From assembly GCA_035221665.1 (NCBI GenBank), contig CM069146.1, forward strand, positions 10,540,001-10,604,000: a DNA stretch of 64,000 bases, given 5' to 3'. The notes beneath the pieces are model-generated. The model saw only the letters and a program-made list of their open reading frames with translations. It searched no databases and had not been told where the DNA came from. This document shows, piece after piece, positions 1 to 64,000 of the stretch. A program made the position numbers and the translations under genes. The DNA comes from Okamejei kenojei. Taxonomy: Eukaryota. Position 1 is the first letter of the stretch; the number at the start of each line of letters is the position of its first letter.

Positions 1-803
1 TATTAACAATCTTAAGACTTATTGGTATAGATTTTAGTTTTAATGCTTTCTTTATTTGTTTCCATATGCGGATTCCATTTTCTATTATCGGATTTTCACT
101 ATAAACTTTCTTAGCTACATTAATATTAGCAAATATTATAGAGCTAATTTCTAATGGAGAACAATCTTCTTCTTCCATACTTAACCAATTTGGTTTATTA
201 TCTATTTCTCCTAACCAAAAATTCATGTTTTTAATATTAACTGCCCAGTAATAAAACATCAAGTTTGGTAACGCTAATCCTCCATTTATTTTAGACTTAC
301 ATAAATGTTTTTTATTTATTCTATGAATCTTATAATCCCAAATAAAATTCGTAATTAAAGAATCTACTTTTTAAAAAAAAATTTTTGGAAGATATATCGG
401 GATTAATTGAAATAAATATAATAATTGTGGAAGAAAAATCATTTTTATTGCATTAATTTTCCCTATCATCGAAATAGGTAAACTTTTCCAGTATGAAATA
501 TTCTTATTTAATTTATCTAGTAATGGGGGAAAATTAGATTTAAATAGAGAATTAAATCTTTTTGTAACAAAAATCCCAAGATATTTAATATTTTCATTTG
601 TTATCTTAAAAGGAAATTGTTGTAATATATGTAACTTATTCATTGTTATAGGCATAAGTTCACTTTTATTCCAATTAATACTGTATCCTGAAAGTGATCC
701 GAATTCCGTTATTAGTTTTAACAAATTTCGAATACTTATTTCTGGTTGAGTGATATAAAGTAATACATCATCTGCATATAAGGAAATTTTATTCTTAGTA
801 TTT
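1..803 (-). mobile_element. L1-clade LINE ORF2 fragment (RT C-terminal half), 5'-truncated and running off the window start
   Basis: The minus strand reads NKISLYADDVLLYI, FGSLSGYSINWNKSE, IKYLGI, KMIFLPQLLYLFQ and NGGLALPN, typical of the vertebrate L1 RT/thumb region. A frameshift sits at the A-run near 372. Confidence 0.85.
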
Positions 804-1429
804 GCGATCCAGTTTTGTAGTTTATTAAGGAGGTTTCATTATTTTCACCAGTTGGTTGAGCATGAAATTCAAATGCTTTCATTTTTCACCAAACCACATT
901 CTCCATATAGAAGATTTTTGATGCATTTCATCTGACCTGTATACAATTGCCAACATCTTCTGGTCAGAGTCGGATCATTGTTTCATCAGTCTTTAGCTAT
1001 TGTTCGATTATGTTGCTTCTTTGCTGGAATTGTATGTTAACTTCCTCCACTTTAACAGCTTTGTGAAAAACGTCCTCCATCATTCTGTTTGAGATCTGCA
1101 GCAACACTTCAGTTTTTTTTAAGAAAAACAAAATTAACCCTGTTGCAGTTTTCCCCTCTTCAGCAGGATACAGGGGGATGTTGATGGTGCAATTTGCCTT
1201 TCTTCAGCATTTTCAATGTCCTCACCACAGTCTTTAATTTGATACTCATTTGTGTATGACTCAGGCCAAACCCCGTTTCTTCCCTCCCCTGCACCCCTCA
1301 AACCACGTCAAATGACCCTTACCCAAACACTCGTCCTACTGGATCCGCCCCAACCCCACGACTCACCTGCTCCTCCCTCTGCTGTTCCTATCTGCCACCT
1401 TTCACTTATTCAATCCCATTCTTCACCTT

Positions 1430-1753
1430 CCTTTCCGATCAAATTCCCAAATCTGACAGCCTTTTGTTCTCCATTAATCAGTCATGTTCCTGTCTTCATC
1501 CTTCCCTTCCTCACCTAACCTCATCTGCCTCCTCATCTGTATCTGCAAATTACTTGCTAGCATTCCCCCCCACCGACCCGCTTTATGCAAATTACTTGCT
1601 AGCATTCCCCCCCACCGACCCGCTTTATGCTGGCGACCTCCTGTAATCTTTGAGTCTAGATAAAGGGTCACGACCCAAGACCCTGTCCCACTGAATTGCT
1701 CCGGCATTTATTATTTTTTTGGCTTCAAAATCCAACATCTGCAGTCACTTGTG
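1430..1753 (+). mobile_element. Degenerate Penelope-like element (PLE) 3' end
   Basis: A pyrimidine-rich tract is followed by a decayed GTCTGAAGAAGGGTCTCGACCC motif (~1654-1676) and a CATCTGCAG tail, as in other copies in the window. Confidence 0.5.
1544..1630. repeat. Perfect 42-bp tandem duplication
   Basis: The unit beginning TGCAAATTACTTGCTAGCATT occurs twice with period 42. Confidence 0.95.
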
Positions 1754-2004
1754 AAGCCCTCACTGCAGATATGACCAGACTGGATTTTCTTAAATCCTCT
1801 CGACCCTCATATCTCCCAGATGTTTTTTTTAAGTTGATTTAATTTTGAATAATGATGGAGCTGTTGCAACATCATACACTAAAAGACATAGTGAAATGGG
1901 CATGAAATCCATACTCCACCAATGCATACAACCCTATTTCCCCCCCAGCTGTGAGAACTTCGGCACCCCCCCAGCTGTGAGAGTGCCCAAATAGATACAA
2001 CATT

Positions 2005-2141
2005 AAAAAGACATTTACAAATGTACATGGATAAAAAAAAAGAGGGATATTGTCAAACGGACACACATGGGATTAGCTCCAGTAACCCCCGGGTTGTCAT
2101 AGATGAGTAGGGCTAAAGAGCCTGTTTCCATGCTATATAAC
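2005..2141 (+). mobile_element. CR1 LINE 3' end fragment
   Basis: GTACATGGATA...GAGGGATAT...GGGCTAAAGAGCCTGTTTCCATGCT resembles the other CR1 3' UTRs here (e.g. 23870-24000). Confidence 0.55.
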
Positions 2142-2290
2142 ACCACGCAACTTAAGCTACAACATATTGTAACATACACTTTTCCTAGCGTACAACTTTG
2201 ACCCATGATCAGGAGCCATAAAAAAATGACTGATCAGGTTTTTGCAGAACTGCACATAAATTATGAAATAAGAGTACCTGACCCCTTTAC

Positions 2291-2560
2291 CGATTGTATG
2301 TTTAAGCTTCTGCAAATCAGATTTTTGAAAATGTGTAGAACCAATGTATTGCCCAGATTTTGCTGGTAAATGCCAGTGTCTCCTCATGGAACAGCAGTAA
2401 TTTCTCAGTGTATATCCTGGTATGTTTCCAAACACTGCCACAGAATCCCAATTTAGTGACAGAACTCCACTAGTCATTTCCCAGTGCAGGAATTCTCTAA
2501 TATTTACATTGAGAAAACTGGCTATAAAATCCTCCATCAACTCACACATAGACTGCAAGT
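2291..2560 (-). CDS. Candidate 270-nt symmetric (phase 1-1) coding exon of an unidentified host gene
   Basis: Acceptor ctaattgaaaaccttatatttttttctcatag, 89 open codons (LQSMCELMEDFIASFLNV...KLKHTI), donor ATCG|gtaaag. No transposon motif or protein family recognised. Confidence 0.4.
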
Positions 2561-3154
2561 CTATGAGAAAAAAAATATAAGGTTTTCAATTAGTTGAGGT
2601 TTGGTTATTTTTTGTTATTTAAAGAGTTTTTGAGCAGCTTTAGTTTTTTTACGTGTTGAAAAAATGTTTTTAATTATTTCCCATGTTTAATGATTTTTAA
2701 ATTTGGAGATAGGTCATTGCCAGTTGAAAATAGATATCCCTTTAAATGTTATTTTGTGAGTAGGGACTGTTGTAACTAATCTACATCATGTCATCGTGTG
2801 GATTAGGAACTGCTCCCAATTCAGAGCTTTGTAACAGCACCCAAGGAGAAAATGGAATGGTATCCCAGATTTCACGGAAGTAATTTCAGGCAAGCAATGC
2901 CAACAGGAAACAAATTATGTGCACAGTCTAAACCAACATATCTCTTACTCATCATGAATGAGCCTAAAGTGTGGCAAGGGTAGGCAGGAGGGAGGATGAG
3001 AAACAGTTGGCTTTTAACAGTCACAAATTCTCAGTTCAAGAAACCTTTGGAGAAGGCACATCCAAATTATTTCTTATAATGCAGATAAAACAATGGGTTC
3101 AAATGTGGATACTGCCTGGCTCATGGATATTGCCAAAGCTCTCACTGAATATAT

Positions 3155-3174
3155 GGGGGGGGGGGGGGGGGGGG
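3155..3174 (+). repeat. G20 homopolymer with flanking G-tracts
   Basis: Read directly from the sequence. Confidence 0.9.
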
Positions 3175-5197
3175 TGGGAGGGAAGGCTTGGGATGGTATT
3201 GTGACAGTTTAGAAAATACTTTTTAAAAACTGCAACGAGGAGGTGAGAGTGAAAGAGGCAGCTGTTCATCAACTTCCATCTCCTTCATTAGTCATTTATT
3301 TTTACTGACTTTTCATTTTACTATTGCTGCCTAAACTAATTACATGTTGAAATTTTGATGGGCTAGTAGTCATCTGATATATAACAAATATTGCACACAT
3401 TCTTTGAATTCAAATGAATGTTATATAATCCTGATTTATTTCCCAAGTTTTGATTACCACGGTAAACTGTGATAATCAACCATGGATTGAAACAACTGAG
3501 GTGTGAGAGTTTGGATTTATATTTACCATTGTTGAATTGTTGCAATAGATGATTTTGGGCAAGACCACAGAATTAAATACCAATTTCTTCTTTCCAATTC
3601 ATGGTCAATGCCTTGTACAGTACAACATTTGAAGTGCATAATTAAATAACTTGTTTTAAGATGGTGCAAGAGCTTTGGCAGTGATTACTATACTGTCATG
3701 ACTATTGCATAAGTTCACTTTTCTCACTCCCATCTAAGGGATATCAGTCCTTCCATTACATTCTAATTAGATTTGTCCTTATTTTAAACAGCGTAATTAC
3801 TTTTCCCCTTAGCATTCTCTAGACCAAAGATAACAAAGACATTCTAAGTAGTATTTCCCCATGGCTAACTTTCTGCAAGATGGGCGACATCCTCAAACCT
3901 CTTCAGTTCCCTTTCTGTTGCAATCAGAATGGTGGAGATTGGAACTGTGCCCAGTACTTTGTGGGCCGACTACTGGTCAATCCAACACAACCTTTTCACT
4001 TATGCATTCTAAAACTGTTTCAACAAAGTATTCAGTCTTAGCTGCCTAAACTACTTCCTTTTGGGAGCTTGTGCACACACTCCTCTCAGCATCCTACCAT
4101 AAATATGCATTTTATCCCTTATTTTCATCAAAATTCCCATGTGTATTCGATGGATCAAAATCAATTAAGTACTCTCCATCTACAAGACCAGTTCATTGAT
4201 TTTTTCCAATAATCTACAGCTTACCTTCATGATCAACCACCTTGCCAATTTGGGTATTATCTCAAAAAATTCTCAAACCACTGAATTATTTATTCTTAAG
4301 CATTGTGAGAAATGTAGCATTGCAGTGAAGATATAAGTTTAGATCATTGATCCTGAAATACAAGTTTGAAACCATCCATGGCAACTGCCTCATTTCAATT
4401 CAATTAAAATTATTAAATCTCAACAAAGGCAATGGATCTGAGTCAATGGATTTCTGTATAATTTGTGCTTTCCTGTAAACCTGTGTTGCAATGACACCAC
4501 AGCAAACAAGGTTTACCTTGTACCTGCACCTTACCACAATTGTGCATTTGACAATAAACTCAACTTGACTTGACACATAATAGATTGTTATTAAAACCAT
4601 CTTTGGTTAACTTACGTAACCAGAACTTAGTGTTCTGACCTGGTGTCCATGTTCCATTCAGTTAATTTCCATCTACCTCCACAATTTAGGGGCAGTTAAG
4701 AATGGATTATAAATGCCAGCATTACTCCATCAATAAATTGGATAATGATATAATCAGGGGACATGGAAACGTGCTCTGTAGAATCCCAAGGCAAACAACA
4801 TGAAAACACACAACTAGAATCCTTTGCTTCCTGCTACAAAGTCAATTTTGATCCAATTTGTCATTAACAATTCCCATAGACTTTTACTTTCTGAACAAAG
4901 TGTCATGTGCGACCATGCCAAAATCAATGTAGTTTGCTTCTTCTGTGCTTCTTTTATAAATCCTCTTATTGATCTCAAAAGATTCAACTGAAGTTATTCC
5001 CCCACAAACTTCCTCTACCAAATCCATGCCTGCCTTTCTTGACTAATCAATGCACTTCTGAAAACGGTAATTGGACTTTGTGAGTGAACATTCAGATTTC
5101 ATCACATTCCAGCTGAGAATGCATTGATTACCCAAATCAGAGTGCTACCTCTGGGGATGAGTGCAGGCAGCTGCTCTGGCTCTATTTTGTTCACTTA

Positions 5198-5418
5198 GAA
5201 ACAAAGAACTGCAGATGCTGGTTTACCAAAAAAAAATCACACAATGCTGGAGTAACTCAGTGGGTCACGCAGCATTTCTGGAGAACATGGACAGGTGAAT
5301 TTTTAGGGTAGGGAACTGACGCCCATCCATTTTCTCCAGCGATGCTGCCTGACCAGTCGAGTTACTTCAGCACCTTGTGTCATCGTTTGTATTCATGTTC
5401 CACCAATTACCTGCAGTA
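5198..5418. mobile_element. Inverted pair of PLE terminal-repeat fragments with a decayed centre
   Basis: The left arm CTGCAGATGCTGG...GCTGGAGTAACTCAG is mirrored by GATGCTGCCTGACC...GAGTTACTTCAGCA. Confidence 0.7.
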
Positions 5419-5835
5419 CTATTAACTTAGAGAGATGTATTGTCTGATAAAACCCTGTAGATCTTCCTTGTTGGAGGATGCTCCTTAGCTTCAGTAAAAA
5501 GTTTGGCCACATAAAGGGTGAAGGAAGGAGACAACAAAGGGTAAAACCAAGAATAAAAAAACAAGTTTGGCAGTCAATGAAAAATCCCACAGGGTGGATG
5601 CTAAGATGATTTATATTTTACTTAGTTTACAGGCCACTGATTCCTAAAGGTGACATTTCCAGATTCGGACAGAAGGGCTGTGGAGAAGTCATTGCCTTCT
5701 TGTAATGAAATTCAACGCCATGCAGTCCAAGCTTTACCACTACATCAATGAAGCAAAGGAAGGAATGGGATTTTGAATTATTTAAAATAAATATTTAAAT
5801 ACTGCCAGTAAAAATTGATTTCAAACTAAACTTAC

Positions 5836-5869
5836 ATTTTTTGGAGGCTGAGCTGAGAACATCGTAGGC
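5836..5869 (-). other. Candidate 34-nt exon
   Basis: Acceptor aatatttccag and consensus donor AAT|gtaagt. Phase 0 to 1 reads AYDVLSSASKK. Confidence 0.35.
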
Positions 5870-6011
5870 CTGGAAATATTTTTAAATTAGATTATACTAA
5901 TTTACTAATTTACAGATAAAACAGATAATATTTGGTCCTTTCCAAATATACAGGAATGCAATGCAAATTTGCTATGAAATAAAGTTTGGTGCTATAAAAC
6001 ATTTAGTCTAC

Positions 6012-6097
6012 ATGCACGAAACAGTAGGAAGATATATCATGATTATCAATAAAATTAATTGGATCTCTAGTGCTGGCCATTTCCGCCACTGGGTCAT
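6012..6097 (-). other. Candidate 86-nt exon
   Basis: Acceptor cttttcatattag and a weak donor CAT|gtagac. Phase 1 to 0 reads DPVAEMASTRDPINFIDNHDISSYCFVH. Confidence 0.25.
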
Positions 6098-7162
6098 CTA
6101 ATATGAAAAGTTTTACTTTAAGGCATTCAAAGATCAAGAATGTACTGTTTTTTGGGTTTTTTTTTGCACTGCCCAATGGAATAATCTTTGCTGTGAAAAC
6201 AGTCATTAGAACCATTTAATTAGAGTAAGCAATAATTTTTTAAAAAGTCCTCACAAAACTAAATTTTGTGAGAATGTGTAATGACCCTAATCAAACTTGT
6301 ATCTGATATTGTCAAACCACTGCCATGCAATTACATTTTGGGCTTCTTTGCACAACCTTTAATCTTTTTTAACAAAAATGAAATAATCTATTTTTGGAGT
6401 TCTGGTGCATTTTTCTCCCTTGAAATATCCCTGTTCAGAGTAAATTTATGGATTCAGGCACTTTACTAAATGTAATCTTAACTTCTAATTTAGTATAGTT
6501 TTGGAGAATTACTTCAATGAATGGAGGATGAGAGGTTGAAGATAGTTATAATTAAATCCAAAAGACTGATTATCTTCTAATTCTACCGAACGTCCTTGGT
6601 GATATAATCAGAATTAATGAAGTTCTAAGTAGGTCACCAATATCCAGTAACATCTTTAGATACATCACGGAACAAATAAATTATTATTCCAGATTTCCAT
6701 TTCTGAAATAACAGCATTCTATTTGTAATATAAATAAATGTTGACAATCTCTTCATCATTCATTCAGACTTTTTGAAAGGTCCTGCTTTTGCTGCTTGAC
6801 TCTGAACATTTTGAGCTGCAAAGTTGGCTGTTGGTTATTTCTTCAAATATTGACCAAAGCAAGGTTTTATGCAGGAGGATGTCAGAAACAGATTCAATCG
6901 TAGCTTTGAAAAAAGGAATCTGATAAATACTTTGAGGCAAAAAAGAAATACAGACAATGAGAAAAGGATTAAGGAAATGGGACTAATTGGAGAACATTTT
7001 TTAAAACTCCTGAAAAGCAGCACAGTTTAATCTTGTGATTCCATGAATATGAAACCCAATGGACACTTGGGTCATTTGTCTTTTGCAAATCCACACAATG
7101 TCTTTAGTGGCCCCATCACAGTAAACCTCCATCTTGAACTTTCCCATTGCATCATAGCTTAC

Positions 7163-7192
7163 TTGCAAGCAGTCACTCTGCATTCTGAGTCC
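7163..7192 (-). other. Candidate 30-nt exon
   Basis: Acceptor ttgacttttctgccattcag and donor CAA|gtaagc. Confidence 0.3.
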
Positions 7193-8557
7193 CTGAATGG
7201 CAGAAAAGTCAAGGAATGCTATGCCTCTAACTAATTATATAGAATTATCATTCTTGGCAGTATACTTGGCATACTGCAAATTGTAATGCCTGTATTATAA
7301 TATTTGGTGAAGTACGCAGAGAAGTAGGCAAAGAGACAAACTTGAATGCTGAGGGAACGCAGTGTACGATCCACATTGATTAATTGAAGAGCATTTAATT
7401 AATATTACTCAGGGAAATATAATTATCTGACCTACATACAAGCGAGATGTCTTCTCAATGCTTAAGACAATCAACAATATTTTGGACAACGCATTCATAA
7501 CGAGGACAAACCAATAAATGGTAAACATTCCTAGATTGATCAATTCTTAATTTGTCCATCTGTCAGTAAAAAGAAACATTAATTAATTCCACTTTCACAA
7601 TTACTGTGACAGAGAGAAACACATTTCCATCAGAAAGCCTATGTAAAATAAATGACATGCAAAACTAAATACCAAACAGATTTTTGCTGACTTTGGGCAG
7701 AGCTTATTTAATTCCATGAATGTTAGACTGGATTTGCATATGGTTTTATCGCAATTATTTTTTTCTGGCAAGTCAAAATGAAATTTTGAACAAGCTGATT
7801 GCTTTTTGCATGCTGCCAATTCCCGAATCATAAATAGTTTAAGCGTAATATTCCTTTTTCTAATGCTTTTACGTCACATTTTAAGCACTTCAATTATATC
7901 CAATGGAATATGGAATTTAGGATACTGTAAAGTGTCTGATAATAAAAGCCTTTTACAGTAATGAAAACTGTTGTTGATATAACTGTTCAAGCAATAGCTC
8001 ACCAACCAACCACCCACGCTGCATTCGATTACCGGCCCAGCTTTTGCACAGACAAGCTGTTGACAATAAATTTTTGTAGTGACACCTTCCGCAAATCTCA
8101 CTTGCATTGCAAAACAACTTGTTAGCTGCCATACTGCTGCGACCCTTGCATTTATATTTACTGTAGGCTTGAACTCGACTATATATTTCAACCTTATTAC
8201 CAAATCGCGTTGAAGGTTTTTTTTTCCTCAAACGCTACTCCACAAAACCACTGCAAATTGATACTATCAATTAATGAATTACGCAGGTTAGTTCATGAAA
8301 TCCTCCAAAATAAATTGGTTTGTGAATCCCGCAGATGAGCAATTCACTTTATTTTTTAAAGCTAAATATCGCTCAGCAGACTTGGATCCAGTGAGCAATT
8401 CCTTTATTCTATGGGATGATATTTCTGAGGAAAATTATTTCTACTATTTCATTCGTATATTACTTTCCATTCTGTTGATGGGCTTCATTTTTATTGCAAT
8501 TTAGGACCTATTCCCAGAAATTTGGTTAATACATATCAAAGATAGGTATTAACAATA

Positions 8558-8667
8558 GGGGGTTACACAAAAAGCTGGAGAAACTCAGCGGGTGCAGCAG
8601 CATCTAAGGAGCGAAGGAGATAGGCGACGTTTCGGGTCGAGACCCTTCTTCAGACCTTCGTTAACAC
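8558..8667. mobile_element. Miniature PLE insertion (inverted arm plus 12-nt forward tail) with a 15-bp TSD
   Basis: TAGGTATTAACAATA occurs at 8543-8557 and 8668-8682. 8561-8655 is the reverse complement of 12889-12983, and CTTCGTTAACAC matches 13009-13020. Confidence 0.9.
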
Positions 8668-9338
8668 TAGGTATTAACAATATATAGGTTCTAAAGAAAA
8701 AGATTCCTCATTCCATGGAAAAAAATTCTACTTAATGAGCTGTTAAAAGAATATACATGGCAGGCCAATAACTCTGTTATATTCAGGCACACATGCAGTC
8801 TCTCTACTTGGTGTCCTCATTCCCTGCAGAGCATTTGACACTTAAAATAAATGCTTCGATATATTTAGCACAGAACACCTTTATGTAGGTGATCCACTAA
8901 CCTTAGCAGTCAACCATTTTGAGAAGAGGGACTGACATGGTAATAAGGTCTGTGAGATTGAAAATGAACCATGCATTGCAGGATAAATGAGGCCAAGCTA
9001 AAGATAAGAGGAAATGGGTGCCTTAAGCTTTCTGTATAGTCACAATTTTAAAATGGAAAACCTATGTAGGACAGTAGCATAATCATCTATTTTTGTTGTT
9101 TCAATTGTCATAGAGGAAGCCAGCAAAGGGATATTGCAGCTTGTTTCCAAATCCTGTCCTAGATTTTGCTGATCTCACATTATTGCCCACTAATTACTCA
9201 AATTACTCTTTTTTTCTTTCAGCTTCCATTGGAAAGAACATTGCCATGTATGAGTCTAAACTCTCTGTGCTTCTGACATCTAATATTGGAGAAGAAATTT
9301 CCTTCAACTAAATATTGTTAAGACTGGCAAAATATTGT

Positions 9339-9433
9339 CAGTCTGAAGAAGGGGCTCGACCCGAAATGTTACCCATTCCTTCTCTCCAGAGATGCTGCAT
9401 GTCACACTGAATTACTCCAGCATTTTGTATCTA
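9339..9433 (+). mobile_element. PLE terminal-repeat fragment with a hammerhead-like core
   Basis: CAGTCTGAAGAAGGGGCTCGACCCGAAATGTT...TTACTCCAGCATTTTGT. Confidence 0.75.
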
Positions 9434-10059
9434 CTTTATTATTGTTCAGGCTAATGCTTTTATCAGCACGATATGCTGCAAACTCCACTCCCTACCTGTC
9501 CCCCACATCTTAACAAATGTCTGAGGCCAAAAAGGACTGTTTGTAGCTTATTTGACATTATCTGACCATGCATCCTGTGAACATAAAGGAAGATTGTTTT
9601 CACCTCACCCGATTTCAGCTTTGCCTCCGTTCAACTGCTGCTGAAACCTGCACCCATCCTACTTTCACATCCAGATGACCATCCCAATGTGCTCCTGTTC
9701 GCTGTGATCTATAAAATTGTGCCAATTCCAAACTCTCGCATGCATACCATTACTTGCGCTGTTCAATTTACCTATTATTCCTCTGCTTTCTAACTTAAGC
9801 ATTGCCTTGATTAAAAAGTTGTCATCTTTCTTTCCAAAGCACATCTCAGTATCACCTCTTCTTTCACCATAAACCACTTCAGTTCTCCTATCCTCCTAGC
9901 TTCCCTGTGGATCTCCAATTCTGAACACTTCAGAATCCAAAAATCCATTCACTCCATCCTTTGCAGTTGTGCCTTCAGCTTCTGCAAGAAATTCTGGAAT
10001 TCTCTCCCTAAAGCTTTCTGCCATTGGGCTTGAAGCATCTTCTTAAAACTTTCAGGAGA

Positions 10060-10515
10060 CATGAGGACCTGCAGATGCTAGTTTTTCCCCAAAAAACCCC
10101 TAAAGAGCTGGAATAACAGTGGGTTGGGCCACACCTCTGAAAGACATGGATAGTTAATGTTATGGTTCGGGACCCTGCTGAATAAGGGTCCCAACCTGAA
10201 ACATTGCCGATCCACATCTTTCAGAGATGTGGCCTGACCCGTTCATAAGTTAATAAGTTATAGGAGAGGAATTAGGCCATTCAGCCCATCATGGCTACTC
10301 TGCCATTCCATCACGGCTGATCTATCTTTCCCTCTCATTCCCATTCTCCTGCCTTCTCCCCATAACCCCTGACACCCATATTAATAAAGAATCTGTCAAT
10401 CTCCACCTTAAACATATCCATTGACTTGGCCTCCGCAGCCTTCTGTGGCAATGAATTCCAAAGATTTACTACCCTCTAGCTAAAGAGGTTATTCCAGCGT
10501 TTCATGCGTTTTGTT
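10060..10515. mobile_element. Inverted PLE pair split by a CR1 insertion
   Basis: Left arm 10060-10177. The right arm runs 10178-10242 and resumes at ~10485 (GTTATTCCAGCG). Confidence 0.65.
10243..10485 (-). mobile_element. CR1 3' fragment with a short tandem-repeat tail
   Basis: An (ATAAGTTA)n tail is followed by AGGCCATTCAGCCC...CCTTCTGTGGCAATGAATTCCA, which encodes WNSLPQKA on the minus strand. Confidence 0.85.
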
Positions 10516-12317
10516 TTATTCTTAAATTTTTCTGTCATCTGTTCTGGCATCTCCTCACATTGCTTGCTATCAAATTTTGTTTGATTACTCATCTGTGAAG
10601 TGCCCTGGGAAGTTTTGCTCTATGACAGATGCTATACAAGTTCAAGTTGTTGCTGCTGCAGTTGCATCCTGATTTTACCATAGCAAAGAAACAGGCATCT
10701 GGTGTATCTTCTTTTGTTTAATGATATTGAAGGACCAGGACAAAAAACTAGGATCACAAAAAGAGTGAAAAAGAAGGTCCAATCATGTGCAAAAGAAGAA
10801 ACAAACAGAGCAAGAAAGATCAGATTAAGCAAAGAAGACTGTAAAATACGAAAAATAAATAAACGTTACAAATCTGCAAGAATTTACACCAATCAAAATT
10901 AGATGACATGGTTTCTGATATTCACTTTCTGGGCTAGGCTATATCGGAGGAATATGAATCTATCATCAAAGTGGTTATTATGTTGTTAAGTCACAGCCCC
11001 AACTGCCTGCAGAGAGCTTAATTGGCAAGTAAAGCACCAATTCAGGAACTTGATAGAGGGCAGGCTGCCATTTTCACAAAGTTAACAACAAATGTGTAGA
11101 TCAACCCACAAGATGTGCAAATTTGGAATCCACAAGTATCTCTTCCTTGTCACACGTTGAAGGATGACCAAATAAAAATTTGCACAATAAACTCAATGTT
11201 ATTTTGGCAGCTATATTTGGGATTAAGTTAGTTGCTCACATTGGTTACATTGAGTAGCTCAGCTCATCTGACCACACTCACACTATACCTCCCTTTGGCC
11301 TCCCAACCCTGATCTCTGTCTAGCGTTACACATCGTCAAGACTTATTTTGTTGAAGTTTCAATTGTTTCAAAAAAAAAAAGAAAAATCTGCTCACATAAG
11401 GTTCCAAATGGCAAGTGCAGGTATGTTTGCCTGCAGATTTGTCAGTGATGCCAGTCACGTGGAATCCCTAAATGCACATTGTATGCCTGGTTGCACTTTC
11501 CAATCAAGCATTTGATGTAATGGGCATTTCTAGCAGTCTGATATTTGAAATCAGAATTAAAATACATTAGTTCTCTTCGTAATTTTGCCGTTAGGTGCTA
11601 TAAAGCATTGCGTTATAAATAGATTCATTATAATCTGTGTTCTGTACTAATGGAGAAGCTACCAACGGTTTTCATTTAATTGCAGACTGTCAATGGGCTT
11701 GCAAAAAGGCCACAGCTGCATGCAAAACCACTCGATCTTCCAAATTTAGACCTGGTCAAATGGATTTAGAGTCTGCATTCTTGCTAAATCATTCCGATTA
11801 TTTCATAAATGATACATGTTGGAAAATACACCTGGTTGTCCTTTGTGTAAGTAAGTGTTCCCATAATGGATCATAAAGTAAAGTTGGTTAAGTACCATAA
11901 TATGGCATCTACAAATGCACGTCTCACCGTTGTTTGCATCAACACTGCAGGAACTGTGTCCAGAGCAAAATATATTTCAATGTCACAAAACATATACTTT
12001 TTAATCCATAGAACACATATATGAATGCTGAAATGAGCATATCATTTGAATAACATTTTTAGGCAGATCCACATTTCAACGAAATGCTATTATGCTATAT
12101 ATTCACCCCCAGCTTCCTTTCGAGAGTCATAACATGCAGCCTGACTGCATCATCATGCAGTACATTGTAAGATCTGAACCAACCATGACAAAATCTTTTC
12201 ACAGAAATTGGCACAATTTCATTGGGATACAGAAATAGGAACCGGTTCAGAAACAGCTCCTTTAAACCGGCGAGATTAAATTCCAGGTTATGATAAAATA
12301 GCTTTCCAGTACTTTAC

Positions 12318-12383
12318 CATGTATCACTGCTCCTGATCAGATTAACAGAGGAGTGTATCATCGATGTTCTTTATCAACTCAAA
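12318..12383 (-). other. Candidate 66-nt exon, probably non-coding or 5' UTR
   Basis: Acceptor ctaatttgttctttcctgaatgttatag and donor ATG|gtaaag. All three frames contain stops when read from the exon start. Confidence 0.25.
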
Positions 12384-12742
12384 CTATAACATTCAGGAAA
12401 GAACAAATTAGCTGACATTGAGAAAGAACATCAAAATAATTTTGGAAGTTTGAAAATTGAATCTTTTAAACATCTTCATTTATGGAAAAATATATATTCA
12501 AGTTTTATGCCATGTCTGCCTTCTCTACCTATCAAACATCACGAACTTTGGTCAGAATTAGCATATTTCTGGGCACCATCGATTAGAGGCTCAAAGGCTA
12601 TTTAGATTTACTATCACCACTTGATTTCACATGTCCATAACTGCATTCAAACAAACAAACTGGAAAATTACTTGTCTTAATAACCTTCATCCACAGAATG
12701 GTAATGACCTTTGCCTTCTTTCAAATAAGACACTGTATTCGG

Positions 12743-13020
12743 TCTCTGCTTTCACTGCTTTCACACCACAAACAGCTTACAATGGCTTGTTCCCTTTATC
12801 ATCGATACTTTTTTGCATATCTTTCATTCATTGTTCTTTATCTCTCCACATCACCGTCTATATCTCTCGTTTCCCTGATCCCTGACCAGTCTGAAGAAGG
12901 GTCTCGACCCGAAACGTCGCCTATCTCCTTCGCTCCTTAGATGCTGCTGCACCCGCTGAGTTTCTCCAGCTTTTTGTGTAACCCTCGATTCTCCAGCATC
13001 TGCAGTTTCTTCGTTAACAC
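12743..13020 (+). mobile_element. Young 5'-truncated PLE 3' end with full tail and TSD
   Basis: Near-identical to the reverse complement of 56391-56615. ACACTGTATTCGG flanks it at 12730-12742 and 13017-13029. Confidence 0.9.
12889..12920 (+). ncRNA. Minimal type I hammerhead-ribozyme-like motif of the PLE terminal repeat
   Basis: CTGAAGA + A + GGGTC-TC-GACCC + GAAA + CGTC gives the conserved core, helix II and a palindromic ACGT helix III. Helix I has only ~2 bp in cis. Confidence 0.55.
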
Positions 13021-13758
13021 TGTATTCGGAGCTCCATCCTGGTCACTGTGATTACCATCACAGTTTTCCGATGGTACATTTAGCATCAAAACGGTACAAA
13101 TATTTGAAATTATGATTCTTTTCAAACTAACTTCTGCAATGCTGCATTTTAAGAAGAAGACTGAATTTTCCAATGCTGAGGCATTAAATTGTGGGAGGTG
13201 GGCAATGCCTCTCCATGTGCATTTTTTCATTGGGCAAATGCATTTTCTTTCGAAATCACTTTCAAAAGAAGGTGGAAAGTAATGATATTGATCCGCTGTG
13301 GGCCACACAGCATTAGGATATGGTTAAGGGTCAGTGAGTCTCTATTGCCAAGCTTGCAATCTCAGCTAAGCCATCTAGCGCTGATGGGGCTTTTCAGGCA
13401 TGCATGATAAACAAAAGGGAAGAAACAAAATGCAGAATATGTACTCAAGATCTGACTTGTTAGAAATCACAATGCGCCTGACCTACATCAAATATCTATC
13501 GCAGATCTGACAGGATTTGAGGCCAAGAGGAATATTCGAATGACATGGAGATTAATTCGGGATCATTCCCTTTTGATCGTGTTCATGTTCACAGTGTGAA
13601 GTTCTTAGGCATGAAATGTTCATTGATCAATAAGTGGACCTTTAGAAAATAAACATAAACATTAATGTATACCCAGGAAATGCTTTTAGAACACCCAGTC
13701 TTTGGTGTCACATACAACCCTCCATTGTATTTGATGGTGTACAGGAATAATTACACAT

Positions 13759-13814
13759 TGAGTTAATACTGGCCTCAGTAAATGCTCAATGAGTTAATAC
13801 TGGCCTCAGTAAAT
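13759..13814. repeat. 25-bp direct duplication with a 6-nt spacer
   Basis: TGAGTTAATACTGGCCTCAGTAAAT occurs twice, separated by GCTCAA. Confidence 0.9.
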
Positions 13815-16799
13815 TTGGTTTAAAATGGGACACCATTTGGAAGATGCTGTGAAACCTTTTCCCACAGGAGGTTGGGGGAAAATGGAAAGTGAGACAAGCC
13901 ATGCCACTCTTGTGCATCTCCTAGTGGCCTATTCATGAATGGCACTGACAGAGGTGGAGAGCAGATTACCTGCTCATCCTCTGACAGAAGATGGTATATA
14001 CTATTGGCAAAAGTCTGTGCATATTGAAGAAACATTTAGGGAACAAGAATATAGAATGGTTTTTGAAACACAAAATTCCACGGTAAAATTTTAAAACAGA
14101 ATTATGGTCTTATCAAAAGGTTAATCAAAATACTAAAATAATAATACAATTTTATCAATTGATGATAGTACCCGACAGAAAAATAAATTGTCGAAATAGC
14201 AGGTGCCTATCACAGTAAACTCAGCCGCAAGAAAAGAAGATTCCTCTTATCGAGCCATTATGGATCTGTTTATGCTCGATGCACTACCGTAAAGTATGGC
14301 ATTTAATAATCAACATTAAAGTTGACAAGGTTAGTTACATGGAATGCTGCCCAGAATCTCTCATGGTCGGCATTCACCAAATAAATGCATGCTGCATAAG
14401 AGGGCTCAGCAGAGGAAAATATCACATGAAACAAGGAAAAGCACTCAAACTTTCCCACAATGGAATTAAAACAATTGTTTTTTCACCTGAGTAAAAGTAC
14501 ACAGGATACATTTAATTAATAAAGGATTAGCCTGTTTGACTGTTATAAATAGTAGAGGACAGGTTTTTTTTTTAAATCACTTAAGTTTTCATTTAACGCA
14601 AAGTAAAATTTGATACATGGTGCAAAACATAAAATCAGATGCATGATACAGTTCTGGACTAGCTGTCTCTATACCATCATGCAGAAATATGCTACTGCTT
14701 ATACTGCAGGGCAAGCGTACAGTTCATCCCTGCAGGTGGCAATTTATATACTGCAGTTACAAACAAGAGAGGATGCCAAAAAAAACAACATTTGAATGTT
14801 AAGAGGCAAGAGGCATAAGCCATGGAATAATACTTAAAGATAGATTAAAAGCAGGTATAGAAAAAAGGAATGCAAAGTCTTGCCTCACAGTGTTTGTTTC
14901 CAGTCTCCCTCCCCTCCCCCACCTCCATAATGTGACAGTAACGTATACAGGAACAAATGCCTACTGATAATGGAAACATCAATAAAACATGCTTTATTCG
15001 CTTTGGTGCTTACCTTTTGGATAAAAGCAATACATTAGACATATCTGTCTGATAACTCCATGTTTCCAGAAGACATTAGAGCATCTAATAATCTAGAGCA
15101 CTACGAAGCCACTTAGCTGCCACTGAAGCAGGAGTCCAAGGACAGACGATGAACTGAACTACTGCAGACTACAAATTGACAGCTTTCCTGCCACCCTCCC
15201 TGAATGCCTGGAGAATTCACACAGCCCATAGAATACACGCACTGAAGATGCTAAACCAGGAATCAAATCATTCCATCTAAAAAATATAAATAGATAGATC
15301 ACTTCCAGTTTTTCCGCCTATAAACAGACAGGGTCACTTGTAACACATTGCATTCTGAAGTGAACACCAGATATTTCAGCCTGAATAACTAAATCTAGGA
15401 AATATAAGGAATGCACATTTATAACGATTCTTTTTTTTTGCGTTCGCTTTCAGAGGTTATTTAAAAGGCAATTGCTTTTTGAATGGGTTAAACAGAATTA
15501 AAAGATGGCAAAATCATTAATGATAATATTGCACCAGAAACACACTGAAATTAAAAGAAAATCTTTCACTGTTCCCAGCCAATACGCAGCATGCAAGAAA
15601 CAGCTCATAAAATATGATGTGCTTTTTGATACCCCCCAAATTAATATTTCTGTAATTAAATTACCTTCTAGCAACACAGTCAGAAACATAATGCATCACT
15701 CTCTCCCAGCAATAGTGTCCACACCATTTTCTCCACAGGCTCTGAGAAAATCAAAAATCCTAACAAGTCAAACATTATATGTCAGTTAAAAAGCCTCAGA
15801 TTTTTATTCATCCGCTCTGCTTACTTACTTGGCTATGTTATAATCACAAATCCAAAATGATTTCAATTATACAGCAGACTAATCACAGTTCAGCATCTGT
15901 ATGGGGTTGATAAGTAGGACTACATTACAGGAGTCCTACTGCAGACTGCACCATCTCAACAGAGGAACAGGGGAACATGAATTTCTCCGATAATATGTTA
16001 TTAATAAACCACGAGTGAAGAAACCACTTAAGCTCTTAATGCTGCAGCCTTCTGAACAAGACTAAATCAGGAGACATAGGATGCTGCACCAGGCAAGGAT
16101 GCACTGGAAAGGTTTTAATTTTAAACAGCACAGCATCATTTAGCAAATTTCAGTTTATCCCTGTAGGGCAATGACAAATATGGAAGATGGCACACTACCA
16201 GGAACATGCCACTTAATCAGAATAGGGAGAAACCTTCAAGGACAGACCGTCAACCTTCATCAGCAACACCGCACAAATTACACACCTCTGCACTCACCTA
16301 CTTTCTTCCTAAATTGAGCATCTGTCGAATTTATGGTAAACTGTGCATTAAAATAACTATTTCCAAACCTTGCATCTATTTTTCTCACTTAAACCATGAT
16401 CCAGTTAGCTACTTTGTTAATTTCAAATTGAGCATTTTTTAAATTGCAAAATTCAGATAAAAGCAGATATAAAATAATACAATGTTAATCCAGGCTTAAT
16501 GCCCATTTAATCACAATGCTTCAACTGCCTGCACTACAATAATGACACTGCCACAAGAATTTGCACATTAAAGGCACTAAATTACGATCTAATTAGGTAA
16601 ATAAATAGGCTCCGGTTTTCCACAGGGCTTTCAGATGTCTCCCAGCAGAAAGTCACAGGAGAACCCATGAACATCAGGAAAACTGCCATTAATGCCAGGT
16701 TTCCACCCTTCTGGGAGTCTTTTCAATGTCTTGCAAAGCCTAATATATCTATTTGTACCATCTTCCTCTTTGGCAGTCCCAAAGGGTTGGGATGAATTA

Positions 16800-17231
16800 A
16801 TTCCGCTTTGGTTTGGTACTTTCGTAGATGACAAATGAGAAAAACATGGAACTGCGGACACTTCAATAGATGGGCCAGTAGGTGCAGGTGGGCTGTTAGT
16901 TTGCGTGGTAGTGCCTCCTGCGGCCTCTGATGCAGAAGCTCTGTAGGCTCCTCATACAGGACCTTGAGGTCTCAATTCCTTCCTACATGCTTGTTCGCCA
17001 CTTGGAATCAGAATCCTCAAGGAAGCTTGTAACATGTTGTTTCATTGTTTTTTTCTGACCACCTGGTAACCACCTTGAATGACAGAGTGTTGTTTCAGGA
17101 GGCTAGTGTCAGCATGCAAATGGCACAACATGTCCAAGGTAACCAACTGTGGGTTACTAAGGTTTCATGGCTGGGAATGTTGGCCTGGGAATGGGCAATG
17201 ACTTTGCTTCAACCTTGCAGTGAATTGGAAG
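16800..17231 (-). mobile_element. Old RTE-clade LINE, 3' part (left of the DIRS insertion)
   Basis: Minus-strand remnants QANIPS, GGQKK and KWRTS.EGIE match the RTE ORF C-terminus. Confidence 0.7.
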
Positions 17232-17295
17232 ATTTTACTTCGGAGTCACGTGAGTGACTACGTGAAGACCCCGTCCAGCACGCATGCGCGACATT
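17232..17295 (+). repeat. DIRS left terminus / left ITR
   Basis: 17259-17295 is the exact reverse complement of 21608-21644. 17232-17269 pairs with ICR 21375-21412 with one mismatch. It contains the E-box GTCACGTGA and the NRF1-like CGCATGCGCG. Confidence 0.92.
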
Positions 17296-17420
17296 AGCGT
17301 TCATGCAGTGCACCCGCGACGAACGGGAGTTCAAGGCGCTCCCACTACATCGGGCCGACAGGTAAGTTTTACCGTGGCCGTGTGTCTTTTTCTCTGTGGT
17401 CTGCTTGTTTTCCAGATAGA

Positions 17421-18658
17421 ATGAGCAAGACCAGAGGGAAGAAATCTGCAGCTCGCCCCCATTCGTCCTCCGTTGAGGAATGCTCTTTGGAGGGGGGGCA
17501 AGAGGCGGCGGGAATAACTACCGAGCCGAGCCCAGCACCGCTCGTGCAGCCTGAGCAGCGGGCTGGAGGTACCTGCAGCCAGAACCGGGCGGTAGTGTCC
17601 GACGATTCGGATGAAGATGCCACACCGCTCGAGAGCAACACAGGCAGCCGCCTAAGCCGAATGGAACGGCTTATACAGCAATTGCTCCAGCGAGATCTGC
17701 TGAGAGAGCAGCAGCAGACTCGCCAAGGGAGCTCAGACACTCCCGCAGTGCCCTTTACGGCACTGGCCATTGCTTCACCTTCTTTTGAAGGCAGCATTGG
17801 CGACCAGGTCTGGGCTGGTCAAGAAGAGGGGTCGCTGGCTGAAGATGTCCGGAGTACGCAGGGTGTACAGGATCAGGAAGAGCTGCTGGGTGTGGTCAAC
17901 CGCTACGTGTCCATTCCACGAGCGGGTCGGCCGTTAGAGCCGAAACTTGCAGCCAGCATTGACCACCTGTCCTCAAAACCCCTACAAGAACAGGTGGTCA
18001 ATGAAGCTCTTGAACAATATACAGCCCCAGAAAATTGTACATCATTGAATGTACCAGCTGTAAACAGCCAAATTTGGGGACATTTGGGGCAGAACATCAG
18101 GAACCTGGAGTTGAAGCTCCAGAAAATCCTTAAACTCCTGACTGCAGGAATAACATCATATGCTCGGTCCATTAATGGTGTGGACATCTCCACAAATCAG
18201 CAAGACACATTAGCTCTGCTGTGCACCACTCAATATGAAATAAACAATTTACGGAAGGAAATCATCAAGCCTGCCCTCAACCCTAAATTTGCGGGACTTT
18301 GCAAAACACCGGGTTCAGAACCTCCAATTCTGCTCTTTCGGAAGGACCTTCCGAAAAAGGTGAAAGACCTAGAGGAAGAATCCAAGACCTTTGGTCTCGT
18401 GAGGGCAGGTTTGGGACCGAGCAGACCTAACAAACCCAGGCGGCAGTACCCCACGGCGTCCACCAGTCGTCGACCACCATATGGGACTGGTGAAAGCTCG
18501 GGGTCCGCAACCATTCCCCGTAAGCCTTTTTTAGGCCAGAGCGGACCCCATGGAAAATGCGCCACCCCCAACAACATCAACATCAACATCAACAGCAGCC
18601 CTCTACAGCCCAGCAGACGCCTCATCGTCCAGCGAAGAGGCAGAAGAAGCACCAGTAA
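17421..18658 (+). pseudogene. DIRS ORF1 (gag-like), probably frameshifted near 18535
   Basis: ATG at 17421 with motifs PENC.SLNVP.VN and LLF..DL..KVK. An alternative frame PWKMRHPQQHQ...KKHQ ends in TAA at 18656-18658, two nt before the pol ATG. Confidence 0.75.
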
Positions 18659-18660
18659 CC

Positions 18661-20238
18661 ATGGAGGTAGGTGGGTCTGGTTCCTCTCAGCATATGAGCA
18701 GTAGGGGCTCTATACTAACAGGGGGGAGATTGCACTTGTTTTTGGATGCATGGGAATCCATCACTAATGACTAATGACACTAATGACTCAGCAGCATTCA
18801 TGGCTATAAAATTGACTTTGTTCATGAAAACATTCCGCCAGTTCAGCATATACCCCAAAGAGTATTCACCCTCTCAGTCAAAGAGAAACAAGAGGGTCAA
18901 GCTGAACTGATGAGGCTACTAGCAAAAGGTGTCATTGAAAGAACAAAACATGAACCTTTGGAATTTGTGTCTAATATTTTCACTAAAATCAAAAAAGATG
19001 GTGGATGTCGCATCATCATTGACTTAACTACTTTAAACAAGTCTGTTAGGTATATACATTTCAAGATGGAAACTTTTGAAACAGCCAGACTATTGGTTTC
19101 TAGAGGGTACTTTCTAGCAAGCATTGATTTAAAAGATGCCTACTACTCAGTACCCATACACAAGGAGCATCGTAAATACTTAAAGTTTATCTGGATGAAA
19201 CAGCTATGGCAATTTAAAGCCTTACCAAATGGGCTAACCTCCGCTCCAAGGTTGTTCACTAAAATCTTAAAACCCGCCTTGGCATTATTGAGGAAACAAA
19301 AGCATATAGTCATGGCGTACTTAGACGACATTCTAATAGTAGGGGAAACCTTGGAGACAGCCATTTCGGCAGTAGCAGCCACCAAACGTTTGTTTGAAAC
19401 TTTGGGGTTTGTCATACATCCAGATAAATCCAATTTTACAACCATTCAAACGGATGCCAGTGCTTTGGGCTGGGGAGCAACTAACATGCAATCCAGCACA
19501 GGGGGCAGATGGACTAATTTTGAATCATCTTGCCTACAGACACGGGGTATCAACTACTTAGAAATGTTGGGTGCGTTTTATGGTTTAAAAGCATATTCAT
19601 CTAATACGCATCATGCACATGTCAGGTTGCAATTAGATAATACCACGGTGGTGGCTTATATCAACCACATGGGTGGTGTAAAGTCAATATCGTGTGACAA
19701 TTTGGTCAACCTAATCTGGCAATGGTGTGTCGAAAGACATATTTGGTTATCAGCAACTTACCTACCAGGTAAGCAAAATACAGTGGCAGACACCAGGTCA
19801 CGCAAATTCAATGATAACATCGAATGGATGTTAAATCCCAAAATATTTGCTGAAATTACAAAGCAATATGGCACACCAGATATCGATCTATTTGCATCCA
19901 GGCTGAATCACCAGGTACCAACGTATGTCACTTGGGAACCAGACCCTGAGGCAGCAGCAATTGATGCATTCTCGCTGCATTGGGGGAAAATGTTCTTTTA
20001 TGCTTTTCCTCCCTTCTGCCTCATCAGTCGGGTATTACGCAAGATTCAATTGGATTCCGCTTCAGGAATCTTGATAATACCCGACTGGCCTACACAGCCA
20101 TGGTTCCCAGTGGCCCTCGACATGGCTGATGAAACACCGTTGGAATTCCCCAGCAGTCGAGAATTATTAATCCACCCAGTGTCAGGCATTAGTCACCCGT
20201 GCCATGACAGAGTCAATCTCCTGGCTTGCAGATTCTAA
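18661..20238 (+). pseudogene. DIRS ORF2: reverse transcriptase, RNase H and adenine-methyltransferase-like domain
   Basis: Motifs IDLKDAY, LPNGL..APR.FTK, YLDD (19318-19329), TDAS..GWG, INYLE, DN, ADT.SR, DLFAS and YAFPPF. In-frame stops at 18772-18786 and an internal deletion near 19440. Confidence 0.92.
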
Positions 20239-21212
20239 AAAGACCTCTACTGGGCCTGGGACTGTCTGAGGACGCCATCAACATGATGACCGCATCCCAC
20301 CGGGAGTCCACCAGGAGACAATACCTGACCAACATAAGAAAATGGGAACGGTATTGCTCCAAAACAGGAACTACCTACACTACAGCTACAGCCACCAGTG
20401 TTGTGGAGTTTCTGGTTGGATTACATCGGGAAGGACTCAGCTACAGCGCCATTAATACAGCCAGGAGTGCGTTGTCAGCTTATTTGGTTCCAGCAGCAGG
20501 ACAACTGGCTTTGGGGTCCCATCCACTAGTGGTCAAAATCATGAGGGGCATTTTTAACACCAATTCCCCCAGACCAAGGTACACTCAGATCTGGGATGTC
20601 AGCATTGTACTGACGTACCTTAGGGGATGGCCACCACCCAGGTCACTCACGCTGGAACAACTTACTCTGAAATATGTCGTGCTCATGGCACTAGTGTCAG
20701 CTCAAAAGGTACAGTCCCTCCACCTTCTGAGGCTGGACAGCATGACAGAGTCATTGGACTGTTTCACATTTCATATTCAGGGACTGGTCAAACAAACTAG
20801 ACCAGGTACCACGCCTCCAGTCATGGAGTTCCGGGCATATTCATCTGACCCACGGCTGTGTGCCAAGACCCATCTCGCCAATTACATAGACACAACATAC
20901 AACTTAAGAGGGAGAGAAAAAGCCTTATGGATAAGCCACAAGAAGCCTCATGGTCAGGTGACGAGACAAACCATTTCAAGGTGGCTCAAGCAGGTGCTTA
21001 AGTCCGCGGGAGTCAATACAAATGTTTACAAATCTCACTCCACCAGGGCTGCATCTACGTCGGCGGCTAGGCGAATGGACGTGCCTATGGACCATATTCT
21101 GGCCAGAGCAGGATGGTCCTCGGAAAGAACTTTCCAAAGGTTTTATAATAAGCCGCTGGCGGAACCTGCTACATTTGCAGACAGAATTTTAGAGTCTGCA
21201 GCTAATATTTAA
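20226..21212 (+). CDS. DIRS tyrosine recombinase (first ATG at 20283; first catalytic Arg appears as Lys)
   Basis: Motifs YSAINTARSALS, HSTR and AGWS...F.RFY. VSAQKVQ stands where SAQR is expected. Confidence 0.9.
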   Translation: MQILKRPLLGLGLSEDAINMMTASHRESTRRQYLTNIRKWERYCSKTGTTYTTATATSVVEFLVGLHREGLSYSAINTARSALSAYLVPAAGQLALGSHPLVVKIMRGIFNTNSPRPRYTQIWDVSIVLTYLRGWPPPRSLTLEQLTLKYVVLMALVSAQKVQSLHLLRLDSMTESLDCFTFHIQGLVKQTRPGTTPPVMEFRAYSSDPRLCAKTHLANYIDTTYNLRGREKALWISHKKPHGQVTRQTISRWLKQVLKSAGVNTNVYKSHSTRAASTSAARRMDVPMDHILARAGWSSERTFQRFYNKPLAEPATFADRILESAANI

Positions 21213-21374
21213 TTTAAGCCGGGGGAGCTCTCTGTTTTTTGTTGTCATTAATAAACCTTTATTGTTCACAAACAGGTTATTGTTGATTGTAATAACATAC
21301 TTCCTCCCTCTAAGGTCTTCAGACAGTGAGTGAAGCATGAGCTGGTACACGGTTCGGATTCACAGAGCTTTGAA

Positions 21375-21488
21375 GTCTTCACATAGTCACTCACGTGACT
21401 CCGAAGTAAAATAGTAAGATTAAATGAGAACTTACCAGTTCGAAGTTTGATCTGTATTTTATGAGGAGTTACGATGAGGGATTACGTG
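21375..21488 (+). repeat. DIRS internal complementary region (ICR)
   Basis: 21375-21412 is complementary to the left end and 21407-21488 to the right end 21639-21720. The halves overlap at TAAAAT (21407-21412). Confidence 0.95.
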
Positions 21489-21607
21489 CCCTCCGCTCCC
21501 ACCCTCTATTATACAGATCAACTGGTAATTAAGTTCTTATTTTTTCTTTACTATATTTATTTCAATTGTTGTGTTTTTTCTGTGAATCCACACCGCTGCT
21601 TTGAAGA

Positions 21608-21720
21608 AATGTCGCGCATGCGTGCTGGACGGGGTCTTCACGTAATCCCTCATCGTAACTCCTCATAAAATACAGATCAAACTTCGAACTGGTAAGTTCT
21701 CATTTAATCTTACTATTTTA
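21608..21720 (+). repeat. DIRS right ITR plus right extension
   Basis: Inverted copy of 17259-17295, followed by the segment complementary to the ICR and ending in ATTTTA. Confidence 0.92.
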
Positions 21721-22030
21721 TCAAGACAGCATGCTGCATTTTTTTGGGAGCTTAGCGGTGCCTATGTTATATAGCCCAAGTCTCAGTCGCATTCAGGAGG
21801 GCAGGCTTGATTGGTGCCTAATAGTTTTATGCCAATTCCGAAGGTCTTGACTCGAACCTTTGATCTTCAATCAAAAAACGCTTAGAAGATGGTGACCTTT
21901 GTCAAGAGACGGATCCTGAGATATGGAAAGTTATCCACAGTTCCCAGAAACCAGTTGCTAGCATTTATTGTTGGTGGGTAGTATGGTGCATTGTGAGTAG
22001 ATTGGTAGCAGAACTTATTGGGAAATTCAG
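21721..22030 (-). mobile_element. Old RTE-clade LINE, upstream part (right of the DIRS insertion)
   Basis: The minus strand reads TVDNFPYL and PALLNATETWAI, continuing across the DIRS into C-L-x-K-I...I-H. Confidence 0.75.
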
Positions 22031-22239
22031 CCAGTTATCACAGAACGTTGCAATCACCAACAGTGAAGAGAAAAATAAGGCTATTAAATAAAACAAATGC
22101 TCAGAACCAGACTGTTTCCATCTCAAGTATTAAGAGAAGTGAATGAAAGTAATGTTAGAGTGGGAACTATAATCCTTCAAAGTTTTCTGGATTTGACAAC
22201 TATTGCATTAAATTGAATTGTTGTTTATGTTGCTTTGCT

Positions 22240-24016
22240 ATTTATCCAAGCACACATAGACCAATGTGACCATCATTTATTGTCAGAAAATGATTGGAAG
22301 CTATGGCTAAGATCTAGCTCTGGGTAAGATGAACATCTAGAACATATTCAGAGAGAACCCGCATTGCTTTGTCATACGTGACAAAGTTGATTCGATTTTT
22401 GAAGAGGTTTGGAAAGTAACGGACAAGGAAATGTCCACGAATGTTATTTACATTGACCTTTAGAAGCCATTTGAGATCCGTCAGCTGGTTGAAGATCTAG
22501 GATTAGAAAGCAAATAGTTTACTTGATTTGGATGCAGGCTGAGTGCCAGGAGACTGGGAATAACGTATAATGGATTCAAATTGGCAGGACATTGCTGGTA
22601 CTGTCTAGAATGGATTTATTTTGGCATGCAAATGCTAACCTTATTCATAAATTGCTTCGATGATGGTTTAGAAACCCACAAATCCAATTTTCTTGATAAC
22701 ACAGAGAGAGATGGCAAAGAAAGCATGCAGATGGAAGCATTAGAAAATAAAGTAACTTTGATACAATAAGCAAATGGAAAAACAGATTTTCACCATGGAA
22801 AATATATTATCGCCTGCTTCAGATCACAAATAAACCATGGAATACTTTCCGAATGATGAAAAGTTAGAAACAATGGAAATACAATGTGATTGGGAGCCCA
22901 ACATATAATGATGATAGATCATGAAAAAAGTGCAGAAAATAATCAGAGGATAATTAAATGCTAGCCTGCGTGTCTGGAATAGAAGGGGAGACACTGCACA
23001 ACGCCTTAGTTAAATCACACATGAAGAACTGTAAGCAGTTCTGACATGGGAATTAATATTGAGTATAGAAGTTGGGAGGCCACGTTGCACATATAAAATA
23101 CATTGGTGAGGCCACATTTAGAGTACTGTTTAAGAAATAACTTCAGATGCTGGAAAAATCTAAGGTGGACAAAAATGCTGGAGGAATTCAGCAGATGAGG
23201 CAGCATCAATGGAGAGAAGGAATGGACAACAGTTCGTGTCGAGACCCTTCTTCATTCTGACGTCGGGGGGGGGCGGGAAAATGAAATTTGGTAGACTTGT
23301 GAAAGAGCTGGGAATGGGGGAGAAAGCAAGGTCTATCTGAAATTAGGGAAGTCAATGTTCATACCGCTGGGGTGTAAACTACCCATGCAAAATATGAGGT
23401 GTTGTTCCTACAATTTGCGCTGGGTCTCATGGAGGCCCAGGACAGAAAGGTCAGATTCGGAATTGGAAGGGGAGTTCAAGTGCTGAGCTGAAGTGCTGGG
23501 GTACTGTGTTCAGTTTTGGGAACCATGATAAAGGAAAGATGTAGTCAAGATGGAAAGGATGCAGAGAAGATTTACGAGGATGTTGCCAGGACTTGATTGT
23601 CTGAGATTTTGGGAGTAGGCTAGGAGCGCAAGAGGATGAGTATAGATGTATTCAAAACCATGAGGGGAATAGATTGGGTAAATACACAGAGTCTCTTGCC
23701 CAGAGTATGGGAATTGTGAACCAGAGGACATAGGTTTAAGGTGAAGGGAGGGGAAGATTTATTAGGAACCTGAGGAGTAACATTTTTATACACATAGAGT
23801 GGGGGGGTGTATGGAACAAGGCATCGGAGGAGGTAGTTGAAGCAGGTACTATCACAATGTATAAGAAACATTTAGACCCATACATGGATAGCATAGGTTT
23901 AGAGGGATATGGGCCAAATGCAGGCAGATGGGACTAGTGTAGATGGGGAATGTTGATTGGTGATGGCAAGTTGGGCCAAAGGGCCTGCTTCTACACTGTA
24001 TAACTCTGCGACTGTG
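22240..24016 (+). mobile_element. CR1 LINE fragments (RT and 3' UTR) with a nested PLE
   Basis: LVRPHLEYC/VQFW, ERMQRRFTRMLPGL and TRGHRFKV, then the 3' UTR TTGGGCCAAAGGGCCTG. The 22240-23040 part is older and more decayed. Confidence 0.8.
23128..23500 (-). mobile_element. PLE 3' fragment inserted in CR1
   Basis: Tail GTTTAAG...CAGATGCTGG, core GTCGAGACCCTTCTTCA and a GIY-YIG C-terminal remnant. GTACTGT is repeated at 23123-23129 and 23501-23507. Confidence 0.8.
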
Positions 24017-25384
24017 AGAAAATATGGATAATACAGCTTTAAAGTGAAGATTTATTTGAAGATACTTGGATGCTCATGGTTAAATTACACACTGGGGTTT
24101 TATTCCCAAAATACAGATAACAACTGGTTAATCAAATCAAATTTCCAGATGTTATGGAAAAATGATCGAGCAATTAGGCATAAGCAATTACTGCCAGTTG
24201 GAGAATCTAAAACTGGGGGCTGAGACTATAACTCGGCATTAGGAAATACTTCTAGTCGTTTGTTCACTCCAACTTTAAATACAGAAGTTTGGGAACAATC
24301 CTCAGCATATAGGTTAATGCATCCAAAAACAGAAAACTACAGATGTTGGAAATTGGAATAACACAGAATATTCCAGAAATACTCAGCATTTCAGGTTGAG
24401 CATTTATAGAGAGAGGGAATGGACCGTAGGTCCATGAGTGGCCAAGGGCAATCACTGCTATCCAATAGGGGGCAACATGGTTTGCTATGGTATTCACAAG
24501 GACATCATATTTGGAGCATTAGTTGCAGGTTCATGTACGTGTCATTTGAGAGTATTATCAATGATACCTGGGACTCTGCTGATGTCTCACATCAGATAGA
24601 TTGGGTAGTCATCCAATTGATTACATTTCTATATTTTTGTTCCGACATATCTCGGCAATTTTTAATTTTGTCTTGGAGATCCCAGTGACGACTAGAGGTG
24701 CCGCATGTTCTGGAATGCAAGTCTTTAGTTCTACAATCAAGATGGCAAGACATTGCCTTGCCCACCGTCTTTATAGTCTCCAGAGCTCCAGACTGTTTTT
24801 GAATCAAATTGATTGAAGCCTGATTTCTGTGACAGTGGTGATCTCAAGTGGAAACAGATGCTTGATGCATAATGTTGTTAAATAAGATGTGGATCCAGTA
24901 ATGCACGGAGACAAAAGGTTTTCGAGTCAGGATCCTGCGCAACTTGGAGGAAACCAACACGTGAGGATGTTCCATTTGTCCATTGCCCTTGCACTTCTTG
25001 GCGGTAGAGGTCATGGTGTCAGACTAGCCCAAGCATGGAACTTCCATGCATTTTGATTACTTCTAGAGCAATATTTTTAAGAATGCTTCAGTCTTTTATG
25101 GCCCTACCATCATTGAGATGTATGCTAGTAACTGAACAATGCATTGCTTTAAATTTCTAACAAAAAGCAGACTGATATAATCTCAGTCTGTATCACTTGC
25201 TCTTTGGAATACCAATGCACCTCATGATGCAATATCTTAATGGCTTTGGCACAATGTAGGCGAAGGCAGTGTAAGCAAAGAGATAACCTCAATGCAAGAA
25301 AAACAATCCATAGATGCAAATTCATAGCAGAGCTGTGAGTTGATAACGTGGAATTAAAAAATGCCAGGCACAAGACATACAAGC

Positions 25385-25590
25385 TCAAGACATCACAAAG
25401 CACTTTACAGCCAGTGAAATACTTTTTGATGTTGAGTTCACAATTGCAACTGCTGTAATGTAGAAATGTACGGTCAACCTCCACACATCCGAGTCCCACG
25501 ATCACCAATGTGATGACAACCAGATAATCTGTTATTTTAAGTGATATTGATTAAGGGATACATATTAACCGTGATCATAGCCCCTTTTTC
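25385..25590 (-). mobile_element. Deu-domain SINE (SacSINE1/AmnSINE-like) fragment
   Basis: CAAAGCACTTTACAGCCAGTGAAATACTTTTTGA...TGTAATGTAGAAA...CCAGATAATCTG matches my recollection of the Deu core. Confidence 0.6.
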
Positions 25591-26039
25591 TTACACTTCA
25601 GTGCCTTGTAGCAGAGATTCTATATATTGTAATTTCAGCATCATTGCAGCTGTTATAATGTGATGGAGATATGCTTTCTGTGATTTCCAAAGGGAAACTT
25701 GTTTTCTCTGTACTATCAGTTGTCTTATATTTAATTTTACAAACTTTTTTTTGTGTCCTTTCTTCTGAATTGGGTAGCATCTGGGCTCTTGAAAAGATTG
25801 GTTATGACTCCTGGTACATCTAAATCAACTGGTTGCAGTCACATGATGTTGTCCTTGTTACTGAAGGAAGGCTTTGGGAATAATGGTTCCATGGCTGACA
25901 CAGGGTAGAACCATCTCCACCATCTCCACCATTGGCCACCATCTCCGTTTCAATCAACACATCAAATCAAGTAAGATTTCTGTTTGCCTTACTGCTTTGA
26001 TTAGCTTCTTTTGTCACTTGAACCACAAACAAACATTCC

Positions 26040-26400
26040 ATCTCAGGTCACTGACATTGGTTCATATTCTTCCACTAAATTTGAATGCCTTTTGCAGAGA
26101 CAGACATGGTGATATCTCTACCGCTTTCAGCTCACTGCTGCAAGTAGTCCATGTGTCAGAGACATATCGGAGAGCAAGGGTAACTGGAGCACATTGACCA
26201 TGATTTTTGTGCTGGCTCCAAGATGACTAAACATAGCAAATGGTTATGCTAGTGCATTGAAGGAAATGGTGAATTTGGTCATCGCAATCTTCCCTGATAC
26301 AGAGGGATACGGGAGAGCTGGTCATGTTTTAAGGGTGTCATTAATCACCTTTATTGTCTAAGGACAGTATTGCACAGCAAGGTCAATTTGATGGAGGACT
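26040..26400 (-). mobile_element. Old RTE-clade LINE fragment
   Basis: Decayed TKIMV, YVSDTWTT and TNVS motifs on the minus strand. Confidence 0.5.
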
Positions 26401-29029
26401 TATTTTGCCATTGTTAATTGTACGGCATCTTCTCTCCTCTGCTTCAGTGAATAAGTCAACAATGACTCTTTAAACATGCACATATGATAGCATGACCTGC
26501 ATACTAAAGCTTCATTATATAAGTTGGAGTAACCTTGATTCTGGAGTGGAGGTGATCCATTTTTTTCCATTTGATCCATTCCATTTTCCATTATTCCAGT
26601 GGGATAAGTGGTGGAACGATATACAACAATTTGGTAATAAAGACTGAGAAATGCGTGTGCTTCGCACCACCCTGCACTGAAATTGGGTCTACTGTGGTCC
26701 TGTTGATTAGGGGTCTGGGTTGGACACCATCATGAAACGGATGCAAATGGAAACAGATTTCTGCACAGACAAACTTGAGAAAGATGCTTCTCAATCCCAC
26801 TCTGCATACAGAGAGGGATTGTGAAGTCCTGGCATGAACTTTTCCAATATGAGAGAAGTGAGATCATACATTTATCACCAAAATTCCTCTTCTTCAATTT
26901 TTGGGGCCTGCTGAAGCCTCCTGTAACAAGGTAGGGCTGCAGCCAGGTGTGTTGGGGTCGGGATGGGGGGGGTCGGGAGTGAGATGATCTGCAGCAGGTC
27001 TGGAGGGAAGAGTAGAAGGGGTGCAACCAGGGGTGCTATAGCATACTACAATGTAATCACCTGTGGTTTCTTGCAGCTTGTGACTGGATGCTGAACTTAC
27101 GGCGTAACACTACTCAGTTAATGGTAGATTGCAGTGTTCCTCCAGCTGAGAGATATACCTGTATCATTTTACAGTACCATCTTGATGCACACTTTGAAAC
27201 TTATTTCCATAAGGAAGACTGCTTTGTGATTTCCCTTCCCTGCTGCATTCAATATTTGCACACTTTCAACATCATCTTTCAGTTCAAGAATTCTATTCCC
27301 CATGGAAAATCCCCAGTGCATCCTCTGCATGTTATCATGGAAGTGCATACCCACAGGCTTGCTGGGAAGACTCCTTGTCCTTGACCCACCATTTTCTTTC
27401 TGTACCGACCAAAAAAAAATCATAGTACGCAATTCCCCTGTGCATTTGCACTTTGACTCACAATTTGGTCTACTACATGCAGATTTACACTATCTACCTT
27501 GTTTTAAATTTGCTTGAAATATCCATCAGTGAGCTTCAAGAACAAGTGCTGCTGTCTAGTAAAGTGAACACTGCAGCAAGCCTGCAAGCTCTCCTTGGTT
27601 CCATTTGATTTGACAAGCGGGTTCAACTCAGAATATAGTTCTTCAGCCTGCCGTTGGGCAATTCAACATTCAGGTTGGATTTTCTGTCACGTTTTGTTCT
27701 TCAGAATGAAAGAATACCACTCTGATTTTTGATTTTCTGATTCTTTTTCTTTTTTATTTTAAACATCCGATCCTCTTTGCCAATTGTAACTAATCTGAAA
27801 TGGGTCCTTGGATACTGCTGGAATGCTGCTATGTTTTCTGTACCATAACTGTTCCAGAATATAGAGGCATCAAAGAGAACTGCCTTTCCTAACTCTTGCA
27901 ACACGAAGCTCCATATACATGGTGCTTTCATCATTTATATGTGAAGTACCTACTGTACATGACACATTTACATAACTATATACAGATACTACATGTTGTA
28001 ATTCATACAATGACTGGTCATAATTCTGTCAAATGTTACAAAGAACATTGGCCAGCACTAGGGCTGAGACACAGAAGATGACGGCAACTCAATCCTTACG
28101 CTCTGTCACACATTCCATCATACTCGTGACACAATCACTTCTGTTTGGTGTCGACACGCATGTTTCAAAAGCCATTCTGCAAACACCGTGAGGAGTAATG
28201 TATTAGAAAACAATTACAAAAAAGGTGCAGCAGAGAGATCCACTGATGGCATGGAAAAAAGTGATGAATGTGGTTTGGAATGTGAATTTGTGGTTAACTT
28301 CAATGTTGAGATTGTAACTACGCAGATAACTGTCAACAGAACGATGGTGATCTGGGAATCATAGTGGGATGGTGAATTGGACGACAGTCAGTGAAAACAT
28401 TGTCTGCTAATTTCTTCCCTGCCAGAGATGGGCTCCCTACAAGAATCTTTGGCCCCTTCTTCCCCCTCACATATTTTTCCCCCCACACTCTTCTGGTAGT
28501 TTCATATGTTTTTGTATCCTCTTTTCATTCTCATAGATATCCTGAATTCCTTGGATGTTAGTCAACAAATCATCTACATCCATAATGAAGTCAAAACAGT
28601 CATTCCTTCTGCAAAATCCAATCAATTTAGACTTGGTTACACAGTCATACCGTACAGAAACAGCCCTTTGAACCAACTTGCCCATACCGACCTAGATGCC
28701 CCATCAAGGCTAGTCCCATTTACCTATGTTTGGCCCATATCCCACTGCATGAGATCTGGAAAAAAGTAAAGAGATCCTGAACTAAAATCAAACTGCTGTA
28801 CGTACTCAACAAACCAGGGAGCATTTATGCATGGCAATGGCCAGATAGTGTTTCTGGTCCAAATATCTGCATATTCTCCTTTCATAGCATGGGTAAGGAT
28901 CCTACTTGCTGTTAATCGATGCATGTTTAATACATGCATTAGCTACATTATAGAGGTCAGATTTGTTACTGCTAGTGTCATACCCGTAAGGTGCAAGATT
29001 TGATGTTACATTCAGCCAACTCTACATAT

Positions 29030-29094
29030 TTCTCTAATGTATTAGAGTACGATGACAAAAAAAAAATTCTCTAATGTATTAGAGTACGATGACA
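29030..29094. repeat. 28-bp direct duplication separated by an oligo-A run
   Basis: TTCTCTAATGTATTAGAGTACGATGACA occurs twice. The unit contains the inverted repeat CTCTAAT-GT-ATTAGAG. Confidence 0.9.
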
Positions 29095-29463
29095 GCAAAG
29101 AGAGCCACTCAGGGGATGGAAACGAGCGAATGCTTGCTTGTGCGCAAGCAACCAATCCACTTTCTCTATATGGTAAATTCATGCAACAATCAGTCTTCAT
29201 TTTGGCAATCGTGGAAACCAAACAGTGGATATTAAGGAGTTGATTCACTGCTGCCTTAATATTTCAGATTGATGCTTTTTAAATACAGTTGTAATAACAG
29301 CAATGTGTTCCAATATTTCCTTTGAATGTTTAAAGAGTCAAACATAGCAACGTAAGAGAATTCAAAAATAAGCCACAAGTAGTTATTCAGACATCCAAAA
29401 GCTTGTTTAAATTAGCTGATACGAAACATCCCAGAGGAAGATCAAGAAGGTAAGAATGAGGAT

Positions 29464-30003
29464 ACAATAAACTGCAAATGTTGGTTTATCAAATAAGACA
29501 CAAAGTGCTGGAGCAACTCAGCACATCAGGCAGAACTGGTTGGAAGCCTTCTTCAGGTAGAAATGTGGAGAGATTTAGGAAGGAAAACTCTGGAGAGAAG
29601 TGAATGGGTGACATTTCGGTTCAAGACCCTTCTTCAGACTAGTTAGGGATAAGGGAAACAAGAGATATAGACGATGATGTAGAGAGATAAAGAACAATGA
29701 ATAAAAGATTTGCAAAAAGGTAACGATGATTAAGGAAACAAGCCATTGATTGCTGTTTGTTGGGTGAAAACGAGAAATTAGTGCGTCTTGGGTGGAGGAG
29801 GAATAGACGGAGAGGGAATGCCGGGGCTACCTGAAGTGAGAGAAATCAATATTCATACCACTGGGCTGTAAGCTGCCCAAGCAAAATATGAGATGCTGTT
29901 TCTCCAATTTGCATTTAGCCTCACTCTGACAATGGCGGAGACCTAGGACAGAAAGGTCTGTGTGGGAATGAGAAGGAGAATTCAAGTGTTTATCAACCAG
30001 GAG
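29464..30003 (-). mobile_element. PLE 3' fragments (GIY-YIG end and terminal repeat)
   Basis: Homologous to 56440-56890. It contains GACCCTTCTTCAGAC and a KLEKQHLIF-type coding remnant. Confidence 0.8.
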
Positions 30004-30942
30004 ATTTTTTTTTTGTAATGGATTAACCAGCTTTATTTAGATTAAGAAAGTTAAAAAAAATTAGATGCATGGAACCAAAACTGTGTTATCTTGCCTCGAA
30101 AACACATTGGGCTTGATCTTGATGTCTGTACGCATCCTGTCAAATATAAATCTCAGACATACTAGCAGATTTGAAAGGCCAACTCTGTCCGTTTGAACCA
30201 TTACAGGAGTCCCGGTGGGAAGGATAAAGCTCCTCTGTTACTATACCATCAGAACAACAGTACAATCCTAAATTCCATTGATCTTAATGGGTTTATAGAG
30301 CCAGGAATGTGGAGGCAAAAGAGACGGGTAAATAACCATTTTTCATCAACTATTTTGGATTATTTTAATATCTTTCAAGAATTATATTGTGATTTGTGAT
30401 GTTTTAGTTCATAAAATATTGGATTTTTTACTACTTAGTAAATGTCTTTGAATGTTGCCAAATAATATTTGTTAAAAATCTCATACATCATTTAGAGTCA
30501 ACAACACTGCCTGGCTACACTGATTGTCAGAGGCTTTTTTGGGGGGAGGGGGGGAAACAGGATTTCTTCATTACACTGCCAGAGTCTCATCACCATTCAG
30601 ACCATGCCACTGAGCTTCAGGTTGCTTCAGACCAGTATAAGTTCCATCCTGAATTCAAACTAGGGAAGTACCGTAGAGGAGATCGTCTGGCAACAATTTT
30701 ACGCTGAGTCACCAGCATATCAAGATCAAGTCCAGTGTGACTTTTATGACAAGCTAACAGTTCTGGTTCCAAGAACCACTGCTGAATGGGAAATCCACAA
30801 TATCTTTCTTAATATATTAACCTAATAAAAACCATAAACTGACATTTTAGAGCTCAACAGAAAGTAAACAAGTTATTATTATTTTTTTTTCAAAAGATGT
30901 TCAATTCCTTTCCAGTTCCAAATTTACAAACTTAAAATACAT

Positions 30943-31620
30943 CAAGCCAAGTCTTGTTTATTGTCAGTAGTGTAAGTATGATGTGGTGCAGGTACAATGA
31001 AAAACCTTACTTACAACACCATCACCGCAACATAGACTCCGACAAACAAATTATGCACAAATTACACATTATAGGTATCATTTCCAAAGGAAAGAATGTG
31101 CAAAACACAAAATATTGGTACAAAAATATAATTAGAAAAAAAGTACATGGTAGTGCCAGAGGTGGACCAGAGTGTTTTGTCATTGGGGTGCCTTTAGAAT
31201 TAATTAATGAATTAATGAATGAATAAATTTATTGGCCAAGTATTCACATACAAGGAATTTGCCTTGGTGCTCTGCCCAAGTGGTAATAACATAAAGTGAC
31301 AGTTAAGAATGACACATAAAACATTAAACATTAATAATAAAACATTATTGATTAAACATGTGAAATACATTTATATACCAGAGCAAAAGCAGGCTACAGA
31401 TTTTTGGTTATTGAGTAGAGCCACTACTCGTGGAAAAAGGCTGTTTTTATGTCTGGCTGTGGCAGCTTTGACAGTCCGGAGTCGCCTTCCAGAGGGAAGT
31501 GATTCAAAGAGTTTGTGGCCAGGGTGAGATGGGTCAGAGATGATCTTACCCGCTCGCTTCCTGGCCCTTACAGTGTACAGTACGTCAATGGAGGGAAGGT
31601 TGCAGCCAATAACCTTCTCA
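30943..31620 (-). mobile_element. Rex1/Babar LINE 3' ends; a younger copy (~31205-31620) is nested in an older one
   Basis: The minus strand reads LPSGRRLRTVKAATARHKNSLFPRVVALLN, with an (ATTC)n-like tail near 31205-31225. Confidence 0.75.
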
Positions 31621-33782
31621 AGAACCTGTTCTAGAACCTAAGTCAACTTTCAGACAAGCCTGTACAAAAGCAAGTTAAATTTCAAACCAAAGCAAGCAAA
31701 AGATTGTTCATATGTGCAAATGAGCGACCAACTCTGGTGTACCTCATATAACTGTGACTATGAACTATAAGTAATGTTATGTCAAATCATCCCAAAATGG
31801 TCCAATTCAGCAGTCGATTCAATTTCTGCAGCTGTCTGCTCCATCAAGTGAATCCTGATGCTGATGTTTGCTCTGAAGTCCAGATGTTGGCTTTGGACAG
31901 ACTCTGTACTCCCATTGCTTTCACTCCAGTCTTAAACTAGAATTGAAAACCCCTGCTCATGGCTGAGTTATAGCTATACTTCTCCATAGTACATTGCTAT
32001 AGAAATTCCATTTCAATCGCAGCTTATAAATGTTATTGCAGTATTCATCAACTGAATTTTATAAATGTATAGGAAAAGGTTGCCACCACTCAGCCTGAAA
32101 AATTGTTAGTGAAAGAAAAATTAGGCTATGCTCGGAGTCAAGCAAGAGAGCAATGATCGAAAATCATAAAGTATGGGTTCCTAAGCTGCCAAAGGGTCTT
32201 CATTAAATCCAACATACTCTCTGCCTTAAGTTATCCTTATCCATGGCCTTGTCCAGTGTCAGTCCATTCTGCCTGCACTTTGATTGCTATCCGCAGTACT
32301 GCTTTCACCTCATCTTAATGCACTGAGTCATCTTGCTGTCACCTGGTGACACAAAGCAGCTGCAGAATCCCATCATGGTGTGCCCTGCTGAATTACAATA
32401 AACTCGCCATGATGTAGAGGATACAGCTGTTCATCCAAAAACCTTGCATATTTGAGGATCTGTACGAAACACACAGCATTTTGAATAGTACAGAAGGGTT
32501 TATACCCATTTCCAAATCATAACACAGCGACATTGTACACACTTAAAATGTTCACTGGAATCAGATTTTTTTTTCATATGCTCAGCATGTTAAATTATTT
32601 TGAAAAATTCCATTTCAATTACCCATTGATGTCGTACTTTGGTGCTGTATATTATTGGCTACTAATATTTAGGTTTGAATATCAGAAGTATGACCAAGAA
32701 TGATATTGTAAAAGGTAGGGCAAGCACTCCAGAATAACCATTTAATTATATGAGCACGATATGAATTTATGAATCATACTCCAAAAACATTACGATGCAG
32801 CAGTGTGCACCTCTTCAAAAGGTCAATTTTAATCTACTGCCTTTGCCATTTAGTTAGTTAGTTTTAGTGAGTTTAGTTTATTGTCACATGTACCAAAGTA
32901 GAGTGAAACGTTTTTGTTGCATGCTAACCAGTCAGCAGGAAGACTTTAATCAGACTTGGGTAGTGTGCATTTCCATCAGAATCAACATTCAGTTTGCTGT
33001 GGCAAGTAACATCCACACTACAACATTCCCAGACAATGGGCATTTCTGACAAGGGAAAATGTACCCATGATATTCAATGGCACTACCATCACTGTGAATC
33101 CTCCCACACCCTGCACCATCCACATTTTGGGGAGTCACTACCAAACCAGAAACTTAACTGGATGAACCACAGGAATAAAAACAGCATGCTGCCACAGAAG
33201 TGTCATCTGTTTGAAGATCTGACCGATTAACTCTCTATCTTTCTCCACAGATCTGCCTAATCTGCTGAGTATCACTGGCACTTTCTGCTTTCTTTTCAGA
33301 TTCTCAGCTTTAACAGTCCTTTGCTTCTCAGCCACATAACAACTAGACACATGAGCTGATCAGAGGCTGGAATTCCCTGCTGAGCAACTCCTGATGTCTA
33401 ATGCCTTCCTACCATGTACATGATGGAATACTCTCCAATTGTTTGATGACTGCAGCTCTAAGCCACACATCACCGTCCAGGACGAAGCGGCCCACTTGAA
33501 AGACATACCATGCACCACTCTAACGACTCATTCTCTCTACCACTGGTGCACTGTGACTACAACATACACAGCAAATACTCACCCCAACGTCTCTGACAGC
33601 ACTTGCAAACTACACCACCAAGGACTGCAGAAACTTAGCAACATCAACAACTGCATTTCCCGCCAAGTCACTCACCATCCTTACTTTGAAATATAATGAT
33701 GTTATGAGGATGGGATATCTCAAGTCCTGTGACTGATTATTGTATAAAAGTTTCTCTTTTCAAGTATTCCATGCATAAAAAT

Positions 33783-33920
33783 GGGTCCCAAACCAAAACC
33801 TCACTTATCCATGTCCTCCGGAGATGCTGCCTGACCCGCTGAATGTGCCTAATCTGCTGAGTATCACTGCAGATTTGTATCCCTTTGTGTAAATCAGCAT
33901 CTGCAGTTTCTTGCTTCTAC
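33783..33920 (+). mobile_element. PLE terminal-repeat fragment
   Basis: GGAGATGCTGCCTGACCCGCTGA...CAGCATCTGCAGTTTCTTG. Confidence 0.65.
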
Positions 33921-36535
33921 TTAATCTAGGGGACCTTTGGATAGGGTTTCCAACCCACCCCGCCTATCTATATTGCATTTTTTTTTAAACCCATACATTG
34001 CTGTGCACATAATGTAAACGTTTCTATATGCACAGTTACGATAGAAGCAACCCACCTAAACACATAATACCTGTATACGCATGTATACCCTCCTCCCAGT
34101 AAAGGTCCCACAGCACCCATCTGTGTTTCAGAAGATAATTAGAATGTACCATTGTACCATGCCTATGCAAGCAGCACCCATTATGCCTGTAAACTTACTT
34201 AAAAGGGCAAAATGCGCGACATTCACAAATACATGTTTATGCCATGTCAATCATTTTCCACCTTTATCTTTGCTTGACCTAAAGAATATTTTCTCTTTTC
34301 ATTCTGAGACAAAACCATTTAGACTCTTACTCCATTTATAAAGTTGTTGTTGCCACTCCAGATGGCATACTTTTGTACAACACGGGGAAAATGCACATGC
34401 TGAACTATTCTAAACAAATTTGAATGTGTAAGCAAAATACACTGGTTGATAGAATCTTGAAAAAGAAACAGAAAATGTTGGGAAATACTGAGCGATTCAA
34501 GGAATATCTGTGGCGAGAGAATAAGAGCTAATATTTTGATTGATAATCTTTTATCGGAACTGAAAAATGTTAATGGCAGAACGGGAGGTATGAGGAGATG
34601 AGGGTGGGAAATGGGGCCGTCTGTTTGGAAGAGAGGATAGGTTGAACAGCAAATGCTGCAAATCCTGTAAAAGTGGAAAAAAATGGTAAAGAGAAAGGCT
34701 TGGATGGGCATAGCAGAATCACGACCTAAGAATGCAGCCCAAAACAATAAAACGTGGGAGCAGTGGTTTTAATCGCACATTGTTTGAATGTAATGTTCAT
34801 TCTGAATGACAGCCCATCATAATCAATCATGTAATATTCAACTTTAAGGTGAAGTTCTTCAGATGACAGAGAGGCAAGGTGAAGAATTATCATTTGATGT
34901 CTGAGCTTTCTCAGGGGGAATTAATGGAGGTGTTATGCAAATTCAGCACCCAATCTGTATTTTGTCTGCTTAATATTGAGGTAACCACGTTTTGAGCTAA
35001 TTAAAATGAGAGACATACAAGTAAATTGCTGTTTCACTGAGAAATAGTGGAAAGATATACATTGTAGCATAACTTGTGTTTTCATAGGAAGTTTGTTAGA
35101 TTATCAATAAAGTGCACCCATTTCTTAAAAATGCAGAAAGCTGAGGGGACAGAAAGATGGTTTTGATGGTGGCATGATACTGAAGATACAATGAACAAGC
35201 ACACAGTGCTGGAGTAGCATCAGCAGGTCAGGCAGCATCTCTGGAGAACATGGGTGGGTAACCCTTCCTCAAACTGATTGTTGTGGGAGTAGAGGGAAGT
35301 GGATGGAGAAACAATGATCAGTTGTATATGGGGACAAACTGGTAAGGTGAGGGGAATCAATTCTGGAAGAGTTGGAAATAGGTGAGAACAAAAGTGTGAG
35401 AAATGGGACAGACACTCTCAAGAGCAGTTTCCATACATCAAAGAAATGGAGGAAGGGTGGGAAGAGTTCAAATTGGATTATATGACAGTGAAGGGAGAAT
35501 GGAAATTGGATGCAAAGATGGAAAGAACAGTAAATAGTTCCTAATTCAATGATCACCATATCAGAAAAACAGGCGAGGGAGAGAAAAAGTGCAGGATTTA
35601 ACCAAAATATTAATCACAAATCTCACAGCATGGCACACATGGCTTGAACCGACAAGGATTACTCTAGTGACACCTTTGATCTGCAGAGTTAATGGAGTCA
35701 GAAGAGAAGCTGTTGACTATAAAATGTTCTGGGGAACTATCACTAAAATTCAGCACTCCAATTCCAATGTGACCCATTTCCTTCACTGTTCCAAAGAAGC
35801 TCAATATAGGTTCCTATTTCAATTGAGGACTTCATAACCTTTCGGACTGTGCATGCAATTCAGCAATTTCAGAACATATCTTCTGTTCCCATTTTCTTCA
35901 ACAGCGAGTATCGAAAATGGTCTTGCAGTGCTAATGTATTCTTTTTCAATACCACCTTTTCTATCTAGGCATCTCATTTTCAAAAAGCAAAACAAACTGC
36001 AGACACAGTAAATGTTTCTGAAAATATTCAGGTCAGGCAGCATCTTGGAGGGAATAAAGGGTTAATGTTTCAAGTTGTTAACCTTCGAATGAATGCGTCA
36101 TAGGCATTTATTCCAGCATACAAACATATAAATGAAAGGTAGGAATAGGCCATGACCTAGATTCAGCCCAACATTTCCTTATAAGACCAGCCACCCATTC
36201 CAGGTATAGGTTGGATAAATCTTCTCTGAATTGCTTCAATTTCTTCCAATACTCATCAGCGAGTATATAATGTGAAGTAATGAAGAGATAGGGAAAAGTC
36301 ATCCTCCACATATGCAGCATGACCTGTTGACACTATCCAGCAGTTTTATTTCATGATCACCATTTGCTTCAGACAGTCCATCAACCCTCTTCTTATTTAA
36401 TTTCTCTTGTAATTTTTCAGTTCTAATGAATGATCATTCACCTGAACAGTTTCTCCCCAGAGAGAAGTCATTTGTTCCTCGTCAAGTCATTTGTGGCACT
36501 TTACTTACTTTGAAACAGAAGGAAATGAATCCATT

Positions 36536-36800
36536 TTGTTTAGTTTAGATTAGAGATACAGCGTGGAAACGTGCCTTTCAGCCCTCTGTGTCTCATTCTA
36601 TCCCACACACTAGGAACAATTTACAGAAGCCAATTAACCCAAAAACTGCACATCTTTGGAACGTGGGACGAAACTGGAGCATCCGGAGAAAACCCACCTG
36701 GTCACAGGGAGAATATACAAACAACACTCATAGTCAGGGTCGAACACCGGGTTCTGGTGCTGTAAGACAGAAATTCTACTGTTACGCCACTGTGCTGCCC
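36536..36800 (-). mobile_element. HE1-type V-SINE
   Basis: Reverse V-domain GGACGAAACTGGAGCATCCGGAGAAAACCCACCTGGTCACAGGGAGAA, a tRNA-like head near 36735-36800 and a CR1-like tail. Confidence 0.75.
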
Positions 36801-37084
36801 CATCTACCTGTCTCTTATTTTCCTATTGCCCATCAATTTGCTCCCAACAACTCCCGTTATTTGTTTTGTGCTTCAGATGTCAATTAATCTAGCAGCTCAT
36901 CTCCAAAAGATCAGACAGTATCTGTGGAGCGAAATGGGCAGATGACATTTATGGTCAGAGGTCAGAATCCAGCAACTGCAGTCTCCTCTGTCCCCAGCTG
37001 AAATCCGCCTATCTTAGAGGAATGTGCAAGCTCCGCACAAATACCATTTGAGGTCAGGATCAAACCCAGCTCCCTTGCTAACTG

Positions 37085-37299
37085 TAGATCGATGCAAAAT
37101 GCTGGATAACTCTGTGGGTCAGGCAGTACCTCTGGAGAAAAAGGATGGATGACAATTTATGTCGGGATCCTTCTTCAGACTGTGAAGAAGGGTCCCAACC
37201 CGAAACGTCACCCAACCTTTTTCTTCAGAGATAATGCCTGGTTAAGTTACTCCAGCAATAAGCAAAGGTATAAATCGGCAGTTCTTTGTTTCCACATTT
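37085..37299. mobile_element. Asymmetric inverted PLE pair with a 14-bp TSD (2 mismatches)
   Basis: TCCCTTGCTAACTG at 37071-37084 and TCCTTTGTTAACTG at 37300-37313. The centre reads CTTCTTCAGACTGTGAAGAAG. Confidence 0.8.
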
Positions 37300-37799
37300 T
37301 CCTTTGTTAACTGCTTCCTCGATGTCCCAGGTGTTTCTGCTTATTTTATACATTTAAATACATAATTACATGCAGTTAATAATTGTTTATATAATGTAAA
37401 CAGGACAAAACCCATATCTAGGTTTTCCAAAGGTTGCAATTATAACCTGTAAATATTCACTTAATATATCAAAAACATTTGCAAACATTGTGGTTTAGAC
37501 TTCAGGATTGCGGGAATGTATAAAAGATTTTAATAAGATATTTAATAAAAACATGAATAAAAGCAAAAAAAGTCACTTAATTCATTGATTTTCTATATAA
37601 TTTAAAATAAATTCATCTATTTCTGTCATGATCATATCCATTTTCCTTTTATTTACTCGTATTATAATTACGTTCCATTGGAGACGTTTGAGCACATAAT
37701 TATGGCTGGCACTGTCAGAGGTGTCACCTTTCAGAAGAAATAAAAAGAACATCTCTAGTTTTTGGTCAAATATGATTCCAAGGCAACATTTCACAGAAA

Positions 37800-38010
37800 G
37801 GCAGGATATTTCTCCCAATGCCCTGTCCCTCTGCTAACATCACTAGAACAGGTCACCTACTCATTTACCTCAATGTTGTTTGTAGGACCATGCAGTACCT
37901 GAATTAGCTGCAATATTTTCTGCATACAAAACTATTTAATAGTATGTAAAGCCCTTTGGGACATTCTGAGCTCATGAAAGATGCCGCATAGATGTATTTT
38001 ATTCTTTCTT
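37800..38010 (+). mobile_element. Deu-domain SINE fragment
   Basis: AACATCACTAGAACAG...TTGTTTGTAGGACC...TGTAAAGCCCTTTGGGACATTCTGAG. Confidence 0.55.
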
Positions 38011-38046
38011 TCAACAAGGCAGTAAAACACAAAGAAAAGCAGCAAA

Positions 38047-38185
38047 TAGGGGGTATGGCGAGAAGGCAGGTACAGGATTCTGAGTTGGATGATCAGCCAT
38101 GATCATATTGAATGGCGGTGCAGGCTCGAAGGGCCGAATGGCCTACTCCTGCACCTATTTTTTATGATTTATGATTATGATTTAT
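38047..38185 (+). mobile_element. Short CR1 3' end with a (TTTATGA)n tail
   Basis: GATCAGCCATGATCATATTGAATGGCGGTGCAGGCTCGAAGGGCCGAATGGCCTACTCCTGC. Confidence 0.85.
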
Positions 38186-38459
38186 GAAATAGATAATCAT
38201 CATCTCATGACTGTCACCATATGCCAAATTAATCTGTTATGCACAACAAAATTTAAAATGTTATCCATTCTGGCACATTTTGGTAGGAAGAATTAATTTG
38301 AGCACCTGAACTATACAGCTGTAGTACATGATTCAATGGTCTTTGTAACCTGGATTTCTTCAACTATGGCAGTATGATTTTTTTTTCTTTGGCCTAACAT
38401 TATAAAAGCTCAATCAAATAAGCTCAGAGAAAAAAAACAAATGGCTTCAGGTTGTGGAA

Positions 38460-38590
38460 TGTCTGAAGAAGGGTCCTGGCCCGAAACGTCACCCATCCAT
38501 TTTCTCCAGAGATGGTGCCTGACCCGCTGAGTTACTCCAGCGCTTTGTGCCTATATTTGATATAAACCAGCACCATTGGCTCCTTTCTAC
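38460..38590 (+). mobile_element. PLE terminal repeat with an intact hammerhead-like core
   Basis: GTCTGAAGAAGGGTCCTGGCCCGAAACGTCACC. Confidence 0.75.
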
Positions 38591-38729
38591 ACAGACAGCT
38601 ACCTATGCCTTATTTCTATATCTGAAGGTGATATTAACAACATCAGGAGCAAACTGATTTTCTCAGGAAGCCAACAGCCGAGTTCAATGCAGTTTAATCA
38701 GCTGCACTATGATCCTGGGATGTCTATGC

Positions 38730-39155
38730 GGCAGCATAAGACTCCTGACCCAGCGGGCCGCTGCCTGCAGGGGGGAAGCTCAGAAGCTGCTGAGCTCGGC
38801 CCCGAAGACAAGAGAGTCAAGTAGGAGGGAGCCGCTGGTGACGACAGACATGAGGAGTGGGCCGGTAGGAGAGGAACTGGGGTATTGCCTCCAACACCTT
38901 CAAGGTCAGCTGCAGGAGACGCCCACAGGACACAGGAGAGGGACGTCTGTTCATGGGCAGACCCAGTCGGGGGCAATGGAGGAGGCCCTGCCGCGGCCTG
39001 GGGTTTACCTGGATCAGAAGCTGCTCCAGCACGAGCATCAACTTGGACTTTTCTAAATGGTGCCGAAGTGTGGCGACTCGTGCATGTGTGATCTATGCAA
39101 AAAAGAAATTCACTTTGCAGTGTACGGATGACAATAAAAAAAGAACCATTGAACG
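38730..39155 (+). mobile_element. GC-rich non-autonomous element with a LINE-like 3' tail
   Basis: An abrupt GC/CpG-rich block ends in TGCAAAAAAGAAATTCACT...GTAC.GATGACAATAAA, similar to the Rex-type tails near 4540-4560 and 60050-60095. Confidence 0.45.
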
Positions 39156-40853
39156 TTCCATAGAAATTCAACTTTCCTAATACTCACGGATATACACAAA
39201 CCACTGGTGAGTATTTTAACTCCACGATGGAACAGGTAGGCAAAAGGGATCACCTGTTCCTGCTGGCAATAGACGCAGTTTACTCCTAAACCTTTACCTT
39301 GTCAACAGTGACTACCAAATGAACATCAGCCCAATTAACATTAGGTAGCCCAGAACCAATTCGGCAAGATGGTAAGTAGATAGGTTGACATGAGGATGGA
39401 TTGAAATTAATCGAACTGGGAATGGTGAGGGAGGAGGAAGCTTACACACCGATTAGTACGTTATCCTTTTGGAAGCTATAACAGCTCGCTTCGATCACAC
39501 AAAAATAAATGTTGCTTATATTTGTGAGGCTTTTTCCTAACTGCCCAGATCCTGCATATCCCATCCAAGTCTGCTGCACAACATTGGACTGTAATCTATA
39601 TCAAGGTTTGAGGTCTGAACTGACTCAGACAGGCACCGATACATTTCAGCAGAAAGCCAGGAAAAACTGCATTTAAGCGTTAGCTGGACAGTAAATGGTG
39701 CACAGCAATTTTAACTTAGCTTTTCTCTCAGTTCTAACAAGCAGGCCAAGTTAAAATTGGCCATCCTATTTCAGTATGCTGGGTATTAGCACACATTACC
39801 ATAGTCCCATGCTAATAAGCAATCTCAGTTGACAGCTTTAACTATCATTCATGGAGAACTCCCCAGTGTTTGCCTTGGGTCTGTTGGATGCAATGATTCC
39901 AAATACTGGACTCATTCCACGTGAAGAGGAAAAAAGTGCCAATGGAGTAAAAAGTTCATCCAACAAGCTTCACCTCTTGTACTTTCCCATCTAAAAGAGG
40001 AAGCAAACGGAGTAAATGAGAAAACGGGAGACAGACAAATAAGAAATGTGCAACTGAGGAAGTAGGAAGAGCTATGAAGGAAAAATCTTGGAATCAGACC
40101 ATAATGTGCAGATACAAGTCTCTGGTCCAAACCTCTGACAGTATTCTTAATAGATGACAAAGTGAAACTATTTTTATTCTAAATTTAAAAGTATTGCATT
40201 CTGTTAACCCATTCATCTCTGCAACATAATGCAGATGAAACATTAAAATGATACATACATGCATTTGGAATCATAGAGCACAGAAATTTACCCCTTACCC
40301 CAATTTATCCATGTTGACCAGGATGCCCATCTGAGCTAGTTCCATTTCCTCACATTTGACCAATTTCCCACCAAACCTTTGCTATTTGTTAATTTGTTGA
40401 AATGTCTTTTAAATGTTGCTGTTGTACCTTCCTCAACCACTTCATCTGCCATATATGTACCACCCTCTGTATGACAAGGTTGCCCCTCAGGTTCCTATTA
40501 AATCTTTCCCCTCCCCATAAATCTGTACCCTCTAGTTCCTGATTAGCCAACCCTGGTGAAAAAAAGACAATGAACATTCACCATATCTATGCCCCTCGTG
40601 ATTTTATACACCCGTAGGGGATTACCCCTCACTCCTATCCTCCAAGGAAAGAAGTCTTAGCTTGCCCAACCTCTCCTTAAAAACCTCACTCCCTCAAGTA
40701 CTGGCAACATCACTGTAAAAAAATGTCAGCATTCTTTCCAACTTCATGGCTTTCTTCTTATTGTAGGGTGGCTAAAACATAGCATAATATACCAAATGCC
40801 ACCTCATCAAAGTCCTGAGTCAAAGTATAGTGTCCCAGCTTCTCCACTTAATG

Positions 40854-40973
40854 GAGATAGGCAACACAGTTGCCTATTCCGTTCGCTCCGTGGATGCTGC
40901 TGCACCAGTTGAGTTTCTCCAGCATTTTGTGTACCCTCGATTTTCCAGCATCTGCAGTTCCTTCTTTAACGCT
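40854..40973 (+). mobile_element. PLE 3' end with a 12-nt inverted cap and a 14-bp TSD
   Basis: TTCTCCACTTAATG at 40840-40853 and 40974-40987. The insert starts GAGATAGGCAAC-ACA-GTTGCCTAT. Confidence 0.85.
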
Positions 40974-41022
40974 TTCTCCACTTAATGTCCTTACTGATGA
41001 AGGCCAGCTAGCCAAAATCTTT

Positions 41023-41253
41023 AGTATGTGTAGGAAAGGACTGCAGATGCTGGTTTAAATCGAAGGTAGGCACAAACTGCTGGAGTAAGTCAGTGGGACA
41101 GGCAACATCTCTGGAGAGAAGAAATGGGTGACATTTCGGGTCAAGACCCTTCTTCAGACTGATGAAGAAGGGTCTCAACCTGAAACATCACCCATGCCTT
41201 CTGTCCAGAGATGCTGCCTGTCCAGCTGAATTACTCCAGCAGTTTGTGTCTAC
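41023..41253. mobile_element. Asymmetric inverted PLE pair with a 15-bp TSD (1 mismatch)
   Basis: CTAGCCAAAATCTTT at 41008-41022 and CTAGCCAAAAGCTTT at 41254-41268. The centre reads CCCTTCTTCAGACTGATGAAGAAGGG. Confidence 0.88.
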
Positions 41254-41936
41254 CTAGCCAAAAGCTTTCATCATCACTTCCTACCTGTGGCTCCACACCC
41301 AGGGAACTATGTAGTTGTACTCCCAGGTCCCCCTGTTTAGTTTAGTTTAAGATATACCTGTTTAGGCCCTGGAGATTCATCCAACTTTATATCCAGCACT
41401 TTCTCTACTGTAATGCATACTATCCCCAAGGTCACCCCACTAACTTTCCTGAGTTACCTCATCTTTATATCTTTCTCCGTGGTCAAACACAGAGGTGAAA
41501 TGTTCATCGAGGACCTCACCCACACCCTGGAGCTCTGCACATAGATGTCCACTTAGGCTTTTGAGGAGCCATTACTCTTTTAACCTTAGTACACATAAAA
41601 TCTCTTTGGATTCTCCTTACTCTTGTCTGCCAAAGCTTTCTCATGCCCTCCCAATTACCTGCTGAAGTATACTCCAGAATTTCCTATACTCTTCTGGAGA
41701 TCCACTTGATCCCGGCTGCCTGTTTCTAACCCATGCTTGCATCTTTTTTCAGTTCAGAGCCTCAAACCAGGGTTCCCTACTGCCAACTTTGCCCTTCACT
41801 CCAATAGGAACAATGGAGACCTTGAACTCTCACAATGTCACTTTTAAAAGCCTCCCACTTGTTCAATACCCATTCACCCACAAACAGCCTACTCCAATCA
41901 ACTTTTACAACTGCCTGTCAAATACTAAGCTGCACA

Positions 41937-42247
41937 TTGGCACAGTTGTTAGAGCTGCTGCCTCACAGAGCTGCTGCCTCACCTGGGTTCCATCCTGACC
42001 GGGTGCTGTCTGTGTGGAGTTAGTACGTTCTCCCTGTGACCAAATCAGTTTCCTTTGGGTGTTCCAGTTTCCTCCCATTTCCCAAAGACATACTGGTTTG
42101 TAGATTAACTGACCTCTGCAAAAACTGCCCCTAACGTGTAGGGAATGACTAGATATTGAGATAACAAACAACAAGTGTGAATGGGTAATCAATTATTGGC
42201 GAGAGCTCAGTGGGCCAAAGGGGCTGTTTTCACACTATATCTCTAAG
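41937..42247 (+). mobile_element. HE1-type V-SINE, near full length
   Basis: tRNA-like head with an internal 16-bp duplication AGAGCTGCTGCCTCAC, V-domain TTCTCCCTGTGACC...TTTCCTCCCATTTCCCAAAGAC, and CR1-type tail GTGGGCCAAAGGGGCTGTTT. Confidence 0.8.
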
Positions 42248-44569
42248 CCATCAAAATTCACCTAGCGCCAACTTAACAAAACCTGTGGAGCAGTTCTATA
42301 GTGATTTGACAACTATTAGAACTATTAGTCTTGAAGTACTCCCTCACTGACCCCTCAGTACTTGCTTTGCCCTGTTTCCCAAGAGTAGTTCAAGTTTTGT
42401 CATCACCCTGGCAGGGCCTTTTATATATTACCTGAGGAAACTTTCCTGAATACACGCAACAAATTCCACCCCATCGAAGCCCTTTATTAAAGAACAAATG
42501 GTAATTTTTTTTTTAATCCAGATTTTTCAAGAATAATTTAAATTGCAACAAAAAAAAATCCCCCTCCCTCCCCCTCATCCAAAGTAATTTAGCTAAAATC
42601 TGAAGTGCCCCAAGTGAGTTTGAATGAGTTATTTCAAGGAGAATCCACGTGAAAATTAATCTTTATAAACCACATAGAATTCCTAATTCATTTATTCTTC
42701 GTTTATTCTTAAAAAGCTGGTAATGTTAAAATTATTTGCCTGATAATGTAAAAATCCTAAGCAATTCTAAAAAACAAGTAAAATTGGTAAGAAATTCCTG
42801 TTAGAAAAAAGGTTCAGATTGACAGACATAAGATGCCTAGGTAAAATCTACAACATAGCTTTTCTTATTTTATCTTAGAGCTTCAAGCCAGATTGATCAT
42901 ATGTTAAATTATTATAACCTATGCTGCAGTAAACCTGATGTGTGCTCTTTTCTATAATGCATTTTGCAAACTCATCAAGCATCGCTGTTGAGGTCAGACC
43001 ACAGTGCTACGTGACAACCACAAATTGTCCAAAAATAGTAACTGAAGCTTAACTAACCTATTGCCTCCTTTCACAGATACCACAAACCTACAAAATATTC
43101 AAAGAAAAATTGTGCTCTAACTCTGTTCTAAATCATGCAAACTCCCTTTGCTGAATTTATGAATTAATCCTATCTCACTTCCTGGACCTCAAAATCTTTA
43201 ATAATTGTTTGACTAATGTTCTATAAATGTAGCAAGTTATTTACAAAAATATACTCTGGGGGAAAATGGTACGCATTCACTATTTGTTGAGACACAAAGC
43301 AGTCACAATGAATGTATTATTTTCTGCTCCCAATCTCTATCGCATTGGAAGTTACTGTTTTGAAGCATTCTCATCTGAAAGCAGTAATTTGCATTCGAGA
43401 ATCCAACTGACAGAAGGGAAGTGTAACTGTTTCAGAACTCTTCGATAATATTTGTGGAACACCCATATTCTGAAAGATATTTCCAGATTTCAATCACTCA
43501 TCCATGAATGGATCAGTAGAAAACAAAGAAAAGGTCAATAAATGTTTTGAACTGAAATGTATGTGGATGTGGTGAGGAGGAGGAGGGAGATTCATGGATG
43601 GCTTGTGACCATATCCCCCATTTTCCAATCCACCATCTCAGCCAGTAGTGCTATTATCAAACTACTTTTAGCAACGGACATGGAAGGCCTTCACCAACAT
43701 CATCACTGACTAAGCTGACTAAAGTTCTTATATAGAAAGAGGTGGAAACCTGGTGAAGATATAACACAGAAAATTCCAAGCAGAATGCTGATAATTCAGG
43801 TGATAAGTGGCACAGCTAACAAATCAAATCAAAGCTCCAAGGACCTGTTATACATGGTAATGGATCATTCAACAACTAGTAGGAACAGAACGCTCTGCTA
43901 ACTTTCTCATCTTCAGTGAGGGCAGAGCCAAGAATGACTAAATGAAAGATGCCAAATAAAATATTTGAACCCATTTTTGGATATAAATTTTAATCTGCAA
44001 TCTATTACAATCTCTTTCTGAAGGGATGTATATTGTTCTCTCGAGGTCTTTAGAAAATTAATTCCATACAATCTCAAAGCCAGCTACAATACAGCTGTTT
44101 GCAAAATGTAGCCCTATCTCTCTATAAATCATCCCCTTACAACTTGGGTATCCACCCACAAAAATGTTAAATTACCCAATTAATAGTAGACCAAATCCAC
44201 AATAGTCAATCCCCCCTTTGTCTATACTCTAAATAGAAAGAAGGATATTTTCATCAATCAAGCAAATAAGGGGCATTTACTAACAGCTAATGCTCGCCAA
44301 TTCATTCCCAGACCTCATGTACCCTTGATCCAAACATGGTGAATAAGCTCATTACCAAAGATGAAATGACAGCAATTATTAAGTCTCAGTAAGGACCCAG
44401 AGGAAAATTGAAGTCAATGAGAATTATCTATTACCTCCCTATGTTGCATCCAAGTGTTGATGGTGAAGTCTCGGGGGAGAAAAGAGATGAGTCACTTAAT
44501 GTGGATAACCCATATGTGATCTATTTTAGTGACTGTGACAACTCCCAAATCCACAAGTTCTACCATCTA

Positions 44570-45340
44570 GAGAGTTTAGGTGTTTAGAAACGTAACCATA
44601 TACAAGTTCTCACCCAAACACCTACAAGTCAGTCAGCGCTACAGAAAATGTTAGAAATTATAAGTAGGGACATTACTAGTTATCATTTGGACTAGTGTGA
44701 ATTGATGAGTGAAAGCCAGCAAGGATTTCTTAAAGGGAAATTGTGTTTGATTAACTTGATTGATCGATTGTGATGAGGTAAAGTTAATGGGGAAGAGCAT
44801 TGATACATTGTATAAGGACTTTCAAAAGGCACTTTAAAAAGTGCCACGTAAAAAGTTCATCATCAAGACTAATGAAAGAGTATTGGAGCAATATGGATAG
44901 AAAATTAGTTAAATGATGAGAAATAATGACGAGAACTCAGGGATCTGTGCAGTGATGTTCCCCGGGTATCAGTGGAGCCACATACTCAATCATAGACCTC
45001 TACAGCATGGAAACAGATCCTCCGAACCAAATCATCCATGCCAACTAAGGCTCGGAGGCAAAACTTTAATATCAGAGAGGAAAATTTAAAGGAGATGTAT
45101 GGGACAAGTTATTTTTACACGGAGATAGATGGGTGCATGGAACACACTGCCAGGGGAAGTGGTAAAAGCAAATATATTGGTGACATTTAAGAGACCTTTA
45201 GATTGGCACATGAATAAGCAGGGAATGGGGGGATGTGGATCACATGCAGGCTGAGGAAATTAGTTTAACCTGGCATCATATTCAGTACAGACATTGTGGG
45301 CGAGGGACCTGTTTCTGGGGCGTGCTGTTCTATGTTCCAC
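44570..45340 (+). mobile_element. CR1 fragments
   Basis: Remnants of SQQGFLKG..CL and DFQKA, and the 3' UTR GTGGGCGAGGGACCTGTTTCTG. Confidence 0.6.
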
Positions 45341-45349
45341 AAAGTATAA

Positions 45350-45925
45350 ATTATAAACAGTATATATAAAATGATGATAAATACATAATAAATCCATTGA
45401 TTACTGCAAAATGGCAGACTTGTGTAAGATTGTCATGCAAACCCCGAGCAGTACAAAAGAATAAAACAGTACAATAATGGAATAAACATTGAGGTAGAGT
45501 TAAGAGTTGGAGTACATGGCAACACCTCAGGGAAGGAAGTATAAAAGAGGTGATTAGTTCAGGAGTTGAATAGTGGTGGGGAAGATGCAAGTTTTCAATC
45601 TCCTGTACCTTCTCCCAGAAGGTAGAAGAGAAATGAGAATGGTCTGGGTGGCAAGGTAAATGAGAATGGTGAAATGAGAATGGCCTGGGTGGCAAGCATC
45701 CTTGACAATGCTTCCAGCTTTGCTGATGCAACACATTGTGAAGATGGACTTAATGGAAGGAAGTGATGAACATTTGATGGACTGAGCTGTGTTCAGCACT
45801 CCCTGTAGGTTCAGATGTTCAAGAGCAGAACAGCTTCTGTACAAACTGAGATGCATCCAGCAGAATACTTTCAGTAATGCGTCTGTAGAAACACAAAATA
45901 TGGAAGTGCAGTGAACTGCGAAGGA
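45350..45925 (-). mobile_element. Rex1/Babar LINE 3' fragment
   Basis: Motifs FYRRITESIL, LQGVLNTAQSI...LPSI, IVKD..HPGH and LLPSGRRYR. Confidence 0.8.
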
Positions 45926-46559
45926 GATGGTTGTAGACTTGAAGAGGATATAGACTAGATGGTATTTGATGAAATATAAAGCAAGGTGTCATGTTTTGGA
46001 AGAATGAAGAGAAGTGATGTAAACGAGAGGGCACAATCATAAAAAGGGATCTAGGGGCCGAAGGAGATGTGGAGGTACATATGCATAAATCATTGGAAAT
46101 AACAGGTCAGGGTGAGAATGCTGTTCAAAGATTCTCAAGGGAACATGTGTTTTATTAATAGAGGCATCAAATCAGTCAAGTCGACTTTTATAAAAGAAAA
46201 TCACAAAGTTGCAAATGCTGGAAGTCTGAAATAGAGACAGAAAATACTAGTACTCAGCAGGTCAGGCATTATCTGTGGAAAGTCAAAGACCCTTGGTCAG
46301 AACTTTAACAGCTCTTGAATTCCAAGATCCCTCCAGATCTTCCTCTTCTTCACTTTCCTCCTAACGACAATGCTTTATTGGCTGTTCATGGAATATGGAA
46401 TATGGACTATGGAATAAATCGCCCATTTCCAAACCATCTAGAACATTACCTCTGTTATAATTATAAAATACTGATTTTATCACAACTGCAATGCGCGTCC
46501 ACTTCTGGACACCACATTTTAAGAAAGATGCGAGCATGCAGTAGAGTTGCAGTATGATG

Positions 46560-46845
46560 CAGCACTGAAACAGGCTCTGTAGCCCAGCAAGTCCACGCAG
46601 ACCAAACACCCCTTCACATTACTTTTACATTTATACCACTTTTTATTCTCACCAGGTACTCACTGACACTAGGGACAGTCCAGAGTGACCAATTAACCTA
46701 CCAACCTACACATCTTTGAGAAGTGTGAAGAAACCAAAGCAGAGGAAACACATGTTGTTAGAAGAAGGTTGTGCATCCTCCATACGAAAAGTATCCGAGC
46801 ACGGGCACTGTGGGGTGGCTGTTCATCCATCAGCACCATTGTGCA
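46560..46845 (-). mobile_element. Decayed HE1-type V-SINE
   Basis: Reverse V-domain CCAATTAACCTACCAACC...CATCTTTG...GAAACC. Confidence 0.5.
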
Positions 46846-47166
46846 GTGGGCCTTTCATTATGTACGGAGGTTGTGTTGTTCCTTAGAAAAGAGGTGGTCT
46901 CAAGAACCGAAGAATGTTGAATGAAGGTGAGTGGCTAAAGAGCCGAGCCAAAAGATAATTTTTTTTAAAGGCAGTGAAATATTAAGATGTAAAATATATT
47001 GCACGATTGGTGGCTGAAGAAAGGCGGAGGCAATTAATTTGTTGCATTCAGTAATGGACTGTACAAGAGACTTTTTTTTTCAATTTTGAAAATGAAAACA
47101 AATTTGCGGAGCGACAGAGTAATTGGGCAGAGTGTGACTAGTTGGCCTGCTCTTGTTTTGAGTTAG

Positions 47167-47377
47167 ATGGACACAAAAAGCTGGAGTAACTCGGTGGGAA
47201 AGGCAGCATCTCTGGAGAGAGGGAATGGGTGACGTTGTGGGTCGAGACCCTTCTTCTTCTCGACCCAAAACGTCACCCATTCCTTCTCTCCAGAGATGCT
47301 GGCTGTCCTGCTGAGTTACTCCAGCTTTTCGTGTCAATTTTCAGTTTAAAACAGCTTCTGTAGTTCCTTCATACATA
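47167..47377. mobile_element. Asymmetric inverted PLE pair with a 15-bp TSD (1 mismatch)
   Basis: CTTGTTTTGAGTTAG at 47152-47166 and CTTGTATTGAGTTAG at 47378-47392. The left arm is short and the right arm carries the tail. Confidence 0.88.
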
Positions 47378-47540
47378 CTTGTATTGAGTTAGCCCAATTG
47401 TGATGGGCTGAATGGCAGCAATCTCTGTCTCCTTGTAATCCAGTAACAGCAACCTCCACTGTTGCTGTACCAAAAACCGAGAATTCCCCACTTATCAGTA
47501 CTGTGGGAGTCACAAAAAATATTGAAGATGCTGTACTCTT

Positions 47541-47659
47541 GAGCAAAACACAAAGGGCTGGAGGAACTCAGCTAGCTGGGATTAACCCAAAATATTGTCT
47601 GTCCATTCCCTCCATAGATGCTGCCAGACCCACTGAGTTCCTCCAGTTTGTGTTTTGCA
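47541..47659. mobile_element. Older small inverted PLE pair
   Basis: GCAAAACACAAA...CTGGAGGAACTCAG is mirrored by CTGAGTTCCTCCAG.TTTGTGTTTTGC. Confidence 0.65.
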
Positions 47660-50600
47660 CTGTGGTCTTACCTTCATCATCCCTGGCTGATGCGGTTCTT
47701 ATTACTACCATCTCAAGTATATTTAGGGATAGCTAATAAATGCTCAACTTGCCAAGATTTCCTCAACCCATAAAGATTAATTTAATATCTTATATTTTCT
47801 ACACAATTATTGAGTTAATGTGCATGGCCCAATTTTAGTAGATCCTCGTGCACTAGGGTTGTACATTGTTTTTCATCTTTCCACAATGATACTAGTTTTC
47901 CTTTGGATCAATTTTATTGCTTTCATTCTTTTAAAGTAACAGCTAAATGAAATGGCATTCCTGTAAACAGGTTTATTAAGGTCATTAATTATACAAAACG
48001 TTTCAAGAGTTCTATTAGCTTTAAAATAGTTATAGATAAAGACTGGGCAGGGTGCAAGTTAAAATTCTGAACTTGAACAAGTCTAACTATGATGATATCA
48101 GTCAGTAACTTGCGAAAGTTGATCGGACTTGGTTGTTTGGGGAGCAAAGGGACATTCATACTGTGGGATGCAATTTAATGCGTGACGATGAGAGTTCAAG
48201 GCATGAATGTTCCTGTTCGAGTGGACAAAGCAGGTGGGTGGAAGGAAGCTTGGATGATGAGAGAAATTTTAGTACTGGTCTGGAAAAACAAGGAAGTATG
48301 GGCCACGTATAGGCAGTTTGGATCAAGTTAATCACAAGAGGAATTTCCTGATGTTGATGTGACATCGTGGTCAGCATGGACAGGTTGGCTCGAATGGTCT
48401 ATTTCCACGCTGTACGAGGCAATTACTATAATATAATATTATGTCAGTACTATGGATATTAAATTGTTAGTGTTCTTCGTACTAATCATATATTATTTAG
48501 TAATTTATGTTATTAAATGAAGTTACATTTGCAGAATTCCTTTCATGATTTCAACCAAATGACAATACATTTGACAAACAGTGATATTTAAATACCACCC
48601 TGGATTGCAAGAAATGTTTTGCTCAAATTGCTCAAACCTTCCGAATCAGAAGCAAGAAGAACTTCTTTGTTTTTAATACTTTTCCATTCTCTGTACCAGC
48701 TCAAATCCTAAAGGACAACATTTCATGTAACTCCTCGTGATAATCATGGATTTAATAATTTAAACTACTAACAATATTTTGTTTCATGTATCACAACACA
48801 GGAAGGAGGCCATTCAGCACATACGGTCAATGTCAATTCCTAGCAGAATAATCCAGTCATTCCCACTGCCCATCTTCCTACAACCTTCTATCCCTGAAAC
48901 TTACTCTCTCTCACATGCCTATCATTGCTCCCTTCATCTTTTTTTTATCACTACACAGTAATTTGCTCATAACCAGGAATGTGTAAAATAGATAAATGCT
49001 TCATTTTTGATGGTTCTCATGGTTTGAGTATTTTTGAGTGTGGCCTTTATTTTCAAAACATCAGGCTTGAGGAGGGAAGTTAAATGCAGTAGGCAGAGTG
49101 CTGAATCCTGCCCAATCACACTAGGTGTATAACATGCACACAACTAACCACCAATGGTTTAAAACTCTGCTACTGAAGCTCAATTTTAACAAGGATTCCA
49201 TTAAATGATACCGCAGCTTGTTGCAATGTAACGTACTCCACAAAACTCTTCCACAAACATATTCCTTGACAGATCATTGGGACTTTGCACAGTCAGGAAA
49301 AATAATTTGGTCAAATGTTCAGGTAATCCTTTTTGCCTTTGTAGACTAGCTGAACCTATCGGCCAAAACCGTTGGTTTCTGCAAGCCGGTCAAGACCATA
49401 CCCTCCTTGCATAAACTCTGTATCTATAGATTCTGCCTTCAAGAAAACTACATATAAATGTAGGCATAAATATTAAATTATGTTTACAGATTTTGTAGCA
49501 CTACCTATCAACCTTACTCTGATTGCTTAAGCGCAAAACCACATCAGCCTTTGAGGAATGAAAGGATCAAATATCCATCTGGAAAGAAATCCACCATCCT
49601 TTATTGAACGTCCAAATGTATCTCCAGACCCAAGAAGTTTTAACAGATCTCTGAAACGTCTTAGCAAGTCACCCTATTCAAGGACCATCCATGATTAGAA
49701 ATAAATGCTTGTCTGGTCATTGGCACCCATATCCCATGTACAAATGTAAAAATAAAATAATTTCATTTTGCTTAGCAAGAAGACATGAAATCTGTTTATT
49801 TATTCACCTCACATTAAATCCTAACAGAAACCCTGCTTATTGAGGTATCGCAATTTACTGTTGCACAGTGGAAGCTGCTCTGGCTGGTCCAAACAATAAA
49901 GAAATCCCGAGTTAGTGAAACACCGTCTCAGTTTGAGTCTAGGATATGAATCAAAAATGTTACATGTAGGAACAAAGGTTCCTGTACTTCAGGGTAAAGA
50001 GGATCCAATCAAAGTTAGCAGTTTTAACTCAGTTTACATTGTCTGAGCGACCTATCACTCGACTCTGGAGAATTGGAGATGAGGATGGGATATTTGGCAG
50101 AAAACATTCCGTGCCTGACCTTCAGGAATATGTATAGAGGCTATGTATTATGGCAGATCGGGGTAGGTCAGATAACAGAGCTCAAAAAATAGAAAATGAA
50201 TGTGCAATTGATGTGGCCTAGATAATACTCTGATCATCTTTAACTTGATGTGTGACATTGAACATGCATTTATTGACCACAATCTGGTTATCAACTCAAA
50301 AGTTGTGTTAATTAAAATAAATGATACTTATTCTTATATAAATGTCATTGACATGAAGATAATAATAAGGGATACATCTGCTTGCAAATTAGAGAATTTG
50401 CAGATATTTCACTATTTAAAAATCTCAAACAAATAATCAACGGAATGCAATGAAAAGATAATATGTGGGAAAAATAAACAGAAGCATGAAATATTTAAAA
50501 TTGATAGTGGAGATAAAAGATTTGGTTAATACAGTAGATAATTAGTTGGAAGGCAGAATTAATTAATTGTTCATCTTTCATTTCTGAGATCAAATCTCAA

Positions 50601-50707
50601 GGTGTGCGTTGTATTTTACTATAAAAACATCACTCGGGGCAACAGGTTAAATGTTTCATAGGGACCTGATCTGTTCTAATGTAGCTTTCTAATTCCTTTC
50701 ATCATCA

Positions 50708-50745
50708 TGTATAGTTTCCCCTAAACTTGTATAGTTTCCCCTAAA
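50708..50745. repeat. Tandem duplication with a 20-bp period
   Basis: TGTATAGTTTCCCCTAAA occurs twice. Confidence 0.9.
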
Positions 50746-50894
50746 ATATATCTGTCCATCTAATATTTCTATATGCATTCCATCGTAAACCTGCAATGGC
50801 AAGCTCCTGATTCAACTTTCACAATGCAGATGGCATAAAAGTCTCTTATATCCGCTGGATATTCTTAATCCTGCTTCCTGTGATATCTACATTA

Positions 50895-51250
50895 GGCATT
50901 GCCAGAAGAAGGCCGCATTTTTCATCAAGGATCCAGCTCATGCCCTCTTCTTGCCGTTATCATCAGTCAGGAGATACAGAAGCCTGAAGTCTAATACCGC
51001 CATGTACAGGAACAGCTACTTTCATACAACCACCAGTTTGTTTAAACCAACCAGCACAACTCTAATCTTACCTTGACAAAGGGACACGACAAAACCACCT
51101 CTTGCTCTACCATGGACTTGTCTTATAATTCTATTGTGCGCCTCCATCTTGTAGAATTTGTTTAATTATGTATAATTTAGATTTACCAGTACCTCACCAT
51201 ACTCCTGCATATGCCAATAAACAAGACAATAACGTCAATTTGACTTGACT
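50895..51250 (+). mobile_element. Rex1/Babar LINE 3' fragment
   Basis: IKDPAHALF...RRYRSLK....MYRNSYF, followed by a (TTGAC)n tail. Confidence 0.7.
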
Positions 51251-51795
51251 TTTATAGAAATGTCAACATCGTCCTCTGAGATTACTTAAAGGTTTTTTTG
51301 TTGGAGAATGGAACAATTGGGTATGCTGAAGATGAACCAGGATGGAAGAGTACAGAGAAAAGAGATTATTTGCATATTCTGAGCAGAGAAGGTACTAGGT
51401 AAATCATTTCATTTTTTTGAAATGTTGATTTGAAAATAGATTGTGCAGCATCGTGTGCACATAAGGTGGGAAAATATAAATTTCCCAGAGCTAATATTTT
51501 GCACTATCAGTGGCACAAGATGTTTTTTTTAAGGCTTTTCAAAATAAAAGTTAATACAATTGGTTAATATTCAATTTGAAAAATCTGGGGAAAATATGCC
51601 AATTGGATTAAAATCAGGGCTAGAATAAAAGGAGGTCAGAGTCTCAAGGACAGTATGGTGGAGTGTGGGAGAGAGTGGGTTTATGCTGAAAACACCAAGA
51701 ACAATTGACAGGGTACCCTGCCCACTATTTCATCCAAAATGTCATCTGCCAGTATGATAATTTTTTTTTCACATTCCTGCCTTACTTGAAGGAGA

Positions 51796-51998
51796 TAGAC
51801 ACAAAAACCTGGAGTAACTCAGTGGGACAGGCAACATCTCTAGAGAGAAGGAATGGGTGACGTTTTGGGTTGAGACCCTTCTTCAGACTGGTTAGGGATA
51901 TGGGAAACTAGCGATATAGACGGTGATGCGGAGGGATGAAGAATAATGAATGAAAGATATGCAAAAAAGTAACAATGATAAAGGAAACAGGCCATTGT
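51796..51998 (-). mobile_element. PLE 3' fragment (short end)
   Basis: Homologous to 56394-56594 and contains GAGACCCTTCTTCAGAC. Confidence 0.8.
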
Positions 51999-54857
51999 CC
52001 TTAGAGGAGAGTCACAGGAAAATAGTCATCAGTCCCTCATTCTTGTTAAAGTCTCAGTGGGTTACATTTTAAGTCAGTGCACCAAATTCACATTGAAAAT
52101 AAATATCACATTCTAAAACATTAAAAGTAATTTGTGTCTGAAGCTAATTACTTTAATTTTGCAGAGTAATTAAATTTAGGTCATTGCTTTGAATGCTATT
52201 TTCTGCCATACCTAGCTGCAGAGAAGTAAACCCTGCAGCGGCTCATTCTGAACATTGTTACTACGAGTACATCTCCTCACCAAATTAAAAAGCACATGCC
52301 TGCACACAGCAAGGTCAAGACTATATTCAGGCATATGTTGATAATGACCAGTAATATTAATATCACATATATGCCAAGAAATGCCCATGCCCAACACAAG
52401 CATCTCATATTAATCATATTATTCAATGGCATTGCCATCAACAAATCCCTATCATCAATGTACTTGCGGGTCATTATTACCAGAAATTAAACTATACCAG
52501 TTACATAAAAACTGTCGCCCCACGAACAGGTCAGAGATTGAATATCCTGTAGCAAGTGCCACACCTTCAAACACCACGGGATTTATCCACCATCTAAAGG
52601 CACATGTCAAGAGCATGGTGAAGTGATTTCCACTTACTGTACCTGCATGAGTGTAGCATTAATAAATCTCAATAATCTTCACACCAGAGCAAAGCACTCT
52701 GCTTGATTGCTGCCCACCCTAAAAGTTCAATCCCTTCATCCCTAGTGTGTAGCAGCTACTGTGTGTACCCTTTACAAAAGGAACAATCATTGCTTACCCA
52801 TGCTACTCCAACAGCACTTCCCAAAGCTATGTCATCCTCCAGCCATATGGAATACCACCATCTTCAGTTTTTTATCCACTCTACATACAATCATGACTTG
52901 TCACTGGACTTGAACCTTTGTAACTTCCTACAAATTGCACTGTAGAAATACCTTCAGCAGAATAACTTCTCAAAATCAATGTGAGGTGGACAAGTAATTC
53001 GGGCTCTATTCGTGCAAAAGCGAGATATTGTCAGTATTTCAGGTCAATGAGCTTTTCGTAAAGCTGGGATGGATGAACAAGATTTGAGATCCAGAGAAAA
53101 GAGAAGGTGTAGGGGGGAAATAAATAGAAAAAATTGATAAGGTGTTCAACAGGAGAGGTTTAATGACAGAAGGGATAATAAGGTAGGTGATGGAACAAAT
53201 GAGAGAACAGAACTTAGGTTGAAAATTAGTGAATATATGTGGGAAGATAAATGATCATCTGGAATGATTTATGGAAGGTCCTCTGAATGCTCGAAGAGTA
53301 AAATAAAAATGTTGGAAATACTACATTTTTGAAAATGTTGAACAATGATTAGATTGGAAGGCTGCAACATGCCTCTGCGTATAACTGTTAAATCCTTAAA
53401 CTTGATGCCAAATTCCATCTACTTCCTCTCTACATCTTAAAATGTAGCTATTTCTAACTTTGCCCCCAATCTATCTGTGGAATTCTCTGCCCCAGAGAGT
53501 TGTAGAAGCTAGTTCATTTTAGAGATTTAGAGTGGGGGAAGCTGCATTTCTAAAAGAGCAGGCAAATTGGGATCTGGTACAGAAACAGGGATGAGGCGTA
53601 TGATAGACCATGATCACAATGAAAAGCAGAATAGACGAAGACCATGTGGCCTCCTCCTGCTCCAATTTCCTTGCATTCTTATGTTTTTGCATGTATCCAA
53701 ATCCAACCAAAACAGAACACAACAAAGAAGACATAAATATGTCAAAGGAGTCACTGAAATAATTTTTTCTTTCATGGGCATTTTTATGCCTGAATATTAG
53801 TAATGCAAATTGGATGAGTGGAGGTATATTATATACCTGGTGAATCAGAGTGGGACAAACTGGAAAAAGAGGTCCACAGTCACAAACACATTCCCAAACA
53901 ACACATGATGCACACATGCCCACACACAGTATTAAAACTATTTAAATGCCTTTCACATTGTTACAACCACACAAGCACCAGTTAAAGTACATACTGTAAT
54001 TTTAAACAATTTTAAACATATTTGGCTTTGCCTGGGAAACTGAAGGGTAAAGTCATATGAATTCAATTCGGAAAAACAATGCAAAGCTGCTGAAAGTCTT
54101 CCATTATTTTAGCAATACAGCAGACGTTGAATGCAGCCCAACAAAACCACGACCGCATAGAGACTTTGCTAACGTTTAATTTCCATTTGGATGCTAGTGG
54201 GAAATATTCTGTATAAAAATCAAAATACGCCACATCCAGCCGTTACACAATAGTTGAGGTACAGTAGGTCATGATGTCTTGTCAATATATCCAATGCAAA
54301 GATGTGCTGAAACATTTTTTGAGGTTTTCTAATAAGTAATTATATTCATTTTCAAATTTATTAAAATTAAGGACTTGTATGGCAATTGATTAATCATGTC
54401 TTTTAATGTTAACAATCTCATTTGAAGATTTAGTGATACCTTTAATTTAATTAGTTCTGAATATCTGAAATTTTAAGTTGCCTGCGGACTTCAAAATACT
54501 CAATCCAAGAATGGGTATTATTCAATTTATTATCAACATCCTTACTGTTAGTAATCTCCCAAAAAGATTTAACACATTAATTGGATATATTTTCTGCAGT
54601 GAATATGCAAGATTCCATTTCTTTGCCTTTGGCTTGACAGATATAGTTATCTCAATTACACTTGCTTTACTTCAGCTTTAAAATAAAAGTGAAATATTAA
54701 TGTGTTGCATTATACTTATAATTCATTAGCAAGTGGAGGAAAAGTTGTCTGCTTTATGCAGAAAATTATAATAAAGACTATTCTCAGGCTCTGAATTTGG
54801 CATTTAAATTTCCTGTCAACATGTAACGTCATTTAAAAGAAAGACTTGATCTTATCA

Positions 54858-55359
54858 CCATATAACCATATAACCATATAACAATTACAGCACGGAAACA
54901 GGCCCTCTCGGCCCTTCCAGTCCGTGCCGACCATTTGTTTTCCCCTAGTCCCATCTACCTGCACTCAGACCATACCCCTCCATTCCCTTCACGTCCATAT
55001 ACCTATCCACTTTACTTTTAAATGTTAAAATCGATCCTGCCTCCACCACTTCTGCTGGAAGCTCATTCCACACAGCCACCACCCTCTGAGTAAAGAAGTA
55101 TCCCCTCACGTTACCCCTAAACTTCTGTCCCTTAATTCTCATGTCATGCCCTCTTGTTTGAATCTTCCCTACCCTCAATGGGAAAAGCTTATCCACGTCA
55201 ACTCTGTCAATCCCTTTCATCATTTTAAAGACCTCAATCATGTCCCCCCCTAACCTTCTGCGCTCCAAAGAATAAAGATCTAACTTGTTCAACCTTTCTC
55301 TGTAACATAGTTGCTGGAACCCTGGCAACATTCTAGTAAATCTCCTCTGTACTCTCTCT
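54858..55359 (-). mobile_element. Young CR1 3' fragment with an open ORF2 C-terminus
   Basis: ORF 54945-55331 reads LYSLERRRL.GD...TRGH...FFTQRVV..WN.LP, with a (CCATATAA)n tail. Confidence 0.92.
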
Positions 55360-56390
55360 TGACATGGGTTGTAGCTTAGCTGGTAATAAATTATTTCTGG
55401 AAAACTTATTGCTCATTTTGCATGAAAAACATCCTACTGTGGTAACTCATTTTAATGCTAAACAATAAATAGGCATTCAATAACATTTATAATTCTGTCT
55501 CCATGGTCACAGTGTAATATATATCATGGCGCAGCGATAGGCTTGCATGTTATTTAAATTGATTTATTGTTAATTTACTCTCAGGAAATGATAAATATAC
55601 CATTAAATTTAATTTCCTCTTCAATTAAATACATATGTTATTCAGTTTACTTTGGTTACTATAAAAATATCTCCAAACCCAACTTCTACTAGTCTAAAAA
55701 AGGATTAAAAATCAAAGCAGATATGGTAGAGTTATTTCAAATGCGTCACAGACCGCACATTTACTTATCCCATCTTAAATTATTTATATTCTCAACCAAA
55801 TAGAAAATTTGGCATTACTGAATTATTTTTTTTTATAATAGATTACTGGAAGTGGGTATCATTAGCAGAGCCAGTACTAATTCCCTTCAGAAACAAATGG
55901 CAAAGCAGATGTTCAAATGAACTGTCGTCTCTGGTGAATGTCTTTCCTCAGTGCTGTTAAACAAGTAACTCAAAGTTTTCAATATTGATGATGATGGAAT
56001 GGTGTTATATTTCCAAGTTTGCATATTATATCACTTGGAGAGCAATTTGGAGATGGTGGTGTTCCCATTTGCCCGCTGCATTTGGAGAATGGAGGTATTG
56101 TGGTGTGTAAGGTTTTCTTTAAAGAAAAACAGGCTTTAACAAACTGCTATACTGCATCTTGTAAATGGCAAATGCTGCAGTGTCAGTGTACAAATGATGA
56201 AAGAAGTGCATGTTTATCTTAATAGTGTCGCACATTCTGATCGTGTGAGCTGTTTTTCTCTTAATGGTAGTCAATCTCTTCAACATTGTTGAAACTGCAA
56301 TTATCCACAAGGAAGAGAGGTTTTCATCAAGCCCCAGACTTTATACTTAGTAGTGACAAAATAATTTTATTGGCCGTGAGGTGAGTTAGT

Positions 56391-58337
56391 GGGTACACAA
56401 AAGGCTGGAGAAACTCAGCGGGTGCAGCAGCATCTAAGGAACAAAGGAGATAGGCGACGTTTCGGGTCGAGACCCTTCTTCAGACTGGTCAGGGATCAGG
56501 GAAACTAGAGATATAGACGGTGATGTGGAGAGATAAAGAACAATGAATGAAAGATATGCAAAAAAGTATCGATGATAAAGGGAACAAGCCATTGTAAGCT
56601 GTTTGTGGTGTGAAAATGAGAAGCTAGTGCGACTAGGGTGGGGGAGAGAGATAGAGAGAGAGGGAATGCCAGGGCCCAAGGGCTGAGGGATAGGTGGGAA
56701 GGGGAGGAGACAGCAAGGGTTAACAGAATTGAGAACATTCAATGTTCAAGCCCAGAGGATGCAGACTCCCCAAGCGGAATATGAGGTGCTGTTCCTCCAA
56801 CTTGCGGTGTTGCTCACTCTGGCTGTGGAGGAGGCCCAGGACCAAGAGGTAGGATACAGGAGGGGGAGTTGAAGTGCTGAGCCACCAGGAGGTCGGGTTG
56901 GTTAATGCGGACCGAGCGGAGGTGTTCGGCAAAACGATCGCCAAGCCTCCGCTTGGTCTCACCGATCTAGATCATCTGGCATCTGGAGCAGCGGATGCAG
57001 TAGATGAGGTTGGAGGAAGTGCAGGTGAACCTCTGTTGGACCTGGAAGGACTGCTTGGGTCCCTGAAAGGAGTGGAGGGGGAGGTGAAGGGACAAGTGTA
57101 GCATTTCTTGCGGTTGCAAGGGAAAGTGCCCGGGGAAGGGGTAGAGCGGGAGGGAAGGGAAGAATTGACAAGGGAGTTGCGAGGGAGTGGTCTTTGCGGA
57201 AAGCAGACGGGGGGGAGATGGGAAGATGTGGCCAGTGGAGGGGTCACGTTGGAGGTGTAGAAACTGGCGGAGGACTATGTGTTGTATTTGCCGGCTGGTG
57301 GGGTGAAAGGTGAGGACCAGGGGGACTCTGCCCTTGTTGCGAGTGGGGGAATGGGGAGAGAGGGCAGTGTTGTGGGGTATGGAGGAGATCCTGGTGTGAG
57401 CCTCATCTATAGTGGGGGAGGGGAATCCCCGTTCTCTGAAGAATGAGGTCATTTGTGATGACCTGGTGTGGAACACCTCATCCTGGGAGCAGATGCGGCA
57501 TATACGGAGGAATTGGGAATAGGGGATGGAGTCCTTACAGGATGGAGGGTGGGAGGAAGAGTAGTCCAGGTAGCTGTGGGAGTCAGTTGGTTTGTAGTGG
57601 ATGTCGGTCAGGAGTGTATCACCTGCAATAGAGATGGTGAGGTCAAGGAATGGTAGGGAAATGTCAGAAATGGTCCAAGTGTATTTGAGTGCCGGATGGA
57701 AGTTGGTGGTGAAATGGATGAAGTCAGTCAGTGGTGTGTGGGTGCAGGAGGTGACATCAAAGCAGTCATCGATGTAACGGAGGTAAAGGTCGGGGATGGG
57801 GCCCTGGTACGCTGAGAACAAGGATTGTTCGACGTACCCGACAAAGAGGCAAGCGTAGCTGGGGCCCATGCGTGTGCCCATAGCTACGCCTTGTGTTTGG
57901 AGGAAATGGGAGGAGTCAAAAGAGAAGTTATTGAGGGTAAGGACCAACTCCGCTAGGCGGAGGAGGGTATCAGTGGACGGGTATGGGTTGCTCCTCTGGT
58001 CGAGGAAGAACCGGAGGGCTTTGAGACCGTCCTGGTGGGGGATGGAGGTGTAGAGTGACTGGATGTCCATGGTAAAGATGAGAGAAACGGGGCCTGGAGA
58101 ATGGAATGCGTGGAGCCGACGGAGAATGTCTGAGGTGTCTTGAACATAGGTGGGGAGGGATTTAACAAAGGGGGATAGGATGGAGTCAAGGTATGTGGAA
58201 ATGTGTTCGGTGGGGCACGAACAGGCAGAGACAATGGGTCTGCCAGGGCAGTCGGGTTTGTGGATTTTGGGGAGAAGGTAAAATCGGGCCGTGCGGGGCT
58301 GGGAAACGATGAGGTCGGAGGCTCGGGGGGGGTAGGG
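56391..58337 (-). mobile_element. 5'-truncated Penelope-like element (RT, GIY-YIG endonuclease and terminal repeat)
   Basis: Motifs FYLLPKIHK, GRPIVS, DIQSLYT, GVAMG, YLRYIDD, FLDL, CNRKKCYTC and LIYCI.C...*IGET.R.L..RF.EH. Confidence 0.93.
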
Positions 58338-58449
58338 AGCCGCAGCTGATGAAGTCAATTATTGCAGGTTATCCTGTATCTGTCTGTTTTTACAGCTATA
58401 GAACTTGGAGCTGGTCCGGTTGCATTTCTGGACTACTGCAACTTTTATT

Positions 58450-58532
58450 TTAGACTTGAGGATGTGGCAACCATGTTGCGACCGCATAGTATCCTGCAGT
58501 CGCCTAAAAAGTCGCCTAAGTGGGACAGGCCC
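58450..58532. mobile_element. Possible single terminus of a non-autonomous DNA transposon (PIF/Harbinger-like)
   Basis: Subterminal AGTCGCCTAA repeats end in AAGTGGGACAGGCCC. No partner end was seen. Confidence 0.35.
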
Positions 58533-59819
58533 ATAAGTCACTTAGCAGGTAAATTGCCATCGTAGGGTCAGAGAATAGTGACCAATCTGAAAGACATGTT
58601 CCACTGACCCAATCAACCAAGAGCATCATAGACAACTATTCCAGACTCGTTCATCATTTACCTGAATAACAGCTCTGCAAGCTTTGAATTCTAATAGCTG
58701 CACAGGGCTTGGAACTCTCCTAATAACAATATTAAGTAAAGACCCAATTGTCTATCTGTTTCCTCTATACAAAGGAGAACATAAGGGACAAAGCTGATTA
58801 TTATCAAAACTGCCATCTGATGTATTTTTTACCACGGTCCTCATTATTATGGATACCAGTATCTAACAATTCAGTGTGAAAACACTTCAATGTTATTCTA
58901 CCAGACGCCTGAGTGGACTAGGCTCGGAAAAACATGTGAAGCCCAATAACATGGTAAAACTGTGCAAAAACGAGCAACTGCTTTGATGAAGATGTGTTAG
59001 TACAACAGTGACTACCATCTGTCCAACAATACACCAATGTCCTCTGATAAAATCTATCTTTTAAATAACAGATAAAGTTGACTTGGCCAATTGACAGCTA
59101 GAACTCTGCCTACACAATTGATAAGGGATGCAGGAGGATATTAATGGCCTCACCAAGTAGAATCTACTTGGAAACCACCTGGTCACTGATATTCAATTTT
59201 GTTTCTATCAGAATATTGAAGCTTCACATTCCAATATAATCTTAGTCCAGGTGCAAAATTGAGTTGTAAAGCAATGGAGGCAACTATCTTTCATAGCAAA
59301 GGATCCTTTGGCCAAGATGCCACCAAGGAACAGCAAAAGAACTGGTGGGATTTATCAACAGGGCTTGGAATCACATCTAATTTAAAGAAACGTTGGTCAT
59401 CAGAATTCAAGATCATCACTGCCTGTTTCATACAAATATCTTTCCTTTATCAGACATAGGGTTTGAACTTTCAGCTCCAATTGTTAGTTACTGAAAGAAC
59501 ACACACAGGTTCTTAATACCATGTTTCATTATATTTTTTACACACCCATTTTATAACATCAGCCATGTATTTGTTTGAAAAATGTTCTCAAAATCTAGAA
59601 TATTTAAATACATTGCTAACTAATCAATTTTATTTGTCAATCAGTAATAGACTGTGGTAGATAGACTGTGTGGTAACACTACATGGAAGAAATCCTGGAA
59701 TAATAAAACTTTGCAGCAAAGGCAAATTGGATGGCTCAGATATTATCATTAGCACTATATACACAGTTGCAACTTATTATGGAAGTTAAAAGATGATGCA
59801 TTTGCCTATAGAAACAACT

Positions 59820-60095
59820 TACTCCTCTGTTATTAGGTTTCTAAATGCTCCGTCCATAAGCTGGGGTACTGTCTGATTCACCTCTACTCCATTGCAGACG
59901 TTGCTCTTGTCTATGGAACTGGTGCACTACAATGATGAGAGCCATATTCTGCACTGTGTGGTTTCCCCTGGGCTCTATCTATGATACTGTACTTGAGGTT
60001 GGGTTGATTGCATTTATTGTGGTATTATCTGATCTTATTGGATAGCATGAAAATCAATGCTTTTCACTGTACCTCAGTACACATGACACAAAACC
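59820..60095 (+). mobile_element. Rex1/Babar-type LINE 3' UTR
   Basis: GGATAGCATG...GCTTTTCACTGTACCTCAGTACACATGAC tail. Confidence 0.55.
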
Positions 60096-61610
60096 AACAC
60101 AGTTTTGCACAACAATGAATACACACCAAGTAATTCAAAGCCTACTCTTAAAGTGGAGCTCGTTTGTGAACTTTCCACAGTATTCTAGCTGCACTTCCTG
60201 AAGCGGAGAAACAGGCCATAGTGGTTCCCAGCAAAGGTCGCCCAATTAGACCGTAATAATAACTTGAGAAAAATAATATATGAATCACATAAGTGGCAGT
60301 TGGTGATAGCATTGAACCCATCTTAAATTTAATAGTCCAGGTTATCAGAATTACAAAGCAAGATTCCATAAGTGGGTCAACCCTTGTTTCATAGTAGGGG
60401 AACCAATATCAATATCAACTTTCTGGCTTTCCAATTACAGTCCTAAGGTAAATAAACTATTTAATTCAGATTAATTATGCATCTTGTCAGTGTGAAGGTC
60501 TTGATTGTGTTCTAGTTCCCAGTAAGTATGAAGCTAATTCAATGAGGCTTGCACAAATAATTAACTATGTTAAATAATAAAGCCATCTTTACACCCAAAA
60601 TCTCACCCCTCCAAATCACCATCTTTTTGTGTGTGTGTGACTTTAAAGAAATAATGATAAAAAGGGGAATCATAACCATTTCTTTCTCACAAATGCCAAA
60701 TCACTATCAGAATAGTTACTAACCATTAGTGCAGCTGAGCAATTTAAACCGAATCACCAGTTTTAGTGAATATGGTAAAAAAAATAAAATATATACCTGT
60801 AATAAAATTAATTTAGTATGTATTTGTACTTTTCTAATATTTGGCAGTTCAAATATACGAGCAATTTAATTCAGTTTTAGTATTTTTGTTTCTTTAACAG
60901 TCAGAAACATTTAGGATATTTCTGACATGTTTGACAGCCAGCTAAGCTAATGATCGTCTGTCAAATATTTGTTCTGCTTTTCCTAACCAATACTTCCAAA
61001 TTCCCTTAAACACTTCCTTTCCCCTTGGTGAGACAGTAACGTTACGACAATTTCAGGAAAGGATTTCGCACTGGGGAAATTGACAACATGTACAGATATG
61101 ATGTAGGTAAGTACATGGCACTCACCACAGAACTGTATAAAAATATCTCTTGTCCTTAGCTAAGCTGTGCATAAAAACATGTTAACCTATATTTGCTTTA
61201 GCACATAGAATAATACAGTACAGAAACAGACCTTTCAGCCCAACTCATCCATGCTGACAAAGATGCTTATCATATGCCAGGCATTTTCCTGCCTTGGGCC
61301 CCACATTAAATGTAGAGAGGTACAACACAAGAGCAGGTCCCTCAGCCCACGTCTCAACTCCTTTCCTATTCATGAACCTGTCCAAATGTCTTTTTAACAT
61401 TTAACCTGCCTTTACCACCTCCTCTGGCAGCTCGTTCCATACTCCACATGACAAACATACCACTCAGATCCCATTTATATCTATTCCTTCTCACCTTAAA
61501 TCTCTAGTTTCAGACCGGGAAGAAAGTGATTTTCTGCTCTATCTGTGCCCCTCATAATCTTATCATCCCCCAGCCCCCTTCACTCCAAAGCAAACAAACC
61601 CAGCAGATCA

Positions 61611-61683
61611 GCTGAAATTGCTCAGTTGGGAGAGCGTTACCCTGAAGATCTAAATGTCCATGGTTCAATCCCAAGTTTCAGCA
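61611..61683 (+). pseudogene. tRNA-Phe(GAA) pseudogene, 73 nt, no CCA
   Basis: It differs from the canonical vertebrate tRNA-Phe at about 10 positions. The anticodon stem is disrupted (TTACC vs TTAGA); the GAA anticodon and A/B boxes are recognisable. Confidence 0.88.
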
Positions 61684-61700
61684 ATACTGCCGTTTATTTC

Positions 61701-61814
61701 TGGGAGAGGCAAGAGAATGCAGTTAGGAACGAGAGATAGATCAGCCATGATTAAATGACGGAGTAGACTTGATGGACTGAATGGCCTCATTTGCTGCTAT
61801 CACGAATGAACATG
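61701..61814 (+). mobile_element. CR1 3' UTR fused behind the tRNA-Phe copy
   Basis: GATCAGCCATGATTAAATG.CGGAGTAGACTTGATGGACTGAATGGCCT is homologous to 38047-38185. Confidence 0.85.
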
Positions 61815-62357
61815 CTTATCTAACCTTGCCTTTTAACTCAAGCCCTCCAGTCCAGCCAACATGCCTGCGATTTTTTTCTGCACCCTCTCTAACTTAATCA
61901 CATCCCTCCCTAGCATGGCATCCAGAACTGCACACAATCACAGCCCTCTTCACAATTAGTAAAATTTAGTAAGTGAAAAATATCATTAAAATATATTGAA
62001 TTGATGCAATAGTTCCCATCTGACTAGTTAGCTACAGATATAACAAAATTTTAAAGGACCATGAGCACCCATAAAGTATTTTATGACATCAAGTGCACAG
62101 CCAAGAATTGGCAAGAGTCTTTGCCTGACTGAACTATACAGGTGGGCATAAGAACTTGCAAAAAATTAAATTAAAAAAATGTAGTTCAACAAAATCTAGC
62201 TGTCACTGCATATAATTCACATCCTTATGTACCACCCATTTCTATTAAAATTGGCTGATCTCCACTTTCAAAGTATTCGATGACAAAACATTCCACAGTC
62301 CACAGGAAGAGTCACAGAATTTTTGAAATTATCCTAATCCTAAATGTTGACAGTTGC

Positions 62358-62757
62358 ATCAGGATACAAGTGACAGGAAAAAAGGAAGCATGGAAAGGAA
62401 ATGGAGCCAGCCCTTATCTCAAGGGGATATGGAGAAAGAGTGGAAAGGTGGTAGCCCCCTGTTGCATTAGGCAGACACTGATGGAACTCCACCATGGAGT
62501 TTAGAAGGCCAAAAGGACATCCCAAAAATGGGTAGATGTGCTACCTACCGTCTTGATAAACCCCCAACCGGACTATTAACCTATGAACTAATGACGGGAA
62601 GAGCAATGCAATTACCACATGGGATAGTTATGCGGGAGAGGAAGTAGGACCAGTAAGCGACCGGATACGCAAGTATGTAGTGGAACTTAGTCAGTTAAAG
62701 GGAATGAGACAGAAAGTACGAGAGAGACAAGAAGAAAATTGACAGAAGTTGACTCCT
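62358..62757 (+). mobile_element. Endogenous retrovirus (class I-like) pol/integrase remnant with the core deleted
   Basis: KKEAWKGNGA...GIWRKSGKVVAP...LMELHHGV (integrase N-terminus), then KWVDVLPTVL, TGLLTYELMTGRAMQLP and RIRKYVVELSQLK (integrase C-terminus) across frameshifts. Confidence 0.7.
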
Positions 62758-62828
62758 TATCCTGACATTATGGCCTGAAGCTCTTGACTATGTTTCATTG
62801 GGATGTCCTTTTGGCCTTCTAAACTCCA
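62495..62828. repeat. Perfect 31-bp inverted repeat, arms 62495-62525 and 62798-62828
   Basis: TGGAGTTTAGAAGGCCAAAAGGACATCCCAA and its reverse complement TTGGGATGTCCTTTTGGCCTTCTAAACTCCA. Confidence 0.95.
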
Positions 62829-63190
62829 ATGAGTATAGGCGAACCATATTGCAATATCTTTTCCAAGCATTTATGTGGACCTACATTGCACTGACTCCCA
62901 GACAACTCACCCTGTATACCCAGTTTCAGCAGAGGAGAGACTAATGAAGGGATTGAATTGAAAATAGCAATTTTTCCTATTAATTGTGTAATTAAACATT
63001 CATGCTACTCGAAGCAAAGAGTAAAAGTTTACATAATACCCTCAACATCCGATTACCTTGGGGGTATAGATTAGGAATGCAATCAGGCTTTATCCAAGGG
63101 AAGGGAAATTAAAAACTAAAGGGCATTATTTATAACCAGACAATAATAGTGCAAACTGGAGTATGTAGTGTAACCTAAATAAAGTCCATA

Positions 63191-63676
63191 GTAGACAATA
63201 GGCAATAGACAATATGTGCAGGAGTAGGCCCTTTGAGCCAGCACCACCATTCAATGTGATCATGGCTGATCATCCACAATCAGTACTCCATTCCTGCCTG
63301 CTCTCTATATCCCCTGACTCCGCCATCTTTAAGAGCCCTATCTAGCTCTCTCTTGAAAGTGTCCAGAGAACCGGCCTCCACCGCCCTCTGAGGCAGGGAA
63401 TTCCACAGACTCACAATGCTCTGTATGAAAAAGTATTTCCTCATCTCCGTTCTAAATGGCTTACCCCTTATTCTTAAACTGTGGCCCCTGGTTCTGAACT
63501 CCCCCAACATCAGGAATATGTTCCCTGCCTCTAGCATGTCCAAACCCTTAATAATCTTATATGTTTCAATAAGATCCCCTCTAATCCTTCTAAATTCCAG
63601 AGTATACAAGCCCAGCCGCTGCATTCTCTCAGCATATGACAGTCCTGCCATCCCGAGAATTAACCTTGTGAACCTA
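63191..63676 (-). mobile_element. Young CR1 3' fragment
   Basis: ORF 63280-63696 reads RFTRLI.GM.GLSY.ER...LEFRR.RGDLIE...TRGHSL...WNSLPQ, with a (TAGACAA)n-like tail. Confidence 0.92.
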
Positions 63677-63734
63677 ACAATTATTAAGTAGATCATTGCT
63701 GAGAAAGGGTTATGGTTTTGCTTGTACAGAGTGG

Positions 63735-64000
63735 TTCAAGAGCTTGATGGTTGGAGGAAACAAGCTGTCTTGAACCCGAGGGTCACGATTCTCAGGCTCC
63801 TACATCTTGTCCCCGCTGGTAGCAGTGACATGAGAGCATGGCCAGGATGGTGTGGGTCTTGGATGATATTCACTGTCTTTTTCAGACAGCACCTCCTGTA
63901 GATCCCTTCAGTGCTGGGAAGGTCAAAACACATGATGGACCTGTAGTCTCCTTTATTCTTCTGCACTCAAGTTACCGAACCAGGCTGTGACACAACCAGT
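63735..64000 (-). mobile_element. Rex1/Babar LINE fragment running off the window end
   Basis: DLPSTEGIYRRCCLKK...IIQDPHHPGHAL.SLLPAG. Confidence 0.8.

What the first reader, a model, noticed from the sequence alone, without database searches (positions are those of the whole stretch)
41008..41268. Recurrent palindromic Penelope mini-insertions with one long arm, one short arm and 14-15 bp TSDs
Seen: here, at 47167-47377 and 37085-37299, and in reduced form at 8558-8667, two opposed terminal-repeat copies join at or near the CTGAAGAAG core. One arm keeps a ~35-40 nt tail (CAGCATCTGCAGTT...) and the other stops near TTTGTGT(C/A). The joins differ between copies, arguing for independent origin rather than one MITE. 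Established: inverted terminal repeats and a short tail are known for PLEs. Inference: a reproducible two-primer integration route whose cDNAs both end at the ribozyme-like structure, seeding ~100-bp hairpins that could form dsRNA in host pre-mRNA. This is the best candidate here for an under-described system.
Basis: partly seen in the sequence, partly recalled or inferred. Interest (0 to 1): 0.7.

Follow-up and report, generated by a model that had tools for sequence, protein, structure and literature searches.

The report
Two-primer Penelope mini-palindromes
This hairpin is one of an estimated 200,000 small insertions of a known kind of jumping gene (Penelope-like) in a probable shark or ray genome, each likely built on the spot from two short DNA copies of the same RNA end, and their strict long-arm/short-arm pattern would make a poorly understood copying step testable.

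Summary
In detail: all four named copies have the stated arms and 14-15 bp target-site duplications (TSDs). They are head-to-head pairs of the 3' repeat of a Neptune/Nematis-type Penelope-like element (PLE). A 1.06-Mb sample holds 83, so roughly 200,000 genome-wide. Among 59 independent young copies, none has two tails or two plain short ends; TSDs run 11-25 bp (median 15); there are 44 join types; both arms share alleles (53/54, 47/49). That rules out a MITE and supports two primings from one template source, at two fixed sites about 35 nt apart. Many joins lie up to 50 nt inside. Host-gene dsRNA is unsupported: no exon or editing data. Inverted repeats, tails, opposite-strand hammerhead pairs and two-site initiation are published; the strict coupling was not found in my searches. 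This scan reported the same family earlier on other DNA of this genome.

The parts
41008..41022 (+). left TSD copy (15 bp)
   Evidence: 14 of 15 alike with 41254-41268
41023..41162 (-). long arm: PLE 3' repeat from -5 through the minimal hammerhead, the short-end site and the ~35-nt tail
41163..41253 (+). short arm: same repeat from +2 to the short end, no tail; hammerhead C3 lost at the join
41254..41268 (+). right TSD copy
47152..47392 (.). second palindrome with 15-bp TSDs: short arm 47167-47257 (-), long arm 47258-47377 (+, starts +12)
37071..37313 (.). older palindrome with 14-bp TSDs: short arm 37085-37183 (-), long arm 37184-37299 (+, decayed tail)
8543..8682 (.). young reduced form with perfect 15-bp TSDs: short arm 8558-8655 (-, to -2) plus 12-nt tail-end remnant 8656-8667 (+)
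10061..10243 (.). further, older head-to-head pair (TSD weak)
47520..47655 (.). further, decayed head-to-head pair
56391..58358 (-). 5'-truncated ORF-bearing PLE copy (RT, Cys linker, GIY-YIG, 3' UTR, hammerhead, short end): the parent family of the young arms
12759..13021 (+). young read-through copy with tail and 13-bp TSD; used as coordinate reference

Best explanation
These palindromes are Penelope-like retrotransposon insertions, each likely made afresh when both strands of a target cut with a roughly 15-nt stagger prime reverse transcription of one RNA at two fixed internal sites, and both copies would run toward that RNA's capped 5' end and be joined there. Shown: two 3' ends about 35 nt apart (about +94 and +128), one of each per palindrome; variable TSDs and joins; arms with the same alleles; a sharp stop at -2 to -4. 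Inferred: the geometry (each arm reads as cDNA from a 3'-OH at the far edge of the TSD) means 3'-overhang nicks; the short site is usually primed first (its arm reaches further, and long arms can be a 12-nt stub), leaving the tail free for the second primer, whose cDNA must displace the first; the stop is a transcription start at the conserved YCAGT just upstream of the hammerhead, with the extra C copied from the cap; the two cDNA ends are joined by blunt or 1-7-nt microhomology repair, favoured by the near-palindrome CAG-N-CTG. The hammerhead is a passenger in this step. The hairpins are by-products, not a selected regulatory RNA.
For: Long/short pairing: 58 of 70 resolved random palindromes against 49% expected from singles (p 1e-8; aged tails inflate short/short); 62 of 65 young loci, and of 59 independent events none long/long, with the one apparent short/short (L221) a long arm carrying an internal deletion and one (L167) having a tail-less arm cut at +60. 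Same template source: +81 allele shared in 53 of 54 (43% discord expected), +91 indel in 47 of 49 (41% expected). Short arm further 5' in 26 vs 9 young (p 0.006) and 28 vs 12 random (p 0.017). 5' stop: genome-wide 4,126 young arms leave the template after -2 and 3,626 after -3, against 14,442 that read through to -8; 202 of 249 core-reaching arms of all ages have no upstream element sequence, although at least two unrelated upstream UTR types exist. Extra C: G next to the 5' end in 9 of 15 untemplated junctions at -5..-1 (about 28% expected) and microhomology in 9 of 28 there against 14 of 23 upstream; C follows -2 in 44 of the first 100 listed, G in 22 (hand count). PMC11167929 (main text read): a Poseidon PLE protein nicks and extends both strands, starts at two internal sites that bound the tail, needs no 3' end and no hammerhead cleavage. 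PMC2912911 (passages): extra 5' G read as a reverse-transcribed cap; microhomology rarest at full-length L1 ends.
Against: No direct RNA evidence: only contigs were available, and no copy with a 5' pLTR joined to the ORF start was found among 12 long copies and 113 tail flanks. The cap signal is a small sample, partly drawn by patterns that select on the next base; 9 of 15 versus 2 of 7 upstream is not itself significant, and a generic C-adding habit of the enzyme is not excluded; after -3, C is only 37 of 100 (hand count). Longer inverted insertions keep the long/short rule even when one arm stops at -3 and the other reads far upstream (L128, L272, L281), which one shared stretch of RNA does not explain without a template jump. 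Hybrid arms exist (L226, L217; long/long L133). PMC11167929 saw no difference in start site between the two strands in vitro, and studied a different clade. In D. virilis Penelope the start site lies upstream and an intron ends at helix I (PMC2377424, PMC4209133; passages), and the sequence before -1 here also looks like a splice acceptor.
Confidence: 0.62

Rival explanations
1. Two RNAs from the same source locus are held by an asymmetric protein dimer (perhaps paired through the dimeric hammerhead); one subunit always starts at the short site, the other at the long site. Same product, no strand displacement needed.
For: Long/short rule holds where the two arms end at very different 5' points (L128, L272, L281, L340/341, L382); rare hybrid arms (L226, L217, L133); predicted dimer in PMC11167929; minimal hammerheads are thought to act as dimers (PMC4209133).
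Against: Needs one dominant source per cell to give 53 of 54 and 47 of 49 shared alleles while several haplotypes coexist; gives no ready reason why the short arm is the more complete one.
Confidence: 0.2
2. The 5' stop is made by the ribozyme or by another processing step (self-cleavage, a fold that stalls the enzyme, or the acceptor-like CAG at -4..-2), not by a promoter; the two-primer step is as above.
For: The stop coincides with the 5' strand of helix I; partner arms start in +24..+28 in 5 and in +29..+33 in 22 of the first 100 listed, a step at the predicted cut (hand count); a pyrimidine tract and CAG precede -1 in all upstream types.
Against: The cut site is +28/+29 and only 4 of those 100 start exactly at +29; the step is also explained by C/T microhomology; singles show no peak there. 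A fold would stall the enzyme at its 3' side. No spliced or exon-carrying copy: TSDs found further off enclosed only PLE pieces in 13 of 13 cases among 60 loci. Cleavage leaves no cap, so no extra C.
Confidence: 0.1
3. One primer only: the nucleic acid folds back at a palindrome and self-primes, copying itself into the second arm (the self-priming idea of PMC3846280).
For: Explains identical alleles at once; the commonest join is the near-palindrome CAG-N-CTG (about 10 of 59).
Against: A fold-back from the long arm must leave the long arm reaching further 5'; the short arm does so three times as often. One from the short arm cannot create the tail. The short end matches the end of single insertions. 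8558-8667 has a 12-nt second arm that shares nothing with the first. Many joins are blunt or hold inserted bases.
Confidence: 0.06
4. A MITE or master palindrome that moves as a unit.
For: High copy number, inverted arms, some joins recur; 6 of 65 young loci repeated another.
Against: Unequal ends, TSDs 11-25 bp, 44 join types in 59 events, lengths 81-251 bp. Repeats of one join share their TSD and flanks, i.e. were carried inside another element or duplicated (L276/278/282/290/083 with the empty site in L032; L163/L170).
Confidence: 0.02

Closest known systems
Inverted-pLTR insertions of EN+ Penelope-like elements with a 30-40-bp tail at one end (A. vaga Pen2a, D. virilis Penelope; PMC3846280, PMC8557442, PMC2377424; passages read)
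   Same: Head-to-head 5'-truncated copies, tail at only one end, variable TSD, short overlap or palindrome at the inverted junction.
   Different: No ORF or direct pLTR inside: both arms are about 100 nt; estimated 2e5 copies; TSD about 15 bp against 8-10 in A. vaga; the one-long/one-short rule and shared alleles are counted here.
Anolis Poseidon (PAc) in vitro: internal two-site initiation, both strands nicked and extended (PMC11167929, main text read)
   Same: Two start sites downstream of a hammerhead that bound the tail; hammerhead cleavage not needed.
   Different: Here a Neptune/Nematis-type element; the genomic record couples the two sites to opposite strands of one insertion and shows a fixed 5' stop, neither described in the text I read.
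Minimal type I hammerheads of metazoan PLE pLTRs (PMC4209133, results and discussion read)
   Same: Core, extra base before helix II, G10.1-C11.1, palindromic 15.2/16.2, short helix I; that paper notes opposite-strand pairs 100-700 bp apart in Schistosoma.
   Different: Pairs here are back to back with no spacer; activity untested.
L1 twin priming (as described in PMC2912911, passages)
   Same: Both target ends prime on one RNA; cDNAs joined by microhomology; TSD kept.
   Different: Both primers start at fixed internal sites, there is no poly(A) primer, and both copy the same 90 nt, giving a palindrome; in L1 the inverted pieces do not overlap (recalled).

Membership tests
EN+ Penelope-like element | Single ORF with RT followed by a C-terminal GIY-YIG endonuclease | tested here: met
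   Long copies ending in the same repeat carry RT (PF00078, E 2.8e-6) then GIY-YIG (PF01541, E 0.0027); both under Pfam's cut-off; 1,765 relatives at E<=1e-30, many with both domains.
EN+ Penelope-like element | CCHH motif with cysteines between GIY and YIG | tested here: met
   LIY-C..C..C-YIG with two later histidines in L381; definition from PMC8557442.
EN+ Penelope-like element | Inverted terminal repeat, 30-40-nt tail at one end, variable TSD | tested here: met
EN+ Penelope-like element | Direct 5' pLTR ahead of the ORF | tested here: inconclusive
   No complete 5' end among 12 long copies or 113 tail flanks.
Neptune/Nematis clades | CX2-5CxxC linker between RT and EN | tested here: met
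   C-X4-C-X2-C before the nuclease.
Neptune/Nematis clades | RT phylogeny separating Neptune from Nematis | not tested
   No labelled reference set was fetched; no tree built.
Minimal hammerhead (min-HHR) | Core, extra base before helix II, helix II, palindromic helix III | tested here: met
   Helices I-III 77-83% paired in 26 copies, no covariation above shuffles; Rfam gathering search gave no hammerhead hit.
Minimal hammerhead (min-HHR) | Self-cleavage | not testable with these tools
   No peak of ends at +29.
MITE | Fixed short TSD, equal terminal repeats, uniform body (recalled definition) | tested here: not met
L1-type twin priming | Both primers on one RNA | tested here: inconclusive
   Shared alleles show one source, not one molecule.
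L1-type twin priming | Poly(A)-primed arm and non-overlapping inverted pieces (recalled) | tested here: not met
   No poly(A) tail; arms overlap in sequence.
Retrozyme | Two same-strand hammerheads bounding a unit that circularises (recalled) | tested here: not met
   Hammerheads face away from each other on opposite strands.

The most novel reading that the evidence does not exclude
Two-strand priming is the normal PLE reaction: one RNP starts at two sites near the capped 5' end of its RNA, makes strong-stop-like cDNAs as LTR elements do, and long copies arise only when one of them jumps to the 3' repeat. Failed jumps leave palindromes and solo arms, and the ~130-nt arm, carrying its own start site and both priming sites, could act as a self-sufficient SINE-like unit (an estimated 1.2 million arms in this genome).
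Probability: 0.25. Interest if true: 0.75.

Novelty: new variant of a known kind. Interest (0 to 1): 0.48.

Why it matters
How PLEs, the sister group of telomerase, make their inverted repeats and tails is stated as unresolved in PMC8557442, and PMC11167929 leaves the later steps unvalidated. This genome holds thousands of young, readable products that give hard rules for a bench system that now exists: one start site per strand, a 13-17-nt stagger, one template source, a fixed 5' end. They argue against the published self-priming idea. An estimated 2e5 near-perfect 50-100-bp hairpins could also be a large source of double-stranded RNA, as Alu pairs are in primates (recalled), but that is untested.

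Tried and rejected
DNA search of the genome with the young arm returned nothing (common words skipped); exact patterns were used instead. The 30 best matches to the palindrome are biased to its shape and were not used for counts. HDV-, hairpin- and type III hammerhead readings of the -2 end were checked by eye and did not fit. Exon capture or a spliced form: none. A shared sequence after the tail turned out to be a carrier element, not the ORF leader. Linkage across the -3 boundary as a test of a template jump: persists (r2 up to 0.70), inconclusive because a source's two repeats would usually match. Single arms fold no better than shuffles (z -0.2, 0.5, -1.9); a stem pairing +49..56 with the tail is 93% paired but shows no covariation (one search was a mis-registered structure, discarded). 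A TATA-like word at about -30 is in only some upstream types. Host gene: 147 of 554 candidate unique frames scanned, one weak Pfam hit that failed follow-up; contig runs covered little but repeats in 21800-48500, which shows nothing either way. Editing, small RNAs and start sites could not be read from contigs. No structure or complex prediction was run.

Full report
Setting. The window is G000:C16:10540001-10604000 of a 2.76-Gb animal genome. The closest named relatives of the element's protein are from sharks (68-70% identity), so the host is probably a cartilaginous fish (inference). Positions count from the C of the CTGAAGA core (+1).

Observation. All four named copies are as described, with TSDs alike at 14/15, 14/15, 12/14 and 15/15. 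Three more head-to-head pairs lie in the window. In 100 evenly spaced 10-kb stretches of contigs C1-C18 plus the window (1.064 Mb) a profile found 451 arms; 83 of 124 adjacent head-to-head pairs are within 40 nt, against 6 of 100 tail-to-tail and 16 of 136 tandem pairs. Extrapolated, that is about 2e5 palindromes and 1.2e6 arms. Exact patterns for one young subfamily give 54,550 arms and 2,215 + 854 palindromes (lower bounds).

Parent element. The arm is the 3' end of an ORF-bearing element: 56391-58358 (-) in the window and 12 longer copies, up to 3.8 kb. The ORF has RT, a C-X4-C-X2-C linker and a GIY-YIG nuclease with the CCHH motif, the layout that PMC8557442 gives for Neptune and Nematis (passages). 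The core matches the minimal hammerhead of PMC4209133; its predicted cut is +28/+29. No complete 5' end was found.

Outer ends. 3' ends fall in two groups, about +88..+100 and +124..+132, about 35 nt apart: the known tail. PMC11167929 shows for an Anolis element that these are two internal reverse-transcription starts and that both target strands are nicked and extended (its three text supplements gave no hit; figures not seen). Singles are 131 short and 94 long, so free choice gives 49% mixed pairs; 58 of 70 resolved random palindromes are mixed (13 of 83 unresolved or at an edge). Of 65 young loci 62 are mixed; six repeats of the same insertion were dropped, leaving 59 events with no long/long pair. 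TSDs are 11-25 bp, median 15; singles have median 14.

Arms come from one source. The +81 allele agrees in 53 of 54 and the +91 indel in 47 of 49 palindromes, where about 40% discord is expected; private differences are 81 in 4,818 sites. In the aged random set partners are 83% alike against 77% for foreign arms, though 12 of 57 are no closer than the median foreign arm. Later gene conversion is not excluded. Exceptions are L226, L217 and the long/long L133.

Inner ends. Joins are diverse: 44 types in 59 events, blunt, with microhomology, or with inserted bases. But there is a wall at -2 to -4. Genome-wide, 4,126 young arms leave the template after -2 and 3,626 after -3, against 14,442 that continue to -8; stops at -4 to -7 were not counted. 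In 53 young arms picked without regard to their 5' end, 24 of the 43 that reach +3 stop between -7 and +3, and the other 19 end anywhere over 1.5 kb or beyond (hand count). Across ages 202 of 249 core-reaching arms lack upstream element sequence, with at least two unrelated upstream types. The wall is 30 nt from the hammerhead cut and on the side that the enzyme reaches last, so neither cleavage nor a stall fits. A template end does. An extra C often follows (9 of 15 untemplated junctions; 44 of 100 after -2; weaker after -3, 37 of 100) and microhomology is rarer there (9 of 28 against 14 of 23), as at full-length L1 ends where a copied cap is the accepted reading (PMC2912911, passages). I read it as a start site at the conserved YCAGT; this is inference. 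Against it: small numbers, an acceptor-like context, and the D. virilis arrangement. Partner arms show a step just past the cut site (5 starts in +24..28, 22 in +29..33 of 100) but no peak at +29 (4 of 100), so a minor role for cleavage stays open (hand count).

Mechanism. Each arm reads as cDNA running inward from the far edge of the TSD, so both target ends primed, from 3' overhangs of about 15 nt (follows from target-primed reverse transcription). The short arm reaches further 5' about three times as often as the long one, and long arms can be stubs (12 nt at 8656-8667; about 39 nt in L276). That favours short site first, tail second, on one RNA, and counts against fold-back self-priming (PMC3846280 discussion), which needs the long arm to reach further. 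A two-RNA asymmetric dimer remains the main rival, since the rule also holds in longer inverted insertions where one arm stops at -3 and the other reads upstream. A MITE is excluded; recurring joins with the same TSD were carried by another element.

Host effect. The 41008 copy folds into a 90-bp hairpin, but no host exon, transcript or editing could be shown.

Novelty. Inverted pLTRs, one-sided tails, opposite-strand hammerhead pairs and two-site initiation are in print. Seven searches of the held library showed no paper on the strict long/short coupling, the shared alleles or the 5' wall; subscription papers, Repbase notes and figures were not seen. Eight earlier notes of this scan on other pieces of this genome reach the same family and similar readings; my reading was recorded before that look-up, and they are not independent support. 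Verdict: real, a new variant of a known kind, useful as a mechanistic record; interest 0.48.

Noticed in passing
window 17298-21720: DIRS-like tyrosine-recombinase retrotransposon with three long open frames (RT/RNase H/Dam-like, integrase) and an 82-nt perfect inverted repeat at 21407-21488/21639-21720.
   Followed up: partly
L276, L278, L282, L290, L083; empty site in L032: One PLE mini-insertion (short arm plus tail remnant, about 10-bp TSD) sits near the end of another repeat family (DIRS-like by appearance, not tested) and was amplified with it; the carrier's 22-mer occurs 413 times. L163/L170/L171/L205 look like a second carried insertion.
   Followed up: partly
repeat positions +49..+56 and +104..+111: An 8-bp stem joins the arm to the tail in all subfamilies (93% paired, no covariation), enclosing the short start site; a candidate binding structure.
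   Followed up: partly
upstream of -1, e.g. window 12845-12888: Pyrimidine tract, branch-point-like word and CAG resemble a 3' splice site; sense copies in introns might be exonised.
   Followed up: partly
L166, L216, L200, L206, L174: Extra A runs at long ends, as from slippage at the start of synthesis.
   Followed up: no
L381, L382: The PLE ORF is unusually long (open frame of 1,064 codons) with a proline-rich insert ahead of the RT.
   Followed up: no
window 61611-61683: tRNA-like match (Rfam, 42.5 bits), possibly the head of a SINE.
   Followed up: no
window 1544-1627 and 29030-29099: Exact 42-nt and near-exact 37-nt tandem duplications.
   Followed up: no

What the first reader, a model, noticed from the sequence alone, without database searches (positions are those of the whole stretch)
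61605..61814. Pre-tRNA-Phe fused to a CR1 3' end: a possible SINE at birth
Seen: an opposite-strand CR1 is interrupted by a ~210-bp insert made of a 6-nt leader AGATCA, a complete 73-nt tRNA-Phe without CCA, a ~17-nt trailer ATACTGCCGTTTATTTC(T), and a CR1 3' UTR in the same orientation. Established: many SINEs, including elasmobranch HE1, are a tRNA head plus a LINE tail, and LINE RTs form chimeras by template switching (e.g. U6-L1). Inference: CR1 RT switched onto an unprocessed Pol III precursor; with A/B boxes and a LINE tail the product could have been remobilised. It lacks the V-domain of HE1.
Basis: partly seen in the sequence, partly recalled or inferred. Interest (0 to 1): 0.7.

Follow-up and report, generated by a model that had tools for sequence, protein, structure and literature searches.

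The report
Unprocessed tRNA captured by a retrotransposon
This is an old, single, decayed copy of an unprocessed tRNA transcript joined to the tail of a jumping gene, likely made when the element's reverse transcriptase jumped onto that transcript; it did not spread, but the genome holds dozens of such fusions, often near their source gene, and one of them appears to have become a small new repeat family.

Summary
Observation confirmed. 61605-61814 interrupts a minus-strand LINE ORF2; 11 of 24 sister copies run straight across the site. Its head matches one intact tRNA-Phe gene, 12 Mb away on the same contig, from leader to T4 terminator and no further. Its tail is the 3' end of an abundant CR1-type LINE.

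It is not a SINE at birth. The junction occurs once, the head has decayed (13 of 94 changes), and the insert is shared with related organisms.

It belongs to a genome-wide class: about 25 pre-tRNA fusions to SINE 5' ends or LINE 3' pieces, all in sense orientation. 9 of 15 with an assigned parent lie on the parent's contig. A tRNA-Lys/trailer/repeat-tail fusion has at least 16 dispersed copies with one junction; two share many private changes, which indicates remobilisation.

Likely mechanism: reverse-transcriptase template jump onto nascent pre-tRNA. It works like U6-LINE chimeras. The scan noted other RNA-SINE chimeras in other genomes, not this class.

The parts
61360..61604 (-). Host LINE (CR1-type, inferred) ORF2 C-terminal fragment, downstream half
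   Evidence: aligns to sister copies up to 61602-61604; translation begins LGLF
61605..61606 (+). Two bases at the 5' junction, either eroded leader or untemplated
   Evidence: parent has a different second base here
61607..61610 (+). Pre-tRNA 5' leader, 3 of 4 identical to parent gene L032 (one CpG change)
61611..61683 (+). Decayed full-length tRNA-Phe(GAA) copy without CCA; 9 of 73 changes from parent, 3 cloverleaf pairs broken
61684..61701 (+). Pre-tRNA 3' trailer up to the parent's T4 terminator, now TTTC; 61701 is the junction base
61702..61814 (+). 3' end of an abundant CR1-type LINE: last codons of ORF2 (stop at 61724-61726 in many copies), 3' UTR and short terminal repeat
61815..61940 (-). 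Host LINE ORF2 fragment, upstream half; translation ends RLDK
61831..61834 (+). First T4 run after the tRNA, in host DNA; the predicted Pol III stop if the locus were transcribed

Best explanation
This is a single, old, decayed chimeric retrocopy: an unprocessed pre-tRNA-Phe (leader, body, trailer to the terminator) from an identified gene on the same contig is joined to 113 nt of a LINE 3' end inside another LINE copy, likely because the LINE reverse transcriptase, copying its own RNA at the target site, jumped onto the U-ending 3' end of a nascent pre-tRNA. Shown: anatomy, parent gene, empty site, single copy, presence in related organisms, and about 25 similar fusions. Inferred: one event rather than two; template jump rather than RNA ligation; capture in the nucleus near the tRNA gene. 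It likely failed as a SINE because no productive transcript arose; an intact tRNA head would be cut from its tail by tRNA 3' processing (inference from general knowledge, untested).
For: Parent L032 shares leader and trailer, and far flanks score no better than shuffles; the same holds for all 15 parent-daughter pairs examined, the highest being 14 against a shuffle maximum of 13. Host frame is contiguous in 11 of 24 sister copies. Head and tail have similar decay: 13 of 94 with 4 at CpG and 14 of 101 from the majority of 29 copies, inflated by a misplaced gap. An organism B contig covers 61418-61742 with 14 changes and no gap. Orientation: 7 of 11 'B box, TT, SINE start' hits carry a tRNA match of 60 nt or more, against 0 of 29 hits with the SINE end in antisense. 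Some heads are 5'-truncated (L105; L104 by recall a tRNA-Pro piece), as expected of cDNA. L200 and L202 join tRNA-Ala to the same LINE tail, L200 at the same point. 3 of 30 U6 loci are fused directly to CR1-type pieces. Many SINE partners start at their 5' end; RtcB ligation was strongly reduced by a 5' triphosphate (PMC6789731, passages). Template jumping by a non-LTR RT is favoured by a 1-nt untemplated overhang pairing with the acceptor 3' end (PMC8594491, passages). 9 of 15 assigned daughters lie on the parent's contig, about 2% expected each (binomial 4e-12); 5 of 11 if near-intact heads are dropped (2e-6).
Against: No orthologous empty site was seen, so a two-step history before the species splits is not formally excluded (tables were cut). 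The duplication is 1-2 bp and carries no weight. For 5'-truncated LINE partners such as this one, ligation to a cut LINE RNA fits as well as a jump. Parents were assigned by eye; L144 and L302 are weak. Four SINE-fused heads (L049, L047, L304, L306) are far better kept than their partners (Fisher p 0.03 to 3e-9), so they may be real genes with a SINE placed at the terminator. The antisense control uses a different motif and a tRNA library limited to isotypes in my loci; relaxed ARAGORN called 4 of its 29 loci, which I read by eye as SINE heads or chance.
Confidence: 0.8

Rival explanations
1. RNA ligation before retrotransposition: a pre-tRNA end was ligated (RtcB-type) to a cleaved LINE RNA and the fused RNA was then copied.
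For: Shown for U6/L1 (PMC6789731, passages). Two independent fusions (window, L200) join at the same LINE position, which could be a cleavage site.
Against: It needs a cyclic-phosphate 3' end and a 5'-OH partner. Pre-tRNA trailers end in U-OH (recalled). Many partners here begin at the SINE 5' end. The shared position could equally be a G-rich RT stall site.
Confidence: 0.1
2. Two separate insertions: a tailless pre-tRNA retrocopy and a short LINE copy landed next to each other at different times.
For: Pre-tRNA retropseudogenes are reported in human (cited in PMC4476161, passage). Short 5'-truncated copies of this LINE are common.
Against: No host base lies between the parts; they have similar decay; both are present in organism B; and the same arrangement recurs, always in sense.
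Confidence: 0.05
3. The locus is or was a SINE master or a member of a hidden tRNA-Phe/CR1 SINE family.
For: The B box is intact, the terminator is lost, and the next T4 lies just past the tail. A sibling tRNA-Lys fusion did spread.
Against: The junction pattern gives 1 hit, itself. The other trailer-bearing copies have SINE partners. None of the 39 other top hits to the whole insert reaches the tRNA (40 of 1792 candidates scored).
Confidence: 0.04
4. DNA-level copying of a tRNA gene followed by LINE insertion at its terminator.
For: It would explain the closeness to parent genes and the intact heads of some other loci.
Against: Homology to the parent ends at transcript boundaries, and the insert sits inside a LINE ORF that is otherwise contiguous.
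Confidence: 0.01

Closest known systems
U6-LINE and U6-SINE chimeric retrocopies (U6-L1; U6-L2 and U6-Mon-1 in platypus; U6-AnolisSINE2; PMC4476161, passages and section 10 read)
   Same: Pol III RNA ending in a U run, fused in sense to a 5'-truncated LINE or a SINE; short duplications with L2-type elements; one-off copies. This genome has U6 versions too.
   Different: The 5' partner is an unprocessed pre-tRNA whose leader and trailer identify the source gene, which makes the position of the parent testable. It carries an internal promoter, which U6 lacks (recalled). That paper found only one unresolved U6-CR1 case.
Human tRNA/LINE-1 chimeras (bioRxiv 10.1101/2025.02.02.635956, outline and sections 21, 29 read)
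   Same: tRNA sequence inserted together with a LINE 3' part.
   Different: Those 21 loci are mostly tRNA halves in antisense, ascribed to twin priming. Here the tRNA is whole, in sense, with leader and trailer.
TguSINE1 and PittSINE, tRNA-head/CR1-tail SINEs of passerine birds (PMC5729268, passages read)
   Same: tRNA plus CR1 tail; the authors propose a template switch to a nearby tRNA as the origin.
   Different: Those are amplified families and the intermediate is hypothetical. This locus is an unamplified product of that kind; the tRNA-Lys sibling is the amplified case.
HE1 V-SINE of sharks and rays (listed with partner HER1 in the table of PMC3747384; the V-domain definition is recalled)
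   Same: tRNA-derived head plus LINE-derived tail in a cartilaginous fish.
   Different: No central domain, a near-intact tRNA-Phe head, single copy, and a tail unlike that of the genome's abundant SINE.

Membership tests
LINE-made chimeric retrocopy (small RNA 5', retroelement 3') | 5' part is a copy of a cellular RNA bounded by transcript ends | tested here: met
   match runs from leader to T4 and stops
LINE-made chimeric retrocopy (small RNA 5', retroelement 3') | 3' part is a 5'-truncated retroelement with its natural 3' end, same orientation | tested here: met
LINE-made chimeric retrocopy (small RNA 5', retroelement 3') | Clean insertion relative to an empty site | tested here: met
   11 of 24 paralogous host copies contiguous within 2 nt
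LINE-made chimeric retrocopy (small RNA 5', retroelement 3') | One target-site duplication around both parts | tested here: inconclusive
   only 1-2 bp shared
LINE-made chimeric retrocopy (small RNA 5', retroelement 3') | Both parts arrive together in orthologues | tested here: inconclusive
   B bridges left and internal junctions; G bridges the left and nearly the internal one; C and D the right one; no orthologous empty site seen
SINE (tRNA-derived) | Several dispersed copies sharing the head-tail junction | tested here: not met
   1 hit; searches show no second copy
SINE (tRNA-derived) | Internal Pol III A and B boxes | tested here: inconclusive
   B box region unchanged from the parent, one change at 61619 in the A box region (box positions recalled)
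SINE (tRNA-derived) | Pol III transcription of the unit | not testable with these tools
   no RNA holder listed
HE1 / V-SINE | Central V-domain between head and tail | tested here: not met
   head and tail account for the whole insert; no V-domain reference was aligned
CR1 clade (tail donor and host) | RT phylogeny within CR1 | not tested
   homologues are RT-bearing LINE proteins of cartilaginous fish and birds; RVT_1 in a neighbouring sister-family copy; no tree built

The most novel reading that the evidence does not exclude
This genome preserves the whole SINE-birth series: LINE reverse transcriptases capture nascent pre-tRNAs near their genes, most products die as single copies like this one, some survive as working tRNA retrogenes, and one tRNA-Lys fusion became a new minimal SINE with secondary masters.
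Probability: 0.5. Interest if true: 0.72.

Novelty: new variant of a known kind. Interest (0 to 1): 0.52.

Why it matters
The standard account of SINE origin, a tRNA gaining a LINE tail by template switching, rests mostly on finished families. Leader and trailer act as a barcode for the source gene, so here each event can be traced. That makes three questions countable in one genome: where capture happens (strong excess on the parent's contig), how often a fusion is copied on (one family against about 25 single events in a partial survey of four isotypes), and whether fusions seed new tRNA genes. The locus alone is a dead pseudogene; the interest lies in the class.

Tried and rejected
junction pattern out of register; it missed the window itself, so it is invalid and was replaced; first empty-site test found only self hits; resolved it. 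L065 has the trailer motif but no tRNA, counted as chance. L106, L108, L111 have no tRNA, counted as chance; L245 likewise. L042 and L046 are intact tRNA-Phe next to repeat tails without a parent and were left unassigned. Three Lys fusions on C9 (L293, L190, L296; 0.6-4.1 Mb from gene L292) were left out of the proximity count because leaders match poorly. The C22 Ala-SINE cluster shares flanks and was counted once. The paired 3:70 change in the acceptor stem is two CpG decays, not selection. Folding of the predicted read-through RNA is no better than shuffles (z 1.05), nor is that of the Lys composite (z 0.45). A duplication search on the Lys copies gave only 5-6 bp chance-level matches. Pfam does not cover the ORF2 C-terminus. 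No RNA holder listed. Organisms E and F gave no junction-spanning piece. Literature: searches listed no paper on sense, full-length pre-tRNA fusions with CR1-type LINEs or on their closeness to parent genes. The library lacks most subscription journals, I saw Schmitz 2004 and the HE1 paper only as citations, repeat databases were not available, and the supplements of the bioRxiv preprint could not be seen and may list precursor-type cases.

Full report
The window lies at G000:C16:10540001-10604000; homologues of its LINE proteins point to a cartilaginous fish. ARAGORN and Rfam find one tRNA in the window, tRNA-Phe at 61611-61683. Bases 61702-61814 match a very abundant repeat: all 39 non-self top hits cover only this part (40 of 1792 candidates scored). 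Copies that extend upstream translate into a LINE ORF2 C-terminus whose homologues are RT proteins of sharks, rays and birds. I call it CR1-type by inference. The flanks are two halves of another LINE ORF2 on the minus strand. The frame reads RLDK on one side and LGLF on the other, and 11 of 24 sister copies are contiguous there within 2 nt. The duplication is 1-2 bp.

The head has a parent. Among 40 scored hits of 63 candidates, the best non-self hit is an intact tRNA-Phe gene, L032, 12.2 Mb away on the same contig. It shares a 4-nt leader and a 17-nt trailer ending in T4; the window differs at 13 of 94 positions, 4 of them CpG. Beyond these limits the flanks are unrelated. The copied unit is therefore the primary Pol III transcript. 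Three cloverleaf pairs are broken and the terminator is lost.

It is old and single. A contig of organism B covers 61418-61742 with 14 changes and no gap, bridging the left and the tRNA-LINE junctions; contigs of C and D bridge the right junction. In organism G, contigs bridge the left junction, and one crosses the internal junction with 25 aligned bases and a loose end that continues as tail. E and F gave nothing decisive. No orthologous empty site was seen. A 30-nt junction pattern with up to 3 mismatches hits only the window (one search was faulty). The trailer pattern hits 5 places: window, parent, two pre-tRNA-Phe copies fused to the genome's abundant SINE (L034, L048), and one without a tRNA.

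It is one of a class. A pattern for B box, short spacer, TT and SINE start gave 11 hits; 7 carry a tRNA match of 60 nt or more, and an eighth looks like a truncated tRNA-Pro by recall. The antisense counterpart gave 29 hits, none with such a match. Surveys of Phe, Asn, Lys and Ala copies (30, 19, 30, 14, 6 and 12 loci fetched) gave, by my reading fusions to the SINE and 7 to LINE-like 3' pieces including this one. L200 joins tRNA-Ala to the same tail at the same point as the window. U6 does the same: 3 of 30 loci are fused to CR1-type pieces.

Parents are often near. Fifteen events could be assigned to five genes by leader and trailer. Nine lie on the parent's contig and six within 2 Mb; each contig is about 2% of the genome or less (binomial 4e-12). 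Without the four near-intact heads it is 5 of 11 (2e-6). Assignments were made by eye and two are weak. This fits capture of nascent transcripts where they are concentrated; that reading is inferred.

One sibling spread. Sixteen of 40 scored hits to a tRNA-Lys/trailer/70-nt-tail query span head and tail, on 12 contigs. Thirteen were aligned: they share the junction and, apart from two short repeat matches, have unrelated flanks. The tail is the end of a longer repeat; of the 30 tail loci fetched, 3 had a tRNA head by BLAST. Two further copies on C21 and C17 differ at 3 of about 150 positions while sharing many private changes, which independent jumps cannot explain. Whether this family is already named in repeat databases I could not check.

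Mechanism. Most likely the LINE RT began at the LINE 3' end, stopped after 113 nt and jumped to the U-ending pre-tRNA, copying it to its 5' end. Non-LTR RTs jump end to end, helped by a short untemplated overhang (PMC8594491, passages). RtcB ligation explains U6/L1 but needs a cyclic phosphate and a 5'-OH (PMC6789731, passages), which fits full-length SINE partners poorly; it remains possible for this locus. Several SINE-fused heads are much better kept than their partners, as is L310 in the Lys family (0 of 73 against 7 of 62, p 0.004). These may be working retrogenes or older genes with an element at the terminator; this is open.

Comparison. It works like U6-LINE/SINE chimeras (PMC4476161). 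It differs from human tRNA/L1 chimeras, which are mostly antisense halves (10.1101/2025.02.02.635956). It is the kind of intermediate proposed for passerine tRNA-CR1 SINEs (PMC5729268). PMC4494074 (passages) gives the criterion used here for telling a family from a sum of independent chimeras. It fails membership in SINEs on copy number and in HE1 on the central domain. Nine literature searches listed no description of this class, within the limits of the library.

Verdict: new variant of a known kind. The locus is a dead pseudogene. The traceable class around it, with its local bias and one successful family, gives interest 0.52.

Noticed in passing
L310-L317, L319, L323, L324, L331, L336, L340-L342 (e.g. 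G000:C9:23252026-23252178): Low-copy candidate SINE of about 150 nt: near-intact tRNA-Lys(CTT), trailer, and a 70-nt repeat tail; at least 16 dispersed copies; two share many private changes.
   Followed up: partly
L049, L047, L304, L306, L308, L310: Fused tRNA heads with 0-1 changes beside clearly decayed partners; possible working tRNA retrogenes.
   Followed up: partly
L305 (G000:C25:13.81 Mb): One tRNA-Ala gene is the likely source of up to 8 fusion events, 3 within 0.8 Mb.
   Followed up: yes
L261, L262, L274; L271: U6 fused to CR1-type 3' pieces; many other U6 copies have A-rich tails with long duplications. In L271 the U6 A-tail is followed by a sequence that looks like U1 snRNA (recalled, untested).
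   Followed up: partly
window 17298-21212 (+): Three long overlapping ORFs: an unnamed one, RT/RNase H/methyltransferase, and a tyrosine recombinase; layout of a DIRS-type retrotransposon (family name recalled).
   Followed up: partly
window 56967-58358 (-): 463-aa RT ORF, weak RVT_1 hit, Penelope-like by recall.
   Followed up: partly
G000:C35 about 3.7-8.6 Mb: Large tandem arrays of tRNA genes (Phe, Lys, Asn), many copies decayed.
   Followed up: no
L299-L303, L204 (G000:C22:28.2-28.4 Mb): One tRNA-Ala/SINE fusion multiplied by local segmental duplication.
   Followed up: yes
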